DNA from: Vitrella brassicaformis CCMP3155
Taxonomy: Eukaryota; Protista; Chromerida
Assembly: GCA_001179505.1 (NCBI GenBank)
Contig: CDMY01000878.1
Span: forward strand, 179,395 to 243,394
Direction of reading: 5' to 3'
DNA length: 64,000 nucleotides
Shown here: positions 1 through 64,000 of the stretch, one piece after another
Layout of the letters: each line of letters starts with the position of its first letter
Position numbering within the stretch: position 1 is the stretch's first letter
Program-made: the position numbers and the translations under genes
Notes under the pieces: model-generated
The model's input: the letters and a program-made list of their open reading frames with translations, nothing else
Told to the model about the DNA's origin: nothing
The model's database searches: none

Positions 1-124
1 ACATCAGCGCGTCGAGGGGGACCCCTTCACGTTTGTTGATCTGAGGCGCATCCAGAAGGTGAGCTCGAGGTGGAAAGGGGAAACACACATGCATTCCGCA
101 TGCCTACGCCTGTTCCTGTGTGTG

Positions 125-981
125 CAGCACGCGAACGCTGCCCGTCAGCCTGATGGAGTGCCGCCCAGTCAGCCGTCCGTTCAGCAGATGGGGCCCAGCA
201 CATCTGCCTCTGTTCGCCATGACGGCTCGTTTTTCTACGATAGCTACTCAGGGCAGCAGCTGAGGTACAGCAAAATGACGCACGCCTTTGCACTGGTATT
301 CTTGATGATTGTGTCTGTTTGTTCGAATGTCTGTCTGTCTGTCTGTCAAGGCATCCATTGGGTTGTGAGAGGGATGGCGACTTGTATGTGTGGGAGAGGT
401 CGTGGGAGTCACTCGGCGACCTATTCGACAACTTCCGCCTGCCTGACCCTTCACAAGACAGTGCAGAGTTCAACGCACCGGTAGGGACGGATTCATGGCG
501 TCTCTCCATCCGTGTGTGTTCTGTGTGTCAGCGGCTGCCTCCCATGTCGCACACAGTGGCCATGGACGCCTACAGAGAGCTCGACTGGCGGGATTACCTC
601 GATGCGGAGATGCACACGTGGGCAAAGGACACACGGGAGACAGCGGATAGGTGGAAAGTGTGTGTATCTGTGTATCTGTGTGATTTACATGGAAAGTCCT
701 GGTAGCACGTACTCGACGCAGTCGACAACCGTGACGCTCACCAAGGGGGTAACTTCTGACAGAGTTGTTTCGGCATGGAGTGAGTGTGGATCTCTCTCTC
801 TCTCTCTGTGTGTCTCTCTCTCTCTCTGTGTGTGTGTCTGTGTGTCTGTGTGTGTGTGTGTCTGTGTGTGTGTGTGTGTGTGTAGGCGCCTGACAGTGAA
901 GTATTTGAGCCTCTTAGCAAGGCTCTGAGGGAGAACGCTGACTATATGCGCTACGTGTGGAGAACGGGATGCCTCATGTAG
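125..981 (+). CDS. Hypothetical multi-exon protein (3' part; start and last exon uncertain)
   Basis: GT-AG exons join in frame: ...FFYDSYSGQQLR|HPLGCERDGDLYVWERSWESLGDLFDNF...NAP|RLPPMSHTVAMDAYRELDWRDYLDAEMHTW. Introns are microsatellite-rich. No family recognised. Confidence 0.5.
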
Positions 982-1074
982 ACGTAGATTTGACGTGTAG
1001 ATCATGATTATCTGTGGTGCACAGAGGTAGGGCCAGCCGCGTGTAGAGTGACTGATCTCTGCATGCGATGGATC

Positions 1075-1600
1075 TCACAGACAACAGGTTGAGGTGCCAA
1101 AACGGTGCGTTGACTGATGGCTGGCACCTCTGTCTGCTATGGACTGTCCATACGTCCGATGGCTGTCTGTCTGTCTTTTTTCTTCCTTCCTCCTTGGCCT
1201 CATTGCATGAGTGCAGGCCGTGTCAGTCGAGTCCCCGCTTGCGAAACGTGGTGCGGGAGCTGCGCCGTTCCACGCATCCCAAACGAGATCATCAACAACA
1301 CGACGCGCAGCGCACGCAGCCGAGGCAGACACAGCATCAAGATGCTCGCAAAGCGGGCAGCAGAGAGCTTCCTCCTTCCCCTCTTTCTCAGTCCGTCGCG
1401 CACCCACCCAGGCACCCGCAATGCGCATCCCTTGACCCACACGAAAAAGCTTGAGGGCAGCAGCGACGAGAAACACCCATCCATCCATCCATCAAACAGA
1501 CACACGCACACACGGGGGGCCGCTGAATTCACCTGGACAACAAATGCCCTCAAACCTAACCAAAGCCTGAGCCCTGAGCCCCTGATCTGACACCCACCCC
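1075..1600 (-). CDS. Possible small hypothetical protein
   Basis: Exon-like, non-repetitive ORF (LFRVGQGMRIAGAW...LCCPLCEHLDAV) after a GATG-rich intron-like tract. No homology recognised. Confidence 0.25.
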
Positions 1601-1713
1601 ACCACCCTCCCTCACTCCCTCCCTGCCTCAATTCTTCCTTCTGTCCTTGCTGCTTAGACACAAATCGCAGAGGACTGCTTAGACTGCGGGGGAGGGGCTT
1701 GTGTGAGCTTCAA

Positions 1714-2951
1714 TTACTGAATCACCATCCCCCCTCCGCCCCTCTGCCCCCATCCGGAAGCACACCCACCGCTCGGACCCCACGAGTGCATGCCCGTGCC
1801 CATGCCCGTCTCAGGCATCCACTCGTGGCCGTCAAAACACTCGCGGCACTCGAAGTCGTAGTGCTCCTGCTCGAGCTGCTGCTGCTGGGAAAACCACTCC
1901 TCGGCACAGGCGTACTCGTACTCATCGACGGGATGCGGCACGGGTGAGCCGACGGGGAGCATGAAGACGTCCTCAGCGATGGTGCACATGGCCTCTGCCG
2001 GCAGGTCGCGCAGCGGCATCTGCACCACACTGTAGCTGAACTGCTGCTGCTCCTGCTGCTCTTGGGGGGAGTGAGGGGGAGGGGTCGAAGGCAAGGCTGA
2101 GCTGCCGCCATCACGGCAGAGGTGCGCCATCGGGCCCTGGCCGTAGGGGTAGAAGCTCTTTTCACACATGTAGCCCTTCTCGTACATCTGCACGCCGTCA
2201 TCAGCCCCTCCTCCCTTGCGCATGCCCTTGATGCCGCCGATGCTGCTGCTGCTGCTGCTGGGCACAAACTCCTTGGCGCTCGCGTTCAGCCGGGACTGGC
2301 ACTTGGGTGTCGTCGTGTCGACGACGTGTGCCTTGCCGCTGCCGCTGCCGGTGCTGGTGCTGGTGCTGGGGGCAGGGTGCGCCACCTCCGGTCCGCGCTT
2401 GTCTGCACTGAGGGCCTTGACAGACGTCTTGGAAGCCGCCAGGGAGAAGGGTACGGGTGCTGGTGCTGATGGTGTGGGTGTGGGTGTGGGTGTGGTGACT
2501 TCGGGTGCTGTGTTGTTGCTGCTGTTGACAGGGGGTGGTGAGGGGGGAGGTGTGGGGGGCAGGATGGGCCGGTTGGGGTCAGGGATGGTGCTGCGGCTGG
2601 CTAGCTTCTTGCCGCTGTCGGGGGGGCAGACGAGCCTGTGGATGCGCTTGAACTGCATGACACACAGACAGGTGTTGTACGACATGCCCACGATGGGCGT
2701 GTGCATCTGTTCGACGTACCTGGTTCTGCGATAGCCACGCGCTCTTCTTCCACTTGCCGTCCTCTGAGCAATCTGCGACACACGAGAAGAAGCACACACG
2801 CCCATGCCCATGGCCCACACGCGGATGCACGTGTGTGTGCGTGCGCTGGCTTACAGCTGATGATCCTGTCCAGAGTGGCCGTGACGTTCTGCCGCACAGC
2901 CGGCGGCAGGTCGCGCTGCAAATCCCTCTCGAGCTCAATTATCATCTGCAC

Positions 2952-2983
<32 letters not shown>

Positions 2984-4941
2984 GCACCATAGGTGCAATG
3001 TGAACACACACTCGCGCATCTGTCGGTCGCTCACTCACTCACCGTCCAGGTCATCTCATGTTCCTCCCTCTCCCTGCTCCATACACCGCTCTCGCGACCA
3101 AACAGATCGTCGACACGGTCCATCAGATGGGCACTGGTGGTGGCGTCGCCCTCGGAGCTGTCGATGTGTGTCTTAGTGTGTGTCGGCAGCATGATGTCGC
3201 TGTGCAGCGTGCCGAGGGCCTGGCGCCACTCGGCAAGCTCGAGACGCCGCTCCTTGACGCGGCGCAGGTAGATGCGGGCCTTCTCCATCTGCAGACCATC
3301 ACACACACATGCGGGTGTGCTTGTGTTAGGGAGGGGTGCGTGTGTGTGTGTGTGTGCGTGGGTACATCTAATTTCATGTTGGGGTAGAGCGAGTCGATCT
3401 TGGCGTCGCCGTTCGGGAAATGCTCCAGACAGAGGTCCTCCAACTTGCTGCAGTGCACGACCAACGACCAAGCACCCACACAGAACCAACCCCAGCTGCA
3501 CTGCACTCCCTGTCCCTCTCCGATGGTCCAGCCATGTCATGTGTTGTACCTAGAGATGTTGAGTGCGCATCCCACGGCAGCGTTGTTGGCGCAGTGGAAG
3601 ATGGAGGGGTGGATATCGCCGAGGCGCCAGCGGGGAAAGGCCACGTCCAGCGACCTCAGACACGACCTCACGCGATTCGAATACTCTACCTGCACCACAA
3701 GGCAGCAGGACAAACCACACAGGGGCCATAGATGCGCGTGTTGGTTGGTGGCACATGCGGGTGTTGGCGTCATGGCGTCACCTTCTCCCTCTTGGCGGCT
3801 TCCTCCTCGACGGTCCGCGCCTGCCGAATGCGCGCCAGCATCCCGCTCAGCACGTCTGCCTGCTGCTGCGTGATCCACCGCCGCTCCGCCCCTCTGCTGT
3901 CGTCGTGTGTGCGCGAGTTGAGCGCCGCCTCGAGCACACGGATGGTGCGCTCCTTGAGGTACTGTGGCGGCTTGGTGAACCACGGAGCATCGCCCAACGC
4001 AGCCAGCGACTGCACACATACAAGACACTCATGTGACATCAGTCAGTGTCGATGTGGTGTTGTTGCAGGCACCCACCCACTCACTGACCTCGAAGAGTTT
4101 CAGCCGCTCTGCGTCGGTCTTCTTGTATATCTCGTCAGTGTGGGCGAAGAAAGTCTCGAGCAGCAGGCCCTGGCCGTGCTTCTTGGGGGCGGAGATCAGA
4201 TCGTCAAACACCGCACTCAACTTCCAGATACACCACACACAGACACACACACACAGAGAGAGAGAGAGAGATGGGGATGTGTATACAGCGCGATATATGT
4301 GTGTGTCTGCCCAGTGTGCACATCGATGTCGCCCACACTGACCAGTTTGCGGAAGTCGGGTGACTCCTGTGAGGCCGAGGGGGGTCGGCGTGTCGAGGAC
4401 GGACAGGCCGGCCTCTTGCACGGATCACGACCACGACCCAGAAACCGCAGCGCGATACGAACCTGCCACACACAACGCACACACACAGGTGAACGAAACA
4501 GCAAGGAAAACCCTTCACAGGCCCACTGACGTCTTCGCGCAGGTCGCTATCGAGAGGGTCCTCCTGGTGTGCCGCCAACACGCGCTCCCGCCACTGCAGG
4601 AGGTTGACGAGGTGCCGCCTCAGAGCAGTGCCGCGCTCACACAACGCCACGGCAGCCTGCTCCGTCCGCCACTGCGGATGCAGCTTCGTCACACCCGCCA
4701 GGATGCCCTTCAGCTTGTCATTGAACTTGTCACGGTACCGCTCCGCGCACTGCGACGTGCACTGCGTGTGAGCCTGTGACACAACAACACGGCGACGATG
4801 CTGCAAATGGAGCTTTTGGCCGCTTCTTTGGTGAGTGTGTTGACTGACCTTCGATTCCCCGCCTGAGCAGCTGTTTGCAGCGGGCGATGCCTGCCGCTCG
4901 TGGCGAGGAGGGATGGCAGTCTTGGGTTTGGCTGAGGCCAT
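1714..4941 (-). CDS. Large multi-exon helical protein with C-terminal PAM2 (PABP-interacting) motif
   Basis: About 9 exon-like segments separated by CA/TG-rich introns (MASAKPK..., ERYRDKFNDKLKG..., VEYSNRVRSCLRSL..., MEKARIYLRRVKE...). The final long exon contains SRLNASAKEFVPS at about 2258-2295, matching the PAM2 consensus. Confidence 0.6.
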
Positions 4942-5216
4942 GTCCCCTCTGCCTCTATCCTCCTTCATACCCGAAGGAAGAGCCATCATCAAAACGACGC
5001 AAGAGAGGTTTTCTCGCTGAGGTCGTTTCATCCACTGCCCTATTCCAGAGCGCGCCAGAGATCTCCGCACCGTTGGGAGCAGGTACGTCACGAAGGGATG
5101 CATTGAATTGCCAACGTAGACGTCCTCGATAACCAGTGTCACATTCTTGCAGTGCCCTTGTGCCTGATCTCCATCGCTCGACGTGCTCTTTGGCAATCGC
5201 ATCTCGTCTGCGGCTC

Positions 5217-6858
5217 ATGGCGCCACCTCCTATCGAGAGGACAATGGTGAGTGAGAACACAGGAGATGGATGGCAGCTGGCTGCGAGTCAATGTAATGGA
5301 TGTATGTGTGTATCTCTCTGGATGGCCGGCTGCATGGTCAGAGCGTATCAAGCTGGGCATTGAGTCGGGGCTTGTTCCCACCACAGGTACGGTACGCAGG
5401 AAGACACAGAGAAGCAGGCAGGCAGGCAGGCAGGCAGGCATTGTGACTTCGATTGATGTGGCGTGCAGGTCAATCTCCCGGGTACTGCCATCAACCTGTG
5501 TCTGCACATGAAGGACTTGCCACTGAGGGACGACCTGGTCAAGCTGTTCGAGTCGCATCTCCTCCAGTACCACAGAATGAGGTACTTAGCAGACAAACAA
5601 ACGTTTGTCGTCTGATTGTCGATTCCGTCCTTCAGGTCAGTGCCTTCGGGCTGGTCCTGGCGCGAGGTCCCTGTCACGGTTCAAGCGCATTTCACCGAGC
5701 ACACCGTCCGATCCACAGAGGACCTTCACAGCACGATCGAAGCCGTTATGGACCGGCCGCTCGACAAGACGCGCCCACTTTGGGAGGTGCACCTAATGTC
5801 TGCCGTCGCAAGAACCGACACGTCGTCATCGTGCCTGGTGCTCCGCATCGACCACGCCATCGCTGACGGCCTGGGCGTCTTCATGTTGCTGCACCAGTGC
5901 GGCTTCATCCGAACCCAGGCCAAGGACGAGGTGCTTCCTCTTTTGGACCTCATAGGTATCAGAGCCGACACCCACACTCCTGCGACATCCACCGGCACTT
6001 CCGAGAGCGGGACAGAGAGCGAGTGGACAAAGGTGGGCGGGCGAGAGCAGCAGCCCCTCGTGCAGGGCAGGCGTCGGAGTCGGACGTGGTTCCAGTGGGC
6101 GGTTGGCGTTTACCACTTCATCCACGCCTTGGTGGCTGCTATTGGCCACACGCTGGGCAGGTACGACGGCAGCTTCTCATTCAATGGGGGGCTGGGCCGC
6201 AGGAAAAGGCTCACCTATGGGCGGCGAAAGGTAACGCACCGACATACAGACAGACAGACAGACAGGGACATGGACGATGTGGTGGAGTGATCGGTGCCTG
6301 TGCCTGTGTCAGCTCGTCGTATTTCCGTCTCTGCGTCTGTCGTACCTGAAAGCCATCAAGAAGGCTGCAGGGGACGTGTCCCTCACCGATGTGCTGCTCG
6401 CGATATTCACTGGGGCGATCAGGAGGTGAGGTGGGGGCAATGTGAAACTGAATCGTTGGAGAGTACGTATTCGTGGCTGGTGGCTGGTGGCTGGTGGCTG
6501 ATTGTTGTGTAGATATGGAGGTCTTGTTGACGACCCCCTGCTGAAGTCTGAGGGTGGGACAGCCCTCCTGCGGGCGCTCACAGCCTTCGCCCTACCGAGA
6601 CTACAGATGGCGCTGCCAAGGTCGGCTGGCTAAGTAGAACATCTCTCTCCCGGTGTAGTCTTCCGTGTATGCATTCATTTTGTAACCAACCCTCTGCAGG
6701 TCGCTCGATGATGATGTGCCCGCGAGCCGTGTGCTGCGTCAGGGCTTCATGGTGGTGTCCACACAGCTGCCCATACACATCACGGACGCCAAGGAGAGGC
6801 TCATGCAAATGGCACAGGTGACTGAGGGAGGGGGGTGCGTGCGTGAATCGCTTACCCG

Positions 6859-6898
<40 letters not shown>

Positions 6899-7364
6899 TT
6901 CAGGAAACGGCCAGTTTGAAGAGTCGGCAGCAGCCGACGGCGACATACCGTGTGCTGGCTGCCGTGGGCCAGCTGGCGCCCTGGTCTGTCACGTCACGGC
7001 TACTCCTGGGCTACTTCGCACGCCACTCTTTCGTCGCCTCCAATGTCCCCGGACCGCGGCAACTGTGCACATTCGCCGGGAAACCTGTCCACGACGTGCA
7101 GGTGAGCTGACGAAGCCACACAGGCACTAAAATCAATACGTCTGTAGCTATGTGTGTGGGTGTGTGTGTGTGACACAGGTGGTGTATCCAGATCTGCTGC
7201 CGCAGCTGTTTTTCTTGAGCTACGCCGGGCGCGTGCGATCCAATCTCATCGTGGACCCGGACCTGTGGCCGCAGTATGACCAGCTGGGGGCTCTGGTCGT
7301 GGCTGAGGCGCGGGAGCTGGCGAGGGCTGTCGGGGTGACGCACGGAGACCCCCTACAAGACTAG
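5217..7364 (+). CDS. WSD1: Wax ester synthase / diacylglycerol acyltransferase (WS/DGAT, WSD1 family)
   Basis: In-frame splicing gives MAPPPIERTM|SVSSWALSRGLFPPQ|VNLPGTAINLCL..., then MDRPLDKTRPLWEVHL, the acyltransferase motif RIDHAIADG (about 5844-5870), and C-terminal VASNVPGP and LFFLSYAGRV. Confidence 0.9.
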
Positions 7365-8804
7365 AACAGAACCAAGTGAAGTCCTGGCTGTTTTTCTCTT
7401 TTTGATGCATGAGTCGTAATTTTGTGACTGTAAGTATCAGCTTTATGCATCTCACAAAGCGTCAGATGTCAGTCGCATTTTTCGTAGGCGCTTTATGACG
7501 CCTTTGCGCTTTTTTCCGTGGCACGGCGCTGTGCGCGCTGTCGTGACTGATGCGGGGGGCATGTTGTGGCGCATGTTGACAATGAATGGCGAGGCCCACG
7601 GTGTCAACTGTACTGTGCTGGACGCTTATATCGCTTCGTGTGTCTGGGTGGGTGTGACACTTTCCTGACCCCCTGGGCCTTATCTGATGCACTGAATGAT
7701 GACCATTGGATTGTTTGGAGGGGCCAAGACGCACACGCCAACATACTCGTGAAAGACTACGGACTTCAAGGGAGCTCTCTGTTGTGGCTGGATGGATGTA
7801 TGTGTGTGTGGTGAGTGAATGACTGAATGACATTGATTGCATTTGATCGATGTGTTAACCAATGGTAGTCCGCATTGGCTGGCTTGCATGAACGGACCAT
7901 CTTTGTGGTCTGACCTGCGTGTTCAGCGGGGAGAGAAGGAGGCCAGCCAGCCAGCCAGACAGACAGACAGACAGGCACTGGTTGGAGTGAGCCACTCCCA
8001 CGCCGACTGGATGTCACTGACGTGGATGCCTACGTGCATGGAAAGCCAGAAACCTGTCGTTGCATGACACACTGGATGGATGGATGGATATGAGTGTGTG
8101 CACCTATGAGTTTGTCTGTCTGTCTGCAGTCATCACGACGAACACACACGCACAGCCATTCATGACACACATACATTCAGCATGCACGTACTGTACAGTG
8201 AACAACGTGAGCTGCTCTTTCACCGAAAGCAATTCATCCAAAGTGGGCCGGGCTCACTGCGGGTGAATGATGTGACTTCCGAAGTGCCCTGTGAGCCAAT
8301 CGGGAGGGCTCCCTCGCCCCCATCTGCCAACTCAGCTGATCGATGCGAGCCTGAGAAACGTGCCGAGAACAACAGACATTCCCCGGTGCGCCATTGGAGG
8401 CACAGTGCGGCCCTGGAGCGGATGCCCAGGCCCTCTTGCTGAGCGGACGAGTCCGTTTCCATCGCTCAGCCGCTTCTCGTGTGCAAACTGATCCATCAGC
8501 GGCTTATCGTCACTGCCGAACGCCAATAGCCGAACGCACCACGTAGCGGCCTCTCGTCCGACGGTGAGTCGGAAGATGCGGCGATTGGCACATTCACAAA
8601 CAGACTAGGACGATCTGTTTGCGGACTTGTTGGTTGATTGAGCGTGTGCGGCTGGCCGCCGGCTCATACTTTGATAGGCAAGCACTGATGCACACAACAC
8701 ATGCATCAGGTGCCTGCAGGCCATCTGTGTGCGTGGTCCATGGTGCAGCTGTCCGTCTGTTTGAGTGAGTGAGAGCGATGTCGTCGGGTCGTCAGGACAG
8801 CGAC

Positions 8805-11315
8805 ATGGCCCCTGCTGGCCCGGTGGACGGTGGCGGTACCGATGAAGGTACACGCAGCTCAGACAGATGCAGCACATCACACATCACACACAGCATCATC
8901 GTGTGTGTGGATGTGTGTGTTCCTTTGCAGACGATGTAGCCGAGGAGGAGACCAACGGTGGCGGTCAGCACATAGGGAACAAAGACAATCGCAATGATGG
9001 CGTTGACAAGGGTGAGCGACGGGCTGTGAGATATAGCAAGCAGCACGGTCACGACTGCTCGTCTGTATGTGTGCAGGTGTTGGTGGCGGTGTTAGCGGTG
9101 TTGGCCGTGTTTGTGGGAGTCGCGGTGTCGGCGTCGGTGAGGGTGCTGGCGGGCAGCAGCGCAGCGGGCAGAGCCGGAGACGACAGAACAGAGGTACACG
9201 CCGGCCGACCCACCGCCACACAAATCAGAATCGCCGCTCGAGCTCCCTGTTGTGCCAACCACAGGTGCGCCGTTACCACCTGGGTGGAAGAGCTCGGGGG
9301 TCGACGTCAGCGTCCCTGCTGGCACTGGTGACGCCAGCTTGATTCTGTCCAAGGGCATCATGGAGCGCGCCATCACTGACGCACAGCAGGTCACGGACGT
9401 TATCCAGCAGCAGGGATCGGATCCCGACTTGATGGCGGGGCTGCGGGCGAGCTCTACGGGTGCCTATTTAGCCTATTCTATGCTCTCGCTGTGCATTGAC
9501 AACCCCATCGACAACAGCGTGCCGTCCATCTGGGCATACGACGGCGATGCTGGTGCGCGTCCGGTCGTCATGCCCATGTGGCAGACCCCCGGCCTCCAGC
9601 TCGCCGTCATGCAGGCTCTGATCGACAACGGCGCCGACATCAATGCGGGTCAGAGCAGCGACCATACGCCCATCCGAGTGTCCATCGCTTCGTGCAACCC
9701 GGAGGCATTCGGCCTCCTGATGGGCCAGCCAGGTACACACCCATTCACAGCATGGTTTACGTCTGTCTTTCTGTCTGTCTGTCTGTCTCTTCCAGGCATC
9801 TAGCTGCAGGGGCGATACGTGATCGGTCTGCCGCCCACATTGCCGACGGACCAGCCGAATGAGGACAGCGAGGCCACGCTGCTGTCCTTCTACCGGCAGC
9901 TCATCCAGCGGGACAGCACACTCGCGACTGAGCGGGACCCGTGTGGCACCTTGAACCTGGTGCCTTGGGCGGCCTCGAGCCATCCCGTCTGGTCTCAGCA
10001 ATTCATCGAGAGCTACATCGACCTGCTGGTGGCCAACGGGGTGGACATCGCGGCCGTGGACAACGAGGGAGGGACGCCATTGCATTTCGCGACCTACAGC
10101 GGCTCCCACCGTGTCGCTGCCTCTCTCTGCCGCCGTCTCACCGCTGCTGACATCAACAGAGGGACGCTGCATGCCCCCACGCACACACCCCTCCTCGTCG
10201 CCGCCCTACAGCTCTATGACGACACACAACGGCTGCGGGACATCACGGAGCAGGCCGAGAGGGATCGGGCCACCATCCGGATCTCCAACCTCAAGACCAC
10301 CATCCGTGTGCTCCTAACTGTCGGTGGCGACATCGCCCTCATGCCCACAGCCACAGAGCGAGAACGCCGTCTTCGCAAGCTGGTGGTGGCGGAGCGCGGG
10401 ACAGTTGTCAAGGAGCTGATCATTCCCGAGCTGCGCCCTGCCACCATCGAGGCGCAGGAGCGGCTGCAGAAGCTGAAGGAGCACCGCGACAAACACAACA
10501 CACACAAGAGGCGGCAGGCCACGCGAGAGGCCAGGGAAGCCCCCACAGCGGCCGAGTTGGCGCGGCAGCAGAGGGAAGCCGACGCCAAAGCGGAGGCTCT
10601 CATCAGAGAGGAGGAGGCAACTATGGCGAAGGCGGGCAAGAAGAAGAGCAAGGGGGGCAAGGGGCAGACGAAGACGGGCAAGGGGCAGCCCAGCACAGCC
10701 ACAGCCACCTCCACCTCCACCAGCAGCCCGCCGGGTGGCGAAGACGACCAGGCGGACAGCACTGTGGCAGCGGATGACGCTGAGGAGGACAGCGACGCCC
10801 TGCTGCTGGAGTCTACCTTCGCCAGCCGCGCCATCGAAAGGCAGAAGCAGACAACCAACCCCAAACAGTACAAGGCGGCGGCACCCACCAGACCCGAGCC
10901 AGCTACCCACACCGAAGAGTCGACTCGTCCCCCCTTCTCGCCCTTCCAGCCCCCCACGGCCAAGCACAAAACGACTGAGCAGCTGTCAGCTGACCGTCTG
11001 CTGCTCTCCCGCCCCAGCGGCATGTCGACGGCCGACCAGACGCCCCGCGAGGAGCGCCTGCCGCGCCCATCGGCAGGCAGCAAGTTGGGCAGAGGCAGGG
11101 GGCTGGGCGTGCCAGCTGCTGCACCATCCTCAGCGGCTCGGCCGGTCCCTCCCTCTCCCTGTCTGCCGTCGGCTGAGGAGCTGCGCGAGTCGGCCAAGCG
11201 GCCTTCGTTTGTGTCGTCGACCCCACCCCCTCCGCCCCTCCCACCTGCACACCAACCGGCGAGCGGTGCCGATGAGGAATTCCCGCCTCTAGGGCATGTG
11301 TCACAGCAGCTGTAA
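8805..11315 (+). pseudogene. Ankyrin-repeat family gene with in-frame TAG (9801-9803) and a non-family low-complexity C-terminal tail
   Basis: Exons at about 8805-8847, 8931-9011, 9079-9193, 9261-9732 and 9796-11315 join in frame. Ankyrin motifs: QALIDNGADIN, TPIRVSI, DLLVANGVDIAAVDNEGGTPLHFA, HTPLLVA. After the 63-nt intron the frame reads PG-I-TAG-LQGRYV. Confidence 0.75.
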
Positions 11316-11689
11316 GCAGACAGACACAGAGAAGGGGATGGACGGATGTGCACAATGAATGGCGCTGCTGTGTGTCGTCGTCTCTCTTTGTATCAGTGAC
11401 GGCCTGTTTGCCTCTTCGTCAAGTGGGTATCGTCCCTCATATCACCGCGGCCCTCCGCCACTCGTCAAGTACCCCAAGTCAGGCACATACAGGCCGATAT
11501 GAGGCCACCTCACGGACACACCGGTGGGTGACGGTTCTGCATGCAACTCTTCAGGCCGTTGGGGACTTCGTTGAGTCACGACGACACCCGTCAGTCGCCA
11601 TTCTGCGAGCCAAGGTGCGTATACGTGAGCTGCCGACCAACACACGCCACATGGCCGCCACCAAATCGCCATGTCTGTGTTGCATCGTG

Positions 11690-12269
11690 TCAGATCCGCG
11701 TTTGATGCCTGTCCCTCGTCCAGTAGCTACGACCATCCCAGTGCTGCACCAGCAGCAGCAGCAGCCGCATTCGCAACAGCATCAGCATCATACCAAGAGC
11801 CACTACTAGCGTGGACAGGCTGACCCACCCACACCACACCACACAGGCGGCTCGTCACGTATTGGCTTTGCGTGTGCTACCAGGTCATCGCACTATGATG
11901 AGGGCGGACAGGACGCCCCGGTGTCGGCACACCTTGCTGCTGCTCCCAATGCTGTAGATGATAGGTGGGTGTCGATTGGCTGTCTCACTTCTCAGTGTCC
12001 ACATGTCTGTATGTGTGTGTATGTGTGTGTGTGTGTGCAGGGTGGGCGTGTCGTTGCGGGAGGCTCAGCTGCAGCGCGAGAATGAGGAGCTCAAGCGAAG
12101 GTACACACAATCCCATAATACAGCACATGAGAATGAAACGAAACTGTCCCGTTGGTCGGTCAGACTTGCCGAGCTCACCACCGCCCAGCAGCACCAGCAT
12201 CCTTCCCCCGGACATCCCTCTGGCCAGCTGATACATACATTTCACACACAATCAAACGTAGATCAGTGA
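11690..12269 (+). CDS. Hypothetical small protein with coiled-coil segment (5' end uncertain)
   Basis: GT-AG-bounded exons at about 11693, 11883, 12041-12101 (VSLREAQLQRENEELKR) and 12163-12269. Confidence 0.4.
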
Positions 12270-12282
12270 GTCAGTGAGTTAG

Positions 12283-15200
12283 TCAGACAGTCTCTTCCCC
12301 TTCGTCGGCCTTGTGTATGATCCCCGGCTGCTTGGTCGCGTGCATGAGCATCTTGTCGTACTCAAACGGCTGCTGGTCCTGCTGCCGCCACGACCGCACC
12401 ATCATCATGTCGTTCATTCTGACATACACAACACCAATGTCAACACCAATGACAACACACCATACAGCCTTCCACTCTCTCTTGGCTCACTCACCGAGAC
12501 ACGATCTTCAGCTTCGATAGCGTGTCCTTGCCCGCCGCCCCCACTGACGCCGAGCTCTTGCCGCTGCTCGCGCTGCTCGACGACGACTCAGACCTGCTCT
12601 TACCCGCCCTGACAGCCAGGCGGGATGACCCCGTCTTGGGCAGCCGTGTGGCCATCCTGCCCCAAGAGGAAGGGCTCTTGTCCCTTTGTGCTGCTGGGGA
12701 GGCGTCTTGGGTCCGGTCGTCGCTGAAGGCGATGTTGCGCCTGCTGGGGCTGATGTCGGCCTCGGGCTGTTGCTGTTGTTGTCTCGATGTGATGAGGATG
12801 CCTTTCTTGCTGCCCCTGTCGGCCAAGGCCATCTGTTGGTCGCTCGCGACATCGGCAGCGACGTGAAGCGGTGTGGGGGTGGGGCCGGGTGCGGGAGCGG
12901 GAGCGGGGACAAAAGGGGAGAGGGGGCTTGCGACAGATGACCGCACGCTGCTGCGGCGATGCATCGCCCGGCCGAACAGGGCAGCCATGGGGGGTGCTGC
13001 TGCTGCTGCTGCATCAGGTGTCTCCTGTTGTGCTGCTGCTGCTGCTGATGGGGCATAGCTTGCCTTGCGGCTGCTCTTTCTCCGCTGCCGCAACAGGTCA
13101 GAAAGCTTCCCCGGCTGCACCCCCAGCGTATCAGCAGGTCGCTTCCCCTTTGTGGCCAACACGGCAGCAGCGGTGACGACAGAAGGTCTCTTCTTCTCTT
13201 CGGCTGCCTCTGCTTCACCATGGCTGCTGCTCGCGCTGCTGCTGCTAGGTGAGGGGACGCCGGGGATGTCTGGCGGTGCCTGGGGTGCGTACCTGCGCGC
13301 CTCTGGTGTGGCGCCGGTCTTGACGGCTCTGGAGAACTTGGCGAGGGGCGACTGTGCCACGAGTATGTCGCAGGCCGGTGTGAAGCCCTGGCTGGCGCGG
13401 AGGTTGACGTGGCTCTGGTCGATGCGGAAAAAGCCAATGCCGATCTGTGTGAAAGCAAAAGGCATATCGGGGTGCGGTGGGTGCGGGCGAGTGTGTTAGG
13501 TGTACGTGTCTGTTGAGTGTTTCGACTCTCTGCCAGTCCTCCCAGAAGAGGAGACACGGACAGACGTGCCGAATCTCACGCTGCAGAAACACAGCCACAC
13601 TCAGCATCGCTGGGTACCTGAAATGCCGTCGCAGGAGACGTCAGGACATCAACCTCGCCATGCAGCCCCCCCGAACACACCTGTGGCACAATTCGACGAA
13701 GTCCACAAGATAGAATCGCTCGTAGGGCTCCAGCGTGAAGTCGATCCACGCCGCGTCGAAGGACTCGACGGAGTGGTTCTCATAGGCCTGGTAGAAGGTG
13801 TTGAGCTGCTGGGGGCCGATGTAGTGCACCGTCCATGAGCGGGAGATCTTCAGGATCGTGTAAAACATGAACTGGGCCAGCTCCATGAAGGACAGGCTGG
13901 CAAACATGAGCGTGGTGTACAGATACACATCCCATGTTGTCTCGCGGCCGGCACCTGAGACACACAGAGGAGACGGAGATTGGGAGCGAGGGAGTCATTT
14001 GCGTGTGGTTGACGGACCGGCGAGGTCGAAGAGTGCTTCAACGATTTTGTCGACGGCGTCTCTGTGGCTGCGGACGACGTGTATGATGCCCTTGGTGGGC
14101 ACCTCGGTTATCCAACCCACATGCAGACGCTTGCCGGTCTCCAGCTGGTGGATGCGCACAAAATGCCTGACATGACGGTGGTAGGGGGCGAGACATCTGG
14201 CAGATGCATGCCTATGTATGTGAATGCTTACTTGTACATATCGAATATGTGTCGCTGGGTGATTCCGAGGTCGTCAAAGAGCTCCTCCACCTGAACAGGA
14301 GATAAAAGGGAAAAGGACAGCCTTCTTCTCTTCTGTGCGCCGATAAGCGCCTGTTCTCTGTGGTCCTGAGTGCCTTGTCTGTTGGTCGGTGTGGGTGTGT
14401 GGATGGGTGCTCACCTCACCTCGGGGAGCGGGTGTGGCGGTGCTGATGTTCGGAAGAGCCAGAAGTATATGCCCACGCCCACCACCAGGAGCCCCACAAA
14501 CACCCCAATAATGATCAGCGAATCGTCTCTCGATACCTCCAGCTGCAACGGTCCTTCATCCTCCTCCTCTTCCTCCTCCTCCTCGACGCCCTGCATTAAG
14601 TCACGTCATGTCTTGTGTCTCGCCACTCTCTCGCTTACGTAGATGGCGTGGTCGCATTCCTTCGGCCACGGCCCCGCCAGTGTGGCGCATAGCGCTCTCG
14701 TGACTCCTTCAGGCGTCACTGGACCGGTGTATCGCCATCCATTGATCGCCACAGCAAAGGGGGCGGGATCATCAAGCCCCTCCCCGCCCAGCGCGTTGCC
14801 GTAGCGAATCCCGGGGCCCGATATCACCACTGACGCGCGCCAGTTGGTGCTGTTTCTGTCGTCCCTCTGTCTCCTGAGGAGCTCCTCCCCTCCCCCCGTG
14901 CCCGTGTCGGCCATGCATGTCTTCACCTCTGCGGCGATGAAGATGGCATTCTCGGCCAGCATCTCGCTGTTGCACCCCTCGCTGAAGTAGGGGAACACCA
15001 AGGCGGCCTCGTCATCGACGTCTTCAGCCGTCACGGCAGCCACTTCGGTGAAGGCCGTTGGGTCGGCACTGAGGGGGCAGTGGGTGGTGACGGCCTTGAG
15101 GTAGCGCCAGAAGGTCTCTGGGAAGGGGTGCAAGTCTCGCGGGTAGTCCTCTTCTGCTTTCTCTCCCTCGTCAGGGGCGGTGATATTTCTCGGCGGCTCG

Positions 15201-16688
15201 ACTGCGAAGGTTCTGGCAGGTACAGGTGCGGCTGCCACTGGGTTGGAGCGATCGAAGAGACACAGACGGCGCAAATCCTCCTCGACTACCTATTCAGGAC
15301 AGGGGGACATTCTGGTTGTTGTTGACGCCCTCTCTGTCCCAGTGACTGACTTACATGGCTACCTCAGCTCCGGTGATGGGTCCGTGTGCATCCGGATCAG
15401 CCGAGCAGTACTCGAGAGAGGTCTTGCCACCAGTAAATGACCAACAATAGTCTTGCACCTGCTCGAATTGAATGAACAACCATCACAGCGGTGAAAATGC
15501 CCTGCGCGCGCTCACGGTGAGCTCATTGGATTTGTCGCCCCGCTGGATCTGGTAGTGGAACTCCACAGCGACCAGCCCCCTCAGATACAGCATGGCGTCA
15601 GAAAACGGCTTCAGGAAGTGGGCAGCCTCAGGCGACCCCGAAGTGAGCCACACGTCGAGCTTGGCCGTGTCATACATCGGCCGGTCGCGCAGAAAGGACA
15701 GCTCCACCACGATGGAAGACTTGTCGACCACCACTGCGTTCGGGTCGCCCAGTATCTTACTCGACACGTCCCTTGCAGCGTCGAAGAGAATGCGGCCTTC
15801 CCTGTATGGCACCAAGACGGTCGGGAGAGACAGGGTCGACCCATAGCCATCATCAAAAGCCGTGAAGTGTCGGAACCCGTCAACCGTGGCGTTGACGGTG
15901 ACGGACCTCACCCGCCCGTCTGTCTCGTTGCCTGTGTACTCATACGCCTCGGTGGTGTCCGGGGCGTAGATGATAAGCACGTCGATGGCCTTGCTCTCAA
16001 TCGCGGCGACGGCGGCTTTCTTGGCGGCCACACAGCCCCCCATGGGCACGATGAGGAAGTTGAGGAGGAACACATCATCGCCCGCCTTCTGGGCAGAGGT
16101 CAGTGTCGCCTGCTCCGTGAGGTTGTAGGCGGTCTCCCTCCGAAGGTTGAGGGTGTCATAGTCGCTGGCAATGCAGTAAGACTCGCCCCGCGAGCGAAGG
16201 TAGAACAGCTGGCCCCACACCGACTTGCCGTAGTCATAGTGGCCGAAAGGGGCCGTGGATGCCGCCACTTGAAAGGGCGACATCGGAGGGGATGTGTCTT
16301 CTGGCGGCTCGGTGATTGGAGAGGCGGCAGGCGTGCTCGTTGATGTGTCATCGTCTGGCGGAGCAGCTGCCGGTGTGGGGGATGGTTGAATCGTGGATGT
16401 CGAAAGAGGCGGCTCTGTGCTTGTCGTGGCTGGCTCGTCCGTGGTTGATATTTCCGCGTTCGTGGTGGGCAGATCAGTGGTTGTCGGCGGCAAAGGTGTG
16501 GTCGTGGGCTCTATCTGGGCCTGGACGAGGCTGTCGATGACAGAATTGGGCTGCATGATACGCAGAGAAACGCAGTCATTCGCCGTGGATGAGGCGATGT
16601 GAAACAGCCGGTCGTAGAAGGGCTCCACTGAACTGGTCGATGGAAGCTGATACAGAAGGAGGATAAGGCGTAAAAAGGCAAACGACAT
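12283..16688 (-). CDS. VSR-like type I membrane protein (signal peptide, Thr/Pro stalk, PA domain, VSR thioredoxin-like region, TM) fused to a cytosolic degenerate EF-hand-like domain and disordered tail
   Basis: Signal peptide MSFAFLRLILLLYQLPSTSS. PA-like VPMGGCVAAKK...LSLPTVLV. VSR-type YCSADPDAHGPITGAE|VVEEDLRRLCLF and VAINGWRYTGPVTPEGVTRALCA. TM SLIIIGVFVGLLVVGVGIYFWLF. All downstream GT-AG junctions that I traced stay in frame to TGA at 12283. Confidence 0.75.
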
Positions 16689-16768
16689 CACCGATGGAAG
16701 AGGAGAAGGGGGCGCGCCCCCCGTGAGACGCCGTCGAGATTTGAGACGGCGTCCCTCGAAAGCAAAGG

Positions 16769-19320
16769 ATGTGGATTGTCGCCTTCCTCGTCACGGCTGC
16801 CTCTGCCACCGAAGCCAGACATCGACGGCTGCTGCCACCATTTGCCTTCTTCGTTCCTCGTCCCTCGCCCGTCGGTGCGAGCGGACGGGCGGCGTCATGG
16901 GCCAGAAGCGTCGCTCACTCAACTCCTTCAGCGAACGATGAAGTGCGTTGCGGAGTTCTCGTGAGTGCAGCTGCACCAACAGTCGAATCTCCTCTCTCTG
17001 TCTGTCGTCCGCCGCAAGGCGCATTGTCGCGCACCTCTCTGACTCGGTCAGAGGTTTGCAGAGCCGTTCGCCCGCCATTCACCGACCGATGGAGTCCGCC
17101 GCGAGTGCCGAAGAGAAGGGCCAGCGCCGTTGCGACGAGTGACCACCAGATGAGGGTACGGTACGCATGGCGAACCAGGCAGAGAATGGATCACGCTCAC
17201 AGGCATCGGAAGGGTGCATGCATACACAAACGGGCGTTTCGTTTGTATGTGTTGTCGACTGGTGGTCAGTATTGCAAGGATATGTTGGAGATGTTGGCCG
17301 ACAACAGGTTGGTCCTGCTCAAGGAGGTCGACAGAGGCGGGTAAGCCGCCGCCATAGAGCACAGCAATGTGCGTGTGGGAATGTGTGTATCCATGTGTGT
17401 GGGTGGTTGTACGTGAATGCAGCAATGCCATTGTGTTCAAGGTGAACAGTTTGTTGGTGCCAGGGGTCTTCCACGCGGTCAAAGCCATCCCAAGGGCCAA
17501 TTTCCTGTGAGCTGCACCAGCTCACCCACGCACCCCCTCACACCACTACTGCCTGTCTACCTGTCTGCCTGCATCCACTCACATTGTTGTTGCTGTGTGG
17601 GTATTCGTTCGTTCAGCGGCCCCGATGGCCTGTGCAGCGAGGCCGAGATCCTCGACAAGTACCGCCGCCTCTTCGCCCTTCGGCCCGGCGCCAACCTGTG
17701 CGAGATCCACACAGTACATCAGCATGGAATGGATAGACGGCGGGGATCGCGACGAGGGCCGCGTGAGCGAGGCCGACGCGCGGCATATCGCACCGAGGGC
17801 GCTGCAGGGGCTGCGACAACTACACAGCCACCAAGTAAGTGTAGTGGATGGATGGATGGATGGACGGGGGAGGGGGGACCCAAACACACCTTCAACCCGT
17901 ACATCCCTGTTCTGTCTGTGTGTGGCGTGACTGACAGCTCGCGCACGGGGACGTTTCATTGCGCAACATCATGCGCGACGGCCGACGGGTGGTGTTGGTG
18001 GACTTTGACAACATGGTAGTGTCATTACAAAACGTAAGTGTGTCGCGCACGGACGCACACATGGTGGAATGATTTTGCTCTCTTGTGTATGCGCATCCGT
18101 TCGTTCCTGCAGGCACCCGAATGTTACAATCGATTCGAATGCGGGCTATGGGTGTGGCCGTGTAAGCCGGCAATCAAATCTCCCTTCCAATACAGTATTC
18201 AATGCATACCCCAATACAATCTTGGGTGTGTGTGTATGTGTGTGTGTAGGCCATTGTCCAGCAGCGGGACACAGTGCTCCGCAGCCAGCACGCGCACCAA
18301 GAGGGCTCCGTCGGCTGGTGCAAGAAGGCGCCGGTTCCATTCGTGTCGGTGAGTGAGCGGAAGTCCCTCACTCTCTCTCTCACTGACTCGTTCACTTCAC
18401 CTTCATGTGCCTGTGCAGGATAAGTTCCTACGCGGCCCGAATTCCAACCCCATCAAGGCTTACACACTCGGTGCCAAGGGTAAGTGCAGTGCACCCCACA
18501 TTAACACATAAACAAACATCCGGTTGTGTGTTGGTGTGGGTGTCTGTTGCAGACGTCGCTGGCTATGCTAGCGCATCGTCTCCATTGGCTTGGCAGGGGT
18601 GGTCGCCGGGCGGCGGCTCTCCTCCCACGCGGCCACCGGGGGGCGGCTTCCCTCCCACGCGGCCGCCAGGGGTCGGCTCACCTCCGCTGCACCCGAACAC
18701 TACTCGCAAGTCGCACACGCGCAGGAACCCTCGCACTGGTACACACAACACTGCTCTCATGTGTACTGTACGGGACCGCTCTTGATGGGATGGATGTCCT
18801 TGTGTGTGTACCTTGGATGCCTGCAGTTGGTGTGTCGGTGAACTCAGGAACGACCCAGGCGCAGGCCAACGGAGAAAACTTCGCACCACACACACGGCTG
18901 GCCAGACAGACAGACAGACAGACAGGCAGGCAGACACGTACAACGCCTGCCAACCCCTACACGCCACATGCGACCGGCATGGGCGTGGCCGGCATCATGC
19001 CCCTGGGCAGCGGCGCTCAGCATCAGCAGCAGCAGCAGGGGCCGGTGGGGGGAGGGGGGCTGGGGGGAGGCCTGTCGGCTTCGGAGTGCCATATCCTGGA
19101 CACGCTCACTCAGACACTCACTCAGCTGGCCGCCGAGCAAATGGAGAGCGGCAGCATGGACCCCGGGGCCAAGCGGGCGGCCTTGCAGGCCAAACTCATG
19201 GAGCTGGCCAACCAGAGTGGGCTGACCCTCAACACGTCCCAGATGGACAAGATGATCCAGCAGGCACAGAACGACGACCAAACCAGATGGCATGGCACGG
19301 CACGGCACGGCACACACGTA
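16769..19320 (+). CDS. Protein kinase-like protein with N-terminal hydrophobic leader and Pro/Gly-rich C-terminal extension
   Basis: Exons encode LLKEVDRGG, FHAVKAIP (subdomain II), LAHGDVSLRNIM (catalytic loop), VVLVDFDN (DFG-like) and APE. The C-terminus has GGGSPPTRPP repeats and a helical end. The 3' end is uncertain. Confidence 0.65.
18598..18686 (+). repeat. Three imperfect 30-bp tandem repeats encoding PGGG(S/F)PPTRP
   Basis: Repeated unit ctcccacgcggcc(a/g)cc...ggggcggc is visible in the sequence. Confidence 0.7.
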
Positions 19321-20029
19321 TACATATACACATACTCGAACTGGGGGGCGGGTGGGGTGGATGGATGGGAGGGTGGGCGCGGCGCATTCATGGATATTAG
19401 TACGTCCTGGCTGACTGACTGACTGACTGACTGGATAGCTTAGCTGTGATGGCTGCTCTGCCTGCGTACTGTATTGTTGTTATTGGGTGTCCGTCAAGTC
19501 AAAGGTCACACACACATCATGTGCACACACACATCATGTGCACTGAGGAGAGAGAGAGAGATGTCCAACAGCGTGTCGTGTGTCGACCTGCCTGTCGATT
19601 TACTTTACGATCGACATCTCTTCGTGCAGGTGAGGTGCCGTGTGTGTGTGTCTGTGTGTGCGTGCGCCTCTGACCGGTTCCATGTGTCTGTCTGTCGATA
19701 CATACAAAGTGACTGTGGGGTTTTGACAACTGTCACGTCCCCTCCCGTCCCCACACTGCGTCCATTGCATGTCTGTCTCTCTGTGTCTGTCTGGCTCGTC
19801 TGTCTTCTGTGCATACATACTCATTGGTGTACTGTATTTATTGTGTGTGTATGTAAGTATGTAAGTATGTATGTATGTATGTCTGTATGTATCGGATCGA
19901 TCTGTATGTCTGGCTCGTCTGTGCATACCGACCGAAGCCTAACACCTATATATCGCGTCCTCTCACTCACTCAGCTATCGGCTGTCCGTACGCTTCGTGT
20001 GCATTGCACTGTGCGGGTGGGCCATGCTT

Positions 20030-21225
20030 CGTCGGACAAAATCATGACCGATCTCATGCAGTGGCTGTCTCACGCATCGCTGCCTCCATTTTATATTGGT
20101 GGGTTTTGTACTCCCAGTTCCAGGTTTGTGTTGATTGTTCAGGCGAAGGGTCACTGAAGAGTGGCGAGAACTCGTGGGCAGTCTCTGTCAGGAACACAAA
20201 GACACGGCAGTAAGCGAGATAAGACGAGACAAGATGCACTCCAGTAGGACCTCGGCGGGCTCAGCGGTACGTACACTAAGCACACCCACACATGCATGCA
20301 CGCATAGCTCTCGCGGACAGCTGGAAGTGCTCTTATTCAGGAGATGATTACATAGAGGCATTCAAGTACAAGAGACAATTCATGGGCAACCTGAAGCTTG
20401 TCGGTACGCATGGATAGTGCATATACACACACATGCATGGATTGCTGCTTGTGTATCGATGCGTGTCTCCGTGTATGCAGGCAATCTTCTGAACAAGCAC
20501 TTCCTAGCCAGCAACACCATCCTGTTTCGGTGCATCCACTCCTTTTGGGACCACGGCGAGGCTCAAATCGTAAGAAAACTGGGCCGTCATCCCGTCTCCT
20601 CCTGGCACTTATTCGCTTTTCTTCGTTCGTCCCCGTGTGTGCCGTGGGCCTGCAGGGCTGTGTACGTTCCTCATGACTATCGGGCCCTGACGTCGTCGTT
20701 CCCTTGCCCCGAAGGCGCGTCACCACGCCGACTTCTTTCCTTGCGATGTGGCCGTACGTGCATCCGACTCGCGCTTGTCTACCTCACCCTCTCCGCCGCC
20801 TTCATCATCCACCCCCCCCACCACCACCGGCCACTCCAACTGACGCCCTGGACGCCAAGCGGGAGACTGTCTGGAGGGAGAAGGACCTGCTGCTCGGCCC
20901 CCGCCTCCCTCTTCGGTCGCCATCACGGACTCCATCACCCCCCACACCGCTCGGCAGGTGGGAGAGAACGGGCCGCATCCGCCTGGCCCGCTCGGGCCAT
21001 TTCTTCCACCCTCGCTCGCCCTACACCTGCCCCACCCCCTTCAACAACGAGCGAGACGAGCCTCTCCCCTACTCCCCCATGGCGCAGACAAGGACGGCTG
21101 CGGCTGTCGGCGGTGTGGTGTCCAGGCCGAGTGGGTGCTGCGGGTGGCTGCAGTGGGTGCATGAATGGTGGCGGTGTTTCGTGAATTGGCTGAGGGGGTG
21201 CTTTCCTTGCTGCTGCTGCTGCTAG
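20030..21225 (+). pseudogene. Degenerate MIF4G-domain (eIF4G-like) fragment followed by a Pro-rich, Cys-ended ORF
   Basis: Spliced exons give YKRQFMGNLKLVGNLLNKHFLASNTILFRCIH...EAQI, then GLCTFLMTIGP* (compare eIF4G LGNIKFIGELF...LCRLLTTIG). The last junction is out of phase and followed by TGA. Confidence 0.45.
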
Positions 21226-21665
21226 GGAGGGAGGTGGGAGGGAGAGGGGTCAGTGTATGTGTGTGTGTGTGTGTGAGGTATAGGGGGGTATTTTCACAGT
21301 GAGGTGGCTTGGTGTTGTGGCGTTTGTGTCTGTGTACTCCAGAGGTTTTCTCGGTGTATACCCTTGTGTGTGCATTCAAGAGATGCGCATTTTGCCTGGA
21401 GTACGGTACAGATGGGACGATAGGACGATGTCTCAGTCAAGACAGCTGGCTGAGCCATCGATGATGGTCAGCTGTGCGGTGTGCATGAATACGACGTGCG
21501 TGCGTGGGGGAGGGATGCATGGCTGTCTTACTGCTGCCTCCATTTTATATTGGTGGGATGTGCACCCTCATTTCCAAGTGTGTTGCACGCATCGCATCAT
21601 GCCGTTCTCGCTGAAAGTTGACTTTAAGCAACAGTAGCGTGCAGAAACGCCATCAAGGCAGCACG

Positions 21666-23818
21666 TCAAAACTCGTTGCCGAAAAGCATCACGCCAATCT
21701 CATCCCAGCCGTCTGCAGCATAGATGGTCATCGGCGGCATGGACACCGGCGTCACGGTTGCAGCCTCTTGACCGCATTGGGCTATCATGGCTGCGCGCAC
21801 CAGCGGCTGCACATCGATGCCGTACAAAGATATCACCTGCACACACACACGCACACACGCACAAGTGGCCGTCGGTCATTCATGTGTGTTGTCTGTCGAT
21901 GCACTCTGCACCTTGTCGAGAGTGTTGTTCTTGTTGAGTGCGTCCTTGAGGACAATGCCGATGTCGGCCTCCAGCAACGCCAGCAAATCGGTCACGCTGT
22001 CGCCAATAAACACGCTCAGCCTCCCCTCTCGCCCCTTCTCCTCCCGCAGCCTCCGGAAGGCGCGGAGTTTGTCCACCGCCCCCGTCATGTGGCTGGAGAT
22101 CTCCCCAGTGGCTCTCTGGTCATCTTCGCGGAACGAAAAGGAGTTGCATGTGATGGGGAGGGAGAGGGGGGCACCACAGGCGTCTTGGAGGATGGTATGG
22201 ATCATGTCCTGCGACCAGCTGACAGAGATGATGCTCGCGGGGACGTCGTGGGAGAGAAGACCGCTCAGGACCTGAGAGGGACAGACAGGGGAGAATCAAG
22301 GGCGGAGTTGGGTTTGGTGTTGTCTGTGTGTGGGTACGTGTCTCTACCTCTCCACATGCATCTCTGACTTGCCACTTCTGCCGCAGTGACGTCTTGACCA
22401 TCCGACGGACGTCATCTGCGCCACACACAAACAAACAGCAACCGACAGGTGTTTAACAGCAAATCAGCAAATGAGCGTCGATGTCTACCTCTGGTGAACC
22501 CCTGGAGAAGCCTCGCCTCCGACACGTCAGCCACAGCCGCCTTCTCAAACTCACCCAGCCCCCCCAGAAACGCCTCCAGTCCATTCATCCCATCACGCAC
22601 CTTCCCCTCCAGCAGCTCCCCAACTTTCCTCCGATACTTGTCGAAGAATGCGTCCTCGATCGCCCGCCACCTCTGGCGCACCTGGTCCGGGTCGCTGTGC
22701 ACCTCGGCGGCCACCTCGTGCAGAAGTGGCGTGGTGTCCCTCTGGGTGCAGGTGCCGTCAAAATCGATGGCCACGAAGGAGAGGACACCCCTTTGGGCGA
22801 GGCCGGGGTGGCGTGAGGGTGACGCGGAGGGCGCGCAGGAGGGAGGGGGGAGTGCCTGCGCGTCGAAGAAGCCATACTCGAGGTCCATGGCGTTTCCGTA
22901 GTAGTACAGGAGGTTCCCACGCACGGCGTCTTCTCCGACCTGCCCTGACAGCGATAAGAGGGGGTCAGTATACCTGCACCAACCAACCGACACACGACAT
23001 GAAGAGAGCGTCACTTCTCCCTCCCTCCCTCCCTCCCTCCCTTCGTGTGCTACCTGTCCAGCAGCTCTTCAACACGCGCGGCATCCTGCGCAAACTCGGC
23101 AGAACTGTAGGTCGCCAGCCACTCGTTGTATCGATGCCCGGCCATCCCCTCCTCCCCGACGCCTTCCCTCAGCGCCTTGCCAATGAAGGCGTACAGCGAC
23201 ATGCAGGGCGCCATGGAAGCCAGCACCATTGCCGTGGTGGTCCATTGGTCGGCTCCGACGTCCCTGAGGAAGCTGGTGTAGCGGACGGTGGCCTCATTGG
23301 GCGTGAATGTCGACGTGTCGATGGCCCACTCTGTGCTGGACTGGTGCAGTGTCAGCTCGCTCAGTACGCCGCCGATGAGCGCGTTGAACGCCCGGATGCC
23401 CTCGACATCGCCAGGCGGACACTTGCAGAGGGCATGCGCATACGCCTGAATGAGAAAACACGACCCCGCGTGTGGAACACCCACGCACATCTCCTTCCCC
23501 CGTGTGTGCCTGTTGGTTGACCTTTGCAAAGATTTCGAGGAAGAATGCGTCCTGCCTCATGAACTCCACATAGCTCTCCCTCGCCAGCACAGACGCGCCC
23601 AGCCTCAGCACCCAGGGGTGGTAAAGCGACTTGAGCGCTCGTCGCCGACACTTCTGCCACAGCCACTGCGACGTCCGCGGCCTCTTTTGTGGCAGTGCGT
23701 GTGTCGGCGGCCCTCCATTCATCGTCAGTGCGCTGGTGTTGAAACGTCGTAGATGCTGCAGTAGCAAAATGGAAGATCCAAGCACCAGGGGTGATGAGTA
23801 AGGCCTCAATGAGACCAT
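21666..23818 (-). CDS. TH2: Bifunctional TH2 protein: TenA/THI-4 aminopyrimidine aminohydrolase + HAD thiamine monophosphate phosphatase
   Basis: TenA motifs HPWV, FMRQDAFFL, AMAPC-like ASMAPCMSLY, YNEWLATYSS and MDLEYGFF. HAD motifs IDFDGTCT and FIGDSVTDLLALLEADIGIV. Confidence 0.92.
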
Positions 23819-23902
23819 CAACGGCCGAAAATGCCAGGGATATTGAAGCAGGTGCGAGCTTGAGCTCGCAGGGATGGACTCGGCGACCAGTGGCTCGGCG
23901 AA

Positions 23903-24438
23903 ATGGCGCAGCCACGCGCAGAGATGGACATCCCAGACGATGTAAGCGGCATGAAAGAACAAGATACGAAGGGGTGGACTCATCGACTCACTGCCTGTCT
24001 ATGTGATCTGTGTGGATCAGCTTGGCGACGACCAGACGTGCGCCACGTTTCAGTTTGTGAACGAGGACCACACGCTCGGCAACGTCGTCCGATACATGCT
24101 CATGAAGAAGTGCGCCGATAGATGTGCAGAAACCAATCCTCCCAATCTCTTTTGTGTGTGTGTGCAGCCCCGACATCGAGTTCGCAGGGTACTCGGTGCC
24201 TCACCCAACCGAGAACATCATGAACCTGCGTGTGCAGACGACCGAGCGGCCGGCGTCCTCTGTGCTGGCCGAGTCACTGACCAACCTGATGGCGGTGTGT
24301 CTGCACGTCAAGCGCACCTACAGGAAGGCACTGAGGATACACAGCAAATACCAGCAGCAGCAGCAGCAGCAGGAGGGGGAGGGTGGGGGTGCGTCTGCTG
24401 CTGCTGCCGCTGCTGCGGGGGGAGGGAGCAGTTCTTAG
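23903..24438 (+). CDS. POLR1D: RNA polymerase I/III subunit AC19 (RPAC2)
   Basis: CATFQFVNEDHTLGNVVRYMLMK|PDIEFAGYSVPHPTENIMNLRVQT is the RPB11/AC19 signature, with GYSVPHP typical of AC19. Confidence 0.93.
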
Positions 24439-24843
24439 CGGGAAGGTGGCTGTCGATTGTTTCCATCGTGAATGCAACACGCAGCCAGGCGGACAGACCA
24501 GCTCCATTGGATCTGCCCGCGTGCCTGCATGGCGCATGCATGAGCAAGGGAGCAACTGATGCCGGCAAACACCAACCTTTTGAGTGCGAGTGGGCGCTTT
24601 CGGTCTGTTTGTTGAGTAAGGAGGGATGGCTGTAAGTCGTGACGACTGTGACAGTCGTGTCCGTGTGTCTGTCTGAGTATGCGTATCGCCGTCAACACCT
24701 GCTATCGACAAGTACGTCAGAAACAGCCAATCTGCACCCCGCGTCCACACCACTCACTGCACATACGGAAACATCCATCCACCCATCCATCCATCCGATT
24801 AGGCACCTTCACCCACACACCACTGGTCTGTCTATCTGGCTGT

Positions 24844-26881
24844 CTAAATGACGCTCCAGAGACTGTCGACCGTGGCCCCCTCCCTCAGCTCCTCTATCGC
24901 CAAACCCAACTCGGGACTGAACACCGGCTCCCTGCAAGTCAGTCGTCACACGCCACATGGTTGACACACACGTGTTTCGACGTAAGCAGAATGGTTGGTT
25001 GCTGACTCACTTGGCCTCTGCCGCTTTCTGCCCTTCGGCGTAGTACAGCAGGGAGGGCTCCACATCCTCACCCGGCACTATCTGACCCGTGCATACAACT
25101 CCCACGTGTGGAGTGGATATACCTGTCTGTCTGTCTGTCTGTCTGGCGTTGTGTTGTGTTGTCAGCCGGTCGCCTACCTTACCTGCACATCGTCCTCTAA
25201 GTTGGGCATCTTCGGGCCGGTGGGGCCACTCTGACACAGCCAATACACAAACGAAGAGTGCAGTGGGCTGGGCTTGCTGTCCGTGTGTCTGTCTGTGTGC
25301 CTGTCTGTCTGCCTTTGTGTCAGTCACCTTCTCCTCTATCGAGTACTCAACGCCAAACACAGGGGTCTGCGAAAATACTGAATGGATGAACCATTACAGC
25401 GAACCAAGCGGTGGCAAAGTGAGCGAGAGAGAGAGGGTGCCCTCTCTCCGTGTGTGTGGTCACCTTTGTGCAGGTTGCTGATCTGCTTGTGCAGCTGGGC
25501 GAGCAGCTCTTGTGGGTCGGCGCGGAAACCCAGAATGTACCCCCCACTCGCCTGCCGCCCCAACACCCTCACACAGTGACATGACGCATCTGCTGCCTCC
25601 TCTTCACTTCCGCTTTCCTACTTGTGTGGTTTCGATGACCAGCGCCTCGCCGAACTTGGAGTTGCGCACAGAAATCGACTTCTGCTCAACGTACACGCGC
25701 GCAGATGCATATACTATGGCTGCACTCTCCTCCCCATGTAGTACCATCTGCAGATAAGGGACGGATACGTTGAAGTTCTCGGCGAGGTTGGCAAACCAGA
25801 CCACGCGCACCTGAGCAGGCCGACCGACAGTATGCCCATTATGTGCTTCCGTGAGTACAGACGTCATGCACTAGCTACGTTTGAGATGCAGAAGGTGCCG
25901 AGGTTGCCCTGGTCGGACGAGAGATTCCAAATGCCCGTCACCTGCAGTGCAGGCAAAGAGATACATACACAGATGATGGGGGATCCTGGGTACATACGTC
26001 AATGCACTCGACAGCTCGTCCGTCCTTGCCGCTCTGACCTTGTCATATAGGTGTTCGAGCGGCAGCATCACCAACTCCCTGTCCTGAATTATCGCACCCC
26101 TGACATACCCACACATACCACACGCACATCCATCACAACAGACAGACCCTCATGGCAAGGCAGTCACCTCAACTTCAGGTCCCGGTACAGCCGCGATGTT
26201 TCATACGCCCTGAAAGAGCAGCAGCACACACACCACACACACAGGCAGGCACGCAGTGGCATTCACAGCTCTGCAGCGAGGTCAGATCTCCCTCCTCGGT
26301 CCGCCCACCTGTGCACGGCGAGTATGGTGGTGAATAGCCTCGGCGAGTTGCGGACGAGGGACGTGAAGATGAACTCGAATCGCGTGCCGCTGTGCTTGGT
26401 CATCAGGAACAGCGCCTGTGTCGGGCCCTTGAGCTTTGACACCACCTGACGTACACAAGCGAAACAAGCGTTTCTGTGGGAGGTGCGGGGACGATCATTC
26501 ATTCATTCATTCATTGATTCATTTGTTCACCGTCAGACCTGCCTGATGTTGACCGATGTGATGCAGTTGAGGCCGATGGAGAGGTTGGTGCGCAGGTTCT
26601 TGGCTGCCGTCCATATCACACGCAGATTGGTCACCAGCATCATGCCCCTCTCGCCATTGTTGCCCTGAACGAAGGAACAAACCAACAGATGACCACACGC
26701 ATCCATGGACGCGTCCATTGTCGATGCGCCCATTGCTCTCTAAGGTTCTCTGTGGCACCTTTGTGTCCTCGATGGCGTTCATGGAGTCGATTTGTGTTTC
26801 TCCCGCCCTGAGCCTCAGCAGCTGCGGAGGCTGGTCAAACTTGATCTCACGGTCTTGCCACACGCACAACTCCTCCATCAT
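24844..26881 (-). CDS. BBS5: Bardet-Biedl syndrome 5 protein (BBSome subunit)
   Basis: [96 protein letters not shown] and ELGLAIE. Confidence 0.97.
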
Positions 26882-27639
26882 CGGTCCTTTTTTCGCACCG
26901 TCCCTTCAGGTTCCCAATCGCGATCGAAAGCTCGCTGAGATGAAGGATTTCTCTCATTCCCCAAGCGCATTGCAGTGCAGATTGAAGAAGTCTCACAGCA
27001 GTCATGCTCACGGTCTTGGCACAGTTCGTCCCGTCGCTCTTTTCTACGTTTGCAGGTCACTTCCTCACCATGAGTGAAGGCCCCTGCTCAAAGCAGTCAC
27101 CCGCGTGTATGAAGGTGGAGGTCACGTATGTGAGAAAGTGACACAGCACGTACAAAAAGAAGAGGAAAAAGATACTTATGTCACACCGCCCCACACGACA
27201 AGGGCAGGTGTGACATTATTGTCACGTCTGTGACCCACTCACCCGGATGCATGGAAATTAAACTATAAAAGATATATACAATTCATGCCATGCCACCCAC
27301 GGGCAAGGCCTTGCAAAACAGAAGGTGATTCTCTCTGCTCTACACAAGAAAAACTCAGCTCTCTCCAGACGGACAGACAGACAGACAGGCAGGCAGATAG
27401 ACCTATGGGCAGGGAGGGCACTAAGTATGAGGCAGGTGACCCTCTGAGAGCGCCCCCAGAGCACCGGACAGACAGCCCAAAGCCAGACACCGGCACTCAC
27501 AAACATGACAGGGAACCAGCTAAATGTACGGACGGACCTACTAGCTTCTTACGCCATCCATTCATCAATTTGTCGCGTCGACGTACACCGATGAATTCAT
27601 CGCCACAGACGTGCACGCATCACTTCATAGCAAAACAGC

Positions 27640-27900
27640 ATCGCTACGTGCCAGACACACTCTCTCTGTGTGCTTTCTAGAGGCCATTCAGCTGTCTCTG
27701 GTTCGAAAAAGACAGACAGACAGACAGACAGTCAGACAGACGTGCAAGCGGTCACTAAGTGCAAGACAGACACCGCGCTCTCTCTGCACTCAAACCGATA
27801 CATATATACATGGACACACACACACACTCACTTTCAGTACGTGTGCTTTCTAAAGGCCATGCAACTCTCTCCAGCTCCAAAAGTCATGAGACCGACCGAC
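27640..27900 (+). repeat. Diverged tandem duplication (about 170-bp unit) mixed with GACA microsatellites
   Basis: tgtgctttctagaggccattcagct (about 27669) versus tgtgctttctaaaggccatgcaact (about 27842); each is followed by GACA/GACC tracts. Confidence 0.5.
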
Positions 27901-29347
27901 CGACCGACCGACAGACAAACAAACAAACAAACAAACAAACAGGCAGACAGACAGACAGATGAGCAAGAGGCCACCACAAAGTTCGATACTCGCCATATCT
28001 GGGTGAGATCGATCGCCAGACAGCTCAAGGGGGAAATGAACACACGAGACACTCACACCCACCCATATATACACCTCAAGGCAGCGAAGTGTACGGGCCT
28101 ACTTACGTACCACATCCATGAATGCATCAACATGTTGATCAATTCTCCTTTGAGGTCGCGAAATTCGTTGTTTCGCCGACTCAAAGCGCTCGATGGATAG
28201 AAAAACAGCAACAGAAATTCATGTACGCTCACTCGCGGATGAGCACACGAGAGAAAAAGAGAGAGGCCGAGAAAGGAAAATACAGTGCCAAGAGAAGCAC
28301 TGTCAGTGATGGCCCTCCATGAAACAAATGGGACTCCCATCCAGGACAAACAAAGCGAAAGCAGCCTGGCCGCTCGCTCATTAGTGTGGCGGCTCCACGC
28401 TTCCCCTGGGCGCCTTGGCAGTGATCTGCTCGCAGGTTTTCTCAACCGAGGGGTCCAGGTGGGAGGAGAAGCTGCCGGGGATGTATATGGCCACACTGTG
28501 TCGGCGGCGGTCCGCAGCCAGCGACTGACCCAATGGACCGTTGGAGATGCGGCCAAGTGCAAGACCTCTCTCGCCCAGGAAGGCTGGCTCCAGATTCTAT
28601 CCATGTGCACACACATGAGTGTATGGCTGTTCAAGTGTACGCGCATTTCGTGCACGACTTACGTAGACGTCCATTGAGAAGCCGAAGCCGCCTCCCTTCC
28701 GCCCGGGGCCGTAGGACTTGGACTCATCAATCGCGGGCTCGGCCGTCACATAGGGGATGCTGATATGCGAGCCAATTCGACAGACAGGTGACACATATTC
28801 ACACACATACATAGAGAGAGTGCATGCCCGCCCGCCCTTGGCTTCTGACTGACCGCATGGTTTGGAACTCATTGCCCTGTGAGTCTTGTGCAAAGCAGGC
28901 ATAGAGGCCCGACCACCTGCATACACAAGACATGTGGCCTGTTGGAGGTGTTCTCGTAGGAATGCTCTTGTCTTACACGAACGAGCCAAAAGGCAGCTCT
29001 TGGAAGCGATCTGCAGACTTGCCCTGGTTCGGAAGGCCGTGGGGGTTGAGAATGGTGAGGAAAATGTAAACGGAGTCACAGCGGTCATTCGTGACCTGAA
29101 CAAGGCACAGCAGGCATAACCAAAAAGAAGATACACATATGAAGGCCCCTCTCGCAATTCCCTCTCGCGTTTGCATCGTGGTATGTCACTGACGGGAACG
29201 AGGTTGCGCCAGGGATGGTACCGCTGCACGTCTATGGATCGAATCTATGCACACACCCACACAGAGAGGACAGAGAGACAGAACACTGCACACAGGGCTC
29301 ATGCGCCTCCGGATGAAGCTGACGTACCTCGTAATCGACAGTGCTGT

Positions 29348-30139
29348 CTAGGGCATCATACGATAGTCGCACTCGTCGGTATCGAGGTCGCAGAAACACC
29401 AGCGCCCATCGGCAGTCTGGTCGCAGTGACCATCGTTCGTTTTGTAACTCTGGGGATATTTGTTGTTGTTTATCTGCAGCAAAAACAAGCCAGTAACAGA
29501 GAAGGGGGAGCTGTCTGTGTCTGTATATGTGTTATGTCTGAGTGCAGGTCAGTCCTTATGCTGCGTGAGACGAAGCGCAGCTGTCACTGTGGTCGTGCCC
29601 CCACGTACCATGAAGAGTCCGTACTCCTCACGGAAGAAGTCCACTGCCAACACACACATGGTCATACGAACAAACCTCCCTCACTCCTTTCTTGTGCGTA
29701 CCAGCGATCTGGCGGAACTCAAATGTGTTCTCCTTGGTTGTCTCATCCTGCGGATTGTCCAAGTTCTCGGGCTGCACGCGCAGCACCCCACATAGTGCAG
29801 CATAGCAAAATACTCCACAATGCGCAGACCCTGACTGCGGTGTGTACCTTGAGCTCCAGGTCTCTGGAGATGTGGATGAGGGTCTCGTACACCCTATGTG
29901 GGTCGCAAGCAGCTGGGTCGAAGAACTCAACGCCACCCGTCAGCTCTCTCTTTGCGGACAACAGTCCTCTTGACGTCGAGTTGGAGGCTGAAACGAGCGC
30001 AGACGAGCACATGCATAGAAAGCGTTGATGCAAAGGCCAAGTGCGTCATCTACTGGTCCACACCTGTCTGCGCGAAGGCGCAGTGTGCTGGGACCACAGC
30101 CAGCGTCAGCACCACCAGCACCTTGAGCGACATTGTCAT
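29348..30139 (-). CDS. Small secreted Cys-containing protein (about 148 aa), unknown function
   Basis: Five exons join in frame: MTMSLKVLVVLTLAVVPAHCAFAQT|ASNSTSRGLLSAKRELTGG...LELK|PENLD...RQIA|VDFFREEYGLFM|INNNKYP...HCDQTADGRWCFCDLDTDECDYRMMP*. Confidence 0.7.
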
Positions 30140-31399
30140 CGGATCAGCCAAATAGGACAACGAACGCAAAGCGGAGTCGAGCAGAAGTAATCCAGAGAAT
30201 TAGCAGCGGCCTACCGACTTTCAACCTGTACGCAACGGCGATGTACTTGACTGAAACTGGCCACCGGGCGGGATCCTCGCCGCTAAGCCCGCAAAGAGAG
30301 GAAGAGAGAGAGAAGGGAGGAAGCTTGTGCTTGTGCTGTCTTTTCCTTCTTGTGGCTGCAGGTGAAGCAAAGCACGGTCTACGCGTGAAGTCAAGATGGG
30401 TCAGCAGACTTCCAGATCTCGTGGTGCTCATCAGCCCGTCAGCAACATCATCCGTGTGCGAGTCACTCATGATGGCAGAAGAGGCGGCGAGAAAAGTAAG
30501 CTGTCACTTCCCTTTCCCCTGGCTGCACGTCTGACACACTGCACATGTGGATCTGTGTTGCGTTCAGTGAGCATCGTCGGCAGCCGTGGTCGTGGCCGCG
30601 GTCACCTGCTGAAACCTCTGCTCGTGGAGCCGCGCAGCCCCGGTGAGCGGGCGACTCGCGGCATCGAGATCGAGATGGCAGATGCGTCAACGTGGCGGCG
30701 AAAAAGGAAAGGCGCCATCACAGACACATCAGGGGAGGAAGAGACCACTGCACTGACCGGTGAGAGCGAGCGAGCAAGATCACGCAGCGAGGCATGTGCA
30801 CAGGTCCTCACGTCTTGTCTGTGTATCTGTGTGTCTGTGTGTCTGTGTGTGTGTTTTGGGTCGTGACAGCATGATGGCGTCAGGAGCAGTGTAGCCTTTA
30901 CTGCGTAGAGAAGTGCGTCACTGTTGGCCTCCAGGAGAAGTGTTCCGGTTCATGGGCCCCGATATATGGCACATGCCTTCCGCCGTGCCACTCATCGCGA
31001 CACTGTGCCCTTCACTTGGGTGGATCAATCAATCGGTATTGCCCGTTTTTGCGTGGTTCCTGGATGTACACAATGGTCTTTTGTAAGTGATGTGCCTGCT
31101 GGCGGGAGCGGCAAATAGCCGCAGCCAGGCGGTGTGTATGTGTTGCGGCGTGCTGGGGCATGCCCTCGTTTCACTGCTGCGTGATCCCACAACAGGCGAG
31201 GCAGCAGGATGGTAGGTAGAGCGTGTTGCGTGCGTCTATGAGTGTTTGTGTGAATCAGTGGATGACTGCACTGCATGTACTGTAACCACCGGACGTACAG
31301 AGCATGAGCACTGCAGTGCAATTGATGACACACGAGAAGGCAGAGTCAAGCTCACCACACGCACACAGCAAAATGTATCGTTCATCAAACACAGACAGA

Positions 31400-32300
31400 A
31401 ATTGCTGTCGACTGCATGCGCCGACCCCGTGACATATAGACATCACCTCCGTCGACATCCGGCGAGTCCACTACCAGGCTCTCAGAGTGTGCCACACAAG
31501 GCCTCGACCGTCTTGACAGCCCACTCGGTCAGCGGAAGCAGAAAGACAGCCCTGGTCGCCTTGCTCAACCGCGGGAGCCACGTGGTGAGCTGCTTTTGTG
31601 TCTGTGGGGCGAGAGCGGTCGAGCCCTCGAAGTGGACCGTCTGGTGCCCTTTTGGGTTGACGGCGAGGGAGTGGAGGGAGGGGTGGGTGGGCGAGAGGCT
31701 GCCGATGATGGTCTGAGTGCCCAGCAGCGGGCTGAGCATGGTATAGATGAGCGTGTCGGGCAGCGCCAGCAGACGGGGAGGGGGCGGGGACTGAAGACAA
31801 GAGAGCGGAAAAGAACACAGACGGGCATGTGAAGTTGACAGGCCACACATCACATGTGTCCATCGCACCTGATGGCGGAGAAAGGCCTCGATGTATTCCA
31901 TCTTCTCCTCAGCCACTGTGATCTGGGCGTTTCTCTTGGCCAGTGAGTCCTCCCGGCAGATGGCATCCATGACACTGGAGCAGATGCGATGCTGGACAGT
32001 CACGTGCTGAGGATGCACACACGGACGCACACTGGGATGGCATGCATTTGTGCCTTCGTATTGCTTGCCGTCCCTCACGCTGCTCTCTTGTCAGCCGCTC
32101 TTCTCTGGCGAATGCATTCCAATGCCGCTCCAGCTGCAAGACACACACACGAAAACAAACACGGCATGGAGGCTGTCTTTCGTAAGCGTAACGGACCCAC
32201 CCGTTCGAGTACGTCGTCGATTCTCTGTGCTGTACGGCGATGGGCATCGGCCACCGAACGCAGGGCGCCCATGTCGGGCACGTCAACGGCCATATCGCGG
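31400..32300 (-). pseudogene. F-box-like lineage-expanded family member, frameshifted/truncated
   Basis: RLLALPDTLIYTMLSPLLGTQTIIGSLS is F-box-like and paralogous to the 36.8-kb exon. TGA at about 31482 with continuation ESLVVDS in a shifted frame. Confidence 0.55.
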
Positions 32301-32868
32301 CGTTTGTCACATGCTGCTGAACTGAGCTGCCGCCTGTGATCAGCCTGTGATGCAAAAACGGAATTTCGCTGCCCTAACTCCTCTCCAAAATGGCAGAATG
32401 TGCGCTTTTCGTCCGATTCTTTCGGAAAATGGCGTGTGGAGAGTGCTCACAAAGTCTGGCAGACAAAATCGCAAAACGAATTTGCCAACTCTGAGAAAAA
32501 CGATAATTCGATCCTCACTCGATCCGAAGAATTAGCTCGCATTCGTGAGAATGCGCTCTTCGAAACCCCGCCGCTGCTGCTGAGAAGCGTTGGCGTGTCA
32601 GGAACGCCTCGAGGGCAGCTCCCTTTGGCGGCTGGAGGCTTCTGTTGGGGAAATGGGTATGATGCTGGCTGCAGCCTTTAGAATTGGTTTCCCAACACTT
32701 TCCAGCCGGCTACGAGGACGGACACATCCCCCTGTGTAGCGAGGCCTCTGTCACGCCCGAGCTGTTGTTGTGTTGTTCGGTACGCTCACGAGAAGATCAA
32801 GGAGTGCAGCAGTGAACGTAGCAGTGACCTATCGATGCATGTGTTCTCTCTCTGCGGATTAGTCATAT

Positions 32869-34503
32869 ATGGCGAGCAGCAACGCAGTGCCAGCCAGCCA
32901 GGGCGGCCGCTCCGTCATTCTCGAGGGCATCGATATGACGCTGCCGACGGGCACCAACGGGCCGACCAAGCGCCTCGTGCAGCGCATCCTCCGCCGCAAC
33001 GTTACTGCTGCTGGTGTGGCGAACCTCACCAGCCGAGGCGCTGATGTGAACGTCGCCGTCACGCTCATCTACCGAGACGATGCTGTGGCGGTTCGTCTGA
33101 GCGCCCTCGCTCTCGCCATCGACACCAGCAGCTACTTCTCTCCACTGGCATGTCGGAGTGAGGGCGCATGCGTCATCCTGCCCCTCTGGCCGACGCGGCA
33201 GCATCAGGAGGACATCATCACGGCACTGCTGGCGGGAGAGGCCTACATCGACGGACACTACGGCCACAACTTGATGCCCGTCCAGATGGCCAAGCAATCC
33301 CTCAACCTCACAGCGCTCAACGCACTCCTGACCAACAACGCCGAGGTCAGCAACCTTCCGACACCCATTCTCTTCACCGTCGACGGTCTTCTGCCCCAAT
33401 CCGAGGCCGAGGAGGAGGCTCTGACGGCGATTACTCACCGCTTGCTGCTGCACGACCCCTCCCTCGCCACCGAGACGGACGTCTTTGGCTTCACACCTTT
33501 GCACGACATGGCCAGCCTGCGGCTGTCTGAAGGGTTCATCAACGAGTACATGGACACGCTGGTGAACTTTGGCGCCGACGTAACAGCCGAAAACGGACAG
33601 GAAAAGACGCCCCTGATGTCTGCAGCCGGTTCTGGCGCCTACTTGCCGCTGCTGTATCTCTGTCAGCGGCTCACTGCTGCTGACATCGACCACCAGACTC
33701 ACTTCACACACAGGACTGCTCTCAGCTTTGCTGCACGAGGGCTGCAGTGGGGTATCGAGAGTGGCGATCCTCCTGAAAAGCTGAACGACGACCACAAGAA
33801 ATGCATCTGCACGTTGCTGCGATATGGCGCCAGCATCGGCCTGCTGCCCACTGATACCCCAGATAGGCTCCAGCAGTCGTTGGTGCTGGAGCAGTACGAG
33901 GCCGTCCTCAACGAGCTGCCGTCCCACGTCATGGCCGCCATCAACGCCGCACTCGAGCCGCAACGGGACACAGCCGCCCGCATCGGCTGTCTGCTGCCCA
34001 TGGCGCCACACCATGACGGTGCCTACCCCCACCCCTCCCCGTCCAGCCTCTCATTCGGGCCCCAGGAGGCCACAGCCATCGCATGGAAGATCGGCGCATT
34101 CTCCCACGACCCTACAGCTGCCCGTGCCGCCATCGACGAGTACCTGGTCGCCGACTCTCAGCTCAAGCGCCGCGTGAGTGCTGCCGTCGACCACTTTGTC
34201 GAGCAGGCGGCGACCAAGACGGCGGGCAATGCGGAGGTGGTGGGCGCGATGGCCGATGTGGAGGGCGAGACGGTGCGGGTGCCGCTGCAGTGCTTCGCCA
34301 TCAATGGGCAGCGCGCACACAGGCGGCTGGGAGTGCGTGAGGTGGTGCATCGGGCAAGGCTGGACGAGGCGGCCGCATACAGCCTGACGGGAGTGGTCAA
34401 GGGCTTCAACACCCACCTCGGTAATGACGATTGCAGTTTTCAGTGGGGGCAGCTGGGCCATGTCCACCAGTCTGGTCGCTTCGTGCAGCTAGCTATCAGC
34501 TGA
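32869..34503 (+). CDS. Intronless ankyrin-repeat protein with a lineage-specific C-terminal domain (544 aa)
   Basis: Ankyrin motifs GFTPLHDMA, TLVNFGADVTAENGQEKTPLMSAA and RTALSFAA. C-terminal AAINAALEPQR...HHDGA...LSFGPQEA.AIAWKIG...VVKGFNTHLG. Paralogous to the N-terminal half of the 8805 gene. Confidence 0.9.
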   Translation: MASSNAVPASQGGRSVILEGIDMTLPTGTNGPTKRLVQRILRRNVTAAGVANLTSRGADVNVAVTLIYRDDAVAVRLSALALAIDTSSYFSPLACRSEGACVILPLWPTRQHQEDIITALLAGEAYIDGHYGHNLMPVQMAKQSLNLTALNALLTNNAEVSNLPTPILFTVDGLLPQSEAEEEALTAITHRLLLHDPSLATETDVFGFTPLHDMASLRLSEGFINEYMDTLVNFGADVTAENGQEKTPLMSAAGSGAYLPLLYLCQRLTAADIDHQTHFTHRTALSFAARGLQWGIESGDPPEKLNDDHKKCICTLLRYGASIGLLPTDTPDRLQQSLVLEQYEAVLNELPSHVMAAINAALEPQRDTAARIGCLLPMAPHHDGAYPHPSPSSLSFGPQEATAIAWKIGAFSHDPTAARAAIDEYLVADSQLKRRVSAAVDHFVEQAATKTAGNAEVVGAMADVEGETVRVPLQCFAINGQRAHRRLGVREVVHRARLDEAAAYSLTGVVKGFNTHLGNDDCSFQWGQLGHVHQSGRFVQLAIS

Positions 34504-34973
34504 CTGGGAGAAGGGTGGATGGATGGATGGATGGAGCCGTGTTAAGCCTCCTGTGTACTGTACGTGATTATGTCTTGTGTTGCATGGTGCGCTGCGTCGT
34601 GTGATGAACGGTTTTGCCTTGTGTGCATGTCCGTGAGTGAATCGATGGCTCCTGTTGACAGGAGCCTCAAGTGCCTGCATTGAACGTGCCTTCAATCCTG
34701 ACCATAAATAGGATAAAGCTGTCCATACCAGCACACGCACATCACTGAAGAGCTCTCATTGGCACACCCATTCTTTCGCTCGACAGCAGTCTCGTGCGCA
34801 CAAATGTGTGAAGCGATCAGCGCGTCAACCACTGATGAGTGAGGCATCGACCGCTCGCACACTCCCACACACAAGAGGCTTGCAAGAGAGGCCAGCACGT
34901 GCAGGTCTTCGCCCACAATCAGGAAGACACATACAGCTGTTCCTGCTCTGCTGGCTACGCCGCCCTGTCCGTC

Positions 34974-37190
34974 TCACTGTCTGATCGGGAAGTAGTCAGT
35001 GATGCGCTTCTGAGACGGGATGGACACGCCCATCCGGCGCACCTCCATCCGACAGTGACAGTCTAATCTCGGCAACTCAACTAACTCAAACCCAAACTCA
35101 CGCAGCAAGAGATGAAAAGGCAATCGGCGGCCGCCGGGTGTGCCGGGCCGACTCACCATGCCCTCTTGCATTGTGGCTACGATCATGTCGCCCCCTTCCT
35201 GCCCCTCCCATTTCCAATCATCCCCCGCCAGCTCGACAGTGATAACGAGCCTATCCAGGTGGGAAAACCGACGAATCGCCCGCATACACATAGATGCGAT
35301 TCTGTCACATGCCTCGATGAAGCTCTCTGCATGATCGCTTTCCTCCCAAAACATTGTCGTGGTGGCCTCACGAACTCTCTCAGCGATCGGCCTGTCCTGA
35401 TGCTCTGTCTGATGCAGCAAAAAAGTGCGTGCCCAATCCTCATCCCCCATGTCTGTGTCGAATATGTCTAAGGCCGAACAGTTCAATGTCTCGAGCGTCG
35501 GGAGCTGCCCCAGCACCCTCTGCACGAGCGCATCGGACATGTCAGCAGACACATCTGCGTGTGTCACAGAGGGGAAAAGGCGAGCCACATTCGACAACAC
35601 CACGTCAGGCAGTGGCAAAACGCCGGCATGGCCAGCATTAATCGTCAGCAGAAGAGTGCGTGTTCGCGAAAACACGAGTGATGGGATGAGGCCATGGAGT
35701 GCTTGATAGAACACCTCAGTGGCCCCGAGATGAGTGCTCATGGACACTTCGGTAGCCGCAGAAGCGAGGGTCTTGATGGTGTCCGCACAACTGCAGAGGA
35801 CCTGGTCCGACACGCCCGATGAGTCGTACAGGGACTCCAGGCGGAACCTGAAATCGCTTCTGCTCCAATTCTCGATGGCGTTCGGGGCGAGGCAAGACTT
35901 GCGGAAAGCATCCACTTCCTACTCGCCACACACACACACACACACACACAGAGGGAGAGAGAGCTGTGTCCTGATGAATGCGGGCAGGCTGTCGCCTTGT
36001 GAATGAAAATCTTACTTTGATGATTGGGGTCGACGGGGATGGGGGGCGCAGGGCGATGTCGACGTCCTCCAGCCTGAGGCCGCGCTGAGCCAGCTGCTGT
36101 GTGAATTCGTGGGTGAGGCGGAGATAAGGGCCTTTGAGCCGCAGTGTCTTCAGGGCGCTCAAGTCAGGCACAGATGTGGTTATCCGCAGAAGCTCCTGTA
36201 GCGGGCGCGTGTCGTAGGGGTACGGATAGCCCCAGCACCCATCATCGTCGTACTCGAGCGACCGCAGGGCTGGCGCCAATGAACGCCACCACACACCGAA
36301 ACCGATCACGGGGGCCAGCAATCGGCAGTCGCGAACGCTCAGTGACACGAGCGACCTGCAAAGCCGTCCAATCAACAACACCACACACACGTGAAAACCG
36401 CTGTGTTGTGTGGATCACTCGCTGGCCTTGTCGCCCACCTCAGTGCCCATCGCTTGCGTGGCGCCGCCAGCGCCCAGTCGCCGCCCACACGCGCCTCCTC
36501 CAGCACCGGGAACTCCACCAGAGACGCCCCTTGACGCACTGACAGCAGCGTGTGGCCCCGGTTTGGCGCCGAGTAGTCCATCTCGAGGTAGTTCAGCGTA
36601 TGACGCCTGGCCTCCACCAGACGCCCCATGCTCTCTGTCACCGGGCAGAGCAGAACGGCGCTCTTGGTCTTGCTCAGTCGGGTGAGCCAGATGCTGAGCT
36701 GTCTGTCGGTGAGATGGATGGCCTTGGCGGTCTGGACGTGGAAGCAGAGGTGGGTGGCCGGCTCATCAGCGATGGTGTGAAAGGCCTTGCCGATGAGTGA
36801 GAGGGTGCCGATGATGTATTGGGTGCCCAGGAGGGGGCTGAGGAAGGTGGAGAAGGTGTCGGACGGGACAATCCACAGAAGAAGCGAACACCCTGACGAC
36901 TGCACAAGCGACGAAACGCACCACACACACAGACGGCCCGTGTGATTGGTTTTGCTTGTGCGTGGACAGCGAAGCAAATGGGTGGTGTGTGAGTCAATGC
37001 ACACCTGCTGCCCATGGTCCTGCAGTGGGGAGTCACCATTGTCATCGTTGACGAACTTCTCATTCACATCCTGCTCCTGCTCAGAAACAAAGCAAGAGAG
37101 TCTCGAGAAAACGCGAGTCACTCACTGTTTTCACCTCTCTTCCCTTTTGACTCACCTCCTGTTGACGTAAGGCTTGTTGCTTCACCATTA
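34974..37190 (-). CDS. F-box-like / LRR-like lineage-expanded protein with C-terminal PIP box
   Basis: F-box-like LLWIVPSDTFSTFLSPLLGTQYIIGTLSLIGK. LRR-like segments (LRSLEY, LSALKTLRL, LRLEDVDI, LPTLETLNC). Ends SQKRITDYFPIRQ*. Start uncertain. Confidence 0.65.
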
Positions 37191-37399
37191 CCACAGCTCT
37201 CCAGACCACCGACTTGCTGGACACTTATCCATCAATGCCGCTGGATCTTCGCCTATTCTCGCCACACATGCAGTGGCCAGATCACTCCTGAGGCTTTGGA
37301 GCCGGGCATTGCGTCTTTTGCCCTTCGTCCTCTGGCGATCCCATTCTCTGAGCTCGCGGAGAAAAAAGGGAGGAAAAGAGAAAAGAGGAGGAAAAGAGA

Positions 37400-38712
37400 A
37401 CCATGATGATGATTTGATGACGACTGAGCGAGAGGTGAGGTGGGAGGGCACAAAAATCATGGAAAATGATGATTTCTGTCACATGCAGCGCTGGGCTCTG
37501 CGGCCGCTGTGTGTTCAGGAGGTGGTGAGGAGGCCTACGGTAGCGTTGGTTGGCTGCCCGTGCAGTACTTGAGGGCAGACGTAGGCATCTGCGGCTGAGG
37601 GCCTCACTCACAGGTGGACAAACACAGAAGAATTCGAAACACCACCGGCCCGGGGTGACCATCCATGCGGATTGTTTGTGTGTCATGCAGACGAGGTCAT
37701 TGAGCCGTCGGCTGCAGCTATGCAGCAAGATGGCAACGACGGGGTTACCCATCCGGTACGTTACCATGAACCGCCTGCTGCCGCGCACATCTGTCTGGAT
37801 GGTGTGTGTATGTGTGTGTGTGTGTGTGTGTCCGTGCTGCAGGAAGCGACTCGCGATGAGTACCTCCGTCGGTGGAGACATGAGATGGATCGCATCAAAA
37901 AACTCGTCCAAACGCTAGAAGCGCAAGTGAGTGGGGTGAGGGAGGGGTGGTCCATGTGTGTGTGCTCCGTGTGTCGTCCATCCATGCTTGTTCCGTGTGT
38001 GATCCATGCGTCGTTGTTGTTGCAGGTAGCTGGCAACGATGCCTCGCTGACTGTGGGCGACCTGTCTGTGGTGGTGGGCCACGTGAGCCGTGATGGCGGC
38101 TGTCTCAAGGAGGCGGCCGACTATCTGAGCAACATACACAACACCAACTCACTGCAGGGCGGAGTGGCAGAGGTATGTGTGCATCACAGCTCACACACAT
38201 TCCTACTCACCTGTATCTCTGTGTGTGTTGTCTGAGCAACAGGGTGGCGGTAGTGGTCGTGCGGATGATCTGGCCGTGGAGAAGACTCAGAAGACTTCTC
38301 ATGCATCATCCATATCGGTGTGTACGTTGAAAACAGCCAGCCAGGCAAACCACCATCTGCCCTCTAATCTTCTCTTTGTGTGTGTGTGTGCAGGTAGCTG
38401 GTGTGTCGGATAGCAAGCGGGCGCGCGTGGAGGACCGATCGGGTCGTTGTCATGTGGCTGCAGCTGCAGCTGCTGCTGGTGGTAGTGACGATGGTACGCA
38501 CTAGTCGACCCGACTGACACAGAAAGTGTGTGCATCAAACTCTCACGCATCGATTCACCCAACGCCGTCTGTCTGTCTGTCTGTCTCGCTGTTGTGTTTG
38601 CAGTTGATGTGCTGAGCCCCCAGCAAGACGACCAGGGACACGACCAAGAGCTGCAACATGCGAACGTCAGCCTCGACACAAATGAAGCGGCTCATTGGGG
38701 CACTCGCCACAT

Positions 38713-38748
<36 letters not shown>

Positions 38749-40932
38749 TGCGTGTGTCAGGTTGTGGGTGGGCCGTGTTTATGCGACCTGGAGGGCCCGC
38801 TGCTGTGTGAAATGGCCTCGTGGCTGACCACCATCGAGGCCATGTCCTCTGCCTCCTCAACAAGGGCATCAACAGCATAGCCGACTACACCGCCAACCAC
38901 CACCCGAGCAGCGCCCAAGACGGCAGCAGCAAGGCCTCGCCCTTCGGCATCTACCGCAACCTCACCATCGCTAAGGAGGAAGTCGCCATGTGGAGCAACC
39001 TCGATCTGGCCACAAAAAAACGCCTGAAGGGCAAACTGGTGAGCGAGACCCACACCGTGCCGCGCACATCCGCCCACGACACTCAGACATGTGTGTGGAT
39101 CTGTCTGTCTGTCTGTCTGTCTGTTGGTCAGGGCAACGTCACGACAGCCCGCATCCCGGCATCTGCAGGACCATGCAAGGACTACAACTCGCGCCGTCGT
39201 TCCTTCATAGCGACATGTCTGGCGAAGGCCAAGGCATCCCTCAAACACCTTTACATCGACCGCGGTTTCGGGAACTTCAACTTTAGTCGCCGTTCGCCGT
39301 TGCGTGCGTCCCCTCCGGTGGCCTTCACGGCACTCACCAACCTGCACGTGGAATGCGACGAGTGGATCGGATACTTCGGGTGAGTCTGGCTGACCATGCA
39401 CACATATTCATCTGTGTGTTGTTGATTTCTGCAGTGAAGCCATGTGGACCTTCCCTGCCCTCAAAGACTGCCGAGGTCTCCGCGTCGCTCTTGGTGCCCT
39501 CGGGGGCCTCACCCACATCATGAGCTCCTCCCCTCAGCTCATGACACTCACAGGCAACATCAGCTGTTTCGGCAGCCACCTCATCGCTGCCCTTGGCCAG
39601 TGCAGTCGCCTCACCACCATCCGTGGGCTGGCCGTCGACAAGTGTGCGTTGAGGGATGGTCATCTGGCTGAGCTGCAGAGGTCTCTGGACCCCCACTGGA
39701 GCAAACCGGACATGCAAGGTGAGTGACAGACGAAGTCCGTAGTGACATGCTTGATGCACTGATTGATGCCTTGTGTTTCTATCATCGATCCATCAGGAGT
39801 GGTCAAGACAATCGAGTTGGTGTACGAATGCCCCGTCGGCCACAACTTGGGCGACCTGACCCGCCCCCTGCCCGACTTTCTCGCGTGGGCCCGACAGGTC
39901 GGCGCCACGGTCGAGTGGCGGCTGAACCGCGGCAACTCCATGACGGTCGACTGCAGCAAGGAGCCGTCGACTGTCTTCCCTGCTGTGCGTGGCCCTGTAG
40001 CTGACGTGGTCAACCAACTCGCCAAACAAGCCGAGAGGGTAAGTGGGATAACGAATGGACAGACAAGGAACAAATCGCATGGTTCGTATGTATGGCTGCC
40101 TTCGTCTCAGGTGTGGCTGTGGTGTGGCGGCACGCCTCTGGACGAGTCGTGGAAGGACGTGCTCAACTTTCCCAACGTGCGGCAGCTGCACATTATCCAA
40201 TGGATGGATGACATTGACGAGCAGAGCGTGCAGAGCGTGTCGGACAGCATTCCCCCATTCATGACGGCGGTCGACGAGGCCGGCAACAACGTGTGTTTTC
40301 CTGCAGTCGAGCACCTCGAGTCCAGGCTGGCGTATCTGTTTCACTTTTCCCAACCCCCTGAGGGCGCCTGGCATTTTCCTGCCGGCCCCAACAAACTTGG
40401 CACACTGCTAGGCAGCCTGCGCCACGTCAGATCAGTCGAGTTCAGCACCTCTGACCTCTGGGTCTTCTCTGAGTGCCTGCCTCTCCTGCCCACTGAGCGC
40501 CTAGATAAGCTCCGGCTCGATTTTGGCCATCACGTGCGTGCGTTGCCTGACACATACCCACCACACACACGCCCTGCCGTGGCATCGCTGTCGTTTGATG
40601 GCATTGATGGGATTGGTCTCAGCAAAGATGAGGCCTTGTTGGTGACGAGTGTTGTGACCCACGTGCGACCGTCCAAAGCGCATCTGAGTCTGCCACTCGA
40701 TCCCAGTGAGTGTCAGCTAGGCGAGGAGGGTGCGTCAGATGAGGAGCAGATAGCCCATGCAGAGAAGGAGCTGCGTGCATTGGCGTGTGAGTGCTTCGAG
40801 CGGGTCATGGCTTCGTACTCGCTTGAGAGCCTCACTGTCCAGTGCCAGGTGGAGGAGGAGGGGGAGGAAGAAGAGGAAAGCTTTCTGGGGTCCTGTGTAC
40901 TCACGCTGGACCTGGTAGCTAAGGGCCAATAG
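37400..40932 (+). pseudogene. F-box-like / LRR-like lineage-expanded protein with apparent 1-nt frameshift near 38843
   Basis: N-terminal coiled coil (RWRHEMDRIKKLVQTLEAQ). F-box-like LCDLEGPLLCEMASWLTTIEA continues in another frame as VLCLLNKGI. LRR-like FTALTNLHVE, FPALKDCRGL and FPNVRQLHI. Long final exon. Confidence 0.6.
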
Positions 40933-41267
40933 GGAGGCGATGAGGGGGAGAGGACGGCCATTCATGACCGGCAGATAGACAGACACTTGCTTGTAGTGTA
41001 TTCAACTTGCTGTCTCTGTGCTGTACGGATGGATGGATGGATGTCAATACAGACTGAGTGAGCGTCTGTCGCTTCATGTCCACCAACCGATTCAATTCAA
41101 GCACCGTACACGATGTCTCTAATTCCCATCCGGCCACGCACTATACAACCACACAAAGAGCTCACGCACACACCAGCGGCGCCGACCGACGGATGCACAC
41201 ATCCATACAGACAGGCTCTCATCCGTCCATCTGTCCGGCCATCCATCCATCCCTATCTGTCAGTCAG

Positions 41268-44200
41268 TCATCGCTTCCTGGGCGACTCGTTGCCCCTCAT
41301 CGTCACAAGGAAGAACACACTCGGGTCACGGTGCACTCGCTCAAGCGCCTCCTCCAAAGGCAGCCCGTCACCCATGTAGTTCTCAACTATCACACGCTGC
41401 CGCGGCGCCAATCGCAGAGGCGACTGCCCGCGATGCCGACCGCCCGTCTCCCTCTCCCTGCCAGCAGCAGCTGTTGCTGCCGGTGCGGGCGACTTGGCTC
41501 GTAGGGTGGGCGGGTCGCGTGGGATTGATGCGGGTCGTGTGCCGGTGGGGATGAAGATCGGGCGAGGGCGGCTGCCCGCACCCTTGCTGCGGGGGCGCGG
41601 ACGGGATGTGGATCGTGATCGGGGCTTGATGGGTCGCTTGGGGGGGCGGGAGGGGTGCTGGGGATGGGTTGTGACCACGATGCGACGGCTGCCGGCCAGC
41701 TCGGCACAACTAGCGAAAAGACAGACACACACAGAGAGTGTGTTGGCGAGAAGGGACATGACACCAGCCTGTCGTTGGTGCATGTGTGGCTTCCTGAAGA
41801 AGCGAGACCATGGGTATCTTTCGGTTTCGGCGAGGAAGCGCTTCTCGATCATGGCCTCCTCGTCGCCACACACATCACGCTCAAACGGCAGAGACGATCT
41901 CCACAATCCTGCCATCCACACACACACACACATCAGAGCCGTGCGGTCATCCCCAACACAGTGCAAGGCACCTGGTGGAGGGTGTCGGATCCTCGGGTGC
42001 ACATCGGCGCCAATGGCCGCCGGGCTGGCGGCCCCCCTCACCCGCACCTGCACCCCCACATTCCTGCTCTCCTTCATCCTCCCGCTCTCCTCACGCAGTG
42101 ACCGCATAGTCATGGGCCCTGACCCGCCATCAGGCAGTCGGGCTGACGGATACCGGGCTGACGCAATCTGCCGATCCGTATCGAGGGCCACGCCCCGCAA
42201 GGCCGAATAAGGCGATGGGGCCCTCCTTGCAACTGGCTGCTTGGGCTCGTGTGGGGGTGACAGCCGCGGCTCTCGTGTGTCCTTGCCCCTGTCCTTGGCG
42301 GCCTCTCTGCCGCGCGCCCTCTTGTCCTTGATTGCCAGGTGTGGCGTCGAGGGAGGTGGCAGAGTGGGCGATTCTATCGTTAGGGGGCGGTGGAAGTGGG
42401 CCCTGGGTGCAGCGATGAGGGGGCTGGGGGACGGCTGTGTTGACGGCAGACGGGGGCTGATGGTGCCGTCCAGACGGAGGTAGGGAGGCGAGAGGCCGGG
42501 GGGTGTCAGACGCCGCTCGGTGGTTGTCAGCCTGTGGGGCTCGCGGCCTTGCCCTGACACAACAAAAGGACAACCACTGGGTCATGTGTCCGCTGTGTGT
42601 GACGATCCCCCTCTTTCTCTCACATCGGTGGTATGCGGCCTCGTCAAGTCGCAGCGGCTCCCTGCCTTCACGCCGCATGGGCATGGCCAGCGCCTCACCG
42701 CCACCGAGCGCATCCCCATCAGGCCTGAGCAACAGGAACGGGACGAACGAAGCACGAAGTCACGAAGTCACGAGCCAGCATCCTTGACCAGTACCTCATT
42801 GGACGGTCCAGCTCGTGAAAGCGACGCGTTATGACAGGGGACTCCGCGGGGCGCGATCGCGGCTCCTCAACGTCAGATACATCAGCTGCAGTAGAAACCA
42901 ATGACACACATGAGAGAACGACATCCTTTCAGGTGTTCTGCGTGCATCGGGCGCCCCGAGTGCATCGGGGGCGTACGTTTGGCTTTTCTGGGTGGGGGGC
43001 TGGATGGCCCAGATGACGGGGGAACGGGAACGCGCCCATTGGCATGGGCATGTGTCGCATCACCACCCCTGCACTCCTTCTCTCGATCCCTTTGTGGGCT
43101 CTGGACTGCCGGGGGGCTGTAAGGGCTCTGCGCCATCGCACGCTGGCGACCCTCCTGAACCAAGCAGACGGACGACAGAGAGGTCGTTAATCGCCTCAAG
43201 AGGAATGAGAGGCCCTTTCGTTCGCACCTGAATCAGAATCTCGTGAAGACTCATGGATGGTTGTGGCTGCCTCGGCTCAGACTGGGGTGGCGACAGCAGC
43301 TCGTCCACCACACGATCATCCGCTGTAAGTCGGCCCGCCTGGGGCGTGAAGTAGATGCTCTGTGCGACGCTGTCTGCCGGGGGGGCGGGCTGGGCGAATG
43401 GCGGAGGCGGAAGCACATGAAGGGCGGGCTGCGGCGGGGCGGCCGTAGGGGTCTCCGGGGAGACATCGGAAACCTGTCAGTGGACACAACTAGGAGTGAG
43501 CGGATGGACTTGGATGTTTTCCTCTCCTGCCTGACCTGTTTCTCCGCCGATGTGTCTTCATTGCTGGCCTCGCCATCATCCCTGGACTCATCCTCTCTGC
43601 CGCCTTCCACGCCAGGCGACAAGCCAGTCTCCCGACTGCCACTCTCCCAATGCTGGGGCGACCCCAGCGATGAGGACGATATGCTCGCCTCCTTGCCCGC
43701 CGCAGCAGTCGGCTGCTTGCCGTTGTTGCCGCCATTGGCCTGGAGCATGTAGACGGTGCAGATCTGTGGCGGGGTAGGGCCCATCTTGGTCAGCAGCGTC
43801 GGGTGGTGCGTCACACAGGCAGCCTTTTTCTTGCGCGAGGGTGTAAGGGAGAGGTCATCCTCGTCGATGTGGAAGTAGTCCGCTGCAGGGGGGAAGGGCG
43901 GGGGTGTCGAGGGCTGGAAGGCATAGTAGATCGAGTTGGTATACCCTCCACCCGGGGCGGGGGCGACCGGCGTCGAATCGCCAGGCTGCCGTCGAGACGA
44001 GCTCGGTGGCAGCCCCAGCCTCTCCCGCACCGCTTGGAACGGTGTCTGCCACGGACCATGGCCGCTGTCCGGCGCTGGAGGGAAATCCATTGGCTCGAAG
44101 TACTCGCGCGGTGGGGGGTATGGGCGTCTCGGCAACAGGCCGGGTGACGACGCTCTTGCAGCCGGGAGCGGGGGTGGGATGACCTGAGGCCGATCAGAGC

Positions 44201-47200
44201 GCCGCGGGCTGGGGAGTGAGCTGTGTGAACTCTGGACATCGACATTGACCTCCGTGTCGTAGTGTGCCGGGGGCGATGGGGAGCGGACAGAAACAGAAGT
44301 GACGGTCTCGCCCGGCTGGCCGTATGCAAATGTCTCCACCTCGACTGACGTGGGGGGGCCTTCGTAGCCCTCATAACTCGCCCAATGGGGAGGGATGACA
44401 CCTGGCCCCATCGCCTCTTCCTCGTGCTCTCGCAAGCGGCGGTCAGCCGGCCGTGGTGGGTACGAGTATGGCGGCGAGTCGCTTGGGAAGGGCGGGACGG
44501 CGTGGGATGCCTGTCGGGCCGTCGGCTGGCGCGACGAGCTGCGGCTGCTGCTGTTGGCAATCAGGCGGTTGAGGTCCGCCTTGAGCTCTGCAAGACGCTC
44601 GGAGAAGGACGCGCTGCGGTGATGGGGATGGGGGCGCGAAAGAGCCTGGCCCCCACCCCCTCTGGCTGCGATCTCGCTCATCTGCCGGCCCAGCTCCTCC
44701 CGCAGCTCCCTGATCGACCGGCGCATGGCCATCGGCTCTGTGTGGCCCCTGCGGAATGCAAAGTCCTCCTCCAGCGGCAGCTCGTCACGCGGATGCCGCA
44801 TCATGGGCTTAGGCACATGGCCGATGTCCACGCCGCCCCGTCCCCTCTCCTCCTCTGCCCCTTCCTCCTGAGGAGGCGGGTACTCAAGATCCGGGGCCCT
44901 CTCGTCGTCAGAGATCCTCCGCACCTCCACGCCACGCATTCTGTCGACATCGCGATCTGAAGCAGGAGGAAGAGAAGGCCGCTCTCTTGTCGGTGAAGGG
45001 GTCGTGAGGTCCTGCAACGATGGAAAGCGGTCGGGCGGAGGCGCCTTGGGAGCTGTCTTCTTGGGAGGGGCGGTGGCCTTGGTCTTGGCGACGGGCGGTG
45101 GTGGCTGGGCGGTCTTGGTTGGAGCCGTCTTGGCCAATGGCGGTGCTGGTGCTGGTGCAGCTTTGGGCGCCTCTTTCACCTTTAGTACTGGTGAGGGCTT
45201 CTTGGCCTCCTTCGGCTGACGAGTGGCCGTGGGGGTCGAGTCTCGGATGGGCGACGGCTGCTCGAGCGGCGCCATGTCAGCCTCATCGGCGCCTCCCTTT
45301 CTGGCCACCCTGTCCCTTTTGCCGCCTCCAGTCCCATCCGCCGATACGGCACGTCGTAGCGACGCCGCTGCTGATGCCGTCATGGCCGCCTTCCTCCCGC
45401 CCATGGTCGTCTGCCGCGAGAAGGCGTCACGATAAGACGCGTAGCCCAACACACGTGAGGGTGAGGGGCCGGGGACCTTCTTCCCTCCTCCTCCTCCTCC
45501 CGTCGTGTCCTTCGCCATGGGGTGCGCGGACGGTGCTCGGTTCTTGGGCGAGTCGGTGGTCTTCTTCTTGAGCATAGGATCTGGCGCGGCCTTGGTGTCC
45601 GAGACGATTGACTGCTCGTCGGTCGCCTGACGGTCGGCGAATGAGGGTGGCGGCAGCTTGAGGGATGCCTTGGCGTCGGGTGGTGGTGCGCTGGATGGTT
45701 GGAACTGCGATTCGGGGTCCATGCCGCGGCAGGGAGAGATGCCTGCAGAAAGAGACAAAGGAGGGAGGCAACAGGTGCACATCACATCACACATGTCAGT
45801 GTGTGTAGCCATCCGATGCTCACCGAATGTGGGTGGCGCCTTGTCTGTGTCTTTGCCCGTGTCGGGGGTCAGGCCCTCCGCCCTCGGAGCGTAGTGCTCG
45901 CCCGCCTTGGTGTGGCCCTTCTGCCACGCCAGCCCGCCCTTTCCGACCCTCTCCGCCTCTCCACCCATGGGGGTTGTCTCTGCACCCATGGGCGTGGTCG
46001 CCGTCAGCAGCGTCTGCGCGCCCATGGTCTCCTCTTCTTCACCCTCGTATCTCTCACTCTCTCCTCCGTCCGCCTCCTGCTGCTGCTCCTGCTGCTGCTG
46101 CTGCTGCTGCGTGCGTGGAGCTTTCTCTGGCAGCACGGATGGCACCGTTGGGGCGATGGTGGTGGTCTTGGGCTCCGCACGCTCAATGGGGCGTGTGTGT
46201 GCGTCAAGTGGGCCGCCTGGGAAGTCGACCGATGTGGGCAGGGTGGTCTGGGGAGGGGAGGGCGGCAGCAGCAGCTGCTCTGTCGTCCCCTCCAGCCTGT
46301 GTCGGGCGGCCGCCAGGTCGTGAAGCTTCTCCAGGTCAGCCCCGCTGATGAGCGTCAGCTGCTGATCTCTATCTCTCGTCGCAAACACGTGTCTCGTGCC
46401 GGCCTTCTCCCTCTTGATGCGCTTGAGGGTCTCCCCTCTGGCGGCGGGATATCTGAGCTCACTGAGGCTGAGCCGGTCCAGCACGGGCGTGGGCAGCTCC
46501 ATCAGCTGGGGAAAGGTCAGCGTCAGGGCCGAGAGGTCGACCAGGAGGCTGTCTGCGACCGGTGCAGCTGCTGTTGCTGCTGCCGTTGCTGGTGTGGTGG
46601 GTGGGGTGTGTGGCGGCAGATACGAGAGGGGGGTGCGCTTGATGAGGGTGATTGCTGGCATGGGGGTGGCGGGGAGCGGTGGCCGCCGCCAGGACGGCTG
46701 GTGGGTCAGCAGGGGGGAGGTGTCAATCCTGATAAATCCACAGACCGACAGGACGGATGCATTTGGGGGCGCGAGTGAATGTGGTGCACTGCAGTGGACT
46801 GTTTGTCATTCACCTGAGCAGTTCCACTCTGTGTTTCTCCAATGCGAGCAGCTGCTGCCGCTGGTCGTCCAAGATCTCATACAACGCCTGATGGATGGAC
46901 ACAAAGCAGCACACACACACACACACACGTCCTCATTCCCATGTGCATAGAAGCCACAACTCTCACCCACCCGCATGAAGGCCCTCTCGCTAGGGAATAT
47001 GGGCATGAAGGCCACCGCACACGCCGCCCCCGTCACCGTCCCCGCCGGCAGCTGCACCTCCTTCTCCACACCGGCATACAGCTCATAGTGCCATCGCCAG
47101 TAGGGAAACAGCCCCGCCAGCACGTCTCCCGTGCGGACCACCCTATCGCCCTTGGCCGCTTGCGGGGGCACGTTGAGCGTGGGTGAGGGGAGGGGGTAGG

Positions 47201-48674
47201 GGAGGTGGTGTGGCGGTGCGGGGTTGGGCGTGATGGCCTGGGCGTATCTGCGGCGATAGCCCTCGGGCAGACGGGAGAGAAGATGCGTCCGGAGGTGACG
47301 CTTGACGGCGAGCAGCTCGCTGATAGATAGACAGGAGGCCAGGAACATACAGCCGATGTCTCCTGCATGTATCTCTGTGAGGGTTTGGTGAGGATGGTGG
47401 TACCCACCTGATTGTGACGGCGAATGGGTTGAGTTGCAGGCCGAAATGCGGCGCGATGGGGAGGTCCAATGAAGGCACACGAGACCCGTGACTGCCTGTC
47501 AGACTTGCGTCGTCCCAGGGAAAGTCGGCTGATAACATTCACACACACAGAGAGAGAGAGGGGGTGAATGCGGACGCATTTCTCCCATTGGGTCACTGCC
47601 TCACTCACTGCGCCACTCACTGACCGGCCTGGCAGCATATCCACCTGAGTAGTGTCCACGGGCGTATGGCCTTGTCCTGCCGCAGATTCGGCACACACGG
47701 CAGATGAACCGCACGACCCAACTCACTACACAACACAACACAACACACACACAGCGGACAGACGCACCCCTGAATGCCTGCCTGCACTCGTTGCATCCCT
47801 TGGCTGGCTCTCACCGACCGTTGCTGCCTCATGAGCTCCTCCTCCACAGTGGGGGGCTCACAGTCATGCGATCGGAAGACACTGAAGCCGCTATGTGCCG
47901 CCTCGTAGAGCTCCCGCTTGAGTGCCAGCCGATGACAGGCACTGGCCAAGCGCTCAAGGCGCCGCTGCTGGAGCGCGGCGAAGGGCACAATGAGGGAGCC
48001 CAGGGCAGACGCATCCTGGGGGGGACACACAGAAGGGGATGGGTGGGGGGATGGGATGGGTGCGTCAGTCGGTTGGGTGGTCCATTCCATAGGTCTCATC
48101 TCATGTCATCTCACCCTGACGTCTTCTCTCTCTTCGTTGGTGACGGTGAAGCCATCCAGCTCCTTCAGGCTCGGAAACAATGTCAGTATACGCAACTGAG
48201 TCAACGCACAAGAACAACGAGAGAGGGCCCCGCATCCATCCATCCATCCGGAATGCACCGCAATGCAATGCGCCTGCCCACCTGACTCACCTTATAGTCC
48301 GGGAAATTAGCGATAGGGTTGCCGATGAGGCTGATGTACTCGAGCTTCAGCCGGTTGGGGATGCAGTCGAGCTGCCGGGCGTCGGTGATAAGGTTGTGCG
48401 ATAAAGCCAGCTTCTTGAGGCTCCTGAACTGGGAGAGCCCCTGCAGGCTGGATATCTGGTTCTGGCTGAGCTGCAGCCGGGTGCAGTTGGTGAAGGACAG
48501 GGGGACGGGGTCGATGACGGAGATGTCGCACCCGTTGAGGGCTATCTTCTCAGGCGTGCACGCCGCACAACGCTCAAGCGCCTCACTCAACTGATTGATC
48601 AATGGCAAGGAGAGCAGAGCAGAGCAGATGAGACGAAGAGAGGAGGACAATGGGATGGGTGCATCGGCATTCAT
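41268..48674 (-). CDS. Very large protein: N-terminal SDS22-like LRRs + LRRcap, helical segment, >1000-aa Pro/Ser/Arg-rich disordered region
   Basis: CTRLQLSQNQISSLQGLSQFRSLKKLALSHNLI...LEYISLIGNPIANFPDYK|LRILTLFPSLKELDGFTVTNEER. Further exons lead into the 1136-aa ORF (43251-46661) and the 430-aa ORF (41268-42560). Joining these into a single gene is inferred. Confidence 0.7.
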
Positions 48675-49001
48675 TCATTGAGGCGCTGCGGGTCTCTCTC
48701 TGTGCCTTCTCACCTTCATGGGGGATGAATGCGGCTTCCCTGTATCAGCAGCCGTCTACGTCACACCATTTGTCCCGAATCGTTTTCTTTCCGCTTCAGC
48801 TACGGCGAGGCGCTCGGCTCCTCGATGATGGCACAAAATGCCTTCGCTTCCCTGGGGGCCTTTCTGAAGAAGCCCCTTTTTGGCTCAAAGCGCGCAAGGA
48901 GTGATCGCCTGGAAGACGAAAAGGAGTTTGCCATGGAGTCGCCCTCTCTCCCCACCGTCACGACGAAATCGCAGCGATGACGCCATGATGAAGGCTGTGA
49001 G

Positions 49002-50579
49002 ATGGGCTGCCATCGATATCTCTTGTCGTGCGCCCTCGTCCTGCATCTCCATGCGGACGCGGCTTTCATCCATCGAAGCAGCGCATCTGGGTGGCCTCAC
49101 GGGATGCTTATCAGGTGCGCGAGCAACAGCATACACACACACGAAAGTATCTATCAATGCACTCACAGACATCCCTCTCTCTGAGCATGCGCCTCGCCTT
49201 TGCAGATCAACGAGAGCGAAGGCGAGGAGCGGCGTCAGAATGGCAGCCCCCTCTGCAAATGAAGCGGCGCAGCTCATCCGCGCCAAGGACACCCGGCAGG
49301 CTGCATCCACCTTTCAACAGATGACCGACCATGTCGGTATCAGCCCGGAAGGCATCGCGCTCTTCCACGCCAACGATTACATCAACGCCATGGCCGCATT
49401 CAGAACACAATCCGGTCCGAGGAGCATTGAGAATGCTGTGTGGGAGGCGGCGTGTGTCTATGGGAGGGAGGGGCGGGTCAAGGCTCGTGGCAGGGCGGGT
49501 GTCGGCGCACTCGGCGAGAGCTTGGTGGATGGGAGCGGCGGAAGGAGTGAGGAGGCGCTGGCGATGGTGCATGAGCTGTTCAGGGGTCGGCAGTCCTCTC
49601 TGAAGAACCTCGGACACACTTACCGCTTCGTGAGGCAGGCCAGCCACACGCAGGGGAAGGAAGTGTGATGGTGGTGTCGATTGCTCCCTCTGTGTGTATT
49701 GTCCACACAGGCTGAAGGGCTTCCACCAGCCGACGACGAGCTCGCCGATCTGCAGCAGATGATTCACTTTTATCTCGGTCTCTATTACGAGTGCATCGGT
49801 GATGGACGGAGCAGCGATGACCACTTGAGGGCCGCGCTGCGCCTGCGGGCATCAGCTGATCCGGCTGAGAATCTCTCAGGTCTACACAGTGAGCCGCGCT
49901 GCATGCGTCGACACCCCCCACAGATGGTCTGTCTCCCTTGTATGTTTCTGGCAGGTGTGTATGCGTTCTTGACGGAGCTGCATTGCCTGGTCCGGCACAA
50001 CAGCCTCCCAGACGGTACGGGTGCATCCAGCCAGCCCATGGGCGGGCATCTTTCTATCCATCTATCTTGGGGTGTGGTTTTCGTGCGTGTCCACGCAGAG
50101 TCTGGCCTCTCCCGCCCGGCAACCTGTCGTCAGTGCAAGCGGTCGTTTGTGCCGGAGCACAACCACTCCCTGGCATGCTGCTACCACGCAGGCGTCTTCT
50201 CCGGCAGGTGAGAAGGGACGGAGGGCAGGTCTAGAGGGAGGGAGGGAGGGAGGGAGGGGCATGTGAGACGGGTATGTGGATGGGGGCGTAGAGGCTTGTT
50301 GCTGCCGTGGTGTGTGCAGGTTGAATCGCGTCAACGATGTCGACACCAGTGATTTGGAGTTCTTCTGGTCGTGCTGCGGCGAGTATGACCGAGAGCATCC
50401 TGGGTGAGACACAAAAGCCATCCGATGCTCGTGGAGATGTGAAACAGTGTGTGTGGTGCCGTCAGGTGTGTGGTGACGCGCCACATGAGCTTTGACGAGG
50501 CCGATGACGCGACGACCTGGCGGAGTCCCATGACGGGCCTCACCTGCACTGAGGATGACTACTACGTGCCCGCCAGATG
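49002..50579 (+). CDS. TPR-like protein with bipartite (plastid-type) leader and C-terminal Cys/His zinc-finger-like domain
   Basis: MGCHRYLLSCALVLHLHADAAF...LIR|STRAKARSGVRMAA. TPR-like GIALFHANDY..A and HFYLGLYYECIGD..HLRAAL. C-terminal CRQCKRSF..N..ACCYHAG...FWSCCGEYDREHPG|CVVTRH. Confidence 0.65.
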
Positions 50580-50829
50580 ACATATAGTAGAGATGGATGG
50601 CGCCTATGTGTGTAGGTGATGGGTAAGAGTACGGTGCTCCCTGGCGTGTGTGCGTGTGTATCAGACACTGTGTCTGATTCCACTGGCTTGACTGACTCAA
50701 CCTACTGGACATACATGTGTTTGCTCTTGATGAATGCCATGGTTTGATTTCTGTCTGATATCGATGGCATAATGACGCCGACCATGAACTTTATAAACAA
50801 TGCGACACAGCCACAGGGATGAGTTGTGG

Positions 50830-52835
50830 GTGCCTTGATTGACATTACCTGGCCGTCCATGAGCAAGCCAAACACTCAGTCCACAGTGTATGGCTCGTTG
50901 ATGGAGGTCCTGGCCAGAAAGGCGCAGAAGCACTCACAACCTCATTCATCCACACACACTGCGATTCGCACATCATGACACCAAAAACCGGGCATGCAAT
51001 TCGCTCATCGATAAAGATCTCATCGGTCCAAAACAAAGCCCCTTGGCATGACGCCCTTGCCGCCGCCCATCGTCCGTCACGTGTACGCGGCTCTGACCTT
51101 CGCCACACCGCCTCGAGGGAACTCTGACGGCGCACACACACGAGAAAGAAGGTGTGTTGGCGGCTCGTCTGTGTGTTGTGTTGCAACGTTGACTCACTGA
51201 GTTCTCGGAGTGACTTGGCGTATTCGCTCTCGCCAAGGTTGACACCGCCATACTCCATCCGGAACGGACGGCTGGCGACAAGACAAAATAGCGCACCACA
51301 CACACGGATGCAGTCATCAATCGTGTGCGTCTACTTGTCGGTCATGTGTTGATAGATGTAGCTCTTGAGGTCCCACGCCTGCAGGCGAGCACACCACACC
51401 ACACACACCACAGATATTTCCGTTGACCAATCCACCCATCGATGGATCCCACAGGGGCAGCCATGTCGTGACACGCACCGTTTTGTCGAGTGTCATGGTC
51501 GTGGAGACCTCGTTGCCGGCCGGCATGGTGATGGCCAACGTCACATCCTCAGTCTGACGCTCGGACTCCTGAACCAACAGAGATGGATGGATAGATGACA
51601 TGTCGCATCAGACGGCAGCCTTGCTCGTCATGGCCGCCCACCTTCTGGTCAAAGAAGAACTGACACGCGGCCTGCACACACACAACACACAACGCACCCA
51701 GCGGCTCTGTGTGTGTGTGGGTGTGGGTGTTGCTGTTGTTGTTTCGGTGTGTGGCTGACCGCAGTGTCCCAGTCCTTCTCTGTGAGGAAGAAGACGGCCT
51801 GTCCTCTGTTGGACCCCGTGATCTGCATCACCTCACTGATCTTCTTCTCGTTCTCTGCGGCCACCACACATACACACACACACCGTTTCACCTGCGCTTC
51901 ATGTGGCCGGCTATCTGCTGTCTGGTAAGTCACTGCGTACCGGCTTCCTTCCTGTTCTCTTCAGCCTGCTGACGGCTCTCCTGACACACGTGATTGATGT
52001 ATCGAGCACATTGAACACGCGGCGGCGCATCGGTGTGTGTGGCTGCCTGTGTGTGGTGGGGGTACGTACCTCTTGGCGTTTCCTGCTGGCTGGCGATGCG
52101 TCAGGAGCGCTCTGCTCCCTGCACGCGTGGCATCGAGCGAGCACCAGAGAAGAAGAGAACGGATTGATGTGATGCCACTGTGAGTCCGCATGTGTGAGTG
52201 GAGTGGACGTATGTACCATTCCAATGCTGCTTCCTTCGACAGCCTGCAGTGCACACCACACAACGCAACGCAACGCAACGCAACGCAACGCAACGCAACG
52301 CAACGCAACGCAACGCGAGATGGATGAAAGAATGGATGCGTGTAGCGCTGATATCAGCGATAATTGCTTTGTTTATGGCTTACTCACTTTCTTTCCTCTC
52401 TGAGGCCCTCCTCCTTCCGGATCTCCTCCCTGACCTCATCCAACCTCTGAATCAATCAATTAACCACACGCATCGCATGCCATACACATGGCTGCACGCA
52501 GAGCCTGCCGGCCTTCGTCTCGTCTCGCTGACCGACCTACCTTGAGTGCCTTCTTCTCATCGTCGAATGAGAGGTGCAGCCTGTCTGCTGGGCTGCTGTG
52601 GAGGGCGGTGGAGAGGCGGGAGAGCCGGGCGGGCGGGTGAGACGACTGCAGAATCCGCAGAGAGCAGAAATGCATCGCCTCGTAGTGGCGGTTGCCTGCA
52701 CACAGACACACAGGAGAGCCAGATGCACGTATTGGATGGTATGGCCCTTGCTCACATCTCCCGTCGTTGCTTTGACTTGACTGACCTGTCCATTCCGGCA
52801 CGTGGGTTGGGAAGACGTATTCTCTCGCTTGACCA

Positions 52836-52866
<31 letters not shown>

Positions 52867-52995
52867 CACAGAAAGCCAGCCGAACACAAACAGCGCCATC
52901 AAGCGTCCGTCAGTCTGTCAACCAGCGTCATCGCTTACCGATTTCGGTATCGCCGTATGAGCCACTCAAGAGTGACCAGCCTGGCGCGTGCGCAG
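50830..52995 (-). CDS. Multi-exon protein with UBA-like and ubiquitin-like segments
   Basis: KKISEVMQITGSNRGQAVFFLTEKDWD is UBA-like (UBA_4 type). VTLAITMPAGNEVSTTMTLDKT|AWDLKSYIYQH|RPFRMEYGG is Ubl/UBX-like. Boundaries approximate. Confidence 0.5.
52258..52315 (+). repeat. (CAACG)n pentanucleotide microsatellite in an intron
   Basis: Direct reading shows about 11 tandem CAACG units. Confidence 0.95.
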
Positions 52996-53202
52996 CCATC
53001 AGATCTTCGCTGTTTCTAAGTGCCAATCGACATTACAGCATCCTCAGATCTGGAGATAATCTCCTCGCGCCTTCTTTGCCACTTTCTCGAATGCCGATCA
53101 AAGCAAGGGTTTGCATTTGAGCTCGCATTTTTTCAGGAGGTTCGAAGGACTTTTCCCTCCCGACGCCCCCGATCCTCTGCGCTTTGGCCAGGCCCATTGG
53201 AG

Positions 53203-53760
53203 ATGCATCGTCGTGTGCGGATGTCCGGAACAGCGCGGCTGTATCACATCGTGAACCCCAACCACCCACAGCTGCGGCTGTGGGAGGGCCTCTCCAAGCA
53301 GCCGCAGGTGTACAAGCTCACCCACAGCAGCTCCCCTCCCTCCCAGCCCCTCCCCTCCTTCCCATCTACTGTCGCTGCACCGGCCGCTCAGCGGCCTCCC
53401 ACGGTCGGCTCAGTCGGCCCGTTGGTGCTGCCGCACGCCGCCAGGAAGGACGAGCGGTTCATCCTGACGCCCGCCGTTGCCGATGCGCTCAATCATGAGA
53501 GGGGGCGTGAGAGCCGGCCGGCTGCCGGTCCACCAGAAGGGGACGTCTCACCACCATGTGCTGCTGACGATGGCGGCGTGAGGGAGAAGGAGAGGGATGA
53601 AGAGAGGGATGGGGACGTGGGCGGCGTGGGTGAGGCGGTCAGTGGTGACGGAGATGGTGGCTATGAGTGTCGGTGGCAGCCCCAGCGTGCCTACAGGAGC
53701 CGCAAGTACAACAGGGCATCCTACAAGAGCCGGAGGAGATGGGCCGCCATGAGGAGATAA
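53203..53760 (+). CDS. Hypothetical low-complexity protein
   Basis: Uninterrupted non-microsatellite ORF (LYHIVNPNHPQLRLWEGL...) between two minus-strand genes. Confidence 0.35.
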   Translation: MHRRVRMSGTARLYHIVNPNHPQLRLWEGLSKQPQVYKLTHSSSPPSQPLPSFPSTVAAPAAQRPPTVGSVGPLVLPHAARKDERFILTPAVADALNHERGRESRPAAGPPEGDVSPPCAADDGGVREKERDEERDGDVGGVGEAVSGDGDGGYECRWQPQRAYRSRKYNRASYKSRRRWAAMRR

Positions 53761-54521
53761 ACGGCTATGTATGGTGCTGTTGATTGGGATCCATCTCTGT
53801 CTCGTGCTGGGCTGTGCCATCAGTGCGGTTGTGAATGGCTTTCCCCTATCTGTCGCGGATGAGTGTCCCTGTTGTGAGCGGAGGGGCAAGGAGCTCTGAA
53901 GCTTACGACCGATTGAGCTTTTGAGGCCGTTGTCTCGACGCGCATTTCGGGGGCACAAACACGCGTCGGGGGGCGAGAAGGAGAAGATGTTTGTGTGCGG
54001 CTGCGCTTTCGTGCGGTTGTGTTTTTTCCCGCCTTTGCGGCTGAAGGCCTGTCAGCCTGACACACACGATGGGACAGTGTCATGGACGATGCATGATGCG
54101 TGGATGACGCGTCGTGTTGCTGTTTGTTTTTCCATGGGGAATCCCTCCATGCACCCGCTATTGGCGCGTGTGTCTTCTTCGCATGTGCATTTGAAACTCT
54201 TTTCGGGGGGTTGAGGGGGGATCAGCGAGTCGGTCGGTCGGTCAGTGTGGCGGTGTGACCTGCTCAACGATTTCTTGCGATGGTGGTGTGCATTTCTCGC
54301 GAACACATGACATGAAAGGGCATGTTGATTGTACACACACACACATACACACGCGACATCATGAAAACGATGTCCATTAATTCCATCCACACACGCGTAC
54401 GCAGCGAGAGAGAGAGAGGGAGGGTCGCACTGTACAGCGAGTGAATGCCACACACACACGTCTTCTGTCCGCTGCGCATTATCTACTACGTGCCACCCTG
54501 CCACCCACCCTGCCATCCATA

Positions 54522-55522
54522 TCAGGTGAATCCGACGTCGCCCTCCCTCCTCCTTCCCGACGTCATCCACACCAGCAGCATCTCCTCTACACGCGACTGC
54601 CTCGACGTGTATGTGTCCCAAAAGGTCAGGGCCGCAAACAGCAGGAACAGGACGCCGGCGATGAAGGACATGGTCCGCTGCGACAGCGCCTTCTGCACCA
54701 AAGCCCCCATGACCACGGCCAGCACGGTGGCCAGGGCGTGTCCGATGACCGCCCCGACTGCGACGCCCCCCGCGTTGTAGGTGGCGGCGAGGGCCACGGT
54801 GGATATCATGGACTTGTCCCCCCACTCTGCCAGGAATATCACGCCAAACGCCATGCAGAACAGGGCGTACAGCCGCATCGCAGCAGCAGAGGCGGAGGTC
54901 TTCTAACACAAACACACACACACAGACGCACACGGAGAGAGGGGAGTCATCTTCGTCCATCCAGATCCATCCATCCATCCGATTATCCATCCATCTGTCT
55001 GTCTGTCTGTCTGTTCTCTCACATGAGTGGTGGGCGTGTGGAGGAGTTCGATGGTCTCCTCGGCTTCCTTGAGCGACTCTTGCTGGTGCTCAGGCCTGCG
55101 CACCGCCACATACAGCTCCTGCAGCCCGAAGACGACGAACAGCAGGGCCGAGAGGTACCCCACCCACACGGACGCCACGTGGAACAGCTGCGGGATGGTG
55201 CGGACGGCCGCCCCCATCACCACTGATATCACCGTCATGACCACCAACGCAGCCATGGTGCCGCAAAACACCATCAACTGCGACATCTCCCGGGCCAGCA
55301 GCCTGCAGGACATCGCCCCACACGCACACAGAATGCATCTTCTTCCAGTATGTGTATCGAGCCGCCGCCACGAGATGGTGCACACTGTATAGCGGCGTTC
55401 CTTCCTTGCTTGTCTTACATGGCAATGAAGAATGTCTTATCGCCAATCTCGGAGGATACGGTCATAGAGAGCGATACGATGGTGGAGGCCGTGAAGTCGG
55501 CGAACGACAGCATCGTCGACAT
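54522..55522 (-). CDS. GDT1: GDT1/TMEM165 (UPF0016) Ca2+/Mn2+ antiporter
   Basis: Two E-phi-G-D-K-T/S motifs, SEIGDKTFFIA and FLAEWGDKSMISTVALAA, with the family's hydrophobic helices. The N-terminus may extend further. Confidence 0.93.
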
Positions 55523-55822
55523 GGACGCAGCCAGCTACACCCTCCGCCGTTTGCACAACTCTGTCTGCTACCTCGCCTGGTGGTTGTGTCCTGTGTAAAT
55601 GCATGCACCATGGGGGCTGATGGGCCAACCCGTCTCAATTTGAAACTGTCTTTGCTGGTCCCATGCCGGCTGCGGGGCTCGTTCTCTTTGTTCTTTTCCA
55701 AGGTAAGATGGTGCCGCTCATCCAATTCCCTGAGATGCCTTGCCGTCTGGATGGTCTGATCAGCGGCACTCGCAGCCTTCGATTCTGTTGCATCCACTCA
55801 TCGCAGCCAGCACCACGATGCC

Positions 55823-57146
55823 TTGAACAACGCCACACTGGCCCACGCTCTCCCGTGTAAGCACAGCTCGGGAAAAGATATTCCTTACGAACCGTTTTGC
55901 GCCGCAGCGTGCCCTCCCCAGGACAATCTTGCAGTGAAGCACAGCCTGAGTCGAAAGGGCCAGTTTCAAAAACGCCCATGCGGCGATAAGCGCCTGTGTC
56001 TCCTCGAGTTGCTACCTGAGAAGCAGGCCAAGTTCCTCGACTGCAGCAGCGGACAGGAGGTGGGAGAGAGATGATGGCCGTACGAAGACCCCACCACCTT
56101 TGGCATGACACGTGCACTTGTATTATATGTAGACCATGGGAGAGAGAGAGCTGGGCAGCACCGTCGTAGAGGACGCCTTCACGATCAAGACAGAGGACGG
56201 GAAGACCTGTGACTATCGCTTCTCGACAACAGCATTTTGCGACAACGGTTGGCTGCACAAACGCCTCTCTGGATAGACAACCACTTTCTCTCTACCACGC
56301 AGGTCCGTTGGCTGAGGAAATGGCCAAAGTGCTGCAGAAGAGAGAGAAGAGGGGCCCTTCTTTCGCTGTCTTCCGCCCGAAGAAGAAACAAAGCGGACAG
56401 CAACAAACCGAAAAGCATCAGCAGAATGGTACACGGGATCCATACAGCACCTCTATGATCTCGTGTGGATTGCGTGGATCATAGAGTGCCCTGCCGTCGA
56501 CGAAGGGCCCGCGGGGCTGATCAAAGGCAATCCAGCCGCCGGCATCCAGGGGCCTGGCGAACTGGCCGCCTGCAAGAGCCTTCGCTTTTGCCGAGTTGGC
56601 CACGTGAGCAGAGACAGCGCTCTATTCTCCATCTGGCCATCATTATGTACGTGTGTGTGTATGGTGCAGCACATGACAAAGGCACCAGCCGTCGGATTGG
56701 CGGTCAGTCAGGCTATCCGATTCCATGGCATTCTGTTGGGGCATGTGCGGATGTGTGTTCAGGTGTTTGTCCTCTGCAAGAAGGACCAACTCGATCGAGA
56801 GATCCTCACGGTCAATCCACGCCTTTGCGCGCACAAGCGCACGCACAGAGGAAGACTTGTGTGTGCACCCCTCTGCCTGTCTGCCTGTCTGTCTGTTAGG
56901 AGGTTGGCAGCCGCATTGTGGGCCTCCAGATCAGGGCCGACACCTTCAAAACCACCCCCTCAACCCCCTCCGGGGAACAAGTGGTGCGGAGCTACATCAT
57001 CCCACTCGAGCAGATGGTGCATCAGACGCCTGAGAGAGACGTTCTGCAGTGCAGTGCGCTGGTGCGCGACGGCGAGAAGGCATGCAAGACAGACACGTGA
57101 CAAGCAGTTGGTGTCCGTGCAATGGGCGGATGGATGGAATCAGTGA
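55823..57146 (+). CDS. Hypothetical multi-exon protein
   Basis: Several GT-AG-bounded exon-like segments (FTIKTEDGKTCDYRFST, VFVLCKKDQLDREIL, VVRSYIIPLEQ). No family recognised. Confidence 0.4.
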
Positions 57147-57394
57147 GGAATGGATGGACCAATCGACTTCCGGCGAACACAACACTGACAGACAGACACA
57201 TGGTTGATTAATGAGACCGACCAATCCACAAACATACTCTCCCTTGGTCAAAACGTGTCGCGTCCTTCCCACACACATACACACGCACACAGAGAACAGG
57301 TGCAGCTGGACTGACTTCACAAACAAACACCGAAACATCCGCAGCACACGCACGCCGACTACAAAAGACCGAGAAAAGCTGGCCTAGCCATCAA

Positions 57395-59338
57395 TCATTC
57401 TACGGCGGATGGATACGCCGTCGAGACCCTCTTGCCATAGCGCGAGGAGAAGGTGTGCACCGTCACCTCGACCATGACGTTATCCTGATCGGGTCCGAGG
57501 GGCAGCGACACCTCCAGGCGCTCGCGGCCCAACAGCGCCAGCAGGGAATAAACGGCCATCTCAAACTCGGGAGACGTGCCCACGAACATGCTGCACACAG
57601 AACATGGGGAGTACGAACGATAGGGAAGCGAGTCGTTTGAGCGCATGCATGCCATGCAGGGGGTGTTTGTCGCTTGACAGACAGACCTGCCGACGCCTTT
57701 GAGGTCGCCCTCCCACTTAAACTGGATCGTCACCAACTGGAACTCAGAGGCGTCATCCGATGCAAAGTCGTTCGGGCGGCCCTGGATGCATCACACACAA
57801 AAGGAGACAAAGACAGGGTGTGACTGATCCACAGGATGGCGTGGGAAGGGTGTGGTGTGGTGTGGTGTGGTGGTTACCCGTCTTCTGGGCAAGACGTATC
57901 CGCGGTAGTCCACGCGGCCCTTCCTCTCCTCCAGATAGAATTGGATCCAATTGTGGAAGCCAACCGTCTGACACATGGATACGCACGACGTGTGAAAGAT
58001 GTGTACACAAGCCGGTTGTGGTTGTGTGTTCGCGCACCTTTCCGTCCTTCTCTTCGCCCAGGAAAACGTGTTCGAACCCCGATGAGTCCCTCCTCGTCTC
58101 TCTGCGGTAGAGCGAGAACCACATGCGGTGCATCTCCGCCAGCAGGTCATCCAGGTCGTCAATACCAGACACACCCTTCATGCTCACATACCTGACACAC
58201 ACACACACACACACACACAGACAGATGGACAACGCATGTTTGGTCAGGCGGGCAATCCATTCCCTCGCCCACACACTCCCTAGCTCACTTGGCGAGATAC
58301 TGCATGGGTCCGGTGTCCCCGATGGCGTGCAGGAAGTCCCAGACCTCCCTCTTCTCGGCCTTGCTGACCCTCTCCTCCACGCCAGCCTCACGCACATAGT
58401 TGTCCAGCAGACGCATGAAGGCCTTGACTGTGGGGCGCTCGAAGGCCTCTGGGCTGACGTACTCAATCAGGTGGTCGCTCGCCATGTCCCGCCGGTCATG
58501 CACACGCTTGCCGCCCTGCAGGTTGATTCGGTACTCGACATTGGGGGTCAGCCTGCACACCACACCACACCCACAACCAGGCGATTTGTACAATGAATTG
58601 AATGAGGACAGATTCCCCGCATCATCGTGATGGCGTGCCGTCCGTACTCACCGGTTGTCATCGAGCTGCCACATCTTCCTCACTGCCAGAGAGAGGTCGT
58701 CCAGTTCCTCATCCGTCGGCACGGCAGCAGCCACCCGCAACGGCCGCTTCCGGGCTCCGCCGCCCTCCTCCCCATCTGCAGCGTGTTTGTTCTGCACTGG
58801 ATACGCCGCATGGAGGGCCTCAAGTGCCCGCAGCAATGAGTCGACGCTCAAGTCGCCGCCGTCAATCGGTTCGTTGCGCCGCACGTGCCAGAATGACCTG
58901 AAGGCGTCGACAACGGTGTCCTTCACCTCGTCGGGAGCCTTGGCTGTCAGCTGCCGTATGGCCGTGACCGTTGTTTCCAGGAAGTCTTCGAGCTGATCTG
59001 GCGATGGAGAGGCGCATTTTTCGATGTTGCGCTGAACTTTCTTTAGCGCAGATGCCACATATCTTGCAAAGCCCTCCATCCTCACAAAGCTCTTTCCTTC
59101 AAGTTCTAAGCTCGCAAAAGCGATCGGCTCTTTGTTCCTCTGTACTCTTTCCCACACTTTCAAGGCCTTCCCAGGCCATAGTCAAGCCCCCAGACACAGC
59201 GGAAGGGCAGATCTATCTCGGGGAGGTCATCTCCCGGGATCTCTCTTCTCACCTCACCGCGGGGTGTTCGTTGATGACCGACAGCTTCTGGTGGACACCG
59301 TCTGACCCTTCGCCCGTCTGACCCTTCGCCGTCCCCAT
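57395..59338 (-). CDS. ENDOU: Poly(U)-specific endoribonuclease (EndoU/XendoU family) with N-terminal extension
   Basis: LWQLD-like MWQLDDNRL, FMRLLDNY, MWFSLYRR, DSSGFEHVFLGE, GFHNWIQFYLEE, VDYRGY and FVGTSPEFEMAVYSL. Both catalytic His motifs are present. Confidence 0.95.
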
Positions 59339-59349
59339 CATCAATCAAG

Positions 59350-59508
59350 ATGCGTGTGTGCCTTGCCTCCCTCGTGGCCGCTTGCCTTCATGCGAGCACG
59401 TGCCAGGCGGCCCAGATAGAGATCCATGAGCCCGACGAGCTCAAGGCGGCCTACCAGAGCACCAAGGGCGTCATCGAGGGAGCCACGGCCGTGTTTGGGA
59501 CGCCGGTA

Positions 59509-59539
<31 letters not shown>

Positions 59540-61497
59540 GAGGGGGGACAGAAGGCTGTGAGTGCATGCCCCCCACGACTCACTCATGTGTCCGGTGCGT
59601 GTGTCTTTTCGTGCAGTTTGAGGGTCAGGTGACGGTGGGCCGTGTCGTGTTCGCCGAGTCCAAGCTCAATCAGCAGTATTGCGACGCGGACGACTACGAC
59701 CTCCCACCGGTGCCCCAGTGCAACTGGACGACCAACTACACCTCTCACATTGTCCTCGTCACCCGCGGCCACTGCGCAGACGCACTCAAGGTCCGCATCG
59801 CCCAGGACGCCAAGCGCGCCTTCGCTGTCATAGTGGTGGACAGCGATCCCGGGGCGACTGAGGACGGTCTCAGACACGCCATGCTGACGGACGGTGAGAT
59901 GAATGACCACAGACAGAGGCAGATGCCCGCCTGCACAGCACAGAGGGTTTCATGTGCGCAAGGTAAGTCCTTCTGTGTGTGTGCAGATGGGTCTGGCGCG
60001 CACGTGAGGATTCCTTCTGTGCTAGTGACCCACTCGGCGGGTCAGCGCATCCTGGGTGCCCTCCGTCGCAATCAGACCGTCTTCGTCAAGATGGCTTGGG
60101 ACGCCCCTGTGGTGAGTGAGTGAATGATGCGATGCGATGCGGGCAGCCCAGCCGGCTCATATCGCATGGACGTTGTGCCCTTGGGTGCGGTGCAGGTTGA
60201 CAGCGTCTGCATGGACATGTGGATAACGCCTTCAATACCCAAGAGCCTGCACTTTGTCAGTGAGTTCTCACGCTACGCGCAGGCCCTCAAACACCGGGTG
60301 AGCCAAGGTGGCAAGCCACACACACGAGCCAGAACAGGACAGCACTCCCGAGCGAGGCGCACACGGACCTGTGTGTGTGTGTGTGTGTGTGTGTGACATG
60401 TCAGCTTGACTTTGAGCCGAGGTATTGGATCTTTTCTTTCGCCAAGGGCTCGCCTGACATGTGCCTTGACGATGAGGGCACGTACTGTGCGCTGACGCCT
60501 CGGCACGCCCCGTCCATCACTGGCAGAGACGTTGTCCATGAGTCGCTCCGGTGGGCCGAACAACGTTGACCTCCTGAAACCGGTGCATTTGTCAACTGTC
60601 GCTCGTCGCCCGCCCGTTCGTTGGTGCCTTCAGGCAACTGTGTCTGTGGGACGTGACGAAAACCCGTCTGGCAAATGGGGACAGCGCCTACTCGGAGGTG
60701 TGGTGGAAGTACGCCCAGGACCAGCCGCGCAGGTACCACACGGAAGGCAGGCAGGAAGACGCATGCCAGCCCAGCCAACCCCTCTGTTGCATCCATCTGC
60801 AACCATCAGGTGCAAGCCACGTGGCGATTTCAACGCAGATCCATCCACAACGTTCGGGCAAGAGTGCTCCTACCGATTGATGGCATCTGTGGGTGCACCT
60901 GTGGGCGACGTGCGGCAGTGCGTCGAGAGAGACGCCGCCGACCTGCTCGAGAAGCAGCGCACGTCCCTCGCCTGGTTCCCTATGGCCATTCGGATCAGCG
61001 AGATGCGCTACTTCGGCCCCTTGGACACCGAGCAGATCACACGCGTTATCTGCGCACATTTTCAGGACCCAAAGCCACAGGTCAGTGAGCGAGTCGATGG
61101 ATGGATGGATGGATGGCAGCAAAGAGCGAAGGGCATGGATGTGTGTGTGCCATGTGTGTAGGAGTGTAATATGGCATTGAGGCTGAAGGTCTTGCCTCTG
61201 GGAAAGGCGTCCTCGGGTGAGGTTTTCTGGCTGGCGCTGGTGGCGTCCTCTGCGACACTTATACTCGTAGGGCTTGCTGTCATTACCTGGTAAGCGCACA
61301 CACTCATCTGCGGCCAACGGACATAGACGTGCGTGTGGTGTGTTTTGTTCAGGTCGTGGGTGCGTGACATGCGCACCAAGCCACGGCTGCCGAGGACGGT
61401 TCAGCGCAGTGGCCGTGTGGTGGTGAGTGCTCTGGCTGCCGACGCCTCACACAGGCTGGTCCATCCACAGCTGCAACACGGGCAGCTCTATGTGTGA
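59350..61497 (+). CDS. VSR: Vacuolar sorting receptor-like protein (PA domain + VSR region + TM, short tail)
   Basis: Signal peptide MRVCLASLVAACLHASTCQA. ATAVFGTP, IVLVTRGHC..KVRIAQ, IPSVLV, YCALTP...TGRDVVHESLRQLCLW, YSEVWWKY and RYFGPLD..ITRVICA. TM FWLALVASSATLILVGLAVI. Confidence 0.88.
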
Positions 61498-62184
61498 TGG
61501 ATACGCCGGGTGGATGGATGGATGAGGGGATGTAACCGGGTGTGGGCTAATTCATACGCTGTGTACGTAGCTAGCTTAAGCTTACGTGTACCGTACCCCT
61601 ATCTATATGTGTACGTGTGTGCCTTTCTTCCTTCCCTTACTTATACGTCTTACACGTCACTCACGTCACTTAAGTGCCTTTATGCGTCTGTCTCCCTCCT
61701 GCAATATATGTCATGTCTATGTCTGTCTACGTGAATGTCTGTTACGTAATGTTATGTTACGTGTGTATGCGGCTTTAAGTGGCGTTTTTTCCGTACTCCA
61801 TACTACAGTAAGTAAAGTACTTTAGTGCGCGTGCCGTCCTTTGGTAAGGATCAACGCACACATTAACTAACTGACTGGCTGACTGTGCGTACGTCTGTCT
61901 GTGTGTGTTGGTGCTGTATTGGTGAGGCAGGGACTGAGGGGGCGAGTGAGTGTGTCGGTTTTGGGTGTTTTTGCGATGGATGCAAACAACCGACCAACGA
62001 ACGAACGAACGAACGAACGAACACGTGTGTGAGTGAGTGAGCCAGGGCGTCAAGATCTATTGGTCGGCCATGGCTCGTCGTGCAGATGGATGTGGTGCGA
62101 GGCTTTGTGAAACGGATGGAGGGATGGCTGCATACATGGCTGGCTCCAGAATGGATGATAGTCTGTATGTAGAATGTGTGTGTC

Positions 62185-62220
<36 letters not shown>

Positions 62221-62598
62221 TGAAAGAGAGAGAGAGAGCTTTGTGTGAGGGATGCGGGTATGGCGTGAGCCAGCCAGTCGACTGCATTGGTCAATGAGTG
62301 AGTCCTCAACCTTGCTGCTGCCTGCCTTACTGCCTGCCTGCCGTGCGTGTGTGTGTGTGTGTGTGTATGGCTGATGGCATGTCTGTGTGAACACACTGAG
62401 AGATACACTCAGTGACCCACGTGAGGGGAGGGGAGTTTTGTAAAGCGACGGAATCTGCCAACCCAATGTGGTTTTTGTCAGCGGAGGGACGCGTGTACGC
62501 AGACACGACGGTGTCTGAATAACGTCCGTCGCTCCGTTGAGAAGACGTACCTACCTGCCGTAGAACCCTGCTAACTCCCCCCCCTCCCCTCCCCTCCC

Positions 62599-62898
62599 NN
62601 NNNNNNNNNNNNNNNNNNNNNNNNNNNNNNNNNNNNNNNNNNNNNNNNNNNNNNNNNNNNNNNNNNNNNNNNNNNNNNNNNNNNNNNNNNNNNNNNNNNN
62701 NNNNNNNNNNNNNNNNNNNNNNNNNNNNNNNNNNNNNNNNNNNNNNNNNNNNNNNNNNNNNNNNNNNNNNNNNNNNNNNNNNNNNNNNNNNNNNNNNNNN
62801 NNNNNNNNNNNNNNNNNNNNNNNNNNNNNNNNNNNNNNNNNNNNNNNNNNNNNNNNNNNNNNNNNNNNNNNNNNNNNNNNNNNNNNNNNNNNNNNNNN
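62599..62898. other. Assembly gap (300 N)
   Basis: Run of N flanked by CCCCT and GTCT repeats. Confidence 1.
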
Positions 62899-63469
62899 TC
62901 TCTTTTGCCTTGTCGGTCGTCACTCTTACAGCGTAGTGACCTTCTGTCTGTCTGTCTGTCCGTCCGTCTGTCTGTCTGTCTGTCTTTGTGTCTCACTGAC
63001 CGTCTGTGAGTGGCTGAGTCCATACGTCTGTGTGTGTCTGCCTGTCTGTCTGTCTGTCTGTGAGTGCGCGGCCTTTTTCCGAGCCTTTTGACCAGCAGCC
63101 AGACTGATTGAAGTGGGGAGATTGAATGAGTGAGTGCACTGCAATGGGGGATGGATCGAGGGCATGGACTGGGGCGCTTGTATGGTATGGATGAGACAGA
63201 GACAGAGACAGCTGGAGGGATCGAATCAATCAAGACGTGCATGAGAAAAGTGACGTGGCATTGTCAATCCGTCCCGATGACATTGCGGCGACAGAAAAAA
63301 GGATGGCGCCTATCGCGCACACATAGACACATCGCATGTCGCGGTCACAGGTTGTGTCCCTGACATCAAATATAAAACGCAGGCAGCGATCGGACAAAAG
63401 CCCGACAGACACACACGGATGGATGGATGGATGGAATGATGCCCCAATACCATGTGCTCCCTGCGTGCA

Positions 63470-64000
63470 GGAGATCAAGAACGACTGGGCGGTGCTGATG
63501 GAGGAGTACTTCACTCGTGCCAAGAGGCTGGAGTGGGTGGTGTGTCTGATCGAGTCGACCAGGGGGCCCGAGGAGCTCGACGAGCGGCTGTGGGACATGC
63601 TGCAAGAAAAGGGCAGACGACTCATGGTCAGTCAGTAGGGCGGGGAGGGAGGGCGGGAGGGAGGACCAGCACGAAAGACAGACAGACAGACAGACAGGTA
63701 TTGTGTCCCACGTCCTCTGTTTGCTGTGGTGTCTGTGTTGGTCTGTCATCCTTCAGCTGGTGCTCACAAAGGTCGACCTGCTCAAGGTGAGTAGTGACAA
63801 CAGCACCAACACAACGGACACAAACAGACAAGGGGATATTCAGTCTCTGTGTGTTGTGTGTTGTGTGTTGGTTTGGGTGTGTGCAGCCGATGGATCTGCA
63901 CAGCCTGATGATGCGCGTGGTGGTGGCGCTGCAGCAGCTGCCGCCCGAGTTGGTCTGGCCGTTCGTCCACGCCGTCTCAGCCAGGGAGCACCTCGGTGTG
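63470..64000 (+). CDS. engB: EngB/YihA (YsxC) family GTPase, partial (C-terminal half; runs off the window)
   Basis: W..LMEEYFTR...VVCLIESTRG.EELDERLWDML, G4 motif LVLTKVDLL and G5-like VSA. G1 and G3 motifs are not visible and may lie in or near the gap. Confidence 0.75.

What the first reader, a model, noticed from the sequence alone, without database searches (positions are those of the whole stretch)
12283..16688. Putative receptor: VSR-like luminal module spliced in frame to a large cytosolic degenerate EF-hand-like domain
Seen: after the TM helix, donor CCC GAG|gtgagg (about 14420) joins the strong polypyrimidine acceptor ctgtccttttcccttttatctcctgttcag| (about 14291) in phase 0, giving ...RTSAPPHPLPE|VEELFDDLGITQRHIFDMYK|HFVRIHQ...ALFDLA|GAGRETTWDVYLYTTLMFASLSFMELAQFMF...FYLVDFVELCHR|YPAMLSVAVFLQREIRHVCPCLLFWEDW. 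A disordered tail of about 350 aa follows, ending at TGA 12283. Known: VSRs normally have only a short sorting-signal tail. Inference: the roughly 200-aa block resembles calcineurin-B/recoverin-like four-EF-hand proteins of protists, including the P..LQ..IR....FW ending, but the Ca-binding loops look eroded. The Thr/Pro mucin-like stalk before the PA domain is also atypical. This could be a cargo receptor repurposed for signalling.
Basis: partly seen in the sequence, partly recalled or inferred. Interest (0 to 1): 0.8.

Follow-up and report, generated by a model that had tools for sequence, protein, structure and literature searches.

The report
VSR-type receptor fused to pseudo-EF-hand domain
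This Vitrella gene joins a vacuolar-sorting-receptor-like luminal module and one membrane helix to a calcium-blind four-EF-hand domain from a previously undescribed alveolate family, but the only RNA contig available splices the two halves 5 bases out of frame.

Summary
The gene is real: 10 exons on the minus strand, 16688-12283. It is annotated in Vitrella brassicaformis as the uncharacterized protein CEM36161.1.

What holds up:
- An RNA-derived contig confirms all nine introns.
- The luminal part is a divergent VSR module. Pfam VSR_TRX scores above its cut-off. It aligns at E 1e-19 to a canonical PA+VSR_TRX paralogue in the same genome.
- The cytosolic block is a 237-position domain with no Pfam model. 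AlphaFold gives pLDDT 90. Its best structural matches are AtCBL2, CHP1, CIB2, NCS-1, KChIP and calcineurin B (Z up to 9.9). None of 52 family members has a Ca-binding loop pattern.
- About 86 relatives, from dinoflagellates and Amoebophrya where named, are stand-alone proteins. They carry a short basic, often Cys-bearing lead where Vitrella has the membrane helix.
- A transcript assigned to the apicomplexan Eleutheroschizon encodes luminal end, membrane helix and domain in one ORF.

The caveat:
- The donor is a tandem GTGAG|GTGAG.
- That shifts the frame and stops at 14110, giving a 737-aa short-tailed product.
- I did not see the in-frame isoform in RNA. It is inferred from conservation.

The function is inferred.

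The parts
15516..16688 (-). Exon 1. It holds ATG 16688 and a hydrophobic N-terminal signal-like segment (about 16688-16620), then a Thr/Pro/Ser-rich low-complexity stretch (about 16523-16269). From about 16259 it encodes the PA-like domain and the start of the VSR thioredoxin-like domain.
   Evidence: The RNA contig reaches 16708 and splices at 15516|15458. Alignment to the PA+VSR_TRX paralogue starts at P0001 residue 100. The annotated product P0001 starts 44 codons later at an internal Met.
15363..15458 (-). Exon 2, inside the VSR_TRX-like domain (the ..EYCSADPD.. segment).
   Evidence: Junctions come from the RNA contig. The Pfam VSR_TRX match on P0001 residues 313-395 spans exons 1-3.
14639..15289 (-). 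Exon 3, the rest of the VSR_TRX-like luminal domain. No EGF repeats follow it.
   Evidence: Pfam VSR_TRX weak stretch, profile 130-183. BLASTP to the paralogue. Homology to the luminal end of the Eleutheroschizon transcript.
14415..14590 (-). Exon 4 as seen in RNA (176 nt). It holds an acidic linker, the TM helix (14518-14453) and the start of the family motif SAPPHPLPE(V).
   Evidence: Record coordinates of contig 9 require 176 nt. Kyte-Doolittle 19-residue maximum is 2.79.
14410..14419 (-). Tandem 5' splice sites GTGAG|GTGAG(C). The donor at 14419 is in frame. The donor at 14414 is seen in RNA and shifts the frame by 5 nt.
14108..14110 (-). TAA that ends the luminal reading frame in the RNA-observed isoform. 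The product is 737 aa with a cytosolic tail of about 51 aa.
13355..14446 (-). Pseudo four-EF-hand domain (P0001 645-881). It is encoded by the end of exon 4, exons 5 (14290-14232), 6 (14166-14018), 7 (13954-13681) and 8 (13617-13506), and the start of exon 9.
   Evidence: Local HMM envelope. AlphaFold pLDDT 90. Fold matches. Junctions.
12495..13444 (-). Exon 9. It holds the end of the domain, then a low-complexity, probably disordered tail rich in Ala, Ser, Gln and Pro.
   Evidence: Junctions. No Pfam match. The Ala/Gln repeat at about 12990-13053 attracts unrelated contigs (table 7).
12283..12418 (-). Exon 10. It holds the conserved C-terminal family motif (..MMVRSWRQQ.., 12408-12385), a YDKM sequence, and the stop at 12285-12283.
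   Evidence: Motif scan across the family. Junction 12495|12418.

Best explanation
This is a genuine fusion gene for a type I membrane protein.

The N-terminal half faces the lumen. It has a signal-like segment, a Thr/Pro-rich extension, and a divergent vacuolar-sorting-receptor module made of a PA-like domain and a VSR thioredoxin-like domain, with no EGF repeats. A single TM helix follows.

Five residues after the helix the protein continues as a complete member of a Pfam-less family. Where members are named, they come from dinoflagellates, Amoebophrya, Vitrella and Eleutheroschizon. Each member has a compact four-EF-hand domain of the CBL/CHP/CIB/NCS/calcineurin-B type with no Ca-binding ligands, a variable disordered linker, and a short conserved C-terminal motif.

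In stand-alone relatives the domain is preceded by a short basic amphipathic lead that often carries a Cys. I infer this is a lipid or electrostatic membrane anchor. In Vitrella and Eleutheroschizon the TM helix of the receptor takes that place.

Inferred mechanism: the luminal module binds a ligand or cargo in the endomembrane system. The pseudo-EF-hand domain is held against the cytosolic face by the PPxPxPEV linker. It acts as a Ca-independent docking module for an amphipathic helix, either from a partner or from its own C-terminal motif. This is how CHP1, CBLs, KChIPs and CIB2 work on membrane proteins.

The two halves are joined at tandem donors 5 nt apart. Only the upstream donor gives the conserved protein. 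The downstream donor, seen in RNA, gives a truncated short-tailed receptor or a decay substrate.
For: Gene structure:
- All nine introns are in one RNA contig.

Luminal module:
- Pfam VSR_TRX scores 28.5-32 bits against a cut-off of 27.
- BLASTP gives E 1e-19 over about 295 residues to a Vitrella paralogue with Pfam PA (5e-9) and VSR_TRX (4e-17).

Cytosolic domain and family:
- The whole-library HMMER search found 87 proteins.
- The domain covers 237 positions.
- AlphaFold gives pLDDT 90 and pTM 0.86.
- Foldseek's top hits are CHP1, AtCBL2, NCS-1 and KChIP1.
- VIA gives Z 9.9 with 165-168 residues aligned.
- An independent search of 48,161 chains lists EF-hand proteins in its top ranks and in nearly all of its 50 rows.
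- The best Atlas match is an EF-hand cluster, TM 0.61.
- 0 of 52 members carry an EF loop pattern.

Fusion:
- The family motif PPxPxPEV..L..L.IT.R aligns across the in-frame junction.
- The Eleutheroschizon transcript ORF covers luminal end, TM and domain in a single HSP, E 1e-46.
- The two TM-fused members group together, SH-aLRT 97.
- The C-terminal motif is conserved in exon 10.
- Only the fused members have a TM-grade segment, and 37 of 59 sequences with a complete N-terminus have a Cys just before the motif.
- The observed mRNA cannot make the domain otherwise. The EF frame has no ATG before 14239, and 30 ATGs lie upstream.
Against: The only spliced RNA contig I could lay uses the frame-shifting donor. 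Contigs cannot show isoform ratios, so the in-frame mRNA is not directly observed in Vitrella.

Fold similarity is moderate. Z is 9.9 and Foldseek E is 7e-3, which is within the range where helical proteins can match by arrangement. A sequence profile found no EF-hand protein in the PDB, and Pfam EF-hand models are silent.

The organism of the second fused sequence is known only from its accession prefix in a paper's table. The transcriptome could contain other organisms.

No experiment bears on ligand, partner or location.
Confidence: 0.72

Rival explanations
1. The main product in Vitrella is the 737-aa short-tailed VSR-like receptor made from the 14414 donor. The long fusion is at most a minor isoform. 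The downstream exons then act mostly as 3' UTR, or as a regulated unproductive or alternative tail.
For: The RNA contig shows only this junction. Classic VSRs have short tails (established knowledge of plant BP-80/VSR). The two donors are equal from -3 to +5, so neither is obviously favoured.
Against: About 560 codons stay open across five introns with matching phases. They retain both family signatures. The frameshifted 38-aa tail matches nothing. A stop followed by four introns is an unusual layout for a main product. The annotation and the Eleutheroschizon ORF are in frame.
Confidence: 0.17
2. The EF-hand-like protein is made from an internal promoter. The ATG at 14596, inside intron 3, is in frame with exon 4. 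It would give a TM-anchored pseudo-EF-hand protein with only an acidic 24-residue luminal stub, separate from the VSR-like product.
For: ORF 14411-14596 starts with that ATG. Such a product would mimic the stand-alone family layout of a short lead followed by the domain.
Against: No contig starts there, and intron 3 is spliced out in the RNA contig. This product would still need the 14419 donor. The Eleutheroschizon ORF carries more than 100 luminal residues upstream of the TM helix.
Confidence: 0.07
3. The fusion is an annotation or assembly artefact that merges two neighbouring genes.
For: Most family members are stand-alone. The RNA contig is itself chimeric with a convergent gene at its 3' end.
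Against: A GT..AG splice joins the TM exon to the first domain exon in RNA. The start of family homology (SAPPHPLPE) lies inside the TM exon, not at an exon border. DNA contigs from another run match the window without differences.
Confidence: 0.04

Closest known systems
Plant-type vacuolar sorting receptors (BP-80 / AtVSR1 family)
   Same: Type I topology. PA domain followed by the VSR thioredoxin-like domain (Pfam PF25011 above cut-off), then a single TM helix. Canonical paralogues exist in the same genome.
   Different: There are no EGF repeats. The PA domain is too divergent for Pfam PA. It has an N-terminal Thr/Pro-rich extension. Instead of a tail of about 37 residues with a YMPL-type signal, the in-frame tail is about 610 residues and contains a folded domain.
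Four-EF-hand adaptor proteins: CBL/SOS3, CHP1/2, CIB1-3, NCS/recoverin/KChIP, calcineurin B
   Same: The predicted fold covers the whole four-EF-hand unit (Z 7-9.9, 145-172 residues aligned). It sits close to the membrane. The known proteins are usually lipid-anchored and clamp an amphipathic helix of a membrane protein or kinase (established knowledge).
   Different: There is no detectable sequence relationship. No Ca-ligand pattern occurs in any of the four loops of any member. It has a conserved N-terminal PPxPxPEV motif and extra C-terminal elements. Here it is covalently attached to a receptor's TM helix.
RMR proteins (PA domain - TM - cytosolic RING-H2)
   Same: A PA-domain luminal module is coupled through one TM helix to a folded cytosolic domain. 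This is a precedent for PA receptors with functional tails (from my own knowledge, not tested here).
   Different: RMRs lack the VSR_TRX domain and carry a RING ubiquitin-ligase domain, not an EF-hand-like one.

Membership tests
Vacuolar sorting receptor (VSR/BP-80) | VSR thioredoxin-like central domain (Pfam PF25011) | tested here: met
   28.5 bits on P0001 and 32 bits on its residues 1-640, against a cut-off of 27. Exon 3 alone scores 20.3 bits.
Vacuolar sorting receptor (VSR/BP-80) | N-terminal PA domain | tested here: inconclusive
   Pfam PA does not match. The region does align (28% identity, E 1e-19 for the whole module) to a Vitrella paralogue whose equivalent stretch matches Pfam PA at 5e-9. 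No structure was predicted for it.
Vacuolar sorting receptor (VSR/BP-80) | EGF repeats between the central domain and the TM helix | tested here: not met
   No EGF family appears in the Pfam scans. The TRX-like match runs to the end of exon 3, and an acidic linker leads straight into the TM helix.
Vacuolar sorting receptor (VSR/BP-80) | Single TM helix and short cytosolic tail with a tyrosine sorting signal | tested here: inconclusive
   The TM helix is present. The tail is about 610 aa in the in-frame isoform and about 51 aa in the RNA-observed isoform. YDKM near the C-terminus fits YxxPhi but was not tested.
EF-hand superfamily, four-EF-hand CBL/CHP/NCS/CNB type | Two pairs of helix-loop-helix units with short paired strands, in a compact globule | tested here: met
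   The AlphaFold model shows helix-strand-helix four times. The top ranks of three independent structure searches, and nearly all listed rows in the PDB searches, are EF-hand proteins, and the best cover the full unit.
EF-hand superfamily, four-EF-hand CBL/CHP/NCS/CNB type | Canonical 12-residue Ca-binding loop (acidic ligands at positions 1, 3, 5, 12) | tested here: not met
Column make-up of the four loops lacks the ligands.
EF-hand superfamily, four-EF-hand CBL/CHP/NCS/CNB type | Sequence-level match to EF-hand models or solved EF-hand proteins | tested here: not met
   There was no Pfam EF-hand hit on exons, on P0001 or on 9 homologues. A profile of 52 members found no EF-hand chain in the PDB sequences.
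Pfam-less pseudo-EF-hand family found here (members named so far: dinoflagellates, Amoebophrya, Vitrella, Eleutheroschizon) | PPxPxPEV lead motif, 237-position domain with invariant W, E, Q, P, W, and the C-terminal ..F-I-R-K-S-R-type motif | tested here: met
   P0001 645-881 scores 269 bits against the family HMM. The invariant columns are shared. The C-terminal motif variant VRSWR is shared with Eleutheroschizon.

The most novel reading that the evidence does not exclude
The GTGAG|GTGAG tandem donor is a deliberate 5-nt frame switch. One choice makes a conventional short-tailed sorting receptor, or an unproductive mRNA. The other attaches a membrane-apposed, Ca-independent pseudo-EF-hand adaptor with its own C-terminal docking helix. 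This would turn a VSR-type cargo receptor into a transmembrane coupling device between luminal ligand binding and cytosolic partners. The arrangement would have been inherited from the common ancestor of chromerids and apicomplexans.
Probability: 0.2. Interest if true: 0.75.

Novelty: new variant of a known kind. Interest (0 to 1): 0.58.

Why it matters
VSR-type receptors are known as cargo receptors with short sorting tails. A version with a folded adaptor domain on the cytosolic side, shared by a chromerid and an apicomplexan-assigned transcript, suggests a different way of using this receptor in relatives of the malaria and Toxoplasma parasites.

It also exposes a conserved family with no Pfam model and no name in any source I looked up. 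It has about 86 clusters at 50% identity and is abundant in dinoflagellate transcriptomes. Its fold links it to the CBL/CHP/CIB/NCS adaptors but without calcium binding.

Finally, it is a concrete case where the annotated frame and the assembled transcript disagree at a tandem donor. That bears on how far gene models in this genome can be trusted.

Tried and rejected
Searches that found nothing useful:
- Pfam and NCBIfam on single exons gave nothing for the cytosolic exons.
- Word-index protein searches were blank or found only the query's own entry, for exon 7, for P0001 100-600 and for P0089 100-480. These blanks carry little weight because of the tool's length window and its need for shared words.
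- The ESM Atlas feature search on exon 7 gave no usable hit.
- phmmer of exons 1 and 3 against PDB sequences gave only compositional noise, such as mucin and FOXA1.
- The own-genome search found no paralogue of the domain.
- Literature searches for a VSR plus EF-hand combination, or for Vitrella VSRs, found nothing relevant.

Other results:
- AlphaFold of a full-length stand-alone member (P0021) gave the C-terminal motif helix pLDDT 72-79. That is only a hint of docking, because the tool returns no contacts.

Steps left out or limited:
- Exons were searched by reference. The full-length sequence used was the public product P0001 that the search returned.
- In two scripts exons were concatenated only for frame bookkeeping, and only short peptides were printed.
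- The caps on read laying and the look-up of sequencing runs prevented a second look at runs X1 and X3.
Full report
**Origin of the window.** The window is contig C878:179395-243394 of a 72.7-Mb, 1064-contig assembly. The annotated product of the locus is CEM36161.1 / A0A0G4GYE8, an uncharacterized protein of Vitrella brassicaformis CCMP3155 (P0001).

**Gene structure.** Reading the minus strand and tracking phases gives ten exons:

| Exon | Coordinates |
|---|---|
| 1 | 16688-15516 |
| 2 | 15458-15363 |
| 3 | 15289-14639 |
| 4 | 14590-14415 or 14590-14420 |
| 5 | 14290-14232 |
| 6 | 14166-14018 |
| 7 | 13954-13681 |
| 8 | 13617-13506 |
| 9 | 13444-12495 |
| 10 | 12418-12283 |

Of the public runs that hold the stretch, X4 behaves as RNA. 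Its 3945-nt contig 9 covers 12162-16708 with every intron removed, and all introns are GT..AG on the minus strand. X2 and X5 are unspliced and identical to the window.

**The decisive junction.** The sequence after the TM helix is CCC GAG GTGAG GTGAGC.
- The RNA contig skips 124 nt, not 129. Its record coordinates leave 235 letters, not 230, for exons 4 plus 5. So it splices after the first GTGAG, at 14415.
- The two donors are identical from -3 to +5.
- With the observed junction the luminal frame reads ..HPLPEVR, then 38 unrelated residues, then TAA at 14110-14108. The product is 737 aa.
- In the observed mRNA the downstream frame has no ATG before 14239. That position is already inside the conserved domain, and 30 ATG triplets lie upstream. 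The observed mRNA therefore cannot deliver the intact domain.
- Logan contigs drop minor variants. The contig shows that the frame-shifting isoform exists. It does not show that the in-frame one is absent.

**Is the downstream frame translated as a fusion?** Several independent lines say yes.
1. About 560 codons stay open through five phase-matched introns.
2. A whole-library HMMER search with exon 7 found 87 proteins. Apart from P0001 they are mostly stand-alone proteins of 430-580 aa with the match near residue 100.
3. Their homology to Vitrella covers 237 positions (P0001 645-881). It begins inside exon 4, five residues after the TM helix. The family motif G/S-x-P-P-x-P-x-x-E-V..L..L.(I/M)T.R aligns with SAPPHPLPE|VEELFDDLGITQRH, so it runs across the in-frame junction.
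4. A second family signature sits about 40 residues from the C-terminus (E-L-D/E-F-I-R-K-S-R). It recurs in exon 10 as MMVRSWRQQ.
5. P0024 and P0089 are TransDecoder ORFs of TSA GHVT01. A published table assigns that prefix to the apicomplexan Eleutheroschizon duboscqi (PMC10304595). They encode the end of the luminal domain, a TM helix, APPQLAPKV and the domain in a single ORF. BLASTP against P0001 430-910 gives one HSP from the luminal part through the TM helix to the end of the domain, E 1e-46. They also share the VRSWR variant of the C-terminal motif.
6. In a quick ML tree of 52 domains the two TM-fused members are sisters, SH-aLRT 97. The branches are long and the careful search was not finished.

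I conclude that the fusion protein is under selection and that the 14419 donor must be used in some transcripts, although I did not see them.

**Luminal half.**
- Exon-wise Pfam gave only a sub-threshold VSR_TRX hit.
- On the public full-length product, PF25011 passes its cut-off: 28.5 bits, or 32 bits on residues 1-640.
- The genome holds other VSR_TRX loci.
- The ORF at C383 carries Pfam PA (5e-9) and VSR_TRX (4e-17). It aligns with P0001 100-392 at E 1e-19 and 28% identity, from the conserved N-terminal ..TA.FG.. segment through the PA region to ..DPD..G.ITG..VV.EDLR.LCLF.
- There are no EGF repeats.
- The ATG at 16688 lies 44 codons upstream of the annotated start and adds a hydrophobic signal-like segment. 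The RNA contig extends past it to 16708.
- The Thr/Pro/Ser-rich stretch is real, but it lies N-terminal of the PA domain.

**Cytosolic domain.**
- Pfam, NCBIfam, a family profile against PDB sequences and the Atlas feature search gave nothing.
- AlphaFold2 on a 52-sequence alignment (A1) gave pLDDT 90 and pTM 0.86. The model has four helix / short strand / helix units.
- Foldseek against the PDB listed CHP1, AtCBL2, NCS-1, KChIP1, hippocalcin, SOS3, CIB2 and calcineurin B. E-values start at 7e-3, probability is 0.9-1.0 for most of these, and TM by target is up to 0.60.
- VIA-align gave Z 9.9 for AtCBL2 and CHP1, with 165-168 of about 187 residues aligned at rmsd 3.8-3.9.
- The Foldseek-independent scan of 48,161 chains returned EF-hand proteins at the top and in nearly all of its 50 rows.
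- The best ESM Atlas cluster is an EF-hand protein, TM 0.61.
- The tool warns that Z below about 13 can be a common helical arrangement. I rely on the homogeneity of the lists and on full-domain coverage.
- The loops have none of the acidic ligands. 0 of 52 members match an EF-loop pattern.
Membership by sequence criteria is not met.

**Family context.**
- Named members come from Amoebophrya, Pelagodinium, Biecheleria, Prorocentrum, an unnamed dinoflagellate and MMETSP or marine metatranscriptomes.
- Vitrella has a single copy.
- Stand-alone members carry a lead of 5-70 residues before the motif. It is net basic, predicted helical in P0021, and often has R-(R/K)-C-(L/I)-G. 37 of 59 sequences with a complete N-terminus have a Cys in the last 22 residues before the motif.
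- Only the Vitrella and Eleutheroschizon proteins have a TM-grade hydrophobic segment.
- I infer, without test, that the lead is a polybasic or S-acylated membrane anchor. In the fused lineage the receptor's TM helix replaced it.
- The PPxPxPEV segment is modelled with pLDDT 87-94 although it is non-helical. This suggests it packs on the domain and holds it close to the membrane.

**Mechanism (inferred).** The known four-EF-hand adaptors clamp an amphipathic helix of a membrane protein or kinase in a hydrophobic groove, and they are themselves membrane-tethered (established knowledge for CHP1-NHE1, CBL-CIPK, KChIP-Kv4 and CIB2-TMC1). By analogy, this domain would be a Ca-independent docking module at the cytosolic face of a VSR-type receptor. 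The conserved C-terminal motif is a candidate intramolecular or trans ligand. Its helix reaches pLDDT 72-79 in the full-length model of P0021, which is a weak hint. Nothing here shows signalling.

**Verdict.** The fusion is very probably real and conserved beyond Vitrella. The finding is a new variant of a known receptor type, plus an undescribed pseudo-EF-hand family. It is of moderate interest. The decisive open question is cheap to answer: count the reads across the two junctions.

Noticed in passing
window 11958-12283 (+ strand), intron 12099-12161: A convergent plus-strand gene (coiled-coil-like ..LQRENEELKRR..) has a GT..AG intron at 12099-12161. Its 3' end overlaps the 3' end of the receptor gene. 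RNA contig 9 of run X4 merges the two transcripts.
   Followed up: partly
window 59350-60120 (+): A 257-aa ORF has a clear Pfam PA domain (E 3.6e-9). It lies about 43 kb from the receptor gene and is weakly similar to its PA region (E 0.06, with one TGA in the wider match). It may be a second PA-domain receptor-type gene on the same contig.
   Followed up: partly
window 16556-16688 (-): The public model CEM36161.1 starts at an internal Met (MQPNSV..). The upstream in-frame ATG at 16688 adds 44 residues with a signal-peptide-like hydrophobic core, and the RNA contig covers it.
   Followed up: yes
window 16720-17078 (-): A separate low-depth RNA contig (16720-16994) covers a 95-aa basic ORF (16791-17078) just upstream of the start codon. 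It could be a long 5' UTR with a uORF or the end of another gene.
   Followed up: no
window 12990-13053: A GCA/GCT/CAG-type repeat encoding Ala/Gln runs in the tail attracts many unrelated contigs with loose ends in all runs. Depth there is inflated and means nothing.
   Followed up: no
P0033 (744 aa), P0020 (499 aa), P0060 (604 aa): Some stand-alone family members carry extra parts. P0033 has a C2 domain (E 7e-5). P0020 has a weak WW match, below its cut-off. P0060 has two hydrophobic Cys-rich segments upstream of the domain. C2 and the hydrophobic segments fit a membrane-associated role.
   Followed up: no
G000 C255:99585-100154, C383:55344-55931, C268, C270, C1040: Vitrella has at least two canonical PA+VSR_TRX loci and three weaker VSR_TRX matches. 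The receptor studied here is the divergent member of a small VSR gene family.
   Followed up: partly
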